Positions 1 through 64,000 of a stretch of DNA of 64,000 nucleotides are shown in pieces. The notes beneath the pieces were generated by a model. It did no database searches. It was not told the DNA's origin and worked only from the letters and a program-made list of their open reading frames with translations. Source of the stretch: Mustelus asterias (lineage: Eukaryota); NCBI RefSeq assembly GCF_964213995.1, contig NW_027590192.1, positions 434,001-498,000 on the forward strand. The letters are read 5' to 3'. Position numbers and translations under genes: made by a program. Position 1 is the first letter of the stretch, and each line of letters opens with the position of its first letter.

Positions 1-1394
1 TAAAACCTGGAAAGGGGCAATCCTGGGATTTTGTGCTGTGTAATTTTCATTCTGGGTGTCCCGGGGGGTTTGATTTCACTGTCTCAGCCCCTCTCTGCCT
101 CTCTCTTTCTCTCTGTATAAACTTTTTCCAAATTACAAAACACTCAACACAGCTGACTGCACCTTGTGGGATCTTGCTGGGGATTTTGTTTTTAAAAGGG
201 TGTTTTCTCAGAGGCAGTTTAAACCTTTCAGGGGACTGTGGGGAAGTCTCCAGACTTGGGACAACACACACACAGGGTTGGGGGCTGGGGGTGGCGGGCG
301 GGGAGGTGGGCAGTCAGGTATACTGGTATTCTGGGAGACTGATATTCCCAACAAGGGCCAGAGGTCTCAGTGCTGAAACATATTAAACTGTTCAAACAGA
401 GGCAGGCAGAAAGCCATGAGGCTTCAGAGCTCCCTGTAGATGCAAAGGTAACTCCCATTGCCAAAAAGTAGCCACATGTGAAGTGGAAACACCTTCCCTC
501 AGCTTGTTACACACTGACCTTTCCACAACCCCAACATGTTTACAAACACTCGCTGCAGTTTCTGCAAACTTTGTATCAAACTGCCTCCCATTCTGCTCAA
601 TACTGACCCCCTCTCAACCTGGCACTGAACTAGTGTCTGAATTGAGACAGAGACACACAGACAGAGTTTTTAAAGTTGAAAGTTTTGAAGTTTATATATT
701 AGTGTCACAAGTAAGGCTTACATTAACACTGCAATGAAGTTAGTGAGAAAGACAGAGATAGAGGGAGCATCCAGAGTGGGTTCAGTAACACATTTATTTA
801 TCAGATATCTCTCTCTGTGACTCTTTAGCGATGAGATATTCAGCCAGGATGGTTTCACTGACCCTCTTCAGCAGGCAGATATTCCCAAATCCAGCCTAGG
901 TCTCAGACACACACACACACCACTCACACACCTCTGCTCTGTCCAAGGGAATATTTTAATCCAGGAATTTCTATTTTATATTTACAGGGTGAGGGGGGGA
1001 GAAACTCAACTCAAAAATCCTGCAGTGTCTCCAAGCTGCTTTTAAATTTCAATTCAAACCCTGGGCCACGTGGGAAGCTGCAGAGATTGGGAAACTTACC
1101 AAACCCAGTTTGTGTGTGTGAGTGTCTGCAGCTTTTGTGTCTTTGAACTTGCGAGGGTGCCAGGGAGAGAATGTCACTGTCTTCACCTCTCTCTCTCTGC
1201 CTCTCTGTATTAAAAAAATCACCAAATTAAACCACACTCAATAATGCGACCATACACAATTAATTATCAAATATCTGTCTCTCTCGCTTTATCTCTGTCT
1301 CTCCCCGTCTCTCTCTCTCCCTGTTCTCTCTCTCCCTGTCTCTTCTCGAGCAGAAACAGATGGAGACAGAGAGGCAGGGAGAGAGAAGAAGGAG

Positions 1395-1511
1395 CTTAAG
1401 GCTCGGAAATCTTGTGGCTTTTGCTACCAAATAAACCTGTTGGACTTTAACCTGGTGTCGTTAAACTTCTTACTGTGTTTACCCCAGTCCAACGCCGGCA
1501 TCTCCACATCA
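1395..1511 (+). mobile_element. Penelope-like element 3' terminal fragment
   Basis: gctaccaaataaacctgttggactttaacctggtg...ccagtccaacgccggcatctccacatca, the same terminus that follows the GIY-YIG ORF at 24634-25042. Confidence 0.7.
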
Positions 1512-1514
1512 CGA

Positions 1515-1680
1515 CAATCAACCTAACCCACACATCTTTGAAAAGGAAAGCGGATCACCAGGAGGAAACCCACGCAGACAGGGGGAGAACGTGAAAACTC
1601 CGCATATACAGTAACCCGAGAAATTGAACCTTAGTCACTGGCGCTGTGAGGCATCAGTTCTAACAACTGTCCCAACGTGT
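1515..1680 (-). mobile_element. HE1-like tRNA-derived SINE, partial
   Basis: Reverse complement matches the SINE body at 47154-47500. Confidence 0.7.
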
Positions 1681-2152
1681 CCTCCTTTCTACTACATTCA
1701 ATTTTACTGCAGCTCGCTGCGTTCAAAGGGCAGTGTTAGTATCAACCTGTGATTAAATCACGTTGTGGTAATTCTGCTGAACAACATGAATTTATCACCG
1801 TTAATGGACCGTGGGTTCCAGCCCCATGTTGAGCGCGATTGTTTTTAAACTTTGCTGCATTTCTGGCTGAACTCCAGCTCGCCATTCCACCAGCAGTCTC
1901 ACCATTGAAACTGAGTCCTTCTCCATCCCGCGCTGTTAATCTCACCGTTACTGGTTTCTGAGTGAAAACTGCCTCCATTTCACTGGAACAAAGATTTTGC
2001 AGCTGGCAACATGTTTGGGATTTTAAATCAGCAAAGACTTGATGTTTCCGATAAAATCAGGCCTTGGAAGTTGGCTAAAAAAAAGTTTAAGTTATAATGA
2101 AGGGGAATGAAGGATCTTGTGTCTTATTTTAATCAAGGAGTTGTGAGCTTAG

Positions 2153-3075
2153 ACCATAAGACACAGGAGCAGAAATAGGCCACCAGACCCATCGAGTCTT
2201 CTCCACTATTCAATCATGGCTGATATTTTTCTCATCCCCATTCTCCTGCCTTTTCCCCATAACCCCTGATCCCCTTATTAATCAAGAACCTATCTATCTC
2301 TGTCTTACAGACACTCAATGAACTGACCTTCACAGCCTTCTGCGGCAAAGAGTTCCAAAGATTCACCACTCTCTGGCTGAAGAAACTCCTCCTCATCTCT
2401 GTTTTAAAGGATCATCCCTTTAGCCTGAGGTTGTGCCCTCTAGTTCTAGTTTTTTCCTACTAAGTTTCAATAAGATCTCCCCTCATCCTTCTAAACTCCA
2501 ATGAGTGCAGGCCCGGAGTCCTCAACCATTCTTCATATGACAACAAGCTCTTCATTCCAGAGATCATTCTTGTGAAGCTCCTCCAGATCCTTTCCAAGAC
2601 CAGCATACCCTTCCTTAGATGTGAGGCTCAAAACTGCTCACAATACTCCAAATGGGGTCTGACCAGAGCCTTATACAGCCTCAGAAGTACATTGCTGCTC
2701 TTGTATTCTAACCCTCTTGACATGAATGCTAACATTGCATCTGCCTTCCAAACTGCCAACTAAACCTGCACGTTAACTTTAAGAGAATCTTGAACAATGA
2801 CTCCCAAGTCCCTTTGTGCTTCTGATTTCCGAAGCATTTCCCTATTTAGAAAATAGTCTATACCTCCATTCCTCCTACCCAAGTGCATAATCTCACACTT
2901 TTCCACATTGTATTCCAGCTGCCACTTTGCCCACTCTCCTAGCCCATCAAAGTCCTTCTGCAGCCCCCCTGCTCCCTCAATACTACCTGTCCCTCTACAT
3001 ATCTTTGTATCATCTGCAAACTTAGCAACAGTGCCTTCAGTTCCATCTTCCAAATCATTAACGTATATTGTGAAA
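2153..3075 (-). mobile_element. CR1-type LINE, 5'-truncated and internally deleted
   Basis: ORF 2760-3053 KFADDTK...WQLEYNVEKC RT motif; 3' tail (tcttatggtc). Confidence 0.9.
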
Positions 3076-3559
3076 CGTTTGTGGTGCTCTGTCGCTTTAC
3101 GAAGCTATAGCTGCGAGAGAGAATGCTGAGGATTCATTGTTTGAAATTTACGAGCTGTGAGAACCTGTGTGTTTTGTTTGTTTTATGTGGATATTTGTAG
3201 ATGTGTTTTATCATTGTTTTGGGCTACATTTGTTAAGGTTTATCTTTCTGGTGAATTAACTTTATCTTGAGTCTTTAATTAAAGGCATTTTTGGAAGTTT
3301 AGAAACAGAACCACAAGAACGCTTAAGGAATTAATTTCAGTTATTGTTGTAAAGCACATGCTAAGTTTCTCTGTTTGTGTATGGATGATATTTGTGGGTT
3401 GAACGCTTCAAGCTTTCAGGTTTTCTGTCTGTGATCTAAACTTGTGGGAATTTTAATCCGGATTCAAACTCACACATGTGAGTATGAGAGAATTTTAATT
3501 GTAATGGTTATTTAAAATTTGGGACATGTGAAATAATTCTGACCATTCCTGTGTTCATT

Positions 3560-3910
3560 GAATCATAGAATCCCTCCAGTACAGAAGGGACCATTTGGAC
3601 CATCGAGTCTGCACCATCTCTCTAACAGAGCACCTTACCCAGGCCCTCTCCCCTGCCCTGTCCCTGTAATCTCACACATTTACCATGGCTAACCTATCTA
3701 ACCCACACAGCTTGGGATACTAAGAAGGAATTCAACATTGCAAATCCACCGAACCTGGGCATTTTTGGTCTGTGGGTGGAAACTGGAGCACCCGGAGGAA
3801 GCCCACGCAGACACAGGGAGAACATGCAAACTCCACACAGACACTCACCCAAGGCTGGAATTAAATGCCTGGCGCTGTGAGGTAGCAATGCTAACCACTG
3901 TGCCACCATG
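3560..3910 (-). mobile_element. HE1-like SINE
   Basis: ggtggcacagtggttagc head on minus strand, ctatgattc tail. Confidence 0.85.
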
Positions 3911-3914
3911 TCAC

Positions 3915-4120
3915 CCTATAGTTGAGGCCAAAACATTGTCTGATTTCAAGGAGATATGAGATATAGCTCTTGGGGCTAAAGGGATATGGGAGGCGGGGGT
4001 GGCGGGGAGGGGGGAGGGAAATTAGGAAATTGAATTCGATGATCAGCCATGATGAAGATGAATGGTGGAGCAGGCTCAAAGGGCCGAATGGCCTACTCCT
4101 GCTTCTAGTTTCTATGTTTC
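3915..4120 (+). mobile_element. CR1 3' end fragment
   Basis: gatcagccatgat...gggccgaatggcctactcctgct...tctatgtttc 3' UTR and tail. Confidence 0.8.
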
Positions 4121-4175
4121 TCCCCACTGGGCCAGCATTCCACCCAGTGGCACAGTGGTTCGCACTGCTGCCTCA

Positions 4176-4820
4176 AAAAAGCAAATACAACAATGGCTTT
4201 GTCATCTGTGACAATGTGACTGACAGATTGACAACGGAATCAAGGGCATCAGGAGCAAAAGATACCCTGGGAGGTGGAGAAGAATGTGACGGAGATTACG
4301 AGCGGGTCCTTGATAGGTTTTCTAAAGAGATTCAGAAAGGAAATAGCGAGTTGGAAAAAGTCCAGAATAAATTAATTTCCAGTTACATTGGAAACCTGTT
4401 GCCTCACAGCTGAGTACAAAATATAAAGAGTTGAGGGAACTGGTGGATAAGCTGCAGAATGGAGCTGATTGCTGGCAGGAGAGCACGTCTGACCTGGACA
4501 ATCAGTTACATTGGGAACAGGGGGCAGATGATAGGGTGAGTGGAGCTCAGAAAAATCTACTGCTGTTCGACCAAACTCTGGAACAAGATATTGATTTACA
4601 GTCAGAAAATATCAGATCAAGTGAAGAGTTAGAAAATGCCGTGGGGACTTTGAGAAAGGTAATTCAGCCACAAAGTGACACCTCCCCTGAAGCAGACCAC
4701 TCCCAATGTTTAGCTAACATCAAACAACCTGAGACACAAATCAGTCACCAGTGAGCAGATGTAGTTGTTTTCTCCAAACAAAGAATCACTGAAAGCACTC
4801 CTCCCTCTCCTCTGCCTCTC
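4176..4820 (+). pseudogene. Decayed coiled-coil coding relic, possibly the gag-like N-terminus of an LTR retroelement
   Basis: ORFs 3970-4413 (3' part) and 4431-4754 are E/K/Q/L-rich and helical-looking, followed by a Pro-rich stretch; no diagnostic motif seen. Confidence 0.3.
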
Positions 4821-6467
4821 CTGTGTGATAAGGGAATGCAGGTGTGTGAGGTTAGCCATGACCTCTGCACCGTCATGATCCACAACGCTTACTCAAAGTT
4901 GGTTTGCTCACTTGAAGGAATACCATACATTTGAGTCATAATTGTTGAAGCAGGGTGTTGTTTGAAAGCATCACAGATTCGAAGAATTAGTTTGGAAAGG
5001 GAATAAAAATTAATTTAATTTGAACAGCCGTGAGTTTCTGTTTGAAATAAATTCAGACTGTACTAAAATGTGAAAGGAATGTATTTGGGTTTGAAATTAA
5101 GTTGTTCAAGGTTAGAATTGTGAAGGCCAATTTGCTCCCAAAACACAAAGATAAGGCTGCAGTTTGGCAGCAAACCAGTTCCAACTTTCCAAAACATTTG
5201 AGTTAAAATTGTTGAGATTCGGTTAACAACATATTTCACAAAGTATTTCTTTCAACTTTGATTAAGTGGAAAATATTGAAAATTGAAATTGGTGTTCAAA
5301 AAAGGATAGATAAAAGAGATGAAATTTGAACAAAATTGAAGAAAATAACATGAGAGAAGTTTTTTAAATTATATAAATTGACACAATTGCCAAGTTTCCT
5401 CTGCCCACTCCCCGCCTCTCTCGGTTCCACAGAGAAGTTAACCCTTTCAGCAGACAGCTGATTTTTATAAATCTCCACACAGCCTTTGTTTTTTAATGTA
5501 ACCTGTGATTGGACATATTTACTCACTGGGATCTTGGCCAGAGCCAGATGGATTGTTTGTGTTTTTTAAACAGGTGATGATGGTTTCCAGCTCTGAGTGA
5601 AGTCAACAGTTTTGAGAATTAAAGCAGAGAATAAAAGACTTTACTTTTCAGAAAGCCAACAAGCCTGCTTTTGAGATTGGAATTGATAAATATCTGACAT
5701 GAGTTGCTATTTCAAGCATTTAAAATGGAAATTACCTGGTGTTTAAGGGAAAGAACAAAGTTGATAATGCCTGGAATCAAACAGAAATGTTTGGTTTCTG
5801 TTAAAAGATATTATGAGAATATTTAATGATTTATTTAACTCTAAAGATTCTCGAGAACTCCTGAAAGTGTAGTTTAAAGGAATCCATACATTTGGGTGTT
5901 TATGAAGATTTGAGTGAAAGGGAAGTCTCGATGAGATGAATGAGGTGACAGTTTTCTCTTGGAGATACTTGTTTCTTTGTCTATGAATTATTTGAGAGAA
6001 CTGAATTTGATAATCTGGCCTCCATCTGAGACATTGGGACTGTACAGGAGGAAACAAGCAAAGACATACACCTGACTTTGGATTTTCTTCTGAAGATTCT
6101 GACAGAATTATTGAATGGTGCATCCTTTGTAAGACAGTGGCATCCAGGATGATGAAACTATTTGGTAAAATGCACAGCACAATCCCAAAAGACCTGATGG
6201 ACCTTCCACAAATGCAAAACAATGATTTGTGGGAGAGGGCAGAGAGATGCCAACAAGCAGGACAAAAGAACACACTCTGGTTTAAAAGAAAATGAGTGAC
6301 AACATTTAACAGGGAGGGAAATGAGTGAAGATGGCTTATGAAGGTGAGATTCCAACAGAGAATTAAAGAAGGAATTGGAACACCGATGTGAGATTGCAGA
6401 AGTGGTTTGTAAATTGGGAATTAACTAACATCCGAGAGTACACGGTGCAGCTGCACTGAAAAATGAA

Positions 6468-6784
6468 GGGCAGTCCAGTGTCACAGTGGTTAGCACTACT
6501 CCCTTACAGCGCCAAGGACCCGGATTCAATTCCAGCCTCGGATGACTGCCTGGATAGAGTTTGCACATTCTCCTTGTGTCTGTGTGGGTTTCCGTTAGGT
6601 GCTCCGGTTTCTTGCCTTCATCCAAAGATGTGCGGGTTAGGTTGATTGGCCATAGTAAATTGTGCCTTATTGCCAGCTGGACTAGCAGAGTAAATAAGTG
6701 GGGTTATGGGGATATGGCCTGGATGGGATTGTGGTCTGTGCAGACTCGATGGGCCACCTTCTGCGTTGTCATGATTCTATGATT
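6468..6784 (+). mobile_element. HE1-like SINE
   Basis: tRNA-like A/B boxes (cagtggttagc; ggattcaattcc), conserved body, atgattctatga tail. Confidence 0.85.
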
Positions 6785-7214
6785 AAATGGGACTTTCTCA
6801 GCTACTTGACTAAATGACATGAAATGGTTAATATGGTCTGAAGAGTAAGAAATCACTTTGAAATGATAAAGGCACTGACACATACTCCATACTGAAACTG
6901 ACTGTAAGAACAAATTAAATGGAATTTTTGATTAGGTCAAATGAAGGGGAGGGAGAAATAATACATAATCAGAATTAATTACAAGATGGATACAGGTGAA
7001 GGGACAGCTTGAGAATTTTTTTAAGTCTATGCAATTTGTATAGGAATTATGTGTTATGACTGCTTTTATATCCAATTATACCGCTTCAATTATATCTAAA
7101 AATTAGTTATGAGAAGAAGATTGTAAAGGGAAAGGAAGTTGGCTACCTTGGACAAGGCCAATGAACAAAAGGGGGGAAATGTCAGAGTGAATTAGGGTAA
7201 CAGAGTGAGTGGAG

Positions 7215-8157
7215 GGTAACAAAGTTTGCAGACGACACAAAGATAAGTGGAAAAGTGAATCGTGTGGAGGGCGTAGAAGGTCTGCAGAGAGATTTGGACA
7301 GGCTGAGTGAGTGGGCGAGGATCTGGCAGATGGAGTATAACGTTAACAAATGCGAGCTTATTCACTTTGGAAGAAATAATAGCAAATTGGATTATTATCT
7401 AAATGGAAAGAAATTACAACATGCTGCTGTGCAGAGGGACCTGGGGGTCCTTGTGAATGAGACGCAAAAACCCAATCTGCAGGTGCAACAGGTGATCAAG
7501 AAGGCAAATGGGATGTTGGCCTATATCGCAAGGGGGATAGAATATAAAAACAGAGATGTCTTGCTGCATCTGTACAGGGCATTGGTGAGGCCGCAGCTGG
7601 AATACTGTGTGCAGTATTGGTCCCCTTATTTGCGGAAGGATATTTTGGCCTTGGAGGGAGTGCAGAGAAGGTTCACCAGGTTGATACCGGAGATGAGGGG
7701 TGTTGATTATCAGGAGAGACCGAGCAGATTGGGTTTGTACTCGTTGGAATTTAGAAGGCTGAGGGGGGATCTTATAGAGACCTATAAGATAATGAAGGGG
7801 CTGGATAGGGTAGAGGTGGAGAGATTCTTTCCACTTAGAAAGGAAACTGGAACTAGAGGGCACAGCCTCAAAATAAAGGGGGGTCGGTTTAGGACAGAGT
7901 TGAGGAGGAACTTCTTCTCTCAGAGGGTGGTGAATCTCTGGAATTCTCTGCCCATTGAAGTGGTGGAGGCTACCTTGTTGAATATGTTTAAATCACGGAT
8001 AGATGGATTCCTGATCGGTAAGGGAATTAGGGGTTATGGGGATCAGGCGGGTAAGTGGAACTGATCCACTTCAGATCAGCCATGATCTTATTGAATGGCG
8101 GGGCAGGCTCGAGGGGCTAGATGGCCTACTCCTCCTCCTATTTCTTATGTTCTTATG
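7215..8157 (+). mobile_element. CR1-type LINE, 5'-truncated; open ORF2 C-terminus 7255-8064
   Basis: FADDTK upstream, RDLGV, LYRALVRPQLEYCVQYWSP, FFSQRVVNLWNSLP; tcttatgttcttatg tail. Confidence 0.95.
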
Positions 8158-8585
8158 ATTTAGTAAAAGGGGTGATAGATGTAACACCCCTGCATTAGAG
8201 TAAAATCACATGTTTGTCAAATGTTCTACATCAAGGTTCTAATATCAGCAAGGTTGTTTACTTGTTTGAGGAACAAACAGTTTCTAGATTACAGACAAAC
8301 CTTGGGTGAAGTTTTAATAATAAACCTATATAGGCAAGATAGGAATTTTAGACCAATGTTTTGTATTCTGACTAACAGTACAACATTGATATCTGTATTG
8401 CAGCTGAGAGCTGTGTTAGAATGAGTGAACTTGGGCTTTGCAGGTTGGACTCTGGTTGTGGAGGTACTGAATGCCCCTGGGGCAGGATTTTGGGAAATCG
8501 CCTTTGGATCAGGAACCTGAGGAAAATTCATATTTCTACAGGGGTGGCCACCCATTTGAAGTGATAAAAGTCGCTTGTGTACTTC

Positions 8586-9330
8586 ATAGAAACATAGAAA
8601 AACTACAGCACAAACAGGCCCTTCGGCCCACAAGTTGTGCCGAACACATCCCTACCTTCTGGACCTACCTATAACCCTCCATCTATTAAGCTCCATGTAC
8701 TCATCCAGGAGTCTCTTAAAAGACTCTATTGAGTTCGCCTCCACCACCACTGACGGCAGCCGATTCCACTCGCCCACCACCCTCTGTGTGAAAAACTTAC
8801 CCCTAACATCTCCCCTGTACCTACCCCCCAGCACCTTAAACCTGTGTCCTCTCGTAGCAGACATTTCCACCCTGGGAAAAAACCTCTGAGAGTCCACCCG
8901 ATCTATGCCTCTCAACATCTTATACACCTCTATTAGGTCTCCTCTCATCCTTCGTCTCTCCAAGGAGAAAAGACCGAGCTCCCTCAGCCTATCCTCATAA
9001 GGCATGCCACTCAATCCAGGCAACATCCTTGTAAATCTCCTCTGCACCCTTTCAATCTTTTCCACATCCTTCCTATAGTGAGGCGACCAGAACTGAGCAC
9101 AGTACTCCAATTGGGGTCTGACGAGGGTCTTATATAGCTGCATCATTATCCCCGGACTCCTAAACTCAATCCCTTGATTGATAAAGGCGAGCACACCATA
9201 CATCTTCTTAACCACCTCCTCCACCTGCGGGGCCGATTTTAGAATCCTCTGGACCCGGACCCCAAGGTCCTTCTGATCCTCTACCGTGCGAAGAGTCTTT
9301 CCCTTTATTTTGTACTCCTTCATCATTGTA
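8586..9330 (-). mobile_element. CR1-type LINE, 5'-truncated
   Basis: ORF 8652-9326 with DLGV, LVRPQLEYCAQFWSP; ttctatgtttctatg tail. Confidence 0.95.
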
Positions 9331-10119
9331 CCTTTTTAAAAAATACATTTCAACTCATTTGCTATTTCAGAGGCTTTTCTTGATGGTTAAGTCCCTTTCA
9401 AATTAAAGCATTTAGAGCGTCAATATGGAACTGAGTTACCATGCTGTTGTAACCAAATCAAATTAAGTTTAAATATTAATAGTATATCCCTTTAAAACTG
9501 ACAGAAGAGCTCTATTAAAGTTCAAAAAAGATTCACAAGGATGTTAGCAGAGCTGTGTGTGTTTAAGTCACAGGATTGATTGAACAGGCTGGGGATAATT
9601 TCTCCAGGAAAGAGAAGGCTGAAGACTGACCTGATAGGGACTTTAATGGGTGTGATAGGGTTGATATCATCAAGTCATCACTGTGATTACAGGATAGAAA
9701 TCCGGAACTGATAAATCTAGTTCTCACAGAAAATCCTTCTTCATCTCAAATTATAAATCTCTGTCCCCACACACTCCCTCCTTCCTAAAGTAACATTTAT
9801 TTATTAGTCAAAAGCAAGGTTTACATTGAACTGCAATGAAGTTACTGTGAAATTCCCCGAGTCGCCACATTCCAGCGCCTGTTGGGGTCAATGCACCCTA
9901 ACCAGCATGTCTTTCAGACTGTGGGAGGAAAGCGGAGCCCCGGGGGAAATCCACACAGACCTATTGATTGTAACATTAAGTCATCCTACTATGCTACTCT
10001 TGCCTTTTCTCCAATTTTCCTCCCCTGAAGGTGCTGACTCTCGACTTCAGTCTCATACTCACCGATTGCCCTCCCCAATATGTCACCCAGTTCTCTAAAT
10101 CATTCCACCTAAAGTTAAC

Positions 10120-10400
10120 AACCTGTTTTGCGATAAGGTGACGTTCCAATCCAATCCAGTGATACCCCATGTGTACTTTGTAAAAGGGCGGGGTCACTGC
10201 GCCCCATTTTCCATTCCAGTCCCAGGGTTTTGGAGACTGCGGTCCGGATGCGTAATGGCGGCTGCACCTCCCACACTCCATCGCGCTGCAGAAAACGCTC
10301 TACCCGTTGCGCCGAGGGCGGCCCGGGACTGCGCATGTCCAAGGGAGAGGCAACATCTTTGTTGATTTAAAATCCCAAACACGTTACACCCAAACACCGG
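10120..10400. promoter_or_regulatory. CpG-rich promoter-like island with no adjacent intact gene
   Basis: Local CpG excess, GC box gggcgggg, actgcgcatgtccaagggagagg similar to the reverse complement of 60223-60246. Confidence 0.4.
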
Positions 10401-10512
10401 CAAAATCTTTGTTCTTTATCTGGGGATAAAATTCTCAGTTATTCCAAATTCCTCCAGGCTATGCTTAATATTTCCGCATTTAACTTATTCCCAGAAATCC
10501 TCAATTATAAAC

Positions 10513-12394
10513 TAAAATAGACACATGAGTTTCCGGGCAGTCACAGGAATATGGTCAAGATAGTCCAGTCCCACAATGCCTCACATTCAATCTGCAGTCC
10601 TTCAATTATAACACAATATGTGGCTGTATGTAGCTGCCTTGGCCATGGTCAACCCCAAGGGTGCCTTCTTGAACTGCTGCAATGCCTGAGGTGTACGTAC
10701 ACCCACAGTGCTGTTGGAAGGGACTTCCAGTTCCTGAGAGAGACAAGAGATGAAATTGCTGGGCCTCTAACAGAAATCTTTGTTTCTTCATTGGACACAG
10801 GTGAGGTCCCAGAGGATTGGAGAATAGCAAATGTGGTCCCGTTATTTAAGAAGGGTAGCAAGGATAACCCGGGTAATCATAGGCCAGTGAGCTTGACGTC
10901 CGTGGTAGGGAAATTGTTGGAGAAGATTCTTAGAGATAGGATCTGTACACATTTAGAACTGAATAATCTCATTAGCAATAGACAACATGGTTTTGTGCGA
11001 GGGAGGTCATGCCTCACAAATTTGGTTGAGTTTTTTGAGGCGGTGACAAAAATGACTGACGAGGGAAGGGCCGTGGATGTTGTCTACATGGATTTTAGTA
11101 AAGCATTTGACAAGGTCCCTCATGGCAGGCTGGTGCAAAAGGTTAAATCTCACGGGATCAAAGGTGAGCTCGCTAGATGGGTACAGAACTGGTTTGGCCA
11201 TAGAAGACAGAGGGTAGCAGCGGAGGGGTCTTTTTCTGATTGGAGGTCTGTGACTAGTGGTGTTCCGCAGGGCTCTGTATTGGGACCTCTGCTGTTTGTG
11301 ATATATATAAATGATTTGGAAGAAGATGTAGCAAGTCTGATTAGTAAGTTTGCGGACGACACAATGATTGCTGGAGTTGTGGATTGTGATGAACATTGTC
11401 AGAGAATACAGCAGGACATAGATAGGCTGGAAAATTGGGCGGAGAAATGGCAGATGGGACTTAATCCAGATAAATGCGAAGTGATGCATTTTGGTAGATC
11501 TAATGCAGGGGGGAGCTATACAATAAATGGCAGAACCATCAGGAGTATAGACACGCAGAAGGATCTGGATGTGCAAGTCCACAGAACCTTAAAGGTGGCA
11601 ACACAGGTGGAAAGGGTAGTGAAGAAGGCATATGGCATGCTTGCTTTTATTGGACGGGGCATAGAGTATAAAAGTTGGGGTCTGATGGTGCAGATGTATA
11701 GAACGTTGGTTCGGCCACATTTGGAATACTGCGTCCAGTTCTGGTCGCCACACTACCAGAAGGACATGGAGGCTTTGGAGAGAGTGCAGAAAAGGTTTAC
11801 CAGGATGTTGCCTGGTATGGAGGGTATTAGCTATGAGGAGAGATTGAGTAAACTAGGGTTGTTCTCCCTGGAAAAACAGAGGTGGAGGGGCGGCCTAATA
11901 GAAGTTTATAAAATTATGAAGGGCATAGATAGGGTGAACAGTTGGAAGCTTTTTCCCAGGTCAGAAACGACAAACACAAGGGGTCACAAGTTCAAGGTAA
12001 GGGGGGGCAAGGTTCAATACAGATATGCAGGGGACGTATTTTAATGATAACCATATGAACAGACTGGGAATAGAGGGATACAAACGGATGGTCTCGTTAG
12101 GAACACATGATCGGTGCAGGCTTGGAGGGCCGAAGGGCCTGTTCCTGTGCTGTACTGTTCTTTGTTCTTTAAAATAGACACATGAGTTTCCGGGCAGTCA
12201 CAGGAATATGGTCAAGATAGTCCAGTCCCACAATGCCTCACATTCAATCTGCAGTCCTTCAATTATAACAGAATATGTGGCTGTATGTAGCTGCCTTGGC
12301 CATGGTCAACCCCAACCCCAAGGGTGCCTTCTTGAACTGCTGCAATGCCTGAGGTGTACGTACACCCACAGTGCTGTTAGGAAGGGACTTCCAG
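10513..12394 (+). repeat. ~220-bp direct repeat (10513-10730 and 12170-12394) flanking a CR1
   Basis: Near-identical copies; ORFs 10551 and 12208 begin with the same peptide MVKIVQSHNASHSICSPS. Confidence 0.9.
10731..12169 (+). mobile_element. CR1-type LINE with open RT domain (ORF 10551-12044)
   Basis: [35 protein letters not shown] motifs; tctttgttcttt tail. Confidence 0.95.
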
Positions 12395-12962
12395 CTACAC
12401 ATTCCAGACTTTCCCTAGACTGTAGATGGATACCAGATTGATATATTCCATTCAACCACACCCAAGGTGAGTTATTCAAATTCCTTTATTGTCCAGGACA
12501 ATATATTCACAATATCTTTAAAACAGAAATTAAACATTCCCATTTGATTTCAGGTATTAACATATTCTGTTAGATTGTTCTTTATTGTCAATGTCAGGCT
12601 GGCGTTGTTTTCCTTGGAGCAAAGGAGGTTGAGGGGAGATTTGATAGAGGTGGACAAGGTTCTGACAGGTTTAGATAAGGTGGACAAAGAAAAGCTGTTC
12701 CCATTAGCTGATGGGACAAGGACGAGGGGGGACACAGATTTCTTGTTTTGGGTCAGAGATGCAAGGGAGGGGGAGTGGGAGGGAGGGGGAGTGGGGGACG
12801 GGGGGGGGGGGGGGGGGGGGGCGGTGGAGATGTGAGGAAGAATATTCTGATGCAGTGAATGGTGATGACCTGGAACTCGCTGCCTACGAGGGTGGAGGAA
12901 GTAGCGACAATAAACAATTAAAAAGGAAATTGGATGGACATTTGGGATGTTCCAAACAGAAT

Positions 12963-14030
12963 GAAGAACAAAGAAAATTACAGCACAGGAACAAGCCCTT
13001 TGGCCCTCCAAGCCTGTAGCAACCATGCTGCCCGTCTGAACTAAAACCTCCTACCTTTCCGGGGACCATATCCCTCTGTTCCTATGCTATTCATATATTT
13101 GTCAAGACACATCTTAAAAGTCACTGCCGTATCTGCTTCCACTACCTTCCCCGGCAACGGGTTCCAGGCACCCACCACGCTCTGTGTAAAAAACCTGCCT
13201 TGTACATCTCCTTTAAACCTTGCCCCTCGCACCTTAAACCTATGCCTCTAGTAATTGACTCTTCCACCCTGGGAAAAAGCGTCTGATTATCCACTCTGTC
13301 CATGTCCCTCATAATCTTGTAGACTTCTATCAGGTCGCCCCCCTCAACCTCCGTCGTTCCAGTGAGAACAAACCAAGTTTCTCCAACCTCTCCTCATAGC
13401 TAATGCCCTCGATACCAGGCAACATCCTGGTAAATATTTTCCGTACCCTCTCCAAAGCCCCCACTTCCTTCTGGTAGTGTGGTGACCAGAAATGAACACT
13501 GGATTCCAAGTGCGGTCTAACTCAGGTTCTATAAAGCTGCAACATGACTTACCAATTTTTAAACTCAATGCCCCGGCCGAAGAAGGCAAGCATGCCGTAT
13601 GCCTTCTTGATTATCTTCTCCACCTCATTGCCACTTTCAATAACCTGTGCACCTGTACACCCAGATCCCTCTGCCTATGAATGCTCTGAAGGGTTCTCCA
13701 TTTACTGTATATTTCCCATCTGTATTAGACCTTCCAAAATGCATTACCTCACATTTGTCCGGATTAAACTTCATCTGCCATCTCTCTGCCCAAGTCTCCA
13801 ACTGATCTATATCCTGCTGTATCCTCTGCCAGTCCCCATCGCTATCCGCAATTCCACCAACCTTTGTGTCGTCCACAAACTTACCAATCAAACCAGTTAC
13901 ATTTTCCTCCAAATCATTTATATATATTACAAACAGCAAAAGTCCCAGCACTGATCTCTAAGGAATGTCACTTGTCACAGCCCTCCATTCAGAAATGTAC
14001 CTTTGCACTGCCAACCTCTGTTTTCTTCTG
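12963..14030 (-). mobile_element. CR1-type LINE, 5'-truncated, decayed
   Basis: ORFs 13637-13951 (FVDDTK) and 13041-13232 (FFTQSVVGAWN). Confidence 0.9.
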
Positions 14031-14265
14031 ACTAAATATCTCTAAACTTCCTAACACCCTGTCACTCTGTGATCCTTGTGACATTTGAAACCAGGTATTC
14101 ACAAAAAGGTTCAAAGAGCATCAGCCCACTGGAGGCTGAGATCAGCCAGTCCAGCAGAAAGAAACCCTCTGACCCTCCCCACCGACCAACTGTGAGAATG
14201 AACAAAATGCAGTCCTGGATGCAACTGAGAGCAGGAACAATAACAGCAGAATCCAACCCCTGTCA

Positions 14266-14856
14266 TCACTCGTGAACTCGCTGGTGTCTCAGCAGCCGGG
14301 ATGAAACGCTGAAACCCTTCTCACACTGAGAGCAGGTGAATGGTCTCTCCCCAGTGTGAACTGGCTGATGTGTCCGCAGGGTGGATGACCGAGTGAAGCC
14401 CTTCCCACACTGAGAGCAGGTGAATGGTTTCTCCCCAGTGTGAATTCGCTGGTGTGTCCGCAGGTCGGGTAACCGAGTGAATCCCTTCCCACACTGAGAG
14501 CAGGTGAACGGACTCTCCCCAGTGTGAACTTGCTGGTGTGTCTGCAGGCTGGATAACTGAGTGAATCCCTTCCCACACTGAGAGCAGGTGAATGGCCTCT
14601 CCCCAGTGTGAACTCGCTGGTGTGTCTGCAGGTGGGATGACTGAATGAATCCCTTCCCACATTGAGAGCAGGTGAATGGTCTCTCCCCAGTGTGAACTCG
14701 TTGGTGTGTCCGTAAGCTGGAGAACTGATTAAATCCCTTCTCACACTGAGAGCAGATGAACAGCCTCTCCCCAGTGTGGCTGCGCCGATGAGCTTCCAGC
14801 AGACATGGGGCTCTGTATCCCTTCCCACAGTCCCCACATTTCCATGGTTTCTCCAT
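14266..14856 (-). CDS. C2H2 zinc-finger protein, 7 fingers, no effector domain (ZNF-1)
   Basis: 196 aa; MEKPWKC start; CxxC..HxxxH repeats with TGERPF linkers; upstream acceptor-like ttttcag|gatatt near 15207. Confidence 0.9.
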
Positions 14857-15529
14857 GGTGCAGGTTTCCTTGCCTCACTCTTGGGTGGACAATCAGTTGA
14901 AACTTCGTCCACACACAGGACAAGATTACAGTCTCTACCCGCTGTGAATGGTGTGATATTTATTCAGACTGTGTAACTGGTTAAAGCTCTTTAGTCAGTG
15001 CATTGGAACACTCTCACTCAAGTGTGGCAGTGTGTTGATGCTTTTTCACTCACACTGACATTTCAAATCTTTTCAAATCGACAGACTGGACAATCATTTC
15101 TCCTTCTGGATTCAAAGTCCGATGATATTGAGGTCCCAAGGAACACGATTCTGTCACGCCTAGACGTGACGTTTGAGATTTCAGTCTGTGATTCCTCTTT
15201 CAATATCCTGAAAATGAGTTTCCAAAAGTCATCAGTGTCAGTACAGGATAGAAATTCAGAACAATTTCTATGGAACATTCTTTCCTCTCTCATTCCCCAA
15301 AAGCTGTAAATCTCCATCCCACACACTCTCTCCCCATTCTCAGCAGGTCTGGCAGCACCTGGATGGAGAGAAAAGAACTGATGTTTCAGAGCTTTGACAA
15401 AGGGTCATTTAGACAAGAAACATCAGCTCTTTTCTCTCCTTACAGATGCTGCCAGACCTGCTGAGATTTTCCAGCATTTTCTCCCTTGGCTTCAGACGCC
15501 AGCATCCGCAGTAATTTGCTTTTATAAGG

Positions 15530-16240
15530 CTGCAGATACCTCCTCCCAAGTAACGAGCGTGTGCCCAAGACATCACCACTTGTTTCCCTTATTTCTTTAG
15601 CCCCCATGGTGCTCTCTGCAGTAAACACAGAGGAGAAGTATTCATTAAAAATCTCACCCATCTCCTGTAGCTCCACACACAGATGGCCATACTGATTTTT
15701 AAGGGGATCTATTCTCTCTCTAGCCACCGTCTTACTCTTAATATAGCTATAGAACCTCTTGGAATTTTCTTTAATCTTACCTGCCAGATCCATATCAGAC
15801 CCTCTTTTTGTCCTCCTGATTTCCCTCTTCAGTATTTTCTTACACTTTTTATAGTCAGAGTGATTCACTTGTCCCCGATTGCCTAAACCCAATGTATGCT
15901 TCCTTCTTTTACCTGACCAGAGCCTCAATGTCCCTTGTCTGCCAGAGATCCTTAAATTTACCATTCTTTCCCTGCATCTTAACAGGAATATACTGCCCCT
16001 GGACTCTTGATATCACACTTTTAAAACCTCCCATTTGCCAGTCATTCCTTTCCCTTCAAACAAACTCACCTAATCGATATCTGCTCGATCCTGCCTAATG
16101 CCCACAAAAGTGGCCCTGCTCCTGTTTAGGGCCTTGACCTGTGGACCTGTCCTATCTTTTTCCTGAACTATTTTGAAACTATTGGTGCTCCCAATAGTGC
16201 TCCCTGACTGACACTTCAGTCACTTGCTCCACCTCATTTC
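15530..16240 (-). mobile_element. CR1 ORF2 fragment (region upstream of RT)
   Basis: ORF 15440-15964 KRFYSYIKSK...FNEYFSSVFT. Confidence 0.85.
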
Positions 16241-16249
16241 TTAACTGTC

Positions 16250-16730
16250 TAATAGAAAGTGAGTCCAGGAATTGATAATGAAAAATAAGGAGCTGGGAGA
16301 TGAATTGAACAAGTATTTTGCTTCGGTGTTTACAATAGAGGATACAGTTAAAACTCAGAGACAGCTGGAAATCAGAAAACAGAAGTGTGGGATGAACTCT
16401 GAAAAAGCACAATTCCCAGGGAAGTGGTGCTCAGCAAACTGTTGGAGCTGTGGGCTGATGAGTCCTCGGGTCCTGCTGGGCTTCATTCTCGGGTCTTAAC
16501 AGAGTGAGATAGTTGATGTGTTGTTCAATTTTCTAAAATTCCCCATCGGGAATTGGATAAAGGGAAACCGGTGGATGTGCTGTACTCAGATTTCCAGAAG
16601 ACATTTGATGAGGTGCCACATGAAAGGTTATTGCAGCAAATAAAAGTTCATGCTGTGGGGATAACATATTGGCGTGGATAGAAGATTGGCTAACAGCAAA
16701 CAGTGGGCAGAAATGGATCATTTTCTGGTT
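16250..16730 (+). mobile_element. Decayed CR1 fragment
   Basis: ELNKYFASVFT; gatttccagaagacatttgatgaggtgcc (DFQK.FD.V). Confidence 0.75.
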
Positions 16731-16888
16731 CGAGAGAGCGAGAAACCTGGACCAACCTTTCCAGAGTCTGCACCCTCCCTGGATTCACTTCCTTTCTCTT
16801 CAGTTGCTGCAAGTCCCCAATTTCCCCCAGAATGAGAAAAGAAATGGAAAGGGGGTTGAAGAGAAAGTGTTTTACTCACAGATGTTTG

Positions 16889-17207
16889 GGTCTTCCGAGA
16901 TTGCATCTACCTGGGCCACACCTTTCAAGGCACAGGAATCCCAGCGAGAGCAGCATTCAACAAGCCCCAGCCGAAACAAAAAGTTCTTGCACAAGTCACG
17001 AACCCAAGCACTTGAAACAGAAACTTCACGCCGACCAAGGCGTTCCTCCCAGCGGCCACATTTCCAAAAGCTCACCGCAAGGCGCGCATTAAGCCCGCCT
17101 TGAACTCCTTATCCTCTGCCCGCCCCCTGCCTGGAGCACACTATACTGGCCAACACGCAAAGCGAACGGCCAATATGGTGGACTGGCTGGACAATCCAAT
17201 CTTTCCC
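16889..17207. other. 319-bp insertion flanked by a 15-bp direct repeat
   Basis: actcacagatgtttg at 16874-16888 and 17208-17222; insert absent from paralogous sites near 48000 and 59990. Confidence 0.75.
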
Positions 17208-17215
17208 ACTCACAG

Positions 17216-17720
17216 ATGTTTGAGACAGGAGGAAGTTTGAGTCTGTCTGAAGATCAATCTTCATTCACACAAAGCCCACGCTCTGATTGGCTGGAAGACC
17301 AGAGTCCTTCCGGTCCTCCAACTCTTCCCATTGGTCAACACCTCAACATGAAGATCAGAGGGTGGGTTCTCCCCCGCACATGCGCAGCTTCCCCTCTCCC
17401 TCGCACATGTGTAGTCCTGGGCCGGGGGGAGGGGGAGCTCACTGAGCGGCTTCTCGCTCTTGCCGGAGCCGTCAGCCGGTTGCCTGGAAACCTTGGTTCA
17501 AGGAGGTGTAGGGGGAGGGGAACAATGGGTGGGGGCGGGGCTCGTGGGTCCGCGCGCCCGGACCTGCGCACTGGAACCCAGAGACGTCAACGCGGAGCAG
17601 AGTGATTCCTAATGGCTGATTCAGGCAGGGCTCTATTGTGACGTCACAATGCGGAAGTTGTCCAATGAGCTTCCGAGTGAAACTCCCTCCTCTGTTCAAC
17701 ATCTGGGAGGAAATCAATGT
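17216..17720. promoter_or_regulatory. CpG-island promoter / first exon of ZNF-1, paralogous to 59990-60545
   Basis: CCAAT boxes, gcacatgcgca NRF1-like motif, GC box, palindromic CRE attgtgacgtcacaat 17635-17650; minus-strand donor-like ct|gtgagt. Confidence 0.65.
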
Positions 17721-17922
17721 TTCCCCCTTTCCATTTCTTTCCTCATTCTGGGGGAAGTTGGGGACTTGCAGCAACTGAAGGAAATGAAGTGAATTCGGTC
17801 TGTATATTCCACACATTTTTACTCCAGTAATGTAGACATTTATCTGTCTGGCAGCCTGCATGGAAATTTTCAGCTCTCTGCATCCAGGGCAAGAAGCAGT
17901 GAGCATGGATCTGTCAATCACA

Positions 17923-18300
17923 CATGAGGATGGCCTCAACCGGGATCTTGGGTTCATGTCACACTATCTGTAACCCCCACGACTTGCCTGGGCTTGCAAA
18001 ATCTCACTAACTGTCCTGGCTGGACACAATACACATCTCTTTAACCTGTGCTTAACCCTCTCTCCACTCTCATTGTCTGTGCCTTTAAGACTTGATTACG
18101 TTTAAAGACTCGTATTCCAACCATTATCTTGTAAATTGAGTTTGTGTCTTTATATGCCCTGTTTGTGAACAGAACTCCCACTCACCTGATGAAGGGGCAG
18201 CGCTCTGAAAGCTTGTGGCTTGTGCTACCAAATAAACCTGTTGGATTTAAACCTGGTGTTGTGAGATTACTTACTGTGCTTACCCCAGTCCAACGCCGGC
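17923..18300 (+). mobile_element. Penelope-like element 3' fragment with hammerhead ribozyme core
   Basis: HEDGLNRDLGFMSHYL* end of GIY-YIG ORF; ctgatga-aggggcagcgctct-gaaa at 18186-18210. Confidence 0.8.
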
Positions 18301-18457
18301 ACATCTTTGGACTGTGGAAGGAAAACCGGAACATCCGGAAGAAACCCACACAGACACGGGGAGAATGTAGAAACTCTGCACAGACAGTGACCCGAGGCTG
18401 GAATTGAACCCGGGTCCCTGGCGCTGTTAGGCAGCTGCACTAACCACTGTGCCACCG
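18298..18457 (-). mobile_element. HE1-like SINE, 5' part
   Basis: ggtggcacagtggttagtgc head and ggttcaattcc B box on minus strand. Confidence 0.85.
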
Positions 18458-18510
18458 GGACACATGTCAGTGCCATCGCCCGACTCCAGCCCAGTCTCAG
18501 CTCATCTGGA

Positions 18511-18621
18511 ACCCTCACCCATTCCATTGTGACCTCACACCCTCACCCATTCCATTGTGACGTCACACCCTCACCCATTCCATTGTGACGTCACACCCTC
18601 ACCCATTCCATTGTGACGTCA
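18511..18621 (+). repeat. 28-bp minisatellite x4 carrying CRE palindromes
   Basis: accctcacccattccattgtgacgtcac unit; TGACGTCA at 18558, 18586, 18614. Confidence 0.9.
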
Positions 18622-19340
18622 GGGCTTCACTCTCCGATCACAATCCCTGCCGGCCTCCCACATGCAGCCTCAATGGCGGCAGTCAGCCCGGGTCTAACAC
18701 TACAAGCTGCCGCTCCATTTGGTACAAAGGGGGGGACCGGGAAGTTCATTTCCGGGGATTGGGTTTGAACAACATGTTTACAAAGCCTCTCCACCCACCC
18801 GCCACATTTATCATTCCCCGCGCGCCCCATCTACCTCGTATTGCTCTCGCTTCCAAACTAAAACCGGCCGTCCGTCGCCATTACCCGCACTGATGTGGAG
18901 ATGCCGGCTTTGGACTGGGGTAAACACAGCAACAAGTCAAACAACACCAGGTGAAAGTCCAACAGGTTTATCTGGTTCACCCGCACTGCGCATGCTTCAG
19001 GTCCCGCCTCTCATTCACTCTGATTGGTTGGAGGACCAGCCGCTCCCGCTCGGTCCTCCAGTACCGCCCCCTCTTCCTATTGGTCCGGCGCTGCCGTCAA
19101 TCGTTGCCCGGGCATTGTGATGTGGAGCATGCGCAGTGTCATTGCTGTCCTTGGCGCTTGTTTGTCCCGGAGAAGCGGAGTCAGCGTTAGGCGGTGGCTG
19201 GGAGGATTTGGAAACACTTTGTGGATCCGCAAACCCTTCAGAATCATTGTCAGCTCCCTGGTTTGCAGCTGCGGGGCTTCTCCCTCCCTCCCTCCCGGGA
19301 ACAGGCCCAGGTTAACGGCCCCATCCTGGCTCAGCCACTG
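18620..19340 (+). promoter_or_regulatory. CpG-island promoter / 5' region of ZNF-2
   Basis: CpG-rich; ctgcgcatgc and gcatgcgca NRF1-like motifs; CCAAT boxes; 19127-19337 nearly identical to 48512-48724. Confidence 0.65.
18891..18976 (-). mobile_element. Penelope-like terminal fragment
   Basis: Reverse complement of the terminus seen at 1425-1511. Confidence 0.7.
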
Positions 19341-19557
19341 GAGGATGGTTCACATCAGAGGATGGGGGAGGGGGACAATAAATAAGAGGTTACACTTTGG
19401 CCTCAAATCAATGAGGACTCTGATCTCTGGGAAGGAAGGAAACCCTGGGAGGTGGGCGGGGAGGATTCACAAACACCCGCTTGAGGCCCCAACACCCCCA
19501 ATAAGACCCATTGGTTTTATTGTCAGTCTGCAGACAGGAGCTGGAGAACTGAACCCA

Positions 19558-19724
19558 ATAAGAGTTTTAACAATACCAGGTTAAAGTCCAACAGGTTTAT
19601 TTGGTAGCAAACACCATTAGCTACCATTAGGTGTTTGCTACCAAATAAACCTGTTGGACTTTAACCTGGTGTTGTTAAAACTCTTACTGTGTTCACCCCA
19701 GTCCAACGCCGGCATCTCCACATC
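19558..19724. mobile_element. Foldback Penelope-like terminal insertion with 13-bp target-site duplication
   Basis: ~57-bp inverted arms 19559-19615 / 19630-19686; agaactgaaccca at 19545-19557 and 19725-19737. Confidence 0.85.
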
Positions 19725-20281
19725 AGAACTGAACCCAGACAGAGGAGAGGGAGGGAGAAAACTGGGAGTGGAGAAAAGAAATGGTGAGATGGGTTTGGAT
19801 TTCAGCCCAGGGAGGAGGGAGAGTTTGTGGGACAGGAATTTATTGATTTGGGGCAACAAGAGAGGAAGAAATGTTCCAGAGAATTAGAATTGCCTGTTCA
19901 AAATTTCTATCCTGGACTGACAGTGATTAATTTTGTAAACTCCTTTTACAGGTGAGGTGAAGAAACATCACATCAAAATCAGACAGAGTCTCGATTCACT
20001 CGGGCTTAAATATCCTCAGACTTTGAATGTGGAAGGAGAAATGTTTGTCTTCTGTCTGGAGGAGAAGATTTCAAACATCAGTGCGACTGAAAAAGCACCA
20101 AGATACCCACACACCCGAGTGAGAGTGTTTCAGTGAGTTGACTGTGGAAAGAGCTTTATCCAGTTACGCAGCCTTAAAAAACATCACAGCATTCACAGCG
20201 AGGAGAAACTGTACACGTATTGTGTGTGGATGAGGCTTCAACTGATCGTTTAACCTGGAGAAACATAAGGACACCAGCACC

Positions 20282-21205
20282 ATGGAGAAACCGTGGAAAT
20301 GTGGGGACTGTGGGAAAGGATTCAGTTACCCTTCCCTGCTGGAAAACCATCGGCGCAGTCACACTGGTGAGAGACCGTTCACCTGTTCTGTCTGTGGGGA
20401 GGGATTCATTCAGTCATCTGGCCTTTGGTCTCACCAGAGAATTCACACTGAGGAAAAGCCATTCACCTGCACCTCCTGTGGGAAGAGGTTCAGGCATTCT
20501 TCAGCACTCACTGTGCACCAACGCACTCACACCGGGGAGAGACCATTCATCTGCTCCGTGTGTGGGAAGGGATTCACTCAGTCATTCCACCTGCTATCAC
20601 ACCAGCGAGTTCATACTGGGGAGAGGCCGTTCACCTGCTCCGACTGTGGGAAGGGATTCACTGGGTCATCTCACTTACTGTCACACCAGCGAGTTCACAT
20701 TGAGGACAAACCATTCAGCTGCCCTGACTGTGGACGGAGTTTCAGACAGGCATCCTCCCTCATTACACACCAGCGAATTCACACTGGGGAGAGACCGTTT
20801 ACTTGCTTTGTGTGTGGAAAGGGATTCACAGTTTTACCCACCCTGCTGAGACACCAGAAAATTCACACTGAAGAGAAGCCATTCAGCTGCACTGACTGTG
20901 GAAAGAATTTCAGGCAGTCATCCAACCTCACTGCTCACCGACGCACTCACACTGCAGAAAGACCATTCACATGCTCCGTGTGTGGGAAGGGATTCAATCG
21001 GTCATCCAACCTCTCTGCTCACCAGCGAGTTCACACAGGGGAGAGGCCATTCACTTGCTCCGTGTGTGGGAAGGGATTCGCAAAGTCTTTCAACCTGCTG
21101 GCTCACCAACGCACTCACACTAAGAGGCCATTCAACTGCTCTGTGTGTGGGAAGGGATTCACTCAGTCACAATGGCTCCTGAGACATCAACAAGTTCACC
21201 AGTGA
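20282..21205 (+). CDS. C2H2 zinc-finger protein, 11 fingers (ZNF-2)
   Basis: 307-aa ORF, MEKPWKC start, tandem fingers; acceptor-like ccttttacag near 19951. Confidence 0.9.
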
Positions 21206-22461
21206 CTGCAGGGGTTGGATTTTGCTGTTTTTGCTGCTGTTCAGTATTGACAGTCTGACAATATTTTATTTCTGTTGATGTTAACAAATCCTATAACTAG
21301 CTGGAATTTAATATTCTGGAAGTGTCACTGATTTTCAGGGCTGCAATGTCACTTTTTAAAAGCACCACAGTGATCTTCCCCCTTAATTGAAGAACTGTCA
21401 ACAGGAACCTGTTTAGAATAAAATTAAGAACTTTTGCTTCAATTCTAATTTGATCTTTGGGCAAAATCTACAATTCATTCTCTGAAAGATCCATCTGCAG
21501 GGCACAAAGTATTTATTTTCAATGCTTGTATTGAGATTTTCTGGAAAGCTACTCTTTGATTTTTAAGGGCTATTTTTTGGTTTCCAGGGCATCGTTTTCC
21601 ATTCTCAGTAACTCCTTTATTAGTGATGTAGTCACGTAGTAACATTACCTTTTGTGTTTCTGTTAGTTTACTTCTTTGAATAAGATAGCACAAATACTGA
21701 AGACTGTGTATATATTAAATCTTTTAAATTGGAATCTATGAATGATATGTTTTGTTAACTTATTTTAAAAATACTCCCATACTCTCTTTCCAAAATGAGA
21801 ATTCTAACTATTTGACACAAGGTAACTGAATCAGATGTTTACTGGTTCAGACGGTGGAGCAGGAAAAATCTCTCCCGATTCTGATCTTCATTGTGTGTGG
21901 ATTTACATTGATAACCCATCAATAACCTCACTACACCAGCTGAGATCAGCTCTGACCGGGGATTCTGTATGTTTTCTGTGAACGTTCAACTGCAAATAAA
22001 AGCAGTTTAGAATATGGACCTGGATGAATGGATCTCAATTTCTAATGTGACGACCCAAGTGATTGGTAAGTATGTTCACAATATCTGGTTACTCAAATTC
22101 CTGAGCTGTAAACCCCACCTCCTGAGATATATAAAAATAATCGAGACTTGTTCAGCAGAATGGGGAAAGCTCTGCCGATGGTTGGATCATTCCTTTTGAG
22201 GCTCACACTGCTATGAAACTAGTTCTGTAGCAGGAAGACACAACTCCTCCACACATCACTGATAGGCTGCTGAGTCTTTTCTCAAAATAGGTGGCAAAGC
22301 TGTTCCTCCAGTTTGAGACTCTGTCTCTGCAGATGTAGCAACATCGGGAGAGACAGAATCTGTGATTGGAGGAGATGGTCCTCACAGTTTCTGCCTCTCC
22401 CATGTACAGGATGATTTATTTCTTCCAGTAGTTCCTCACAAGACTTAATTTCTGCAGGCCT

Positions 22462-23062
22462 TTTGGCAAGTCATGTTGCAGCTTTATAGAACCTCAGTTA
22501 GGTCGCACTTGGAATATAGTGTTCAATTCTTGTTGCCACACTACCAGAAAGATGTGGAGGCTTTGGAGAGGGTGGAGAGGGTACAGAAAAGATCTACCAG
22601 GATGTTGCCTGGCATGGAGGGCATTAGTTATGAGGAGAGGTTGGAGAAACTTGGCTTGTTCTCACTGGAACGACGCAGGTTGAGGGCGATCTGACAGAAG
22701 TCTACAAGATTGTGAGGGGCTTGGGCAGAGTGGATAGTCAGAAGCTTTTTCCCAGGGTAGAAGAGTCAATTACTAGGGGGCATAGGTTTAAGGTGCGAGG
22801 GGCAAGGTTTAAAGGAGATGTACGAGGCAGATTTTTTACCCAGAGGGTGGTGGGTGCCTGGAACTCGCTGCCGGGGGAGGTAGTGGAAGCAGATACAATA
22901 GTGACTTTTAAGGGGCGTCTTGACAAATACATGAATAGGATGGGAATGGAGGGATATGGTCCCCAGAAGGGTAGGGGGTTTCAGTTCAGTCGGGCAGTGT
23001 AGTTGGTGCAGGCTTGGAGGGCTAAAGGGGGTGTTCCTGTGCTGTAAGTTTCTTTGTTTTCT
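22462..23062 (+). mobile_element. CR1 3' fragment
   Basis: ORFs 22473-22694 and 22712-23002 (FFTQRVVGAWNSLP); CR1 tail. Confidence 0.9.
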
Positions 23063-24489
23063 TTTGAGGGTGAATTCACCATCCACAGCCATGTATTTTG
23101 AATCCTGGTTCTGAAATATTCTCTCTGGGTTTAAGGCTTCCTAGCGTCAGACACACATTTAGATCTTACCACCAAACACCAATTCATATCCTCATCCGTG
23201 TCCCAGATTTAAATGTGGTTGTCCAAACTAGAAAACATATATAATTTGACTCTTTTTAAACCTGATTCACCACACCCTGCCACACTAACTACAAGAGATT
23301 GTGTTTGGGACCAGTTGTTCCGTTAAAGTCTGGGTTGTTCTCAATGGTGACAGTTTTAACCTCCATAACCTGTCCTAACCCTTCTGCCCTCCAGGGGGCT
23401 CTGTTTTTCTGATGGTGACATTCCCTGTTGACCCAGTCAGCCCTTGAATTGTTTGTGAATCCAGTCACATGTCGGTTAGACTGGATCAGGGCGGCAGATT
23501 TCCTTCCTTGAAGGGAATTAGAGAACCAGATGTGTTTTTACAACAATTAATTCATGCTCATCAATATTTTTATTGAAACGTGGTGGGATTCAAACCCAGG
23601 TCCCAAAATCATTATAATAAATAGAGAAAATGCTGGATAAACTCAGCAGGTTGGTTCTTTTCAGAACTCCAGCATCTGCTGGATTTTGCTTTACCTCCAA
23701 ATCATTCTCCTGGATTACTCCTGCTCTGGCTCTAATTCCAGTCAGCTCAGACAACAAAAACAGGTTTCACAAAATCACAAACATTTAAAAAAGGAGGTAG
23801 ACAAAAGGCAGGTAACTATAGGCTGGTTAGCTTAACTTCTGTAGGAGGGAAAATGCTTGGATCTATCATCAGGGAAAAAATAGCGAGACATCTGGATATA
23901 AATTGTCCCATTGGTAAGACGCAGCATGGGTTCATGAAGGGCAGGTCATGTTTGACTAATTTGGTGGAATTATTTGAGAACATTACATGTGCAGTGGACA
24001 ATGGGGAACCTGTGGATGTGGTGTATCTGGATTTCCAGAAGGCATTTGACAAGGTGCCGCACCAAAGACTGCTGCATAAGATAAAGGTGCACAGTGTTAC
24101 GGGTAATGTATTAGCATGGATAGAGAATTGGTTAACTAACAGAAAGCAAAGAGTGGGGGTAAATGGGTGTTTTTCTGGTTGGCGATCAGTGACTAGTGGT
24201 GTGCCTCAGGGATCAGTGTTGGGACCGCAATTGTTTACGATTTACATCGATGATTTGGAGTTGGGGACCAAGTGTAGTGTGTCAAAATTCGCAGATGACA
24301 CTAAGAGCAAAGTGTGCAGAGGACGCTGAAAGTCTGCAAAGGGATATAGATAATCTAAGTGAGTGAGCGAGGGTCTGGCAGATGGAGTACAATGTTGGTA
24401 AATGTGAGGTCATCCATTTTGGTAGGAATAACAGCAAAATTGACTATTATTTAAATGGGAAAAAATTGCAGTGTGCTACTGTGCAGAGG

Positions 24490-24626
24490 CCAAGCTGATT
24501 GGAGGAGGGAAAGCAATTCCTCCTCCAAGACTTGATCTCATTTGCATCTTAGCCAAAAGGCCGAGATACTGCTTTTAAAAATTGCTTCATATGAAACATA
24601 TGAAGCTTCAATGTAACCTAATGACC
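24490..24626 (-). mobile_element. Internal fragment of the U2-snRNA-related element
   Basis: Reverse complement contains tctcggccttttggctaagat (U2 5' stem-loop I) and aligns with 49377-49513. Confidence 0.8.
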
Positions 24627-24633
24627 TCAAACA

Positions 24634-25342
24634 AACCTCTGCAAGACGTGCCGGATCATTGACACGGATGCCATCATCTCACGTGAGAACACCATCTACC
24701 AGGTACACGGTACCTACTCTTGCAACTCGGCCAACGTTGTCTACCTGATACGCTGCAGGAAAGGATGTCCCGAGGCATGGTACATTGGGGAAACCATGCA
24801 GACACTACGACAACGGATGAATGAACACCGCTCGACAATCACCAGGCAAGACTGTTCTCTTCCTGTGGGGGAGCACTTCAGCAGTCACGGGCATTCAGCC
24901 TTGGATCTTCAGGTAAGCGTTCTCCAAGGCGGCCTTCACGACACACGACAGCGCAGTCGCTGAGCAGAAACTGATAGCCAAGTTCCGCACACATGAGGAC
25001 GGCCGAAACCGGGATGTTGGATTTATGTCACATCATCAGTAACCCCCACAGCTTGCCTCCTGGACTTGTAGAATCTCACTAGCTGTTCTGTCTGGAGACA
25101 ATACACATCTCTTTAACCCGTGTTTACTGTTCCCTCCACCCACATTGTCTGTACCTTTAAGACCTGGCTGGTTGGAGGATTCGCATTCTAATCAGTATTC
25201 TGCAACTTGATTCTGTCTGTTTGCACTGTTTGAGAGCACATTTCCACTCCATCTGACAAAGGAGCAGTGCTCCGAAAGCTTATGGTATTTGCTACCAAAT
25301 AAACCTGTTGGACTTTAACCTGGTGTTGTGAGACTTCTTACG
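24634..25342 (+). mobile_element. Penelope-like element 3' part: GIY-YIG endonuclease plus terminal region
   Basis: Manual translation NLCKTCRII...NVVYLIRCRKGCPEAWYIGETMQTLRQRMNEHRSTI...VGEHF; degenerate hammerhead core 25253-25277. Confidence 0.9.
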
Positions 25343-26050
25343 CTGTGCAGAGGGACAGGGGTGTCCTTGTGCAGGAATCGCAAAGAGTTGGTTTGTAGGT
25401 GCAACAGGTAATTAAGAAGGCAAATGGAATTTTGTCCTTCATTGCGAGAGGGATGGAGTTTAAAAACAGCGAGATTATGTTGCAGCTGTATAAGGTGCTG
25501 GTGAGGCCACACCTGGAGTACCGTGTACAGTTTTGGTCTCCTTACTTGAGAAAGGATATACTGGCACTGGAGGGGGTGCAGAGGAGATTCACGAGGTTGA
25601 TTCTGGAGTTGAGAGGGTTGGCTTATGAGGAGAGACTGAGTAAATTGGGGCTATGCTCATTGGAATTCAGAAGAATGAGGGGAGATCTTATAGAAACATA
25701 TAAGATTATGAAGGGAATAGATAAGATAGAAGCAGGGAAGTTGTTTCCACTGGCGGGTGAAACTAGAACTTGGGGGCATAGCCTCAAAATAAGGGGAAGC
25801 AGATTTAGGACTGAGTTGAGGAGGAACTTCTTCACACAAAGGGTTGTGAATCTGTGGAATTCCCTGCCCAGTGAAGCAGTTGGGGCTACCTCATTGAATG
25901 TTTTTAAGGCAAGAATAGATAAATTATTGAACAGTAAAGGAATTAAGGGCTATGGTGAGCGGGCGTGTAAGTGGAGCTGAGTCCACAAAAAGATCAGCCA
26001 TGAGGCTCGAGGGGCCCGATGGCCGACTCCTGCTCCTAGTTCTTATGTTC

Positions 26051-26145
26051 TTCCCACAATCCCCACATTTCCATGGCATCTCCCTGTGACTGCAAATTAT
26101 GTTCCAAAAGGCCAGATGATTGGTTGAAGCTTTCACCACACCTGA
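26051..26145 (-). pseudogene. Zinc-finger relic cut by CR1 (mirror at ~41290-41385)
   Basis: [30 protein letters not shown] abutting the CR1 3' tail. Confidence 0.7.
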
Positions 26146-28039
26146 CTAAACCTCTGACTAACCTGACTAAAACTGAGGATAAAGTATTGGTGTCTGTAAG
26201 GGCTAAAACAATACCCTTGGCTTCCTTGTAGATCTATGGCACCAAGTTCAAGACTCCTTCATGAATCATCCTCTTGGCCTCTAGCCTGTCAACTGTCCAT
26301 GAGAATCTTATAGGTTTCAGAATGTTCACTGCTCATTCTTCCAAACCTAATGAGTATAGGTGCAACCCTTCCCCAAAAGACGAGTTGGATTCTGCGGCAT
26401 CACTTGCCCCGAGGTCAAAGGTCCTTTGTGTGGTCCACCCCCTGGCCTGCTACGATTCCTGTGGTGGGTGGGATGGGAGAATTCTCCCCTACACCTTCAC
26501 AACCTTTCCTCAAAAGGCAACACCTTCATCTTAGGAATGGGCCTGGTGAACGTTCTCTGAACTCATTCCAATGAAAGCATGTCATTCCATCAGTAGGGAG
26601 ACCAGAACCGTACACAGTATTCCAGCTGCTATCTCAGCAATGTCCTGTGTAGGTGCAGCAAGTTCCCTTTTTCAAACTCCACCCCCTTGCAGTAAAGTCC
26701 AACACTCCATTTGCCGCCTTCTTTACTTGCTGTACCTTCATCCTATTTGTTCACGATTCATGTACAAGGTCACCCAGATTCCTCTCTACGGCAGTATTCT
26801 TCAGTTTCTGTACATTTAAACAATTTTTTGCTTCTCTATTCTTCCTGCCAAAGTGGAAAAGCTCCCACTTTCCCGCACTATACTCCATCTGCCATTTTTC
26901 TGTCCATTCAGGTAACTTATCTGCGTCCCTTACAGATTTTTTGTAATAACCTCACAACTTGCTTTTCTACCTATCTTTGTATCATCAATTCTGGCTTCAT
27001 CCAAGTCATTGATCAAGGTGGCTGTTTTTCTCTCTCTCAGTTGTGGGTGATATTTGTCTCTATTCTCCTGGAAACTGAATGAATCTTGTTCCAAACTGGG
27101 TTCAATATCAGACATTTCAGGGAGTCAGGAATCATTCGCCCCTGAACCTACACTGGTAAAACCCCAGGCAGTTCCTCAGTCAGGATTTTTCTGGTTCCTC
27201 ACCATATATTAGTCAGGATACTGAAACCCAGCTTTTTTACAGTCCACTCCTGGAGGCCCCACTCCCTGAGCCGACAACATTCAGCAGTGTCAGTGCTGAA
27301 GTTTCACAGTGGGAGTGATTCCCAGAGTAACTGTCAATCAGATCACCATTGATGTCCAGGTTTGTGTATTTTTAGTTATCCTGATGTCTAACACACACAC
27401 ATCAATAAAACAGGGAATTCCTGCAAACAAACTGCAGCTTCTTCTCTGTCTGGACAGACAATGTTTGTTGAATAATTGTCCCAGCGGTTAACAGGCTCCT
27501 GTGAACTCATCCAACTCGTATTTTAATACTGACTTTAACAAATATATTTTAAACAGGTTTATTTTAAATGAGTTAAAACCAGCCTTAAAATGGTATATAT
27601 AGTATAACAACCATAGTACTTTTCAGACTGGAAACTTTAACCTGCTGTTTCACTTTGATTTAGGAGCAGATCCCAGTTTTACACCAGTCTCTGATTCATG
27701 TATCCAGCATTCACCGTCATTCTAAAAGCAGAAGTTGCTGCAAAATCTCAGTAAGTCTGACAGAATCTGTAAAGTCAGGAACAATTAATGTTTCCAGTTG
27801 AATGTGACTCTTCTTCAGTGTCAAAACATTAGCTCTGTTTCTCTCTCCAGAGATGCTGTCAGACCTGCTGAGTTTTTACAGCACTTCTTGTTTTTATTTA
27901 CGAGTTCAGGACTCAGACTAGACAATCCACAATACAAATCTTACAACTGGGCCAGGGTTTATTAACATCAGCAGAAACAGACACCAATGAAAATGGTTGG
28001 GACCTCGATGAGATTAACAGCAAAATTCAGTCCTTGCAG

Positions 28040-28360
28040 TCACTCATGAACATGATGGTGTTTCAGCAGGTGAGGTGACTGAGTGAATCCCTTCCCACAC
28101 ACGGAGCAGGTGAATGGCCTGTCCCCAGTGTGAATTCGCTGGTGCTTTACCAGGTTGGATGATTGACTGAATCCCTTGCCACAATCAGAGCAAGTGAATG
28201 GTCTCTCCCCAGTGTGAACTCGCTGGTGTCTCCGCAAGGTGGATGAATCAATAAATCCCTTCCCACACTCAGAGCAGATAAATGGCCTCTCCCTATTATG
28301 AATTCTCTGGTGTTTCAGCAGGTCGGATGAATCAGTGAATCCCTTCCCACAATCAGAGCA
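28040..28360 (-). other. Four-finger C2H2 cassette downstream of the ZNF-3 stop, same frame
   Basis: ORF 28040-28444 has no ATG start in the track and contains 4 intact fingers. Confidence 0.7.
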
Positions 28361-28453
28361 TCCTCCCCATTGACCAACTGTGAGAATGAACAAAATGCAG
28401 TCCTGGATGTAATTGAGAACAGAAACAATAACAGCAGAATCCAACCCCTGGAA

Positions 28454-29044
28454 TCACTCGTGAACTCGTTGGTGTCTCAGCAGGTGGGATGACCGAGTGA
28501 ATCTCTTCTCACACTGAGAGCAGGTGAACGGCCTCTCTCCAGTGTGAACTCGCTGGTGTATCCGCAGGCTGGATAATCGAGTGAATCTCTTCTCACATTG
28601 AGAGCAGGTGAACGGCCTCTCCCCAGTGTGAACTCGCTGGTGGCTCAGCAGGCTCGATGACTGAGTGAATCCCTTCCCACACTGAGAGCAGGTGAACGGC
28701 CTCTCCCCAGTGTGAACTCGCTGGTGTGTCTGCAGGCTGGATGAATCACAGAATCCCTTCCCACACTGAGAGCACATGAACAGCCTCTCCCCAGTGTGAA
28801 CTCGCTGGTGTGACTGCAGATGGGATGACCGAGTGAATCCCTTCCCACACTGAGAACACGTGAACGGTCTCTCTCCAGTGTGAACTCGCTGGTGTGACCG
28901 CAGGTGGGATAACTGAGTGAATCCCTCCCCACACTGAGAGCAGGTGAACGGCCTCTCCCCAGTGTGGCTGCGCCGATGAGCTTCCAGCTGTGATGGGGCT
29001 CTGTATCTCTTCCCACAGTCCCCACATTTCCATGGTTTCTCCAT
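28454..29044 (-). CDS. C2H2 zinc-finger protein, 7 fingers (ZNF-3)
   Basis: ATG of MEKPWKC at 29044 within ORF 28454-29080. Confidence 0.9.
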
Positions 29045-31004
29045 GGTGCAGGTGTCCTTGCCTCTCTCTTGGGTGGACAATCAGTTGAAGCCTTGTCCAC
29101 ACACACAACACGGGTACCGTCTCACCCTGCTGTGAATGATGTGATAGTTATTCAGGCTGTGTAACTGGTTAAAGCTCTTTAGTCAGTGCACTGGAACACT
29201 CTCACTCGAGTGTGGCCGTGTGTCGGTGCTTTTCCAGTCACACTGACACTTGAAATCTTTTCAAATCAACAGACTGGACAACCTTTTCTCCTTCTAGATT
29301 CAAAGGCCGATGATATTCAGCTCCCATGGAATATGACTGTCAGATCTGACGTGACGTTTGAGATTTCGGCCTGTGATTCCTCTTTCAATATCCTGTAAAA
29401 CAAGTTTACAAAAGTCATCAGTGTCAGTACAGGATAGAAATTCAGAACAGACAATTCTAGTTTCTATGGAACATTCTTTCCTATTTCAGTCCAAAAAAGC
29501 TGTGAATCTCCATTCCACACACTCTCCCTCCATTCTCACTCTGCTGTATCTAATATTCACCCTCCCAATTCTCCTGAAGGTGCTGATTGAGGCTGATTGA
29601 CAGATCCATGCTCACTGCTTCCTGTCCTGGACACAGAGACCATAACAAATAGGAGCTGCAGTCGGCCATTTGGCCCATCGAGCCTTTTAAACTATTCAAT
29701 GAGATAATTCATTCATCTACCTCAGCATCATTCTCCCCACACTAAACCCATATCCCTTGATATCTTCAATATCTAGCAACCAATCAATCGCTCTCTTGAA
29801 AATAGTTGATGACTGAGGCTTCACTGTCCTCAGGGGTTGAGAATTCCAAAGCTTTACCACATCCTTGAGTGAAGAAATCCCCCCACATCTTAGCTTTTGC
29901 TCCATCTTCTTGTCTGTTCCCCATAACCCTTGACACCCTTGTCAGTCAAAGATCTGTCTAACTGGAATATATTCAATGATCCTCAGCCTCCACTGGTCCC
30001 TGTGGAAGAGAAATCCAAAAGACTAACAACCCTCTGAGGGAAGAGATGTCTGGAAATATATAACGTAGCTACAGTTCCATATTGCAAGATATTCAGATCC
30101 CAAGGAATATGACTCTGTCCAGATGTGACGATTGAGATTTTTGCCTGTGATTCCTTGTTCAAAATCCTGTGAAATGAGTTTGCAAAAGTCATCACAGTCA
30201 GTATAGGATAGAAATTCAGAGCAGACAATTCTAGTTTCTATGGAACATTCTTTCCTACTTCATTCCCAAAAAGTTGTAAATCTCCATCCATATCTATGGA
30301 TTCTATTTAAAAATGAAAGTGGATGGGCACTTGAAGGAAATAAACTTTCAGGAGAATGGGATATAGAGTGGGAATGGGACTGGAATGTTATACAGAGAGT
30401 CAGCATGGACTCGAGTTACCGAATGGATTCCTTCTGTGCTGTAATGACTTTATGACTGGAAATGTATAACATCGCTGCAGCATTATATTACAATGCAAGA
30501 AATAATAATAAATATATATTACAGAAACATAAATAATATATCTCATCTGGGTACCATATAATAACACTAGACATATCTCTGTTCTATATTAATTTACTGT
30601 CCCCTTAAATGTCAGCCATCTCCTGCCCTTTAATTGTGAACATTTGGAAAGAGACCATCCTTTTAGACAGAAAGAAGATTAACGTTTCAGGGTGGGCAGA
30701 ATGAATTACAGGGAATAAAAATGTATCAGATTTTGTTGGTCAATATAAGCTCAGAAGTGGAAGGGAAATGATCTCCAGTGGAAGAGAAACAATTCCTGAA
30801 CATTGTAAGACTAAGCTGGTAAATCAGCAGTGAATAGAGTTGTGAAGTGGGAAAAACCTCATCAAGACAAAGCTTGCGGAAATAATAGTTAAAATACACC
30901 CATTATTAGAGGTAGAGGAAGGTAGACAATGGCAGAGAGCTGATCAGGGAGGGCAGAGGTGAAACAGAGAAATGGATGGCTGTTTAAAAATTCATAAAAA
31001 GCAT

Positions 31005-31855
31005 GGTTAGCAAGTTTGCAGACGATACTAAATTAGGAGGTATCACTGATAGTGAAAAAGGTTATCAAAAATTACAGGGGGATCTTCATCAGTTGATCGG
31101 TTAAGGAAGTGGGCCGATGATTGGCAAATGGATTTCAGTACAGATAATACAGAGTACAGAGGCACAACCTCAGGCTAAAGGTACGATCCTTTAAAACTGA
31201 GATAAGGATGAATTTCTTCAGCCAGAGAGTGGTGAATTTGTGGAACTCTTTGCCGCAGGAGGCTGTGAAGACCAGGTCATTGACTGTCTGTAAGACAGAG
31301 ATAGATAGGTTCTTGATTAATAAGGAGATCAGGGGTGATGGGAAAAAGGCAGGAGAATGGGGATGAGAAAAATATCAGCCATGATTGAATGGCGGAGCAG
31401 ACTCGATGGGCCGAGTGGCCTAATTCTGCTCCTATGTCTTATGGTCTTAAGTGTGAGTGTTGCATTTTGGAAAGTCAAACCAGGGTAGGACTTATACAGT
31501 GAATGGTAAGGCCCTGGGGAGTGTTGAGGAACAGAGGAACCCAGGAGTACAAGTATATCGTTCGTTGAAAGTGATGTCACAGGTAGACAGAGTGGTGAAG
31601 AAGGCATTTAGCACACTGGCCTTCATCAGTCAGGGCACTGAGTATAGGAGTTGGGACATTATGTTATAGTTGTATGAGTCGTTGGTGAGGCTGCACTTGG
31701 AGTATTGTGTACAGTTTTTGTAACCCTGTTATAGGAAAGACATTGATAAACTGGAAAGAGTGCAAAGAAGATTTATGAGGATGTTGCCGGGACTAATGGG
31801 TCTGAGTGATCATGAGAGGCTGGACAGGCTAGGGTTTATTCCTTCGAACGTAGGA
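31005..31855 (+). mobile_element. Old CR1 with a nested CR1 3' end (~31155-31449), truncated at the arm boundary
   Basis: KFADDTK at 31012, ORF 31457-31669; nested tcttatggtctt tail. Confidence 0.8.
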
Positions 31856-31869
31856 ATATTCAAGTTAAT

Positions 31870-32797
31870 ATCTGCTTAGTTTGCGGAAGACACAAAGGTT
31901 GGTGAATTTGCGGATAGCGATGAGGACCATCAAAGGATACAGCAGGATATAGATCAGTTGGAGACTTGGGCGGAGAGATGGCAGATGGAGTTTAATCCGG
32001 ACAAATGTGAGGTAATACATTTTGGAAGGTCTAATACAGATAGGAAATATACAGTAAATGGCAGAACCCATAGGAGTATTGATAGGCAAAGGGATCTGGG
32101 TGTACAGGTACACAGGTCACTGAAAGTGGCAATGCAGGTGGAGAAGGTCGTCAAGAAGACATACGACATGCTTGACATCATTGGCCGGGGTATTGATTTT
32201 AAAAATTGGCAAGTCATGTTGCAGCGTTATAGAACCTTAGTTGGGCCGCACTTGGAATATAGTGTTCAATTCTGGTCGCCACACTTCCAGAAGGATGTGG
32301 AGGCTTTGCAGAGGGTACAGAAAAGATTGACCAGGATGTTGCCTGGTATGGAGGGCATTAGCTATGAGGAGAGGTTGGAAAAACTTGGTTTGTTCTCACT
32401 GGAGTGACGGAGGTTGAGGGGAGACCTGATAGAAGTCTACAAGATTATGAGAGGCATGGACAGAGTGGATAGTCAGAAAATTTTTCCCAGAGTGGAAGAG
32501 TCAATTACTAGGGGGAATAGGTTTAAGGTGCGAGGGGTAAAGTTTATAAGAGATGCACGAGGCAGATTTTTTACACAGAGAGTGGTGGGTGCCTGGAACT
32601 CATTGTCGGGGGAGGTAGTGGAAGCAGATACGGTAGTGACTTTTCAGGGGCGTCTTGACAAGTACATGAATGAGATGGGAATAGAGGGATATGGTCCCCA
32701 GAAGGATAGAGGGTTTTAGTTAAATCGGGCAGCATGGTCGGTGCAGGCTTGGAGGGCCGAAGGGCCTGTTCCTGTGCTGTAATTTTCTTTGTTCTTA
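31870..32797 (+). mobile_element. CR1-type LINE, 5'-truncated
   Basis: ORFs 31958-32407 and 32414-32719; tctttgttctt tail. Confidence 0.9.
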
Positions 32798-33269
32798 GTA
32801 CACAAGCCAATTTATCTTTCTCGGGGTGAGTGTGTCTGAGAGGTATGCAACTGGAAAACATTTTCCATTCACCTGCTGCATTGCTGCAGTATGTAGATAT
32901 TGTTCTCACTCTGCCAGCAGGGCTGTGGGATTATTTGGATAGATCTTAAAGACAGCCCGACTGGGCAGGATGAGCCAAATAGTTTCCATCTGTGATGTAT
33001 CATTCTATAAAACAGAATATTCAGCATCAGGAGAAAGAAAGTGAAAGAAACCAGTCTCTGTGGGATTTACCCAACCAGTGTAAGTACCTTCAGGGGAGCA
33101 GAGAGGGAAACCAGTGGGAAAACCTTTAAAAACTCGGGGTATTCCCACAGGAGAGCACTGGTATAAATCAATTTTAGAAGTAGAGAATGTCAGCGCACAA
33201 ATTCCGAGGAATGCATTTTTAAAAATTAATTGATCTTAATTGCACAAGATAATTTTCTATTATCGTCTT

Positions 33270-33730
33270 TGACAATGACGCCGTTAATTCCCAGGTGCCC
33301 CTGCGGGTGTGAAAGTGTCCTATTCATTCCACAGGAGCCTATTGCGCAGGCGCAGTGTTATATCTGGAGCGTGCGCGGAGTTGAGCTCGGAGTCTTGCGA
33401 GTGCGGGATATGGCACATTTTTTAGCGGGTGAGTCGGTCGGGCTGCAGGAGAAATGGAGCCGGGAGTTGGGGTGGGGAGGGAGCTATGGCTTCCAAACAC
33501 CCGCTGTAGGCTGCAAGGCCCGAATAAGACCCTGGAGGTCCCGGGTTTACAGCTCCCAGGCTTTTATCCCGGGAACAGGCCCTGGTTATCGGCCGCCATC
33601 TTGTTTCAGCGGGGAAGGAGAGCGCATGCGCTGCTGTCGGTGTCGGGTCACAATGGGCGTGGTTTCGGGGGCTGGTTCAGAACCTCTGTCTTCAGAGGGA
33701 CAATAGGTCGCAGGGCGCATGCGCAGCTAT
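33270..33730. promoter_or_regulatory. CpG-island promoter at the centre of the palindrome
   Basis: NRF1-type motifs at 33343-33354, 33622-33631, 33715-33725; YY1-type ggccgccatcttg 33591-33603; gggaacaggccc.ggtta shared with the 19.3 and 48.7 kb promoter blocks. Confidence 0.7.
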
Positions 33731-34063
33731 CCAAGAACATCGGAATACGAATTAGGAACAGGAGCCCGTCATTCGGCCCATCGAGCCTGCTGCATCATTC
33801 AATAAGATCATGTCTACTTTGCTCCCCCCACCCCGTCCATACCCTTGACTCTCTTGTGGATCAAAACCTCAGCTTTGAATATATTCAATGACCTGCCTCC
33901 AATCCTCACTGGTGAAGACAGAGTTCCAAAGATCAACAACCCGCTGAGAGAAAAGATCTCTCTTCATCTTCATCTTAAATTTGGGATCCTTTATTTTTAC
34001 TTGATTCCCACACCAGAGGAAACATCCTCTCAGCATCGACCTTGTCAAGCACCTTATATCATA

Positions 34064-34373
34064 TGAATCATAGAATCCCTACAGTGCAGAAGGAGGCCAT
34101 TTGGCCCATCGAGTCTGTACAGACCACAATTCCACCCAGGCCCCATCCCCACAACCCCATGCATTTACCCTGCTAATCCCCCTGACACGGGTCAATTTAG
34201 CATGACCAATCCACCGAACCCGCACATCTTTGGACTGTGGGAGGAAACCAGAGCATCCGGAGGAAACCCATGCAGACATGGGGAGAATGTGCAAACTCCA
34301 TACAGACCAAAGACTGGAATTGAACCTGGGACCCTGGCACTGTGAGGCAGCAGTGCTAGCCACCGTGCCGCCC
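34064..34373 (-). mobile_element. HE1-like SINE nested in a decayed CR1 3' end (~33735-34540)
   Basis: gggcggcacggtggctagc head; ttctatgattc tail. Confidence 0.85.
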
Positions 34374-34929
34374 TTAAATTCCCAGATGTTTCATTAAGAT
34401 TACTTCTCAGTCTTCTAAACTCCAAAGAGTACAGGCCCAAGCTGCTCAACCTGAAAGATAAAACTCCTCATTTCAGGAATCAACCAACTGGATCTTCCTC
34501 GAACTGCCTCCACTGCAATTTTGTCCCAGCTGAAGTAATTCTGTGCCAGGTTAAAGGAGGAGTGAATGTTTTGAATTTCTGTTCTGGACAGATGCTGATG
34601 GATTTTGGAAACTCCTTTTACAGGGGGTTAGAAGGGAAAGATTTACTCACAGCAAACTCTGAACAAAAGAAATGTTTGTCTGTCTTGAAATTTCTAACCT
34701 TGAATTATACCTATAACTTTCCTCATTTACAGGGACAAGATTTGAAGATTGCAATATTTTTCCCGGACACCAATCTCGCTGAGATCTTTGCAGATGTAGA
34801 CTCCAGCGGATTTAAAATGTTGAAAACAGTGAAATGGTTTTGGGGTGAGTGTTACTGAGCATTAAGTTAAATTTAGAGCATGCTCTGATTCCATGGATCT
34901 CGGGCTACTGTGACTCCTTAACCATGGAT

Positions 34930-35207
34930 GGGCAGGCAATGGTGCAGTGACAGTGTCATTGGATTAGTAATACAGGGATCCAGGGCAATGCACTGTGCAC
35001 CCTGAGTTCGAATCCCACAGTGGCAGATGTTGAAATTTGAATTCAGTAAAAATCTAGAATTAGAAGTCCATTGAATACAATTGTTGTAAAAATCCAACCA
35101 ATTTAATAATGTCCTTTAAAGAAGGAAATCTACCACATCCCCCAGCAATGCAAGCCACTCAGTTCAAGGGCAATGAGTTATGGGAATAGATGCTGACACT
35201 GCCAGCA
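34930..35207 (+). mobile_element. Second, older tRNA-derived SINE family
   Basis: A box tggtgcagtg, B box gttcgaatccc; body differs from HE1; LINE-like tail caagggcaat...gatgctg. Confidence 0.55.
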
Positions 35208-35209
35208 CA

Positions 35210-36435
35210 TAGAGTCATAGAGCAATACAGCACGGAAACAGGCCCTTGGGCCCAACTGATCCATGCCAACCATGGTGCCCTCCCAGCTAGTCCCAATTGC
35301 CCATGTTTGGCTCATATCCCTCTAATCCTTTCCAATTCATGTACTTATGCTTTTTAAATGTTTAAACCTGCCTCAACCACTTTCTCTGGCAGCTCATTCC
35401 ATGTACACATCACCCTCTGCATGAAGAAGTTGCCCCTCGGGTCCCTTTTAATCTTTCCCCTCTCATCTTAAATCTATGCCCTCTAGTTTTCAATTCCCCT
35501 ACCCTGGCAAAAAGACAATGTGGGTTCATCCTATCTATGCCCCCCATGATTTAATACATCTCAATATAGTTACCCCACATTCTCCTACGTTCGAAGGAAT
35601 AAACCCTAGCCTGTCCAACCTCTCATGATCACTCAGACCCATTAGACCCGGCAACATCCTCATAAATCTTCTTTGCACTCTTTCCAGTTTATCAATGTCT
35701 TTCCTATAACAGGGTTACAAAAACTGTACACAATACTCCAAGTGCAGCCTCACCAACGACTCATACAACTATAACATAATGTCCCAACTCCTATACTCAG
35801 TGCCCTGACTGATGAAGGCCAGTGTGCTAAATGCCTTCTTCACCACTCTGTCTACCTGTGACATCACTTTCAACGAACGATATACTTGTACTCCTGGGTT
35901 CCTCTGTTCCTCAACACTCCCCAGTGCCTTACCATTCACTGTATAAGTCCTACCCTGGTTTGACTTTCCAAAATGCAACACTCACACTTAAGACCATAAG
36001 ACATAGGAGCAGAATTAGGCCACTCGGCCCATCGAGTCTGCTCCGCCATTCAATCATGGCAGATATTTTTCTCATCCCCATTCTCCTGCCTTTTTCCCAT
36101 CACCCCTGATCTCCTTATTAATCAAGAACCTATCTATCTCTGTCTTACAGACAGTCAATGACCTGGTCTTCACAGCCTCCTGCGGCAAAGAGTTCCACAA
36201 ATTCACCACTCTCTGGCTGAAGAAATTCCTCCTTATCTCAGTTTTAAAGGATCGTCCCTTTAGCCTGAGGTTGTGCCTCTGTACTCTGTATTATCTGTAC
36301 TGAAATCCATTTGCCAATCATCGGCCCACTTCCTTAACCGATCAACTGATGAAGATCCCCCTGTAATTTTTGATAACCTTTTTCACTATCAGTGATACCT
36401 CCTAATTTAGTATCGTCTGCAAACTTGCTAACCAT
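35210..36435 (-). mobile_element. CR1 (parent of 31005-31855) extending past the arm boundary to its 3' tail
   Basis: ORF 35769-35981; 3' UTR and ctatgactctatg tail at ~35208-35260. Confidence 0.8.
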
Positions 36436-37808
36436 GCTTTTTATGAATTTTTAAACAGCCATCCATTTCTCTGTTTCACCTCTGCCCTCCCTGATCAGCT
36501 CTCTGCCATTGTCTACCTTCCTCTGCCTCTAATAATGGGTGTATTTTAACTATTATTTCCGCAAGCTTTGTCTTGATGAGGTTTTTACCACTTCACAACT
36601 CTGTTCACTGCTGATTTACCAGCTTAGTCTTACAATGTTCAGGAATTGTTTCTCTTCCACTGGAGATCATTTCCCTTCCACTTCTGAGCTTATATTGACC
36701 AACAAAATCTGATACATTTTTATTCCCTGTAATTCATTCTGCCCACCCTGAAACGTTAATCTTCTTTCTGTCTAAAAGGATGGTCTCTTTCCTAATGTTC
36801 ACAATTAAAGGGCAGGAGATGGCTGACATTTAAGGGGACAGTAAATTAATATAGAACAGAGATATGTCTAGTGTTATTATATGGTACCCAGATTAGATAT
36901 ATTATTTATGTTTCTGTAATATATATTTATTATTATTTCTTGCATTGTAATATAAGGCTGTAGCGATGTTATACATTTCCAGTCATAAAGTCAGTACAGC
37001 ACAGAAGGAATCCATTTGGTAACTCGATTCCATGCTGACTCTCTGCATAACATTCCAGTCCCATTCCCACTCTATATCCCATTCTCCTGAAAGTTTATTT
37101 CCTTCAAGTGCCCATCCACTTTCATTTTTAAATAGAATCCATAGATATGGATGGAGATTTACAACTTTTTGGGAATGAAATAGGAAAGAATGTTCCATAG
37201 AAACTAGAATTGTCTGCTCTGAATTTCTGTCCTATACTGACTGTGATGACTTTTGCAAACTCATTTCACAGGATTTTGAACAAGGAATCACAGGCAAAAA
37301 TCTCAATCGTCACGTCTAGACAGTCATATTCCTTGGGATCTGAATATCTTGTAATATGGAACTGTAGCTACGTTATATATTTCCAGACATCTCTTCCCTC
37401 AGAGGGTTGTTAGTCTTTTGGATTTCTCTTCCCCAGGGACCAGTGGAGGCTGAGGATCATTGAATATATTCCAGTTAGACAGATCTTTGACTGACAAGGG
37501 TGTCAAGGGTTATGGGGAACAGACAAGAAGATGGAGCAAAAGCTAAGATGTGGGGGGATTTCTTCACTCAAGGATGTGGTAAAGCTTTGGAATTCTCAAC
37601 CCCTGAGGACAGTGAAACCTCAGTCATCAACTATTTTCAAGAGAGAGATTGATTGGTTTCTAGATATTGAGGATATCAAGGGATATGGGTTTAGTGTGGG
37701 GAGAATGATGCTGAGGTAGATGAACGAATTATCTCATTGAATAGTTTAAAAGACTCGATGGGCCAAATGGCCGACTGCAGCTCCTATTTGTTCTGGTCTC
37801 TGTGTCCA

Positions 37809-38043
37809 GGACAGGAAGCAGTAAGCATGGATCTGTCAATCAGCCTCAATCAGCACCTTCAGGAGAATTGGGAGGGTGAATATTAGATACAGCAGAGTGA
37901 GAATGGAGGGAGAGTGTGTGGGATGGAGATTCACAGCTTTTTTGGACTGAAATAGGAAAGAATGTTCCATAGAAACTAGAATTGTCTGTTCTGAATTTCT
38001 ATCCTGCACTGACACTGATGACTTTTGTAAACTTGTTTTACAG
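37809..38043 (+). other. Putative short non-coding exon and intron preceding the ZNF-4 finger exon
   Basis: gggagg|gtgaat donor-like and gttttacag|gatatt acceptor-like sites; the same module recurs at 29395-29630(-), 46470-46700(-), 58735-58955(-), 60918-61149(+). Confidence 0.55.
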
Positions 38044-38391
38044 GATATTGAAAGAGGAATCACAGGCCGAAATCTCAAACGTCACGTCAGATCTGACAGT
38101 CATATTCCATGGGAGCTGAATATCATCGGCCTTTGAATCTAGAAGGAGAAAAGGTTGTCCAGTCTGTTGATTTGAAAAGATTTCAAACATCAGTGTGACT
38201 GGAAAAGCACCAACACACGGCCACACTCGAGTGAGAGTGTTCCAGTGCACTGACTAAAGAGCTTTAACCAGTTACACAGCCTGAATAAATATCACACCAT
38301 TCACAGCAGGGAGAGACGGTACCCGTGTTCTGTGTGTGGACGAGGCTTCAACTGATTGTCCACCCAAGAGAGAGGCAAGGACACCTGCACC

Positions 38392-38982
38392 ATGGAGAAA
38401 CCATGGAAATGTGCGGACTGTGGGAAGAGATACAGAGCCCCATCACAGCTGGAAGCTCATCGGCGCAGCCACACTGGGGAGAGGCCATTCATCTGCTCTC
38501 AGTGTGGGGAGGGATTCACTCAGTTATCCCACTTGCGGTCACACCAGCGAGTTCACACTGGAGAGAGACCGTTCACGTGTTCTCAGTGTGGGAAGGGATT
38601 CACTCGGTCATCCCATCTGCAGTCACACCAGCGAGTTCACACTGGGGAGAGGCTGTTCATGTGCTCTCAGTGTGGGAAGGGATTCTGTGATTCATCCAGC
38701 CTGCTGAGACACCAGCGAGTTCACACTGGGGAGAGGCCGTTCACCTGCTCTCAGTGTGGGAAGGGATTCACTCAGTCATCGAGCCTGCTGAGCCACCAGC
38801 GAGTTCACACTGGGGAGAGGCTGTTCACCTGCTCTCAATGTGAGAAGAGATTCACTCGATTATCCAGCCTGCGGATACACCAGCGAGTTCACACTGGAGA
38901 GAGGCCGTTCACCTGCTCTCAGTGTGAGAAGAGATTCACTCGGTCATCCCACCTGCTGAGACACCAACGAGTTCACGAATGA
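38392..38982 (+). CDS. C2H2 zinc-finger protein, 7 fingers (ZNF-4, inverted paralogue of ZNF-3)
   Basis: ATG of MEKPWKC at 38392 within ORF 38356-38982. Confidence 0.9.
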
Positions 38983-39075
38983 TTCCAGGGGTTGGATTCT
39001 GCTGTTATTGTTTCTGTTCTCAATTACATCCAGGACTGCATTTTGTTCATTCTCACAGTTGGTCAATGGGGAGGA

Positions 39076-39396
39076 TGCTCTGATTGTGGGAAGGGATTCA
39101 CTGATTCATCCGACCTGCTGAAACACCAGAGAATTCATAATAGGGAGAGGCCATTTATCTGCTCCGAGTGTGGGAAGGGATTTATTGATTCATCCACCTT
39201 GCTGAGACACCAGCGAGTTCACACTGGGGAGAGACCATTCACCTGCTCTGATTGTGGCAAGGGATTCAGTCAATCATCCAACCTGGTAAAGCACCAGCGA
39301 ATTCACACTGGGGACAGGCCATTCACCTGCTCCGTGTGTGGGAAGGGATTCACTCAGTCACCTCACCTGCTGAAACACCATCATGTTCACGAGTGA
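39076..39396 (+). other. Four-finger C2H2 cassette downstream of the ZNF-4 stop, same frame
   Basis: ORF 38992-39396 is in frame with 38356-38982. Confidence 0.7.
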
Positions 39397-41384
39397 CTGC
39401 AAGGACTGAATTTTGCTGTTCATCACATCGAGGTCCCAACCATTTTCATTGGTGTCTGTTTCTGCTGATGTTAACAAACCCTGGCCCAGTTGTAAGATTT
39501 GTATTGTGGATTGTCTTGTCTGAGTCCTGAACTCGTAAATAAAAACAAGGAGTGCTGTAAAAACTCAGCAGGTCTGACAGCTTCTCTGGAGAGAGAAACA
39601 GAGCTAATGTTTTGACACTGAAGAAGAGTCACATTCAACTGGAAACATTAACTGTTCCTGTCTTTACAGATTCTGTCAGACTTACTGAGATTTTGCAGCA
39701 ACTTCTGTTTTTAGAATGACGGTGAATGCTGGACACATGAATCAGAGATTGGTGTAAAACTGGGATCTGCTCCTAAATGAAAGTGAAACAGCAGGTTAAA
39801 GTTTCCAGTCTGAAAAGTACTATGGTTATTATACTATATCTACCATTTTAAGGCTGGTTTTAACTCATTTAAAATAAACCTATTTAATATATATTTGTTA
39901 AAGTCAGTATTAAAATACGAGTTGGATGAGTTCACAGGAGCCTGTTAATCGCTGGGACAATTATTCAACAAACATTGGATCTCCAGATAGGGAAGAAGCT
40001 GCAGTTTGTTTGCAGGAATTCCCTGTTTTATTGATGTGTGTGTGTTAGACATCAGGATAACTAAAAATACACAAACCTGGACATCAATGGTGATCTGATT
40101 GACAGTTACTCTGGGAATCACTCCCACTGTGAAACTTCAGCACTGACACTGCTGAATGTTGTCGGCTCAGGGAGTGGGACCTCCAGGAGTGGACTGTAAA
40201 AAAGCTGGGTTTCAGTATCCTGACTAATATACGGTGAGGAACCAGAAAAATCCTTACTGAGGAACTGTCTGGGGTTTAACCAGTGTAGGTTCAGGGGCGA
40301 ATGATTCCTGACTCCCTGAAATGTCTGATATTGAACCCAGTTTGGAACAAGATTCATTCAGTTTCCAGGAGAATAGAGACAAATATCACCCACAACTGAG
40401 AGAGAGAAAAACAGCCACCTTGATCAATGACTTGGATGAAGCCAGAATTGATGATACAAAGGTAGGTAGAATAGCAAGTTGTGAGTTATTACAAAAAATC
40501 TGTAAGGGACACAGATAAGTTACCTGAATGGACAGAAAAATGGCAGATGGAGTATAGTGCGGGAAAGTGGGAGCTTTTCCACTTTGGCAGGAAGAATAGA
40601 GAAGCAAAAAATTGTTTAAATATACAGAAACTGAAGAATACTGCCGTAGAGAGGAATCTGGGTGACCTTGTACATGAATCGTGAAAAAATAGGATGAAGG
40701 TACAGCAAGTAAAGAAGAAGGCAAATGGAGTGTTGGACTTTACTGCAAGGGGGTGGAGTTTGAAAAAGGGAACTTGCTGCACCGACACAGGACATTGCTG
40801 AGATAGCAGCTGGAATACTGTGTACGGTTCTGGTCTCCCTACTTATGGAATGACATGTTTTCATTGGAATGAGTTCAGAGAAAGTTCACCAGGCCCATTC
40901 CTAAGATGAAGGTGTTGACTTTTGAGGAAAGGTTGTGAAGGTGTAGGGGAGAATTCTCCCATCCCACCCACCACAGGAATCGTAGCAGGCCAGGGGGTGG
41001 ACCACACAAAGGTCCTTTGACCTCGGGGCAAGTGAGGCCGCAGAATCCAACTCGTCTTTTGGGGAAGGGTTGCACCTATACTCATTAGGTTTGGAAGAAT
41101 GAGCAGTGAACATTCTGAAACATGTAAGATTCTCATGGACAGTTGACAGGCGAGAGGCCAAGAGGATGATTCATGAAGGAGTCTTGAACTTGGTGCCACA
41201 GATCTACAAGGAAGCCAAGGGTATTATTTTAGCCCTTACAGACACCAATACTTCATCCTCAGTTTTAGTCAGGTTAGTCAGAGGTTTAGTCAGGTGTGGT
41301 GAAAGCTTCAACCAATCATCTGGCCTTTTGGAACATAATTGCAGTCACAGGGAGATGCCATGGAAATGTGGGGATTGTGGGAAG

Positions 41385-43036
41385 AACATAAGAACCAGGA
41401 GCAGGAGTAGGCCATCTGGCCCCTCGAGCCTCATGGCTGATCTTTTTGTGGACTCAGCTCCACTTACACGCCCTCTCACCATAGCCCTTAATTCCTTTCC
41501 TGTTCAATAATTTATCCTTGCCTTAAAAACATTCAATGAGGTAGCCCCAACTGCTTCACTGGGCAGGGAATTCCACAGATTCACAACCCTTTGTGTGAAG
41601 AAGTTCCTCCTCAACTCAGTCCTAAATCTGCTTCCCCTTATTTTGAGGCTATGCCCCCGAGTTCTAGTTTCACCCGCCAGTGGAAACAACTTCCCTGCTT
41701 GTATCGTATCTATTCCCTTAATCTTATATGTTTCTATAAGATCTCCCCTCATTCTTCTGAATTCCAATGAGTATAGCCCCAATTTACTCAGTCTCTCCTC
41801 ATAAGCCAACCCTCTCAACTCTGGAATCAACCTAGTGAATCTCCTCTGCACCCCCTCTTGAGCCAGTATATCCTTTCTCAAGTAAGGAGACCAAAACTGT
41901 ACACAGTACTCCAGGTGTGGCCTCACCAGCACCTTATACAGCTGCAACATAACCTCACTGTTTTTAAACTCCATCCCTCTCGCAATGAAGGACAAAATTC
42001 CATTTGCCTTCTTAATTACCTGCTGCACCTGCAAACCAACTCCTTGAGATTCCTGCACTAGGACACCCAGGTCCCTCTGCACAGCAGCATGCTGCAATTT
42101 TTTACCATTTAAATAATAGTCAATTTTGCTGTTATTTCCATCAAAATGGATGACCTCACATTTACCAACATTGTACTCCATCTGCCAGACCCTCGCCCAC
42201 TCACTGAGACTATCTATATCCCTTTGCAGACTTTCAACGTCCTCTGCACACTTTGCTCTGCCACCCATCTTAGTGTCATCTGCGAACTTTGACGCACTAC
42301 ACTTGGTCCCCAACTCCAAATCATCCATGTAAAACATAAACAATTGCGGTCCCAACACTGATCCCTGAGGCACACCACTAGTCACTGATCGCCAACCAGA
42401 AAAACACCCATTTACCCCCACTCTTTGCTTTCTGTTAGTTAACCAATCCTCTATCCATGCTAATATATTACCCGTAACACCGTGCACCTTTATCTTATGT
42501 AGCAGTTTTTGGTGCGGCACCTTGTCAAATGCCTTCTGGAAATCCAGATACACCACATCCACAGGTTCCCCATTGTCAACTGCACATGTAATGTTCTCAA
42601 AGAATTCCACCAAATTAGTCAAACATGACCTGCCCTTCATGAACCCATGCTGCGTCTTACCAATGGGACAATTTATATCCAGATGTCTCGCTATTTCTTC
42701 CTTGATGATAGATTCAAGCATTTTCCCTCCTACAGAAGTTAAGCTAACCGGCCTATAGTTACCCGCCTTTTGTCTACCTCCTTTTTTAAACAGTGATGTC
42801 ACATTTGCTGTTTTCCAATCTGCGGGAACCACCCCAGAGTCCAGCGAATTTTGGTAAATTACCACTAGTGCATTTGTTATTTCCCCCGCCATTTCTTTTA
42901 GTACCCTGGGATGCATTCCATCAGGACCAGGAGACTTGTCTACCTTTAGCACCATTAACTTGCCCAACACTACCTCTTTCATGATAATGATAGTTTCTAG
43001 GTTCTCACCTGCCATAGCCTTCCTGTCATCAATTTA
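41385..43036 (-). mobile_element. CR1-type LINE with 503-aa open RT ORF, 5'-truncated (no endonuclease)
   Basis: ORF 41504-43015: [40 protein letters not shown]. Confidence 0.95.
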
Positions 43037-44781
43037 TGGAGGTTCTCTTGTTTACAATAATCTCCCTAATTGTAATTCACACCAGGTTCTAGTGACTTAA
43101 CCATCTGGCAAGAAAAAACACTTTAAATGGTGAATTCAGAAAGTTTATTAACCATTAAAAATGTGACAAGTCAGAAAGATAAAAAGCAAAGTATCGATTA
43201 ACACTTAATGGAGAAAGCTTCACTTTAACAATTGAACAAACTTCTCTCCTTCTCAGACCAGGGCATGAAGCGACGGCTCTGCAAACGGGGGTAACTTGTA
43301 AAACCAACAGCTCTCAACACCTCTCTGTAAACATCTCTCCCTCCATCTCTCTCTACCAAATTGGCTTCTCAAGACCCCTTCTTTATTCTTTAAAAATGTC
43401 AAACGCCCACCTTAGCAAATTCCCATAAATCTTCAATTATAAACTAAAATAAATATGAATTTTCAGGCGATTTAAAAACAAATGAACTGTCTGCTGAAAA
43501 GGTTAACTTTCCTACAGAACCTAAAGGGGGGAGGAGTGAGCAGCAAAAACTTGGCACACAATTACATCACTTTACACAAGTTTAAAAAACTTCTCTAACA
43601 ATAAAACAAACTTGATTTTAAACTTCATCTATTAAGTTTTTTTGTTATATTCCTCAACGTAATTATTTTAATTTGATCAGTTTTTGTTAGGGATGGGTAA
43701 CTTCCGTTCTTTATAAACTGGTTCACTCTTTTAAAAAAATTCTACATGGGCTCAGAGAATCAGAACCCAGACTTTATCATCCTTACCCTGTTTCTCTTTT
43801 TGCCACCACTCCCTCTGTTTTGCGTAAACATTTTATCCTAAAAGTTAAATACTGTGGATGCTGGAATTTGAAACAAAAATCGAAAATGCTGGAACATCTC
43901 AACAGGTCTGACAGCATCTGCGGAGAGAGAACAGAGCCAATGTTTCGAAGTTATGAAGTGTCGTCCAGACACAAAACGTTGGCTCTATTCTCAAATCATT
44001 TTATCAACAAGTTTCTTTTTCTTAGTTTCCAAATGGCAGGTAAGAACCTGTCCGGTCCCCACTCGAGCTCTGATTTTTCACTGGCCATGCTTGGGTAAGA
44101 TTATAACCATTAGAATCTACTCTCAGAGGTCCGCTTTTCAGTCCAGTGCTACTTGGAGTATACCGTCACTTCACCGACTATTGGGTCACAAATCCCTCAC
44201 AGTTCTTATCACAAATTTAGGATAAATTAATTTAAACATGCCTGAGAACACTTCTTAATTTCTTGACCAACTACCTACCATTGTTTGCCGATTGGTCAGA
44301 CCCCCTGTTCACAGATTCGGGTCTCTCAGCTGCTGAACACCAGATGGTCCTTCAATAAATTTAACTCGAACTCATTCTGAGTAAATATTCTCACCAGGTC
44401 CAGCTTTAATGGTCCGTGATTGCAGAAACTGAGCAGTCACAGGAATGTGGTCAAAATAGTCCAGTCCTATAATCTGCAGTCCTTCAATTATAACAGAATA
44501 TGTGGCTGTATGTAGCTGCCCCGGCCGTGGTCAACCCCAACACTGCCTTCCTGAACTGCTACAATGCCTGGGGTGTAGGTACACCCACAGTGCTGTTAGG
44601 GAGGGATTTCCAGCTACACATTCCAGACTTTCACTGGACTGTAGGTGGATATCAGATTGATACATTTCATTCAACCACTCCCAAGGTGAGTTATTCCAAT
44701 TCCTTTATTGTCCAGGACAATATATTCACAATATCTTTAAAACAGAAATTAAACAGTCCCATTTGATTTCAGGCAGTAACA
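43037..44781. mobile_element. LTR-like repeat, duplicate of 55271-57126, left end cut by CR1
   Basis: Colinear with 55305-57126; ends ...taaca; related pieces at ~5290-5520 (inverted), 10490-10730 and 12170-12561. Confidence 0.5.
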
Positions 44782-45367
44782 TATTCTGTTAGTTTGTTCG
44801 TTATTGTCGATGTCAGGCTGGGGTTGTTCCCCTTGGAGCAAAGAGGTTGAGGGGAGATTTGATAGAGGTGGACAAGATCCTGACAGGTTTAGATAAGGTG
44901 GAGAAAGAAAAGCTGTTCCCATTAGCTGATGGGACAAGGACGAGGGGGGCACAGATTTATGGTTTTGGGTCAGAGATGCAGGGGGGGGGGATGTGAGGAA
45001 GAATATTTTGATGCAGCGAATGGTAATGACCTGGAACTTGCTGCCTACGAGGGTGGAGGAAGTGGAGACAATAAACAATTACAAAGGAAATTGGATGGGC
45101 ATTGGGGGGTTTCAAACAGAAATGCTGACTAAATATCTCTGAACTTCCTCACACCCGGTCACTCTGTGATCCTTGTGAAATTTGAAACCAGGTATTCGCA
45201 ACAAGACTCAAAGAGCATCAGCCCACTGGAGGCAGTTGTGAGACCGGCCAGTCCAGCAGAAAGAAACCCTCCGACCCTCCCCATTGACCAACTGTGAGAA
45301 TGAACAAAATGCAGTCCTGGGTGTAATTGAGAGCAGAAACAACAACAGCAGAATCCAACCCCTGGAA

Positions 45368-46126
45368 TCACTCGTGAACTTGTTGGTGTCTCAGCAGGGA
45401 GGATGAAACACTGAATCCCTTCCCACATTGAGAGCAAATGAATGGCCTCTCCCCTGTGTGAACTCGCTGGTGTATCTGCAGGCTGGATGAGTCAGTGAAT
45501 CTCTTCCCACACTGAGGGCAGGTGAACGGCCTCTCCCCAGTGTGAACTCGCAGGTGTTTCTGCAAGTTGGATAAGTCATTGAATCCCTTCCCACACTGAG
45601 AGCAGGCGAACGGTTTTTCCCCAGTGTGAACTCGCTGGTGTGTCCGTAGGATGGATAATCGAGTGAATCGCTCCCCACACTGAGAGCAGGTGAACGGTTT
45701 CTCCCCAGTGTGAACTCGCTGGTGTGTCCGCAAGTTGGATGACTGAGTGAATCCCTCTCCACACTGAGAGCAGGTGAACGGTCTCTCCCCAGTATGAACA
45801 AGCTGGTGTGTCCGCAGGTTGGATGACCGAGTGAATCCCTTCCCACACTGAGAGCAGGTGAATGGCCTCTCCCCAGTGTGAACCCGCTGGTGTGTCCGCA
45901 GGCTGGATAACTGACTGAATCTCTTCGCACACTGAGGGCAGGCGAACGGTCTCTCCCCAGTGTGAACTCGCTGGTGTCTCCGCAGGCTGGATGACAAAGT
46001 GAATCCCTTCCCACACACCGAACAGGTGAACGGCCTCTCCCCATTGTGACTGCGTCGATGAATTTCCAGATCAGATGGAGCTTTGAATCCCTTCCCACAG
46101 TCCCCACATTTCCACGGTTTCTCCAT
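45368..46126 (-). CDS. C2H2 zinc-finger protein, 9 fingers (ZNF-5)
   Basis: ATG of MEKPWKC at 46126 within ORF 45368-46162. Confidence 0.9.
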
Positions 46127-46770
46127 GGTGTGGGTGTCCTTGTGACTCTCCAGGTTAAACAATCAGTTAAAACTCACACAGAACACAAGTACAGTCTCTC
46201 CCCGCTGTGAATGCTGCGATGTATTTTCAGGCTGTGTATCTGGTTAAAGCTTTTTCCTCAGTGCACTGGAACACTCTCAATTGAGTGTGTCTGTGTCTCG
46301 GTGCTTTTCCAGTGATGCTGATGTTTAAAATCTTCTGTAGCAGACAGAACAGAGAAACATTTCTCCTTCTAGATTCAAAGGCCGATGATATTCGGGTCCA
46401 GATGAATTGAGTGAGTCTGTCAGATATTTGGTTTGAGATTTCTGTCTGTAAATCTTCACCTTCTGATATCCTGTAAAAGGAGTTTATAAAAACCATCACT
46501 GTCGCTACAGGATAGAAGTTCAGAACAGACAATTCTAGTTTCTATGGAGCATTCTTTCCTCTCATTCCCCAAAAGCTGTAAATCTCCATCCCACACACTC
46601 TCCCTCCATTCTCACTCTGCTGTATCTAATATTCACACGCCCAATATTCCAGAAGGTGTTGATTCAGGTTGATTGACAGATCCATGCTCACTGCTTCCTG
46701 TCCAGCACAGAAATCATAACTCAAAGGAGCTGCAATCAGTTATTCGCCACATTGAGTCCGCTCAACCATT

Positions 46771-47088
46771 CATAGAATCATAGAATCTACAGTGCAGGAG
46801 GAAGGCATTAGGCCCATCGAGCCTGCACCAACAACAATCCCAACCAGTTCCAATCCCCGTAACCCCCCATATTTACCCTTCGAATCCCCCAACACTAAGG
46901 GTCAATTTATCATGGCCAATCAACCCAATCCACACATCTTTGGATTGTGGGAGGAAACCGGAGCACTGGAGGAAACCCACGCAGAGATCATGCAAACTCC
47001 ACACAGACAGTGACCCAAGCCAGGAATGGAAGCCAGGTCCGTGACGCTGTGAGACAGCCGTGATAACCACTGAGCCACCGTGCCGCCC
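46771..47088 (-). mobile_element. HE1-like SINE, full length
   Basis: gggcggcacggtggctcagtggtt head; ttctatgattctatg tail. Confidence 0.9.
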
Positions 47089-47153
47089 AGATGTACCTTA
47101 GCACCATTTTCTCCACAGTATCCCCTGGATCCCTTGATATCCCTTGATATCAT

Positions 47154-47500
47154 GGGCGGCACGGTAGCACAGTGGTTAGCACTGCTGCTTCACAGCTCCA
47201 GGGACTTGGCTTCGATTCCCGGCTTGGGTCACTGTCTGTGTGGAGTTTGCACATTCTCCTCGTGTCTGCGTGGGTTTCCTCCGGGTGCTCCGGTTTCCTC
47301 CCACAGTCCAAAGACGTGCAGGTTAGGTTGATTGGCTATGCTAAAAATTGCCCTTAGTGTCCTGAGATGCGTAGGTTAGAGGGATTAGTGGGTAAATATG
47401 TAGGGATATGGGGGTAGGGCCTGGGTGGGATTGTGGTCGGTGCAGATTCGATGGGCCGAATAGCCTCTTTCTGTACTGTAGGGTTTCTATGATTTCTATG
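47154..47500 (+). mobile_element. HE1-like SINE, full length
   Basis: gggcggcacggtagcacagtggttagc A box, ttcgattccc B box, ttctatgatttctatg tail. Confidence 0.9.
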
Positions 47501-47999
47501 ATCTTGAATATCTAGAAACCTATCAAACCCTTACTTGAAAATTCTTGATGATGGCTTTACAGTCCTCTGGGGTAAAGAATTCCAAAGCTTCACCAGATCC
47601 TTGAGTGAAAAAATCCCATCTCATCTTCGCTTTCTCTCCAAATAAATGTACTTTATTACAGGACCATAAATAAAATCTAATCTGTACAATAGAACAAAAC
47701 TAGACATATCTCTGTCCTATATTAATTTGTTCCCTTAAATGTCAGCCATCTCCGGTGGAAACCAGCCTTTAAATGTGAACATCAGGAAAGAGACCATCCT
47801 TTTAGCCAGACAAATAAATGAGTCAAGCTGAGAGAGCAAAGGATGTCAATGTCTTTAAGAGAGAGAGACCTGGGCCAACCTTTCCAGAGTCTGCAGCCTC
47901 CCTGGATTCACTTCCTTTCCCTTCAGTTGCTGCAAGTCCCCAATTTCCCCCAGAATGAGAAAAGAAATGGAAAGGGGGAGAAAAGAAAGTGTTTTACTC

Positions 48000-48724
48000 A
48001 CAGATGTTGGTGACAGGAACAAATTTTAGTCTGTCTGAAGCTCCATCTTCAGTCACACAAATCCCCCGCTCTGATTGGCTGGAAGACCTCAGGCCTTCCG
48101 GTCCTCCAACATTTTTCATTGGCCAGAGCTGGTGAGGGGCAGTGAATCAAAAGCGCGCATGTGCGGATTTTGGGGGAATGCGCATGTGCGGGTGTGGGGC
48201 GGGGCCCGGGACAAGGCCGGCGCACTGACCATTGTCTGTCCCGGTCTTCCAGCCTTTCCCATTGGACAACAGCTCAGCGCGGCTGGAGGACAAAGTCCCG
48301 CCCACCCTCACGTGGAGCCCCGCCCCTCATTGTTCTTCTGCAGGGCTTGACCAATGGGACCTCTGGAGGACCGGAGGGACTCTGGTCCTCCAGCCAATCA
48401 CAGCTCCTCATTGTCTGAATGCGGAAGTTGGACAATGAGCTTGTTCAGCTGCTCATTCCTGTCCAGCAAAGCTGCTGCTGCTTCTCTCTGAATGAAGATT
48501 GAGCTTCAGACAGCATGCGCAGTGTCATTGCTGTCCTTGGCGCTTGTTTGTCCCGGAGAAGCGGAGTCAGCGTTAGGCGGTGGCTGGGAGGATTTGGAAA
48601 CACTTTGTGGATCCGCAAACCCTTCAGAATCATTGTCAGCTCCCTGGTTTGCAGCTGCGGGGCTTCTCCCTCCCTCCCTCCCGGGAACAGGCCCAGGTTA
48701 ACGGCCCCATCCTGGCTCAGCCAC
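48000..48724. promoter_or_regulatory. CpG-island bidirectional promoter candidate for ZNF-5/ZNF-6
   Basis: gcgcatgtgcg twice, GC boxes, several CCAAT boxes, gcggaagt ETS-like motif; lies between divergent genes. Confidence 0.65.
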
Positions 48725-48725
48725 C

Positions 48726-48958
48726 GTCTTTTACCAGGACCTCCTCACTGTCTGGAACAAGGTCGCCTCGCGACGCAGCTCTCCCCCGTCAGGAGTAGCA
48801 GCTCTCGTGCGAGAGCCGCTGCTCAGGAATCCGCTCCTCCAGCCGTATGACTTCAGGTGGCTGGCGGAGAGGAGGGCTGTGGACGCCGGGGTGACCTGAA
48901 TTGGGGACGTGCTCGATGGCGGAGGGGCGGGCTGGATGAGTCCCCGTGTGCTGGCTGA
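48726..48958 (+). mobile_element. Tx1/L1-clade non-LTR ORF2 internal fragment
   Basis: Manual translation VFYQDLLTVWNKV...REPLLRNP...AGVT*IGDVLD...W resembles the post-RT region of Tx1 ORF2. Confidence 0.6.
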
Positions 48959-49129
48959 GCCCCGCCCACCCCCACGTGGGCTCGGGTTCCGCCCCCTCAT
49001 TGTCCACATGCGGCAGATTGACCAATGGCAACGCCTGGAGGACCGGATGAACGCTGGTCCTCCAGCCAATCAGAGTCCGGGCCCTGTGTCAATGGCCGCG
49101 CGGAGTTTCCTGTGGACATGAATGTGGGG

Positions 49130-50360
49130 GTTCGATCAGTGAGTTTGCTGATGGTCCAAAAATTGGTGATGTGGTAAATAGCGAGGAGGAAAACCTTAGA
49201 TTACAGGATGATGTGGACGAGCAGGTTCGGTGGGCAGAATAGTGGCAAATGTAATTTAACCCTGAAATGTCTGAGGTGATGCATTTTGGAAGGACTAACA
49301 AGGCAAAGGAACTCGGCCTTTTGGCTGAGATCGGGTGTAGTGTGGTCGGCAGCCCATGGTCGGCCGCACTTGGTCGGGGTCATTGGGTTGCGCTGGGGCT
49401 TCATGTGTTTCATATGAAGCAATTTTTAAAAGCGTCATCTCGGCCTTTTGGCTGAGGTGCAGATGGGTTCAAGTCTTGGAGGAGGAGCCTCCCCCTTCTC
49501 CAATCAGCTTGGCTCATGTGGATCGGGCCCGGGACAGGGTGGTTTGGTCGCTCGCCCTGTCTTGTCGGCCTGGATCTGGGGTGTCTCAACTTGTTGGGAC
49601 TCTGAATTGGATTTGATTTGATTGAATTGGAAAAGTATTAAAAAAAAGGAACAGATAATGAACAATAGGACGCCAGGAAGTACAGAAGACCAGAGGGACC
49701 TTGGGGTGCATGTCCATTGGACCCCGAAGACAGCAGGACAGATTGATGAACTGGTTAAGAAGGGATATGGGATACTTGTCTTTTTTAGCCAAGGCATCAA
49801 ATATTTCAGCAGGCAGGTTATGATTGAGTGTATAAAATGCTGGAGTACTGTTTGCAGTTCGGGTCGCCACACTTTAGGAAGGATGTGATTGCACTGGAGA
49901 AGGTGCAGAGGAGATTCACCAGGATGTTGCCTGGGCTGGAACGTGTCAGTCATGAAGAGAGGCTGGTTAGGCTCGAATTGGTCTCCCTAAAGCAGAGAAG
50001 GCTGAGGGGGGGGCCTGATTGAGATGTACAAAAATATGATCCCTCAGTCCACTGACCTTTAGTAGCTGGGTCAATATCCAGGGACATAGATTTAAGTGAG
50101 GGGCAGGAAATTTAGAGGGGATTTGAGGGAAAAGATTTTCACCCAGAGGGTGGTGGGAATCTGGAACTCACTGCCTGAAAGGGTGAGAGAGGTGGGAACG
50201 CTCAACATTAAGAAGCATTTAGATAAGTACTTGAAGTGCCATAACATATAAGGCTGCTACTGACCAAGTGGTGAAAGGTGGGATTAGAACAGATTGGTGC
50301 TTGAGAGCTAGCACAAATACGATGGGTCAAAGGGCCTCTTGCTGTGCTTTAAAACTCTGA
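49130..50360 (+). mobile_element. Old CR1 hosting the U2-headed element
   Basis: FADGPK, RDLGV, EKVQRRFTRMLPG, ttcacccagagggtggtgggaatctggaactc. Confidence 0.85.
49312..49644 (+). mobile_element. U2-snRNA-headed short retroposed element (SINE-like), 333 bp
   Basis: Head ctcggccttttggctgagatcgggtgtagt ~ U2 nt 8-37; second U2-like copy 49438-49474; gattt repeats then A tail; aaaggaa duplicated at 49305-49311 and 49645-49651. Confidence 0.85.
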
Positions 50361-51162
50361 GGACAGAATTATGACAGTGTGGTTATGTGATAAATATTGG
50401 ATGGATCTATAATAAAGTACATTTATTATTATTTCTTGTCTTGTAATGTAGTACTGTAGCTACGTTATATATTTCTAGTCAGAGTCATTACAGCAGAGGA
50501 GGAGTCCATTGGACAATTCGAGGCCCTGCTGACTCTCTGTCGAGCAATTCTGTCAGTCTGGAGAGGGTCCCATTCTGTACTCCTGCAGCACCCATCCAAT
50601 CTCATTGAGAAATTACTGATCATCTCTGCTTGACTACCCTCACAGGCAGCAAGTTCAGGAGCATGACTAATCACTACCCCCATATCTTAACCAACTTACA
50701 GATTTAGGGGAATGAGTGGGGAAAGAATGTTCTATCGAAACTAGAATTATCTGTTCTGAATTTTGATCCCGTAGTGACTCTGATGTCTGCTGCAAACTCC
50801 TTTTATAGGATATCAGAAGGTTAGGATCCATTGACAGAATCCCAAACCATATGCCACGTCAAGATTTGACAGTCGCTCAATTCATCTGGACCTGAATACC
50901 ATCGGCCTTTGCATCTAGAAGGAGAAATGTTTCTCTGTTCTGTCTGCTTCAGAAGGCGTTAAACGTCAGTGTGACTGGAAATGCACCAACGCACACACAC
51001 CCGAGTGAGAGTGTTCCAGTGCACTGACTGTGGAAAGAGCTTTAACCAGTTATATAGCCTGAAAATACATCACAGCATTCACAGTGGGCAGAGACTGTAC
51101 CTGTGTTCTGTGTGAGGTTTAACTGATTGTTTAACCTGGAGAGTCACAAGGACACCCGCACC

Positions 51163-52005
51163 ATGGAGAAACCGTGGAAATGTGGGGACTGTGGGAAGGG
51201 ATTCAGATTCCCATCTCGGCTGGAAATTCATCGACGTATTCACACTGAGGAGTGGCCATTCACCTGCTCTGTGTGTGGCATGGGATTCACTTATTTCTCC
51301 AAGTTGTTGAACCACAAAGTCACTCTCACCAATGAGAGACCCTTTAAATGCTCCGACTGTGGGAGCAGCTTCAAAAGGTCGCAGGAACTGCTGAGACACG
51401 AGCGAATTCACACTGAGGAGAAACCGTTCAGCTGCTCTCAATGCTCAAAGAGATTTAGATCAACATCCAACCTGCAGGAACACCAGCGAGTTCACACCAG
51501 TGAGAGACCCTTTAAATGCTCCGACTGTGGGAGTGAATTCAAAAGGTCTCAGGATCTGAGGGACCACCAGCACATTCACACCGAGGAGAGGCCGTTCAGC
51601 TGCTCTCACTGCACAAAGAGGTTTAGAACATCATCCCACCTGCAGAGACACCAGCGAATTCACACTGGGGAGAAACCATTCACCTGCTCTGTGTGTGGGA
51701 AGGGATTCACTGATTCATTCAACCTGCGGGAACACCAGCGAACTCACATTGGGGAGAGGCCATTTATCTGCTGTGTGTGTGGAAAGGGATTCACCCGGGC
51801 ATCCAGCCTGCTGACACACCAGCGGGTTCACACTGGGGAGGGGCTGTTTACCTGCTCTCACTGTGGGAAGGGATTCACTCAGTTATCCAGACTGCAGGTA
51901 CACGTTCGAGTTCACACTGGGGAGAGACCATTCACCTGCTCTGTATGTGGAAAGGGATTCACTCAGTCAACATCCCTGCAGAGACACCAGCGAGTTCACA
52001 AGTGA
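51163..52005 (+). CDS. C2H2 zinc-finger protein, 10 finger units, second lacks its last His (ZNF-6)
   Basis: ATG of MEKPWKC at 51163 within ORF 51127-52005; acceptor-like cctttttatag|gatatc near 50808. Confidence 0.9.
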
Positions 52006-52269
52006 TGACAGGAGTTGGATTCTGCTGTTATTGTTGCTGTTAACCACATCCAGGACTGAACCATGTTCATTCTGACACTTGGTGAAGTGGGAGGGTCGGA
52101 GGGTTTCTTTCTGCTGGACTGGCCGGTCTCACAACTTTGCTTCCAATGGGCTGATGCTCTTTGAGCCTGGGAGAGCACATTTCCACTGAAATGATCCACA
52201 AAAGCTGATGGAGGACATTTATTTTATCCTGGATAGTAAATAGTGTTTTTCCTACCACTACAGGTAGAT

Positions 52270-52890
52270 CAAAAATAAATACAGAAAGAACTGAAAAAAC
52301 ACAGCAGGTCTGGCAGCATCTGTGGAGAGAGAAACAGAGATAATGTTTCACGTCCAATGAAACTCTACTTCAGAACTAAAGAGAGGGAGAAATGTGATGG
52401 GTTTGATGCTGCTGAGAAAGGGGGGAGGGGCAGGGAGAACAAAAGGGAAAGTCAGGAATTGGTTAGGGGGTGGGTGAGATTAAATGACAAAAATATCCCG
52501 GAACCCAAGGCAAAGGGAGGGGTAATGTTTGTGGTAAAGAAACAAAGCATTGGTCCACAGTAAGTGTTAATGGCAGAATAAAGGACAGCTCTGTCTGGAA
52601 GCAAAAAACATGAAAACAAGGTGTAGACTGGCACTCGGCAAAACAAAACAAATCGAAATGTAGGAGAGAGTTCAGGGTGTGAAGTTGTTGACCTAAATGT
52701 TGAATCCAGAAGGCTGTAAAGTGCCTCATCGGAAGATGAGGGGCTGTTCGTCCAGCTTGTGTTGGGCTTCTCCGGAACATTGCAGCAGGCCGAGGACAGA
52801 AATGTGAGTGTGAGAGCAAGGTGGTGAATTCTAATGGCAAGCGAGCGGAAGGTCAGGGTGATGCTTGTGGGCTGAGCGGAGGTGTTCCAC
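52270..52890 (-). mobile_element. Second Penelope-like family, decayed GIY-YIG C-terminus plus 3' region
   Basis: Manual translation EHLRSAHKHHPDLPLACH*NS...HKLDEQPLIFR*GTLQPSGFN. Confidence 0.75.
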
Positions 52891-54247
52891 AAAGAGGGCA
52901 GGGAACAGGCTACAGATGAATTAAAGAGAAACCATTTGTGTCCAGAACATTGTGAACATCCTTTTACTCTGGTTGTCTTTGATCCTCAAGTCATTTTCTG
53001 TTTGTTTTAACCATGTTCTGTTTCATTAATAAACTTTTATCAGTAAAAATATTTGATTTTTCTGGACTTTTCCTGATGAGATTGATGCACTTTAGGGAAA
53101 GTGGGTGAGAGGGGTTGGCAGGCTCTTTAACAGAAAGTCATCCCTCTAAGGAATTGGCAAAGGAGCCAGAGGGGGAGATGAGATTTTATTTTTTGACACT
53201 GAGTTGTTCTGATCTGCCTGAAAGCAGATTCAATAGTTTACCTCCAAAGGGTAAAGACTTGAGTGGGAAGAATTTGGGGAAAAAACAGTGCAGTTGGATG
53301 AATCAGAGAGTTCTTTCAAAGAGATAACAGGAGGACGATGGGCTGAATGGAGTCCTCCTGTAGCCTGTCAATCTCATCCTCCAGCTTTTGTGCGTGTTAA
53401 AAGGGGCAGATTTCATTGCAGCCTCTTCCCTGTATATGTATTTAAAGAGACGAGTTTCTCTTTAGCTCTGAGTGACCGATATAACAATTGGTTGGAGGCC
53501 CATTTCTCACTCAGTCCTCCAGCACCTTCCTGTCTCTCGATTACTGCAACATACATTGCAGTTTTCCAACTGGGCCGCAGGCCTCATTATTCTCAGCTAA
53601 ATTCAGCCCTCAGCTCCGTCGCCTGGCTGTCATTGACAAGAGCAATAGAGAGACAGAAAGGTGCCCCAGGCTCAAATGGGAAGTCAAAACACAGGGCTTT
53701 GAATGAATTATTAGGATCTCTGTAATGATCAATAATTTAGAGAAATGAATTCTAAACTCAATGAGTAAATCAAAGAATCACATGACAAAACTTCAAGTTT
53801 TATGACTTCTCCTCCAACAAACTGGAAGCAACAATGACTAAACACTTTTTTGTCGGGAACATAACCCTTAAACTGTAAAATTGAACTTTGCCCTTTTACT
53901 CTTAACACCATCAAATGTCACACTCAATGGGTATATTTTATTCCATCTTGGAATGTTCACACTCAATTCTCCAAGAATGAGCCCAAAGTGATTCTTTACT
54001 CCCCAAGAGTTTATTTCCATTGTTTTCCTTTTCCAATCTGGCAACCTTTTAATCCCAGAACTGTCCTTCACAGTGATGGTTCTCCTGGACATTTTCCCAC
54101 GAACACAAGCAAGGTGAATCTTCCAGCCTTGTTTCACAATTCTCAGAAATTTGTGACCAACATTCGACATTGGAGCAGAAGTTGGCCATTTGGCCCTTTG
54201 AGTCTGCTCCACCGTTTATTTACATCATGGCTGATCTGTTTGTGTTG

Positions 54248-54841
54248 CGTTGTGGGAAATTTACCACTTCGGAGTCAGACTTGGAGGTTCAACAAAACAG
54301 TTTTATTTCGGACAAAGCTTTGGGAGAAAGCATTGGTACTCCGCAGTACTTGGCAGCGACCTTCTCAACTACACAATGGTAGTTGAGCATCTTTATACCT
54401 TTTAGACAATAGATAGTACAGACATTAGCCGTTAACACATCGTTACAAGTTGAGTAGGCAGATACGGACATCGACAATTAACACATCGTTCCAAGCAGAC
54501 AGGTACGGACATGGACAGTTAACACATCATTATACATAGAATGGATACATTTATGCAGTTATGTCCTCTATCAATGACTGGTTTTGATATATACATTTAT
54601 GTATTCATGTCTCCATCAGTGGCGGATTTTATCAAGCTCATTGTTCTGGGTCTGCTCTTATCTCAAGTCTTAAAGTGCCCCAGGTCTGACCAGCTTCCTG
54701 CAGCAATTCAGATACTGCAGGTTTTAACTCTTTGTGTAACTGTCTGTGCCCAAAGCCAGTGCCTTTTAATGTCCCTTCCCAGAGTCCATTTTGTGTGCCA
54801 GGTAACCATTTTGTGTCCATCATTTTAATTTCACCATAACA
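54248..54841 (-). mobile_element. Solo-LTR-like insertion in a CR1 3' UTR
   Basis: Short terminal inverted repeat (gttgtgggaaatt...aatttcaccataaca); flanking gttg(cgt) duplicated; minus-strand AATAAA near 54305. Confidence 0.6.
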
Positions 54842-55270
54842 GTTGCGTTCCACATTCTCGTTCCACACCCGATATTTTTGATGCCCTTATCCAACAACAG
54901 TTGGTATAAAGGCAAAATTCTGCTGTTGTTGGAATCTGAAACAAAAACAGAAAATGCTGGACAATCTCAGCAAGTCTGATATCATCTGTAAAGAGAGAAT
55001 AGACACAACATTTTGAGTCAGGATGACTTTTTGTCAGAGGTGAAGACAAGGAAAATTGGACAAAATTTATCCTGTGAGGGTCAAGAATTGGGAAGCAATC
55101 TATTAAACCTCCTCTGAACCACTCTCAATGCATTTGTATCATTTCTTAAATAGGAGACAAAACTGCAGCCCCTATTCAAGATGCAGTTTCAGCAACGCCC
55201 TGTATAACTGAAGCAGAACATCTTTACTTCTCTGTTCAATTTCTCTCGTAATAAAGGATTGCATTCCATT

Positions 55271-57126
55271 TGTAAGAACTTTGATTTATTTGAACTAAGA
55301 TTTATGGGGGTTCTCTTGTTTACAAAAACCTCCCTCATCGTAAATCACACCAGGTTCCAGTGTCTCAACCATGTGGCTAGACAGAACAATTTAAATGGTG
55401 AATTCAGAAAGTTAATTAACCATTAAAAATGTAACAAGTCAGAATGATAAAAGGCAAAGTATCGATTAACAGTTAATAGAGAAAGCTTAACATTAACAAT
55501 TGAACAGACTTCTCTCCATCCCTCTCAGACCAGGACATGAAGTGATGGCTCTGAAAACGTGGATAACTTGTAAAACCAACAGCTCTCCACACCTCTCTGT
55601 AAACATCTCTCCCTCCACCTCTCTCTACCAAATTGCCTTCTCAAGACCACTTTTTTATACTTTAAAAATGTCAAAAGCCCATCTTAGCCAATTCCCATAA
55701 ATCTTCAATTATAAACTAAAATAGACACGAGTTTTCAGATGATTTGAAAAGAAATGAACTGTCTGCTGAAAGGGTTAACTTTTCTACAGAACCTAAAGGG
55801 ATGGGGAGTGAGCAGAAAAAAATTGGCACACAATAATCCCACTTTACACAAGTATAAAAATCAAAACAAACTCGATTGTAAACTTCAGCTCTTAATTTTT
55901 TTGTTATATTCCACAACCTAATTATTTTTATTTGATCAGTTTTTGTTAGGGATGGGTAACTTCTGTTCTTTATAAACTGGTTCACTCATTTTGTTGATTC
56001 TCCATGAACTCGGAGAATCAGAACCCAGACTTTATCATCCTTATCCTTTTTCTCCCTTTGCCACCACTCCCTCTGTTTTGCGGGAGGGTCGTGGGGATTC
56101 CAATCAGAACTAATCATTTTATCATAAAAGTTAAATACTGCAGATTCTGGAATCTGAAACAAAAACAGAAAATGCTGGAAAATGTCAGCAGGTCTGACAG
56201 CGTCTGTGGAGAGAGAATAGAGCCAATGTTTCAGATATGGATGACCCTTTACAAGAGCTGTTATGAAGTGTCTTCCAGACTCGAAACGTTGGCTCTATTC
56301 TCTAATAATTTTATCGATAAGTTTCTTGTTCTTAGTTTCCAAATAGCAGGTAAGAGATCTGTCCAGTCCCCACTCAAGTTCTGATTTTTCACTGGCCATG
56401 CTTGGGTCAGTTTATAACCATTAGAATCTACTCTGAGGTCTGCTTTTCAGTCCAGTGCTATTTGGAGTATACCGTTACTTCACCGACTAACGGGTCACAA
56501 GTCCCTCAAAGTTCTTATCACAAATTTGGGATAAAATAATTTAAATAATGCCTGAGAACGCTTATTAACTTCTTAACCAACTATCTGCCACTGTTTGTTG
56601 ATTGGTCAGACCTCCTCTTCACAGATTCGGGTATCTCAGCCGCTGAACACCAGCCGGTCCTGGAACAAGTTTAATTCTAACTCATTCTGAGTAAATATTC
56701 TCACCAGCTCCTCTGTCAGGGCCCTGCTAAGCAGCTTTAATGGTCCGTGATTGCAGAAACTGAGCAGTCACAGGAATGTGGTCAAGATAGTCCAGTCCCA
56801 TAATGCCTCACATTCAATCTGCAGTCCTTCAATTATAACAGAATATGTGGCTGTATGTAGCTGCCTCGGCCATGGTCAACCCCAACACTGCCTTCTTGAA
56901 CTGTTATAATGCCTGAGGTGTAAGTACACCCACAGTGCTGTTAGGGAGCGATTTCCAGCTACACATTCCAGACTTTCACGAGACTGTAGGTGGATTCCAG
57001 ATTGATATATTCCATTCAACCACACCCAAGGTGAGTTATTGCAATTTCTTTATTGTCCAGGATAATATATTCACAATATCTTTAAAACAGAAATTAAACA
57101 TTCCCATTTGATTTCAGGTATTAACA
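55271..57126. mobile_element. LTR-like repeat, TGT...ACA ends, ~1.85 kb including a small nested repeat
   Basis: Begins tgtaagaac, ends gtattaaca; several homologous copies in the window; no coding capacity. Confidence 0.5.
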
Positions 57127-57711
57127 TATTCTGTTAGTTTGTTCTTTATTGTCAATGTCAGGCTGGGGTTGTTCCCCTTGGAGCAAAGGAGGTTGAGGGG
57201 AGATTTGATCGAGGTGGACAAGATTCTGACAGGTTTAGATAAGGTGGACAAAGAAAAGCTGTTCCCATTAGCTGATGGGACAAGGACGAGGAGGACACAG
57301 ATTTAAGGTTCTGGATCAGAGATGCAGGGGGGATGTGAGGAAGAATATTTTGATGCAGCGAATGGTAATGACCTGGAACTCGCTGCCTACGAGGGAGGAG
57401 GAAGTGGAGACAATAAACAATTACAAAGGAAATTGGATGGACATTTGTGGGGTTTCAAACAGAAATGCTGACTAATTATCTCTTAACCTCCAAATAACCT
57501 GTCACTCTGTGATCCTTGTGAAATCTGAATCCAGGTATTCACAAAAGGCTCAAAGAGCATCGGCCCCCTGGACGAAAAGTCATGAGACCGGCCAGTCCAG
57601 CAGAAAGAAACCCTCTGACCCTCCCCATTGATCAACTGTGAGAATGAACAAAATGCAGTCCTGGATGTAATTGAGAGCAGAAACAATCACAGCAGAATCC
57701 AACCCCTGGAA

Positions 57712-58300
57712 TCACTCGTGAACTTGTTGATGTTTCAGCAGCTGAGATGAAACTATGAATCGCTTCCCACACTGAGAGCAAGTGAACGGCCTCTCCCCAG
57801 TGTGAACTCGCTGGTGTCTCTGCAAGTCTGAAGACTGAATGAATCCCTTCCCACACAGAGCAGGTGAACGGCCTCTCCCCAGTATGAACTCGCTGGTGTC
57901 TCCGCCATTCAGAATACAAAGCGAATTCCTTTCCACACTGAATGCAGATATACGGCCTCTCCCCAGTGTGAACTCGCTGGTGTGAATGCAGGTGGGATGA
58001 TTGACTGTAATTCTTCCCACACTGAGAGCAGGTGAACGGCCTCTCCCCAGTGTGAACTCGCTGGTGTGTCTGCAGGCTGGATAACCGAGTGAATCCCTTC
58101 CCGCACTGAGAGCAGGTGAATGGTTTCTCCCCAGTGTGAACTCGCTGGTGTTGCTGCAGGTGGCCTGACTCAGTGAATCCCTTCCCACACTGAGAGCAGA
58201 TGAATGGTCTCTCCCCAGTGTGGCTGCGCCGATGAGCTTCCAGCTCTGATGGGGCTCTGTATCTCTTCCCACAGTCTGCACATTTCCATGGTTTCTCCAT
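57712..58300 (-). pseudogene. Frameshifted 7-finger C2H2 gene (ZNF-7); 5 fingers in frame
   Basis: ORF 57632-58300 leaves the finger frame at FTCSVWEG (2-bp loss near 57856); fingers 6-7 continue in ORF 57712-58335. Confidence 0.8.
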
Positions 58301-59989
58301 GGCTCAGATGGACAATCAGTTAAAGCTCCATCCACACACAGAACACGGGTAGAGTCTCTTCCCTTTGGGAATGGTGTGATATTTATTCAGGCTGTGTAAC
58401 TGGTTAAACCTCTTTATTCAGTGCACTGGAATACTCTCACTTGAGTGTGGCAGTGTGTTGGTGCTTTTCCAGACTTACTGGTGTTTGAAATCTTTTCAAA
58501 TCGGCAGACTGGATAACCATTCCTCCTTCTAGACTCAAGGCCGATGATATTCAGGTCCAAAGGAATTTGACTCTGTCAGATCTGGACATGACGTTTGAGA
58601 TTTCGGCCTGTGATTCCTCTTTCAATATCCTGTAATATCCTCCTAGATTCAAAGGCCGATGTTAAGGTCCCGATGAATTGGGAGACTCTGTCAAATGTTG
58701 ACTTTTGTCTGTAAATCCTCACCTTCTGATATCCTGTAAAAGGAGTTTACAAAAGAAATCAGAGTCAGTACAGGATAGAAATTCAGAACAGACAATTCTA
58801 GTTTCTATTGAATATTCTTTCCTTTCTCATTCCCCAAAAGCTGTAAATCTCCATCCCACACACTCTCCCTCAATTCTCACTCTGCTGTATCTAATATTCA
58901 CCCTCCCAATTCTCCTGAAGGGACCAATTCTTGCTGACCAACAGATCCATGCTCACCGATTTTATGTGTTAACTGGACTAAAAAACCCATGTAATACACA
59001 GTATTGTGTTACTGGATATATGGGGGATGAGTGGAAGAACTTGATTTCAGCAGCATGTGGAAGTGGAGGTAGATGGCACCAGAAGGTAATAAACTGGCAA
59101 ATTTACTTGCAATGGGGATATGGAGGGGTAACGGGACTGACTGAATGTAACCAGGACTTGAAAATTATGAGAGGCCGAGAAAAGGTAAAAAGGACTGACA
59201 TGTTTCCCACAGTCGAGGAGCGATTAACAGGGAACATAGGCATAACACTGAAAATGTCAGAGGTCAAGAGTCTGATGAAGGGTCAACCAGACTTTAAATG
59301 TTGGCTCCATTCTCTTGCCACTGATGCTGTCAGACCTGCTGAGATTTTTCAGCATTTTCTGTGTGTTTTTTTCAGATTGCAGCATCCGCACTATTTTGCT
59401 TTTTTGCATAGATTTAAAGTGACTGGTAGATGGTTTACAGGGGGCAAGAGGAAAAACCTTTTCTCCCAGAGGGAGGTCAGCATCTCAAATGCAGCCGAAG
59501 TTGAGATGAAGCTGAAACGAGATTCGGCATGGACTTGTATTACTGAATGAACTCCTTCTGTGCTGTAATGACCAAGACTGGAAATGTATAACATATCTAC
59601 AGTATTATATTACAAAACCAGACATAATAATAAATGTATTTCATTACAGAACCATAAATAATACATCTAATCTGTCCCATAAACAACACTAGACATATCT
59701 CTGTCCTATATTAATTTATTGTCCCCTTAAATGTCAGTCATCTCCTGGGGAAACCAGCGCTTTAATTCGGAAAGAGACCATGCTTTGAGCCAGACAAATA
59801 AATGTGTCAAGCTGCGGGAGCAAAGGATGTCAATGTCTTTGAAAGAGAGAGACCTGGGCCAACCTTTCCAGAGTCTGCAGCGTCCCTGGATTCACTTCGT
59901 TTCCCTTCAGTTGCTGCAACTCCCCAATTTCCCCCCAGAATGAGAAAAGAAATGGAAAGGGGGAGAAAAGAAAGTGTTTTACTCACAGA

Positions 59990-60545
59990 TGCTGACGACA
60001 GGAGGAAGTTTGAGTCTGTCTGTACTCAATCTTCATTCACAGAGAGAGCAGCAGCTTTCCGGGTGAACAAGCTCATTGTCCTGTTTCCGCGTTCAGACAA
60101 TGGGGAAGGTCTGGTTGGCGGCAGGAGAAACTTACTTCCGGTCCTCCAAGTCTTCCCATTGGTCAATACCTCAGCATTGACGTCGGGGGGGAGTGGGCCG
60201 ATCTCCGCACATGCGCAATTGCCCCTCTCCCTTGGACATGCGCAGTCCCTGGTAGTGGGGGGGAGATCACCGAGCGGCTTCTCGCTCTGGCCGGAGCCGC
60301 CAGCCGGTTGCCTGGAAACCTTGGCTCGAGGAGGTGCTGGGGGAGGGGAACATGGGTGGGGGCGGGGTTCCCGCGTCCGCTCGCCGAGCCTGCGCACTGG
60401 AACCCCAGGACGTCATCGCGGAGCAGGCTGATGTCTATTGGTTGATTCAGGCAGGGCTCCGTTGTGACGTCACCGTGCGGATGTTGTCCAATGAGCTTCA
60501 GACCGAAACTCCCTCCTCTGCACCATCTGGGAGGAAATCAATGTT
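59990..60545. promoter_or_regulatory. CpG-island promoter paralogous to 17216-17720
   Basis: gcacatgcgca and acatgcgca NRF1-like motifs, GC box, CRE tgacgtca near 60465, cttccgg ETS-like motif. Confidence 0.65.
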
Positions 60546-60917
60546 TTCCCCTTTCCATTTCTTTTCTCATTCTGGGGGAAATTGGGGACTTGCAGCAACT
60601 GAAGGGAAAGGAAGTGAATCCAGTCTGTACATTCCACACATTGTTACTCCAGTCATATAGACATATATCTGTCTGGCCGCCTGCATGGAGATTTCCAGCT
60701 CTCTGTGTCCAGGGCAGGCGATTCCCTTCTTTTTGAGGTCTGCCCATTTTGATCTGTCCCACATTTAATTTAATTTGGTCCACTTGTTTTGCCAAAAAGA
60801 TTAACAGAATAGTTAGTGATTTCTTTCAAGTTTAATTGTTTTGCCAAAAAGATTCAACAGAATGTTTATTTGTCCTCAGTTGATTTGGTTTAGTTTAATT
60901 GTTTTACCGAAAAGATT

Positions 60918-61445
60918 GACAGGAAGCAGTGAGCATGGATCTGTCAATCAGCCTCAATCAGCACCTTCAGGAGAATTGGGAGGGTGAATATTAGATACAG
61001 CAGAGTGAGAATGGAGGGAGAGTGTGTGGGATGGAGATTTACAGCCTTTGTGGAATGAGAGGGGAAAGAATGTTCCTTAGAAACTAGAATTATCTGTTCT
61101 GAATTTCTATCTTGTACTGAGTGATTACTTTTGTAAACTCCTTTTACAGGATATCAGGTGACAGAAATCTCAAAGCAAACGTCCCGTCCTCACTCAATTC
61201 ATCAGGATCTGATTATCATTGGCCTTTGAATCCAGAAGAAGAAATGCTTCTCTGTACCGTCTGCTTCAGAAAGTTTTAAACATCAATGGGAGTGGCAAAT
61301 CACCGAGACACACACATACTCGAATGAGAGTGTTCCAGTGCACTGACTGTGGAAAGAGCTTTAACTAGTTACACAGCCTGAAAAAATATTACAGCATTCA
61401 CAGCGGGAGAGACTCTACTCGTGTTCTGTGTGTGGATAAGGTCTC
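60918..61445 (+). pseudogene. Truncated ZNF gene relic (ZNF-8): short exon, intron and decayed leader fingers, no finger ORF
   Basis: Homologous to 37809-38345 and 50700-51120 but ends before MEKPWKC. Confidence 0.7.
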
Positions 61446-61539
61446 AACTTTGAATCAAAATAATTCTGTGATTTCTTTTACTCATTCGTGGGACATGGGC
61501 GTCGCTGGCTGGCCAGCATTTATTACCCATCCCTAGTTG

Positions 61540-61880
61540 CGGCACGGTAGCACAGTGGTTAGCACTGCTCCAGGGACCTGGGTTCGATTCCCGGCTTGGG
61601 TCACCGTCTGTGTGGAGTTTGCACATTCTCCTCGTGTCTGCGTGGGTTTCCTCCGGGTACTCCGGTTTCCTCCCACAGTCCAAAGATGTGCGGGTTAGGT
61701 TGATTGGCCATGCTAAAATTGCCCTTAGTGTCCTGAGATGCGTAGGTTAGAGGGATTAGTGGGTAAAATATGCATGGGTATGGGGATAGGGCCTGGGTGG
61801 GATTGTGGTCAGTGCAGACTCGATGGGCCGAATGGCCTCTTTCTGTGCAGTAGGGTTTCTATGTTTCTATGGTTTCTATG
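61540..61880 (+). mobile_element. HE1-like SINE
   Basis: Nearly identical to 47154-47500 with a small head deletion. Confidence 0.9.
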
Positions 61881-62004
61881 AGTCAGAAGGTTTTTGTTTT
61901 AGTTTAGTTCGGGCACCATGATCGGTACATCATAGAGTACATATGGAGAAGGAAAGGAGAGGGATTCAATGTAGAAGTATTGAACAATCTGGAATCAGTG
62001 CTTA

Positions 62005-63445
62005 TAAGAACATAAGAACTAGGAGCAGGAGTAGGCCATCTGGCCCCTCGAGCCTGCTCTGCCATTCAATAAGATCACGGCTGATCTTTTCGTGGACTGA
62101 GCTCCACTTACCTGCTTGCTTACCATAACCCTTAATTCCTTTACTGTTCAAAAATTTATCTATCTTTGCCTTAAAAACATTCAATGAGGTATTTATTTTG
62201 TTTGAGACTCTCCCACTCGTGAAAATATCTCACCATCTACCTTGTCAAGCCCCCTCAGGATCTTATATGTTTCAATCACCCCTTTGTCTTCAAAACTTCA
62301 AGGAACACAGACCATGACAATTTCCTCCCTCTTGATAGGACAACCCTCCCATCCAGGAATTAGCCTGGTGAATTTCCTTTTGGACTATGTTGAATATTAC
62401 TGTATCCTTGTTTATGGAAGGGGATGAAAACTGTATGCACTATTCCAGGTGAGGCATCACCAACACACTGTACAGTTGCAACAAAACCTCCCTGTTTTTA
62501 AACTCCAACCCCTTTGCAATAAAAGCCAAAATGCCATTTTCCTTCTTACCTCATGTGGGACCTGCCTGCTAGCTTTTTGTGATTCATGCACAAGAACACC
62601 AAGATCCCGCTGTACTTCACTCACCGGCAGCCCCTTTCCATTTAGATCATCATCCTGTTGATTCCTCTGACTGAAATACATGACCTCACACTTTAAACTC
62701 CATTTGCCATGTTTTGGAGACAGAGGGGTGACTTTATTGCATCTTCCCCAACTCTTGACTCATCTTTCCCAGGCCCTATCCCTGTAGCCCCACATTTTCA
62801 CCCCACTAATCCACCTAATCTACATCTATAGGGACACAAAGGGGCAATTTAGCATGGCCAATCAATCTAACCCACACATCTTTGGACTGTGGGAAGAATC
62901 TGGAGCACTCAGAAATCCACACAGACATGGAGAGAATGTGCATACTCCACACAGACTGTCACCCAAGGCCGGGATTGAACCTGGGTCCCTGGCACTGTGA
63001 AGCAGCAGTGCTAACCACTGTGCTGCCGTGGCGCCCTTTTTAAATAAACTACAAGTACAGATTTCTCTTGATCTACCCTCCTTCTCACATCCTCAAACAA
63101 TTCAAGGAAATTTGTCAAACATGATTTACCTTTCATAGAACAATGTGGACGAGGTTTGATTATATTCAGCTTTCCTAAATGATTAGCTATTTGCTCTTTG
63201 GTTATTGACTCCAGCGTCTTGCCAATAATAGATGTTAAATTAACTGACCTATAGTTCCCTGCCTTCTGCCTTCTCCCTTTTTGACCAAGGTCATCACATT
63301 GGCTGATTGCCAATCTTCTGATACTCTCCCGGAATCTAGGGAGTTACGAAAAATTTCAACAAAATTCTCCACAATCTCTTCAGCAACCTCCATTAAAAGC
63401 CTAGCGTGCAGTTCATTGGATCCTGGTGACTTGTCCACCCTTAGC
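62005..63445 (-). mobile_element. Mosaic of CR1 fragments with a nested HE1-like SINE (~62770-63035)
   Basis: ORFs 62002-62184, 62457-62681, 63011-63313, 63235-63438 carry CR1 motifs. Confidence 0.8.
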
Positions 63446-63509
63446 CACTGAAGGGAAAGGAAGTGAGCCCAGTCTGTATATTTCAGACATTTTTGGTCCA
63501 GTCAGAGGG

Positions 63510-64000
63510 TAGTTCCAGCTGATTGGAAAACGGCTACTGTTACGCCGCTGTTTAAAAAAGGAAGTAGACAAAAGGCGGGTAACTACAGGCCGGTTAGCTT
63601 AACGTCTGTAGTTGGGAAAATGCTGGAATCCATCATTAAAGAAGGAATAGCAGGCCATCTGGATAAGAATGGTTCGATCAAGCAGACGCAGCATTGATTC
63701 ATGAGAGGAAAGTCGTGTTTGACGAACTTACTGGATTTTTATGAAGATGTGACTAGTGCGGTTGACGGAGGGGAACCAGTAGATGTGGTGTTTTTGGATT
63801 TCCAAAAGGCATTCGATAAGGTGCCTCACAAAAGGTTGCTGCAGAAGATTGGGGCACACGGAGTTGGGGGTAGGGTGTTAGCGTGGATTGGGGATTGGCT
63901 ATCTAACAGGAAGCAGAGAGTTGGAATAAATGGGTGCTTTTCTGGTTGGCAGATGGTGACTAGTGGCGTGCCGCAGGGATCGGTACTGGGGCCTCAACTG
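63510..64000 (+). mobile_element. CR1 RT region running off the window
   Basis: [32 protein letters not shown]. Confidence 0.9.

Follow-up and report, generated by a model that had tools for sequence, protein, structure and literature searches.

The window, that is, the whole stretch of 64,000 nucleotides analysed from Mustelus asterias contig NW_027590192.1, carries an insert of 333 bp at 49312-49644 within a repeat that reads as a reverse-transcriptase remnant and that we take to be CR1. As summarized in Table 1, AAAGGAA flanks the insert at both ends, and this bore out the 7-bp duplication and A tail described in an earlier, sequence-only reading of this DNA; on inspection, a run of eight A's (49640-49647) overlaps the right repeat. 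That reading had also assigned the head of the insert to U2 snRNA nt ~8-37. The start at nt 8 stood but the end did not, as the head runs to nt 39; an A>G change at nt 38 of the window copy accounts for the shorter estimate. While the window copy lacks U2 nt 1-7, unedited copies match the U2 gene of the host genome at 39/39 positions. The second, interrupted U2 5′ copy proposed further downstream proved genuine, since other copies match U2 nt 4-27 there at 23/24 positions, followed by a short insertion and a few more U2 bases. The Rfam scan of the window gave no U2 call, and the call on locus L026 scored 48 bits against a cut-off of 46. A perfect octamer, ATGCAAAT, presumably the Oct-1 site of snRNA enhancers, lies at element nt ~152-159 (window 49457-49464, edited in the window copy) and was found in 84/92 sampled copies; the exact octamer is absent from both U2 upstream flanks examined, and its occurrence in the element may be a structural coincidence.

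Table 1. Features of the insert, of related sequences in the window and of related loci elsewhere in the genome (two dots, window positions; L numbers, loci)
Feature	Position	Strand	Remark
Left target-site duplication	49305..49311	+	7 bp, or 8 bp including the next C
U2 head, nt 8-39, 5′-truncated by 7 nt	49312..49343	+	Four A>G changes, at 49327, 49333, 49334 and 49342
Subfamily-A loop/hairpin segment	49344..49365	+	Motif with 578 genomic matches
Fold-back arm, degenerate inverted copy of the U2 head	49366..49393	+	Predicted to pair with the head; head and arm carry the highest A>G load
Near-perfect hairpin	49398..49420	+	Predicted fold
A-T5-A4 linker	49421..49432	+	In other copies, aligned by the Rfam U2 model to the Sm-site position; no G after the U-run
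Second interrupted U2 5′ copy, putative start of second monomer	49436..49474	+	Octamer changed by A>G in the window copy
Hairpin module 1	49476..49515	+	Possible duplicate of module 2, weak (9/500 shuffles)
Hairpin module 2	49521..49576	+	Homologous to the older U2-derived family, with compensatory changes
Small hairpin	49583..49600	+	Traced via the older family to U2 stem-loop IIb
3′ end: GATTT-type repeats, AAAGTAT motif common with the LINE 3′ end, short A run	49604..49647	+	
Right target-site duplication	49645..49651	+	
Fragment of another subfamily, both ends cut	24489..24634	-	Between remnants that we take to be Penelope-like and CR1-like
Older U2-derived family, examples	L327-L356, e.g. 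L329:1500-1745; L072:8821-9010		
Overwritten U2 units	L067:1973-2179, L069:2158-2364, L068:2980-3167 and others		

The sequence-only reading had interpreted the insert as a member of a family and not a one-off U2 pseudogene, an interpretation that would fall if only two copies existed or if copies had no 5′ junction, tail or target-site duplications (TSDs) in common. A 33-nt 3′ motif returned 2,400 exact matches in the 3.68-Gb genome, and a motif of the window copy's own subfamily (subfamily A) returned 578, the reversed-pattern control being 0 in each case. Several subfamilies are present, the 5′ junction is fixed within each, and tail and TSDs are common to the copies. These results indicated that the element forms a true family. 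The element is ~340 bp long and non-coding, and full copies begin at U2 nt 1, the head of subfamily A comprising U2 nt 1-39. Among 102 copies sampled on C1 (80 loci, taken as they follow one another in the genome from the 3′-motif matches, with two left out for overlap), the 5′ start fell at U2 nt 1-5 in 42 and at nt 6-20 in 33. Within a sample of 90 of the 578 subfamily-A copies, 70 begin within U2 nt 1-10. Duplications of 9-19 bp were found in 36/90, many copies having none so long (the 3′ end was recognisable in 76, and 5 tail-adjacent ones were left aside). The mean divergence of these 90 copies from the column majority is 1.8%, or 1.2% with A>G changes left out, and the family is therefore young.

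Target sites were inspected in the 36 subfamily-A copies with duplications, a sample that overlaps with the LINE-end sample described below. A-G-Y precedes the cut in 6/36 versus 4.5% (p 0.005), and A at -3 and T at -6 were not significant; the likeness of dispersed target sites to the U2 site is modest and loose. Most copies end at the A run; one dispersed copy (L081) continues past it into U2 38-58. CCGGC 5′ extensions occurred in 3 dispersed copies, near chance. At four loci (L138, L143, L117 and L137), copies lie in or beside another copy in the opposite orientation, and the fold-back arm, read on its reverse strand, is similar to the U2 target site.

Rfam located U2 arrays on C24, with units of 1,833 bp and 8,035 bp; a second U2 type, with a 448-bp unit, lies on C21. 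It had been claimed that the element lives in U2 genes. Copies do lie in these genes at the Keno site, but they are few: the element tail followed by U2 nt 38+ was found in exact form at 4 places genome-wide, with two more in variant letters, versus 2,400 3′ ends. At five loci a copy stands behind at least 230 nt of U2 upstream flank, and at four of them U2 nt 38+ also follows the tail of a copy. The arrangement that the sequence-only reading had envisaged for master copies, with both an upstream U2 flank and nt 38+, is present at these four loci, but none of the long-flank copies is of the window's subfamily; two exact patterns (4 and 8 places) brought up no member of subfamily A with a full U2 flank upstream, those with a long flank being of other subfamilies. 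On C21 the upstream flank is followed by U2 2-39, the body, the A run, U2 38-185 and the next flank, and the 250 nt upstream differ from an intact U2 unit by 3 mismatches. On C24 an identical 250-nt flank (0 mismatches to the intact unit) is followed by a copy, a truncated LINE, U2 38-55, a second copy and U2 38-191, with a spacing of 1,827 versus the 1,833-bp unit. The C24 copy carries deletions, and the C21 copy differs in its first base and at further positions of its own, so that it is doubtful whether either still acts as a source. Similar in-gene pieces on C14, C1 and C8 may be copied read-through pieces of the array. In a search with two U2 upstream flanks, three independent dispersed insertions (L240, L244 and L245/246) were found to start with the final bases of the C21-type flank (up to 13 nt), and among these L244 is a subfamily-A copy with a 7-nt extension.

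Two further features of the C24 arrays were observed. At 44.81-44.94 Mb (L075-L077), an 8-kb tandem unit, homogenised over more than a dozen repeats, combines one intact U2 gene with a Keno-type LINE that is broken and with a U2 3′ remnant. In about eight units of the 1,833-bp array, the LINE target, from nt 38 onward, is overwritten by repeats of upstream U2 bases (Table 1), and these units might be scars of failed insertion or target-immune pseudogenes.

The U2 arrays of C24 and C21 also carry a 5.2-kb LINE with two ORFs. Domain search returned RBD_ZCCHC3 and zf-CCHC in ORF1 and Exo_endo_phos, RVT_1 and zf-RVT in ORF2, the RVT_1 score falling below the cut-off in this broken copy. In the array copies of both chromosomal loci the LINE tail is followed by U2 nt 38+, and the LINE 5′ end bears U2 nt 1-33/35. 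Its domains and target, rather than a tree, point to a Keno-type LINE; comparison of its reverse transcriptase returned RT proteins without family names. One partial hit, at 69%, lay in Scyliorhinus canicula, which together with the repeat types makes a shark the likely host. The LINE 3′ motif has 215 exact matches, many of them dispersed. Among the first 30 of these ends, site-like sequence follows at most one outside the arrays, and an element lies within 1.5 kb of eight (expected 0.24% each, P 7e-15). At L179, L188, L192 and L204, a single target sequence recurs between LINE and element and links them in a chain, the order at L188 being element-TSD-LINE-TSD-element. The earlier proposal of dispersal by a LINE gained from these data, since the common site, the neighbouring ends and the four chained loci make the Keno-type LINE very likely the partner, and LINE-driven copying of the element appears highly probable. 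A comparison of the element's 3′ tail with the 3′ end of the LINE, also proposed in that reading, revealed a short common motif (17/2,000 shuffles against the LINE 3′ UTR, A-tail included) but no likeness beyond it, and the best BLAST match between element body and LINE had an E value of 0.62. An origin of the element from the LINE 5′ UTR was rejected, the alignments being weak (52, 26, 99 and 1,210 of 2,000 shuffles).

Stem-loops had been noticed in the insert, and the predicted folds are more stable than those of shuffled sequences. For a lightly edited copy the predicted energy is -148.8 kcal/mol (z -9.6, 0/100 shuffles as good), with the head predicted to pair with a downstream arm, and the window copy folds with a z of -5.7 (0/100 shuffles as good). 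In sequence, the arm corresponds to U2 nt 9-40 in inverted orientation, altered by several A>G changes. As a guess, this fold-back might mask the branch-point pairing region of U2 and so limit harm to splicing.

An older U2-derived family of ~235 bp, with 773 exact motif matches, was studied at 30 loci, of which 29 were usable. It is built of U2 nt 1-34, a hairpin in place of the middle, a degenerate U2 3′ part and an A tail. Its 3′ part aligns to U2 nt 44-169 (0/1,000 shuffles), and 9/9 of its loci run through Rfam were scored as U2, two over the cut-off and two only at E > 0.3. Its fold is no better than shuffles (z -1.1), and most of its copies gave no clear target duplication. The 3′ third of the element aligns to this family (0/1,000 shuffles). 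When the final 85 nt of the element were aligned straight to U2, no significant match emerged (56/1,000); its 3′ body is traced to U2 through the older family. In the hairpins common to both families, 96.5% of cells are paired and 56 double changes were counted versus 21.6 in shuffled data, but these amount to ~3-4 events between two families; the number of pairs with a double change (6 versus 4.2, 71/500) was not significant. In the simplest reading, the element would consist of two U2 5′ halves, both degenerate, joined as a dimer, with the second half coming from the older family.

Relative to the subfamily majority, the window copy carries 28 changes, 24 of which are A>G, affecting 24 of 72 A's (P ~4e-32 at the T>C rate). 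A first count of 84 A>G versus 12 T>C was discarded as biased, the query itself being edited. In the 90 subfamily-A copies, chosen by a pattern tolerating A or G, A>G was found at 185/6,262 positions versus 70/8,587 for T>C (29.5 versus 8.2 per 1,000), and when rare variants only were considered, the counts were 110/5,906 versus 47/8,497 (odds ratio 3.4, p 1.6e-13). The load is uneven, 35/90 copies having no A>G and 4/90 having 11-20. By 5′ neighbour, the A>G rate was 7.5% for U, 3.1% for A, 2.5% for C and 1.3% for G. The ADAR1 neighbour order given in the accessible part of PMC11120146 is the same, except that here A falls below U. Along the element, the load declines from the head hairpin (60 per 1,000) towards the 3′ end (6 per 1,000), and A>G in or beside predicted helices (170/5,394) exceeds that away from them (15/868) by less than twofold. 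The U2 head itself bears A>G changes, and head and arm therefore lay on one RNA. The sets of edited sites overlap only in part between copies. ADAR editing of element RNA before reverse transcription is the best fit to this signature and is, to our judgement, very probable. Three points thus go beyond the sequence-only reading: the A>G hyper-editing of the window copy, the fold-back arm pairing with the U2 head, and the U2 descent of the 3′ body.

The insert is one of at least 2,400 copies of a non-autonomous retroposon derived from U2, which, as we conclude with a probability of roughly 0.7, is transcribed from U2 promoters by the few copies inside U2 genes, copied by a U2-targeting Keno-type LINE and marked by ADAR edits fixed in DNA. 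Copies observed in U2 genes run from the upstream flank through U2 1-39, the body and the A run to U2 38+, a layout that would allow a Pol II start at U2 +1 to yield a single RNA with head and body. In the predicted fold, the head turns back onto the inverted arm and the remainder forms more hairpins. ADAR would edit this RNA lightly, and heavily in ~4% of copies, as suggested by the sequence signature; LINE protein would then prime at the A run and insert the copy mostly at loosely matching sites. Rare insertion back into U2 nt 37/38 would renew promoter-bearing sources. The position of the in-gene copies and the 5′ ends of dispersed ones make Pol II transcription from U2 promoters probable, and the internal T runs (T4, T5-6) argue against Pol III transcription.

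The same element and LINE could also operate with source RNA drawn mostly from dispersed copies through host promoters or introns, in which case the in-U2 copies would be by-products of targeting and the hyper-edited copies would stem from RNA paired with an inverted neighbour. The failure of the two exact patterns to find an in-gene source for subfamily A fits this scheme, as does the presence of more than one copy, some inverted, at 19/80 sampled C1 loci. It would also account for edits that span the whole length of the window copy, including some A's at positions predicted to be single-stranded, and 5′ extensions from flanking DNA are reported for SINEU-2 in the accessible text of PMC4494074. 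Against these observations, the 5′ ends pile up at U2 nt 1-10, where read-through RNA would need a processing step and Rfam detects no ribozyme in the element, and the common 5′ extensions derive from U2 upstream flank (two flanks searched). We regard a dispersed source as unlikely and favour transcription from within U2 genes.

DNA mutation bias, reverse-transcriptase error or assembly error as the cause of the A>G excess is much less probable still. Across 101 copies of all subfamilies, counted in columns where the majority letter reached 70% or more, the excess is weak (A>G 16.2 versus T>C 13.6 per 1,000), and a few A/G sites are common enough to be source-gene variants, one being found in 27/89 copies. 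Such causes are hard to reconcile with 24 changed A's in a single copy, with the same letters in eight segmental duplicates, or with the absence of an excess in the window flanks and in LINE copies (A>G 6.4 versus T>C 9.2 per 1,000; 29/30 used, one diverged copy omitted). Least probable are independent chimeric retrocopies, in which the LINE would start on a headless RNA and change over to U2 snRNA as template anew for every copy. Upstream of L085, L086, L244 and L245, additional U2 pieces that differ in length imply that such switching occurs, but the junction fixed within each subfamily largely refutes this origin, and the complementarity of arm to head, the A>G edits in the head and a body without a significant LINE match beyond the short 3′ motif speak against it as well. 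A retrozyme or circular-RNA origin of the tandems was rejected, as target duplications stand between their units and the tandems bring together different subfamilies and pieces of the LINE.

SINEU-1, -2 and -3 were described in crocodilians and found nowhere else according to the accessible text of Kojima 2015 (PMC4494074), which ties them to Tx1-Mar and a Mariner target, leaves their transcription open and argues from T runs against Pol III. The accessible parts of PMC5381603, PMC4758252 and PMC7245038 name no snRNA-headed SINE outside crocodilians. With a U2 head (39/39), a length of ~340 bp, an A tail, target duplications and a true family, the element is a SINEU variant, set beside SINEU-1/-2/-3 by description and not by sequence. 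As far as that 2015 account goes, the likeness extends to a length under 500 bp, an oligo-T stretch inside the element, U2 5′ pieces added repeatedly, tandem copies that sandwich a target duplication and, probably, a Tx1-clade partner with a U2 head, and the older family in the shark genome resembles SINEU-3 as a U2 gene with a replaced middle. In contrast to SINEU, the very likely partner of the shark element targets U2 itself and copies lie at the U2 gene position, and the fold-back arm and editing are absent from the text of PMC4494074 that was accessible.

The site-specific LINEs offer a second comparison. Keno, of the Tx1 clade, and Utopia use the same site in U2. Keno targets U2 from nt 38 with an APE-type endonuclease (PMC6136364, accessible part), and the same site and enzyme type are given for Keno in the available text of the Utopia paper (PMC4640811), where the word "non-autonomous" does not occur. 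The shark LINE likewise has an APE-type endonuclease and a 3′ flank from nt 38. Unlike the autonomous elements of those partial texts, the element is non-coding and mostly dispersed. R2 SIDE and R2/R1 SIDE, as far as the accessible text of PMC3414825 describes them, are similarly short and non-autonomous, occupy a LINE-targeted multicopy RNA gene and rely on co-transcription. SIDEs, however, are there LINE deletion products with a 5′ ribozyme, while the element is built from U2 pieces, gave no Rfam ribozyme hit and is spread genome-wide; residence at the LINE's site holds for a handful of copies only, and the comparisons with the LINE body and 5′ UTR (BLAST E 0.62; 26-1,210 of 2,000 shuffles) gave no indication of a deletion product.

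The head of a classical SINE (7SL, tRNA or 5S) was not found either, as Rfam on three loci gave only U2, and T4 and T5-6 runs lie inside the element. Alu is also a dimer-like element made from degenerate copies of one small-RNA gene, with an older monomer precursor, and is an ADAR substrate. It differs in its internal Pol III promoter, its use of L1 and its type of head.

The literature searched, with thin coverage of subscription papers and with Repbase, Dfam and SINEBase outside the comparison, held no description of this family and no report of ADAR-edited genomic SINE copies. At somewhat short of even odds, we tentatively view the element as an uncatalogued snRNA-derived retroposon lineage, likely of sharks, that returns to U2 genes by riding Keno, conceals its U2 head within the fold-back hairpin and owes most of its evolution to ADAR edits made in the germline. 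In the youngest subfamily, A>G changes outnumber every other class (185/513), and RNA editing therefore appears as a heritable mutagen and a marker of germline ADAR; if this is true, past A-to-I editing in the germline can be read from the genome as from a fossil record. Taken together, the older family and the younger one would trace the path from a spliceosomal RNA gene to a retroposon, SINEU-type elements would extend past crocodilians, and a Keno-type LINE would gain a non-autonomous passenger. The puzzle of U1/U2 promoters that lie upstream of snRNA-headed SINEs, raised in the accessible text of Kojima 2015 (PMC4494074), would receive an answer with coordinates, namely, sources inside U2 arrays that are renewed by a site-specific LINE.

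Elsewhere in the window, an ORF2-like fragment at 48724-48900, presumably of Tx1 type, gave no BLAST match to the Keno-type LINE, and long inverted repeats at 15354-15450, 19564-19683 and 1299-1387 drew miRNA hits from Rfam, all sub-threshold. A second copy of the internal part, claimed at 24490-24626, is present, but it spans 146 bp (90%) on the minus strand (Table 1). This fragment has at least 11 identical copies, mostly on small contigs, and the flanks are common to 6/6 of those checked, which marks them as segmental duplicates; the 49-kb insertion has 8 near-identical occurrences with the same flanks, also mostly on small contigs. Identical matches of the two insertions are not independent, because both sit in segmentally duplicated DNA. 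The window thus lies in recently duplicated DNA.
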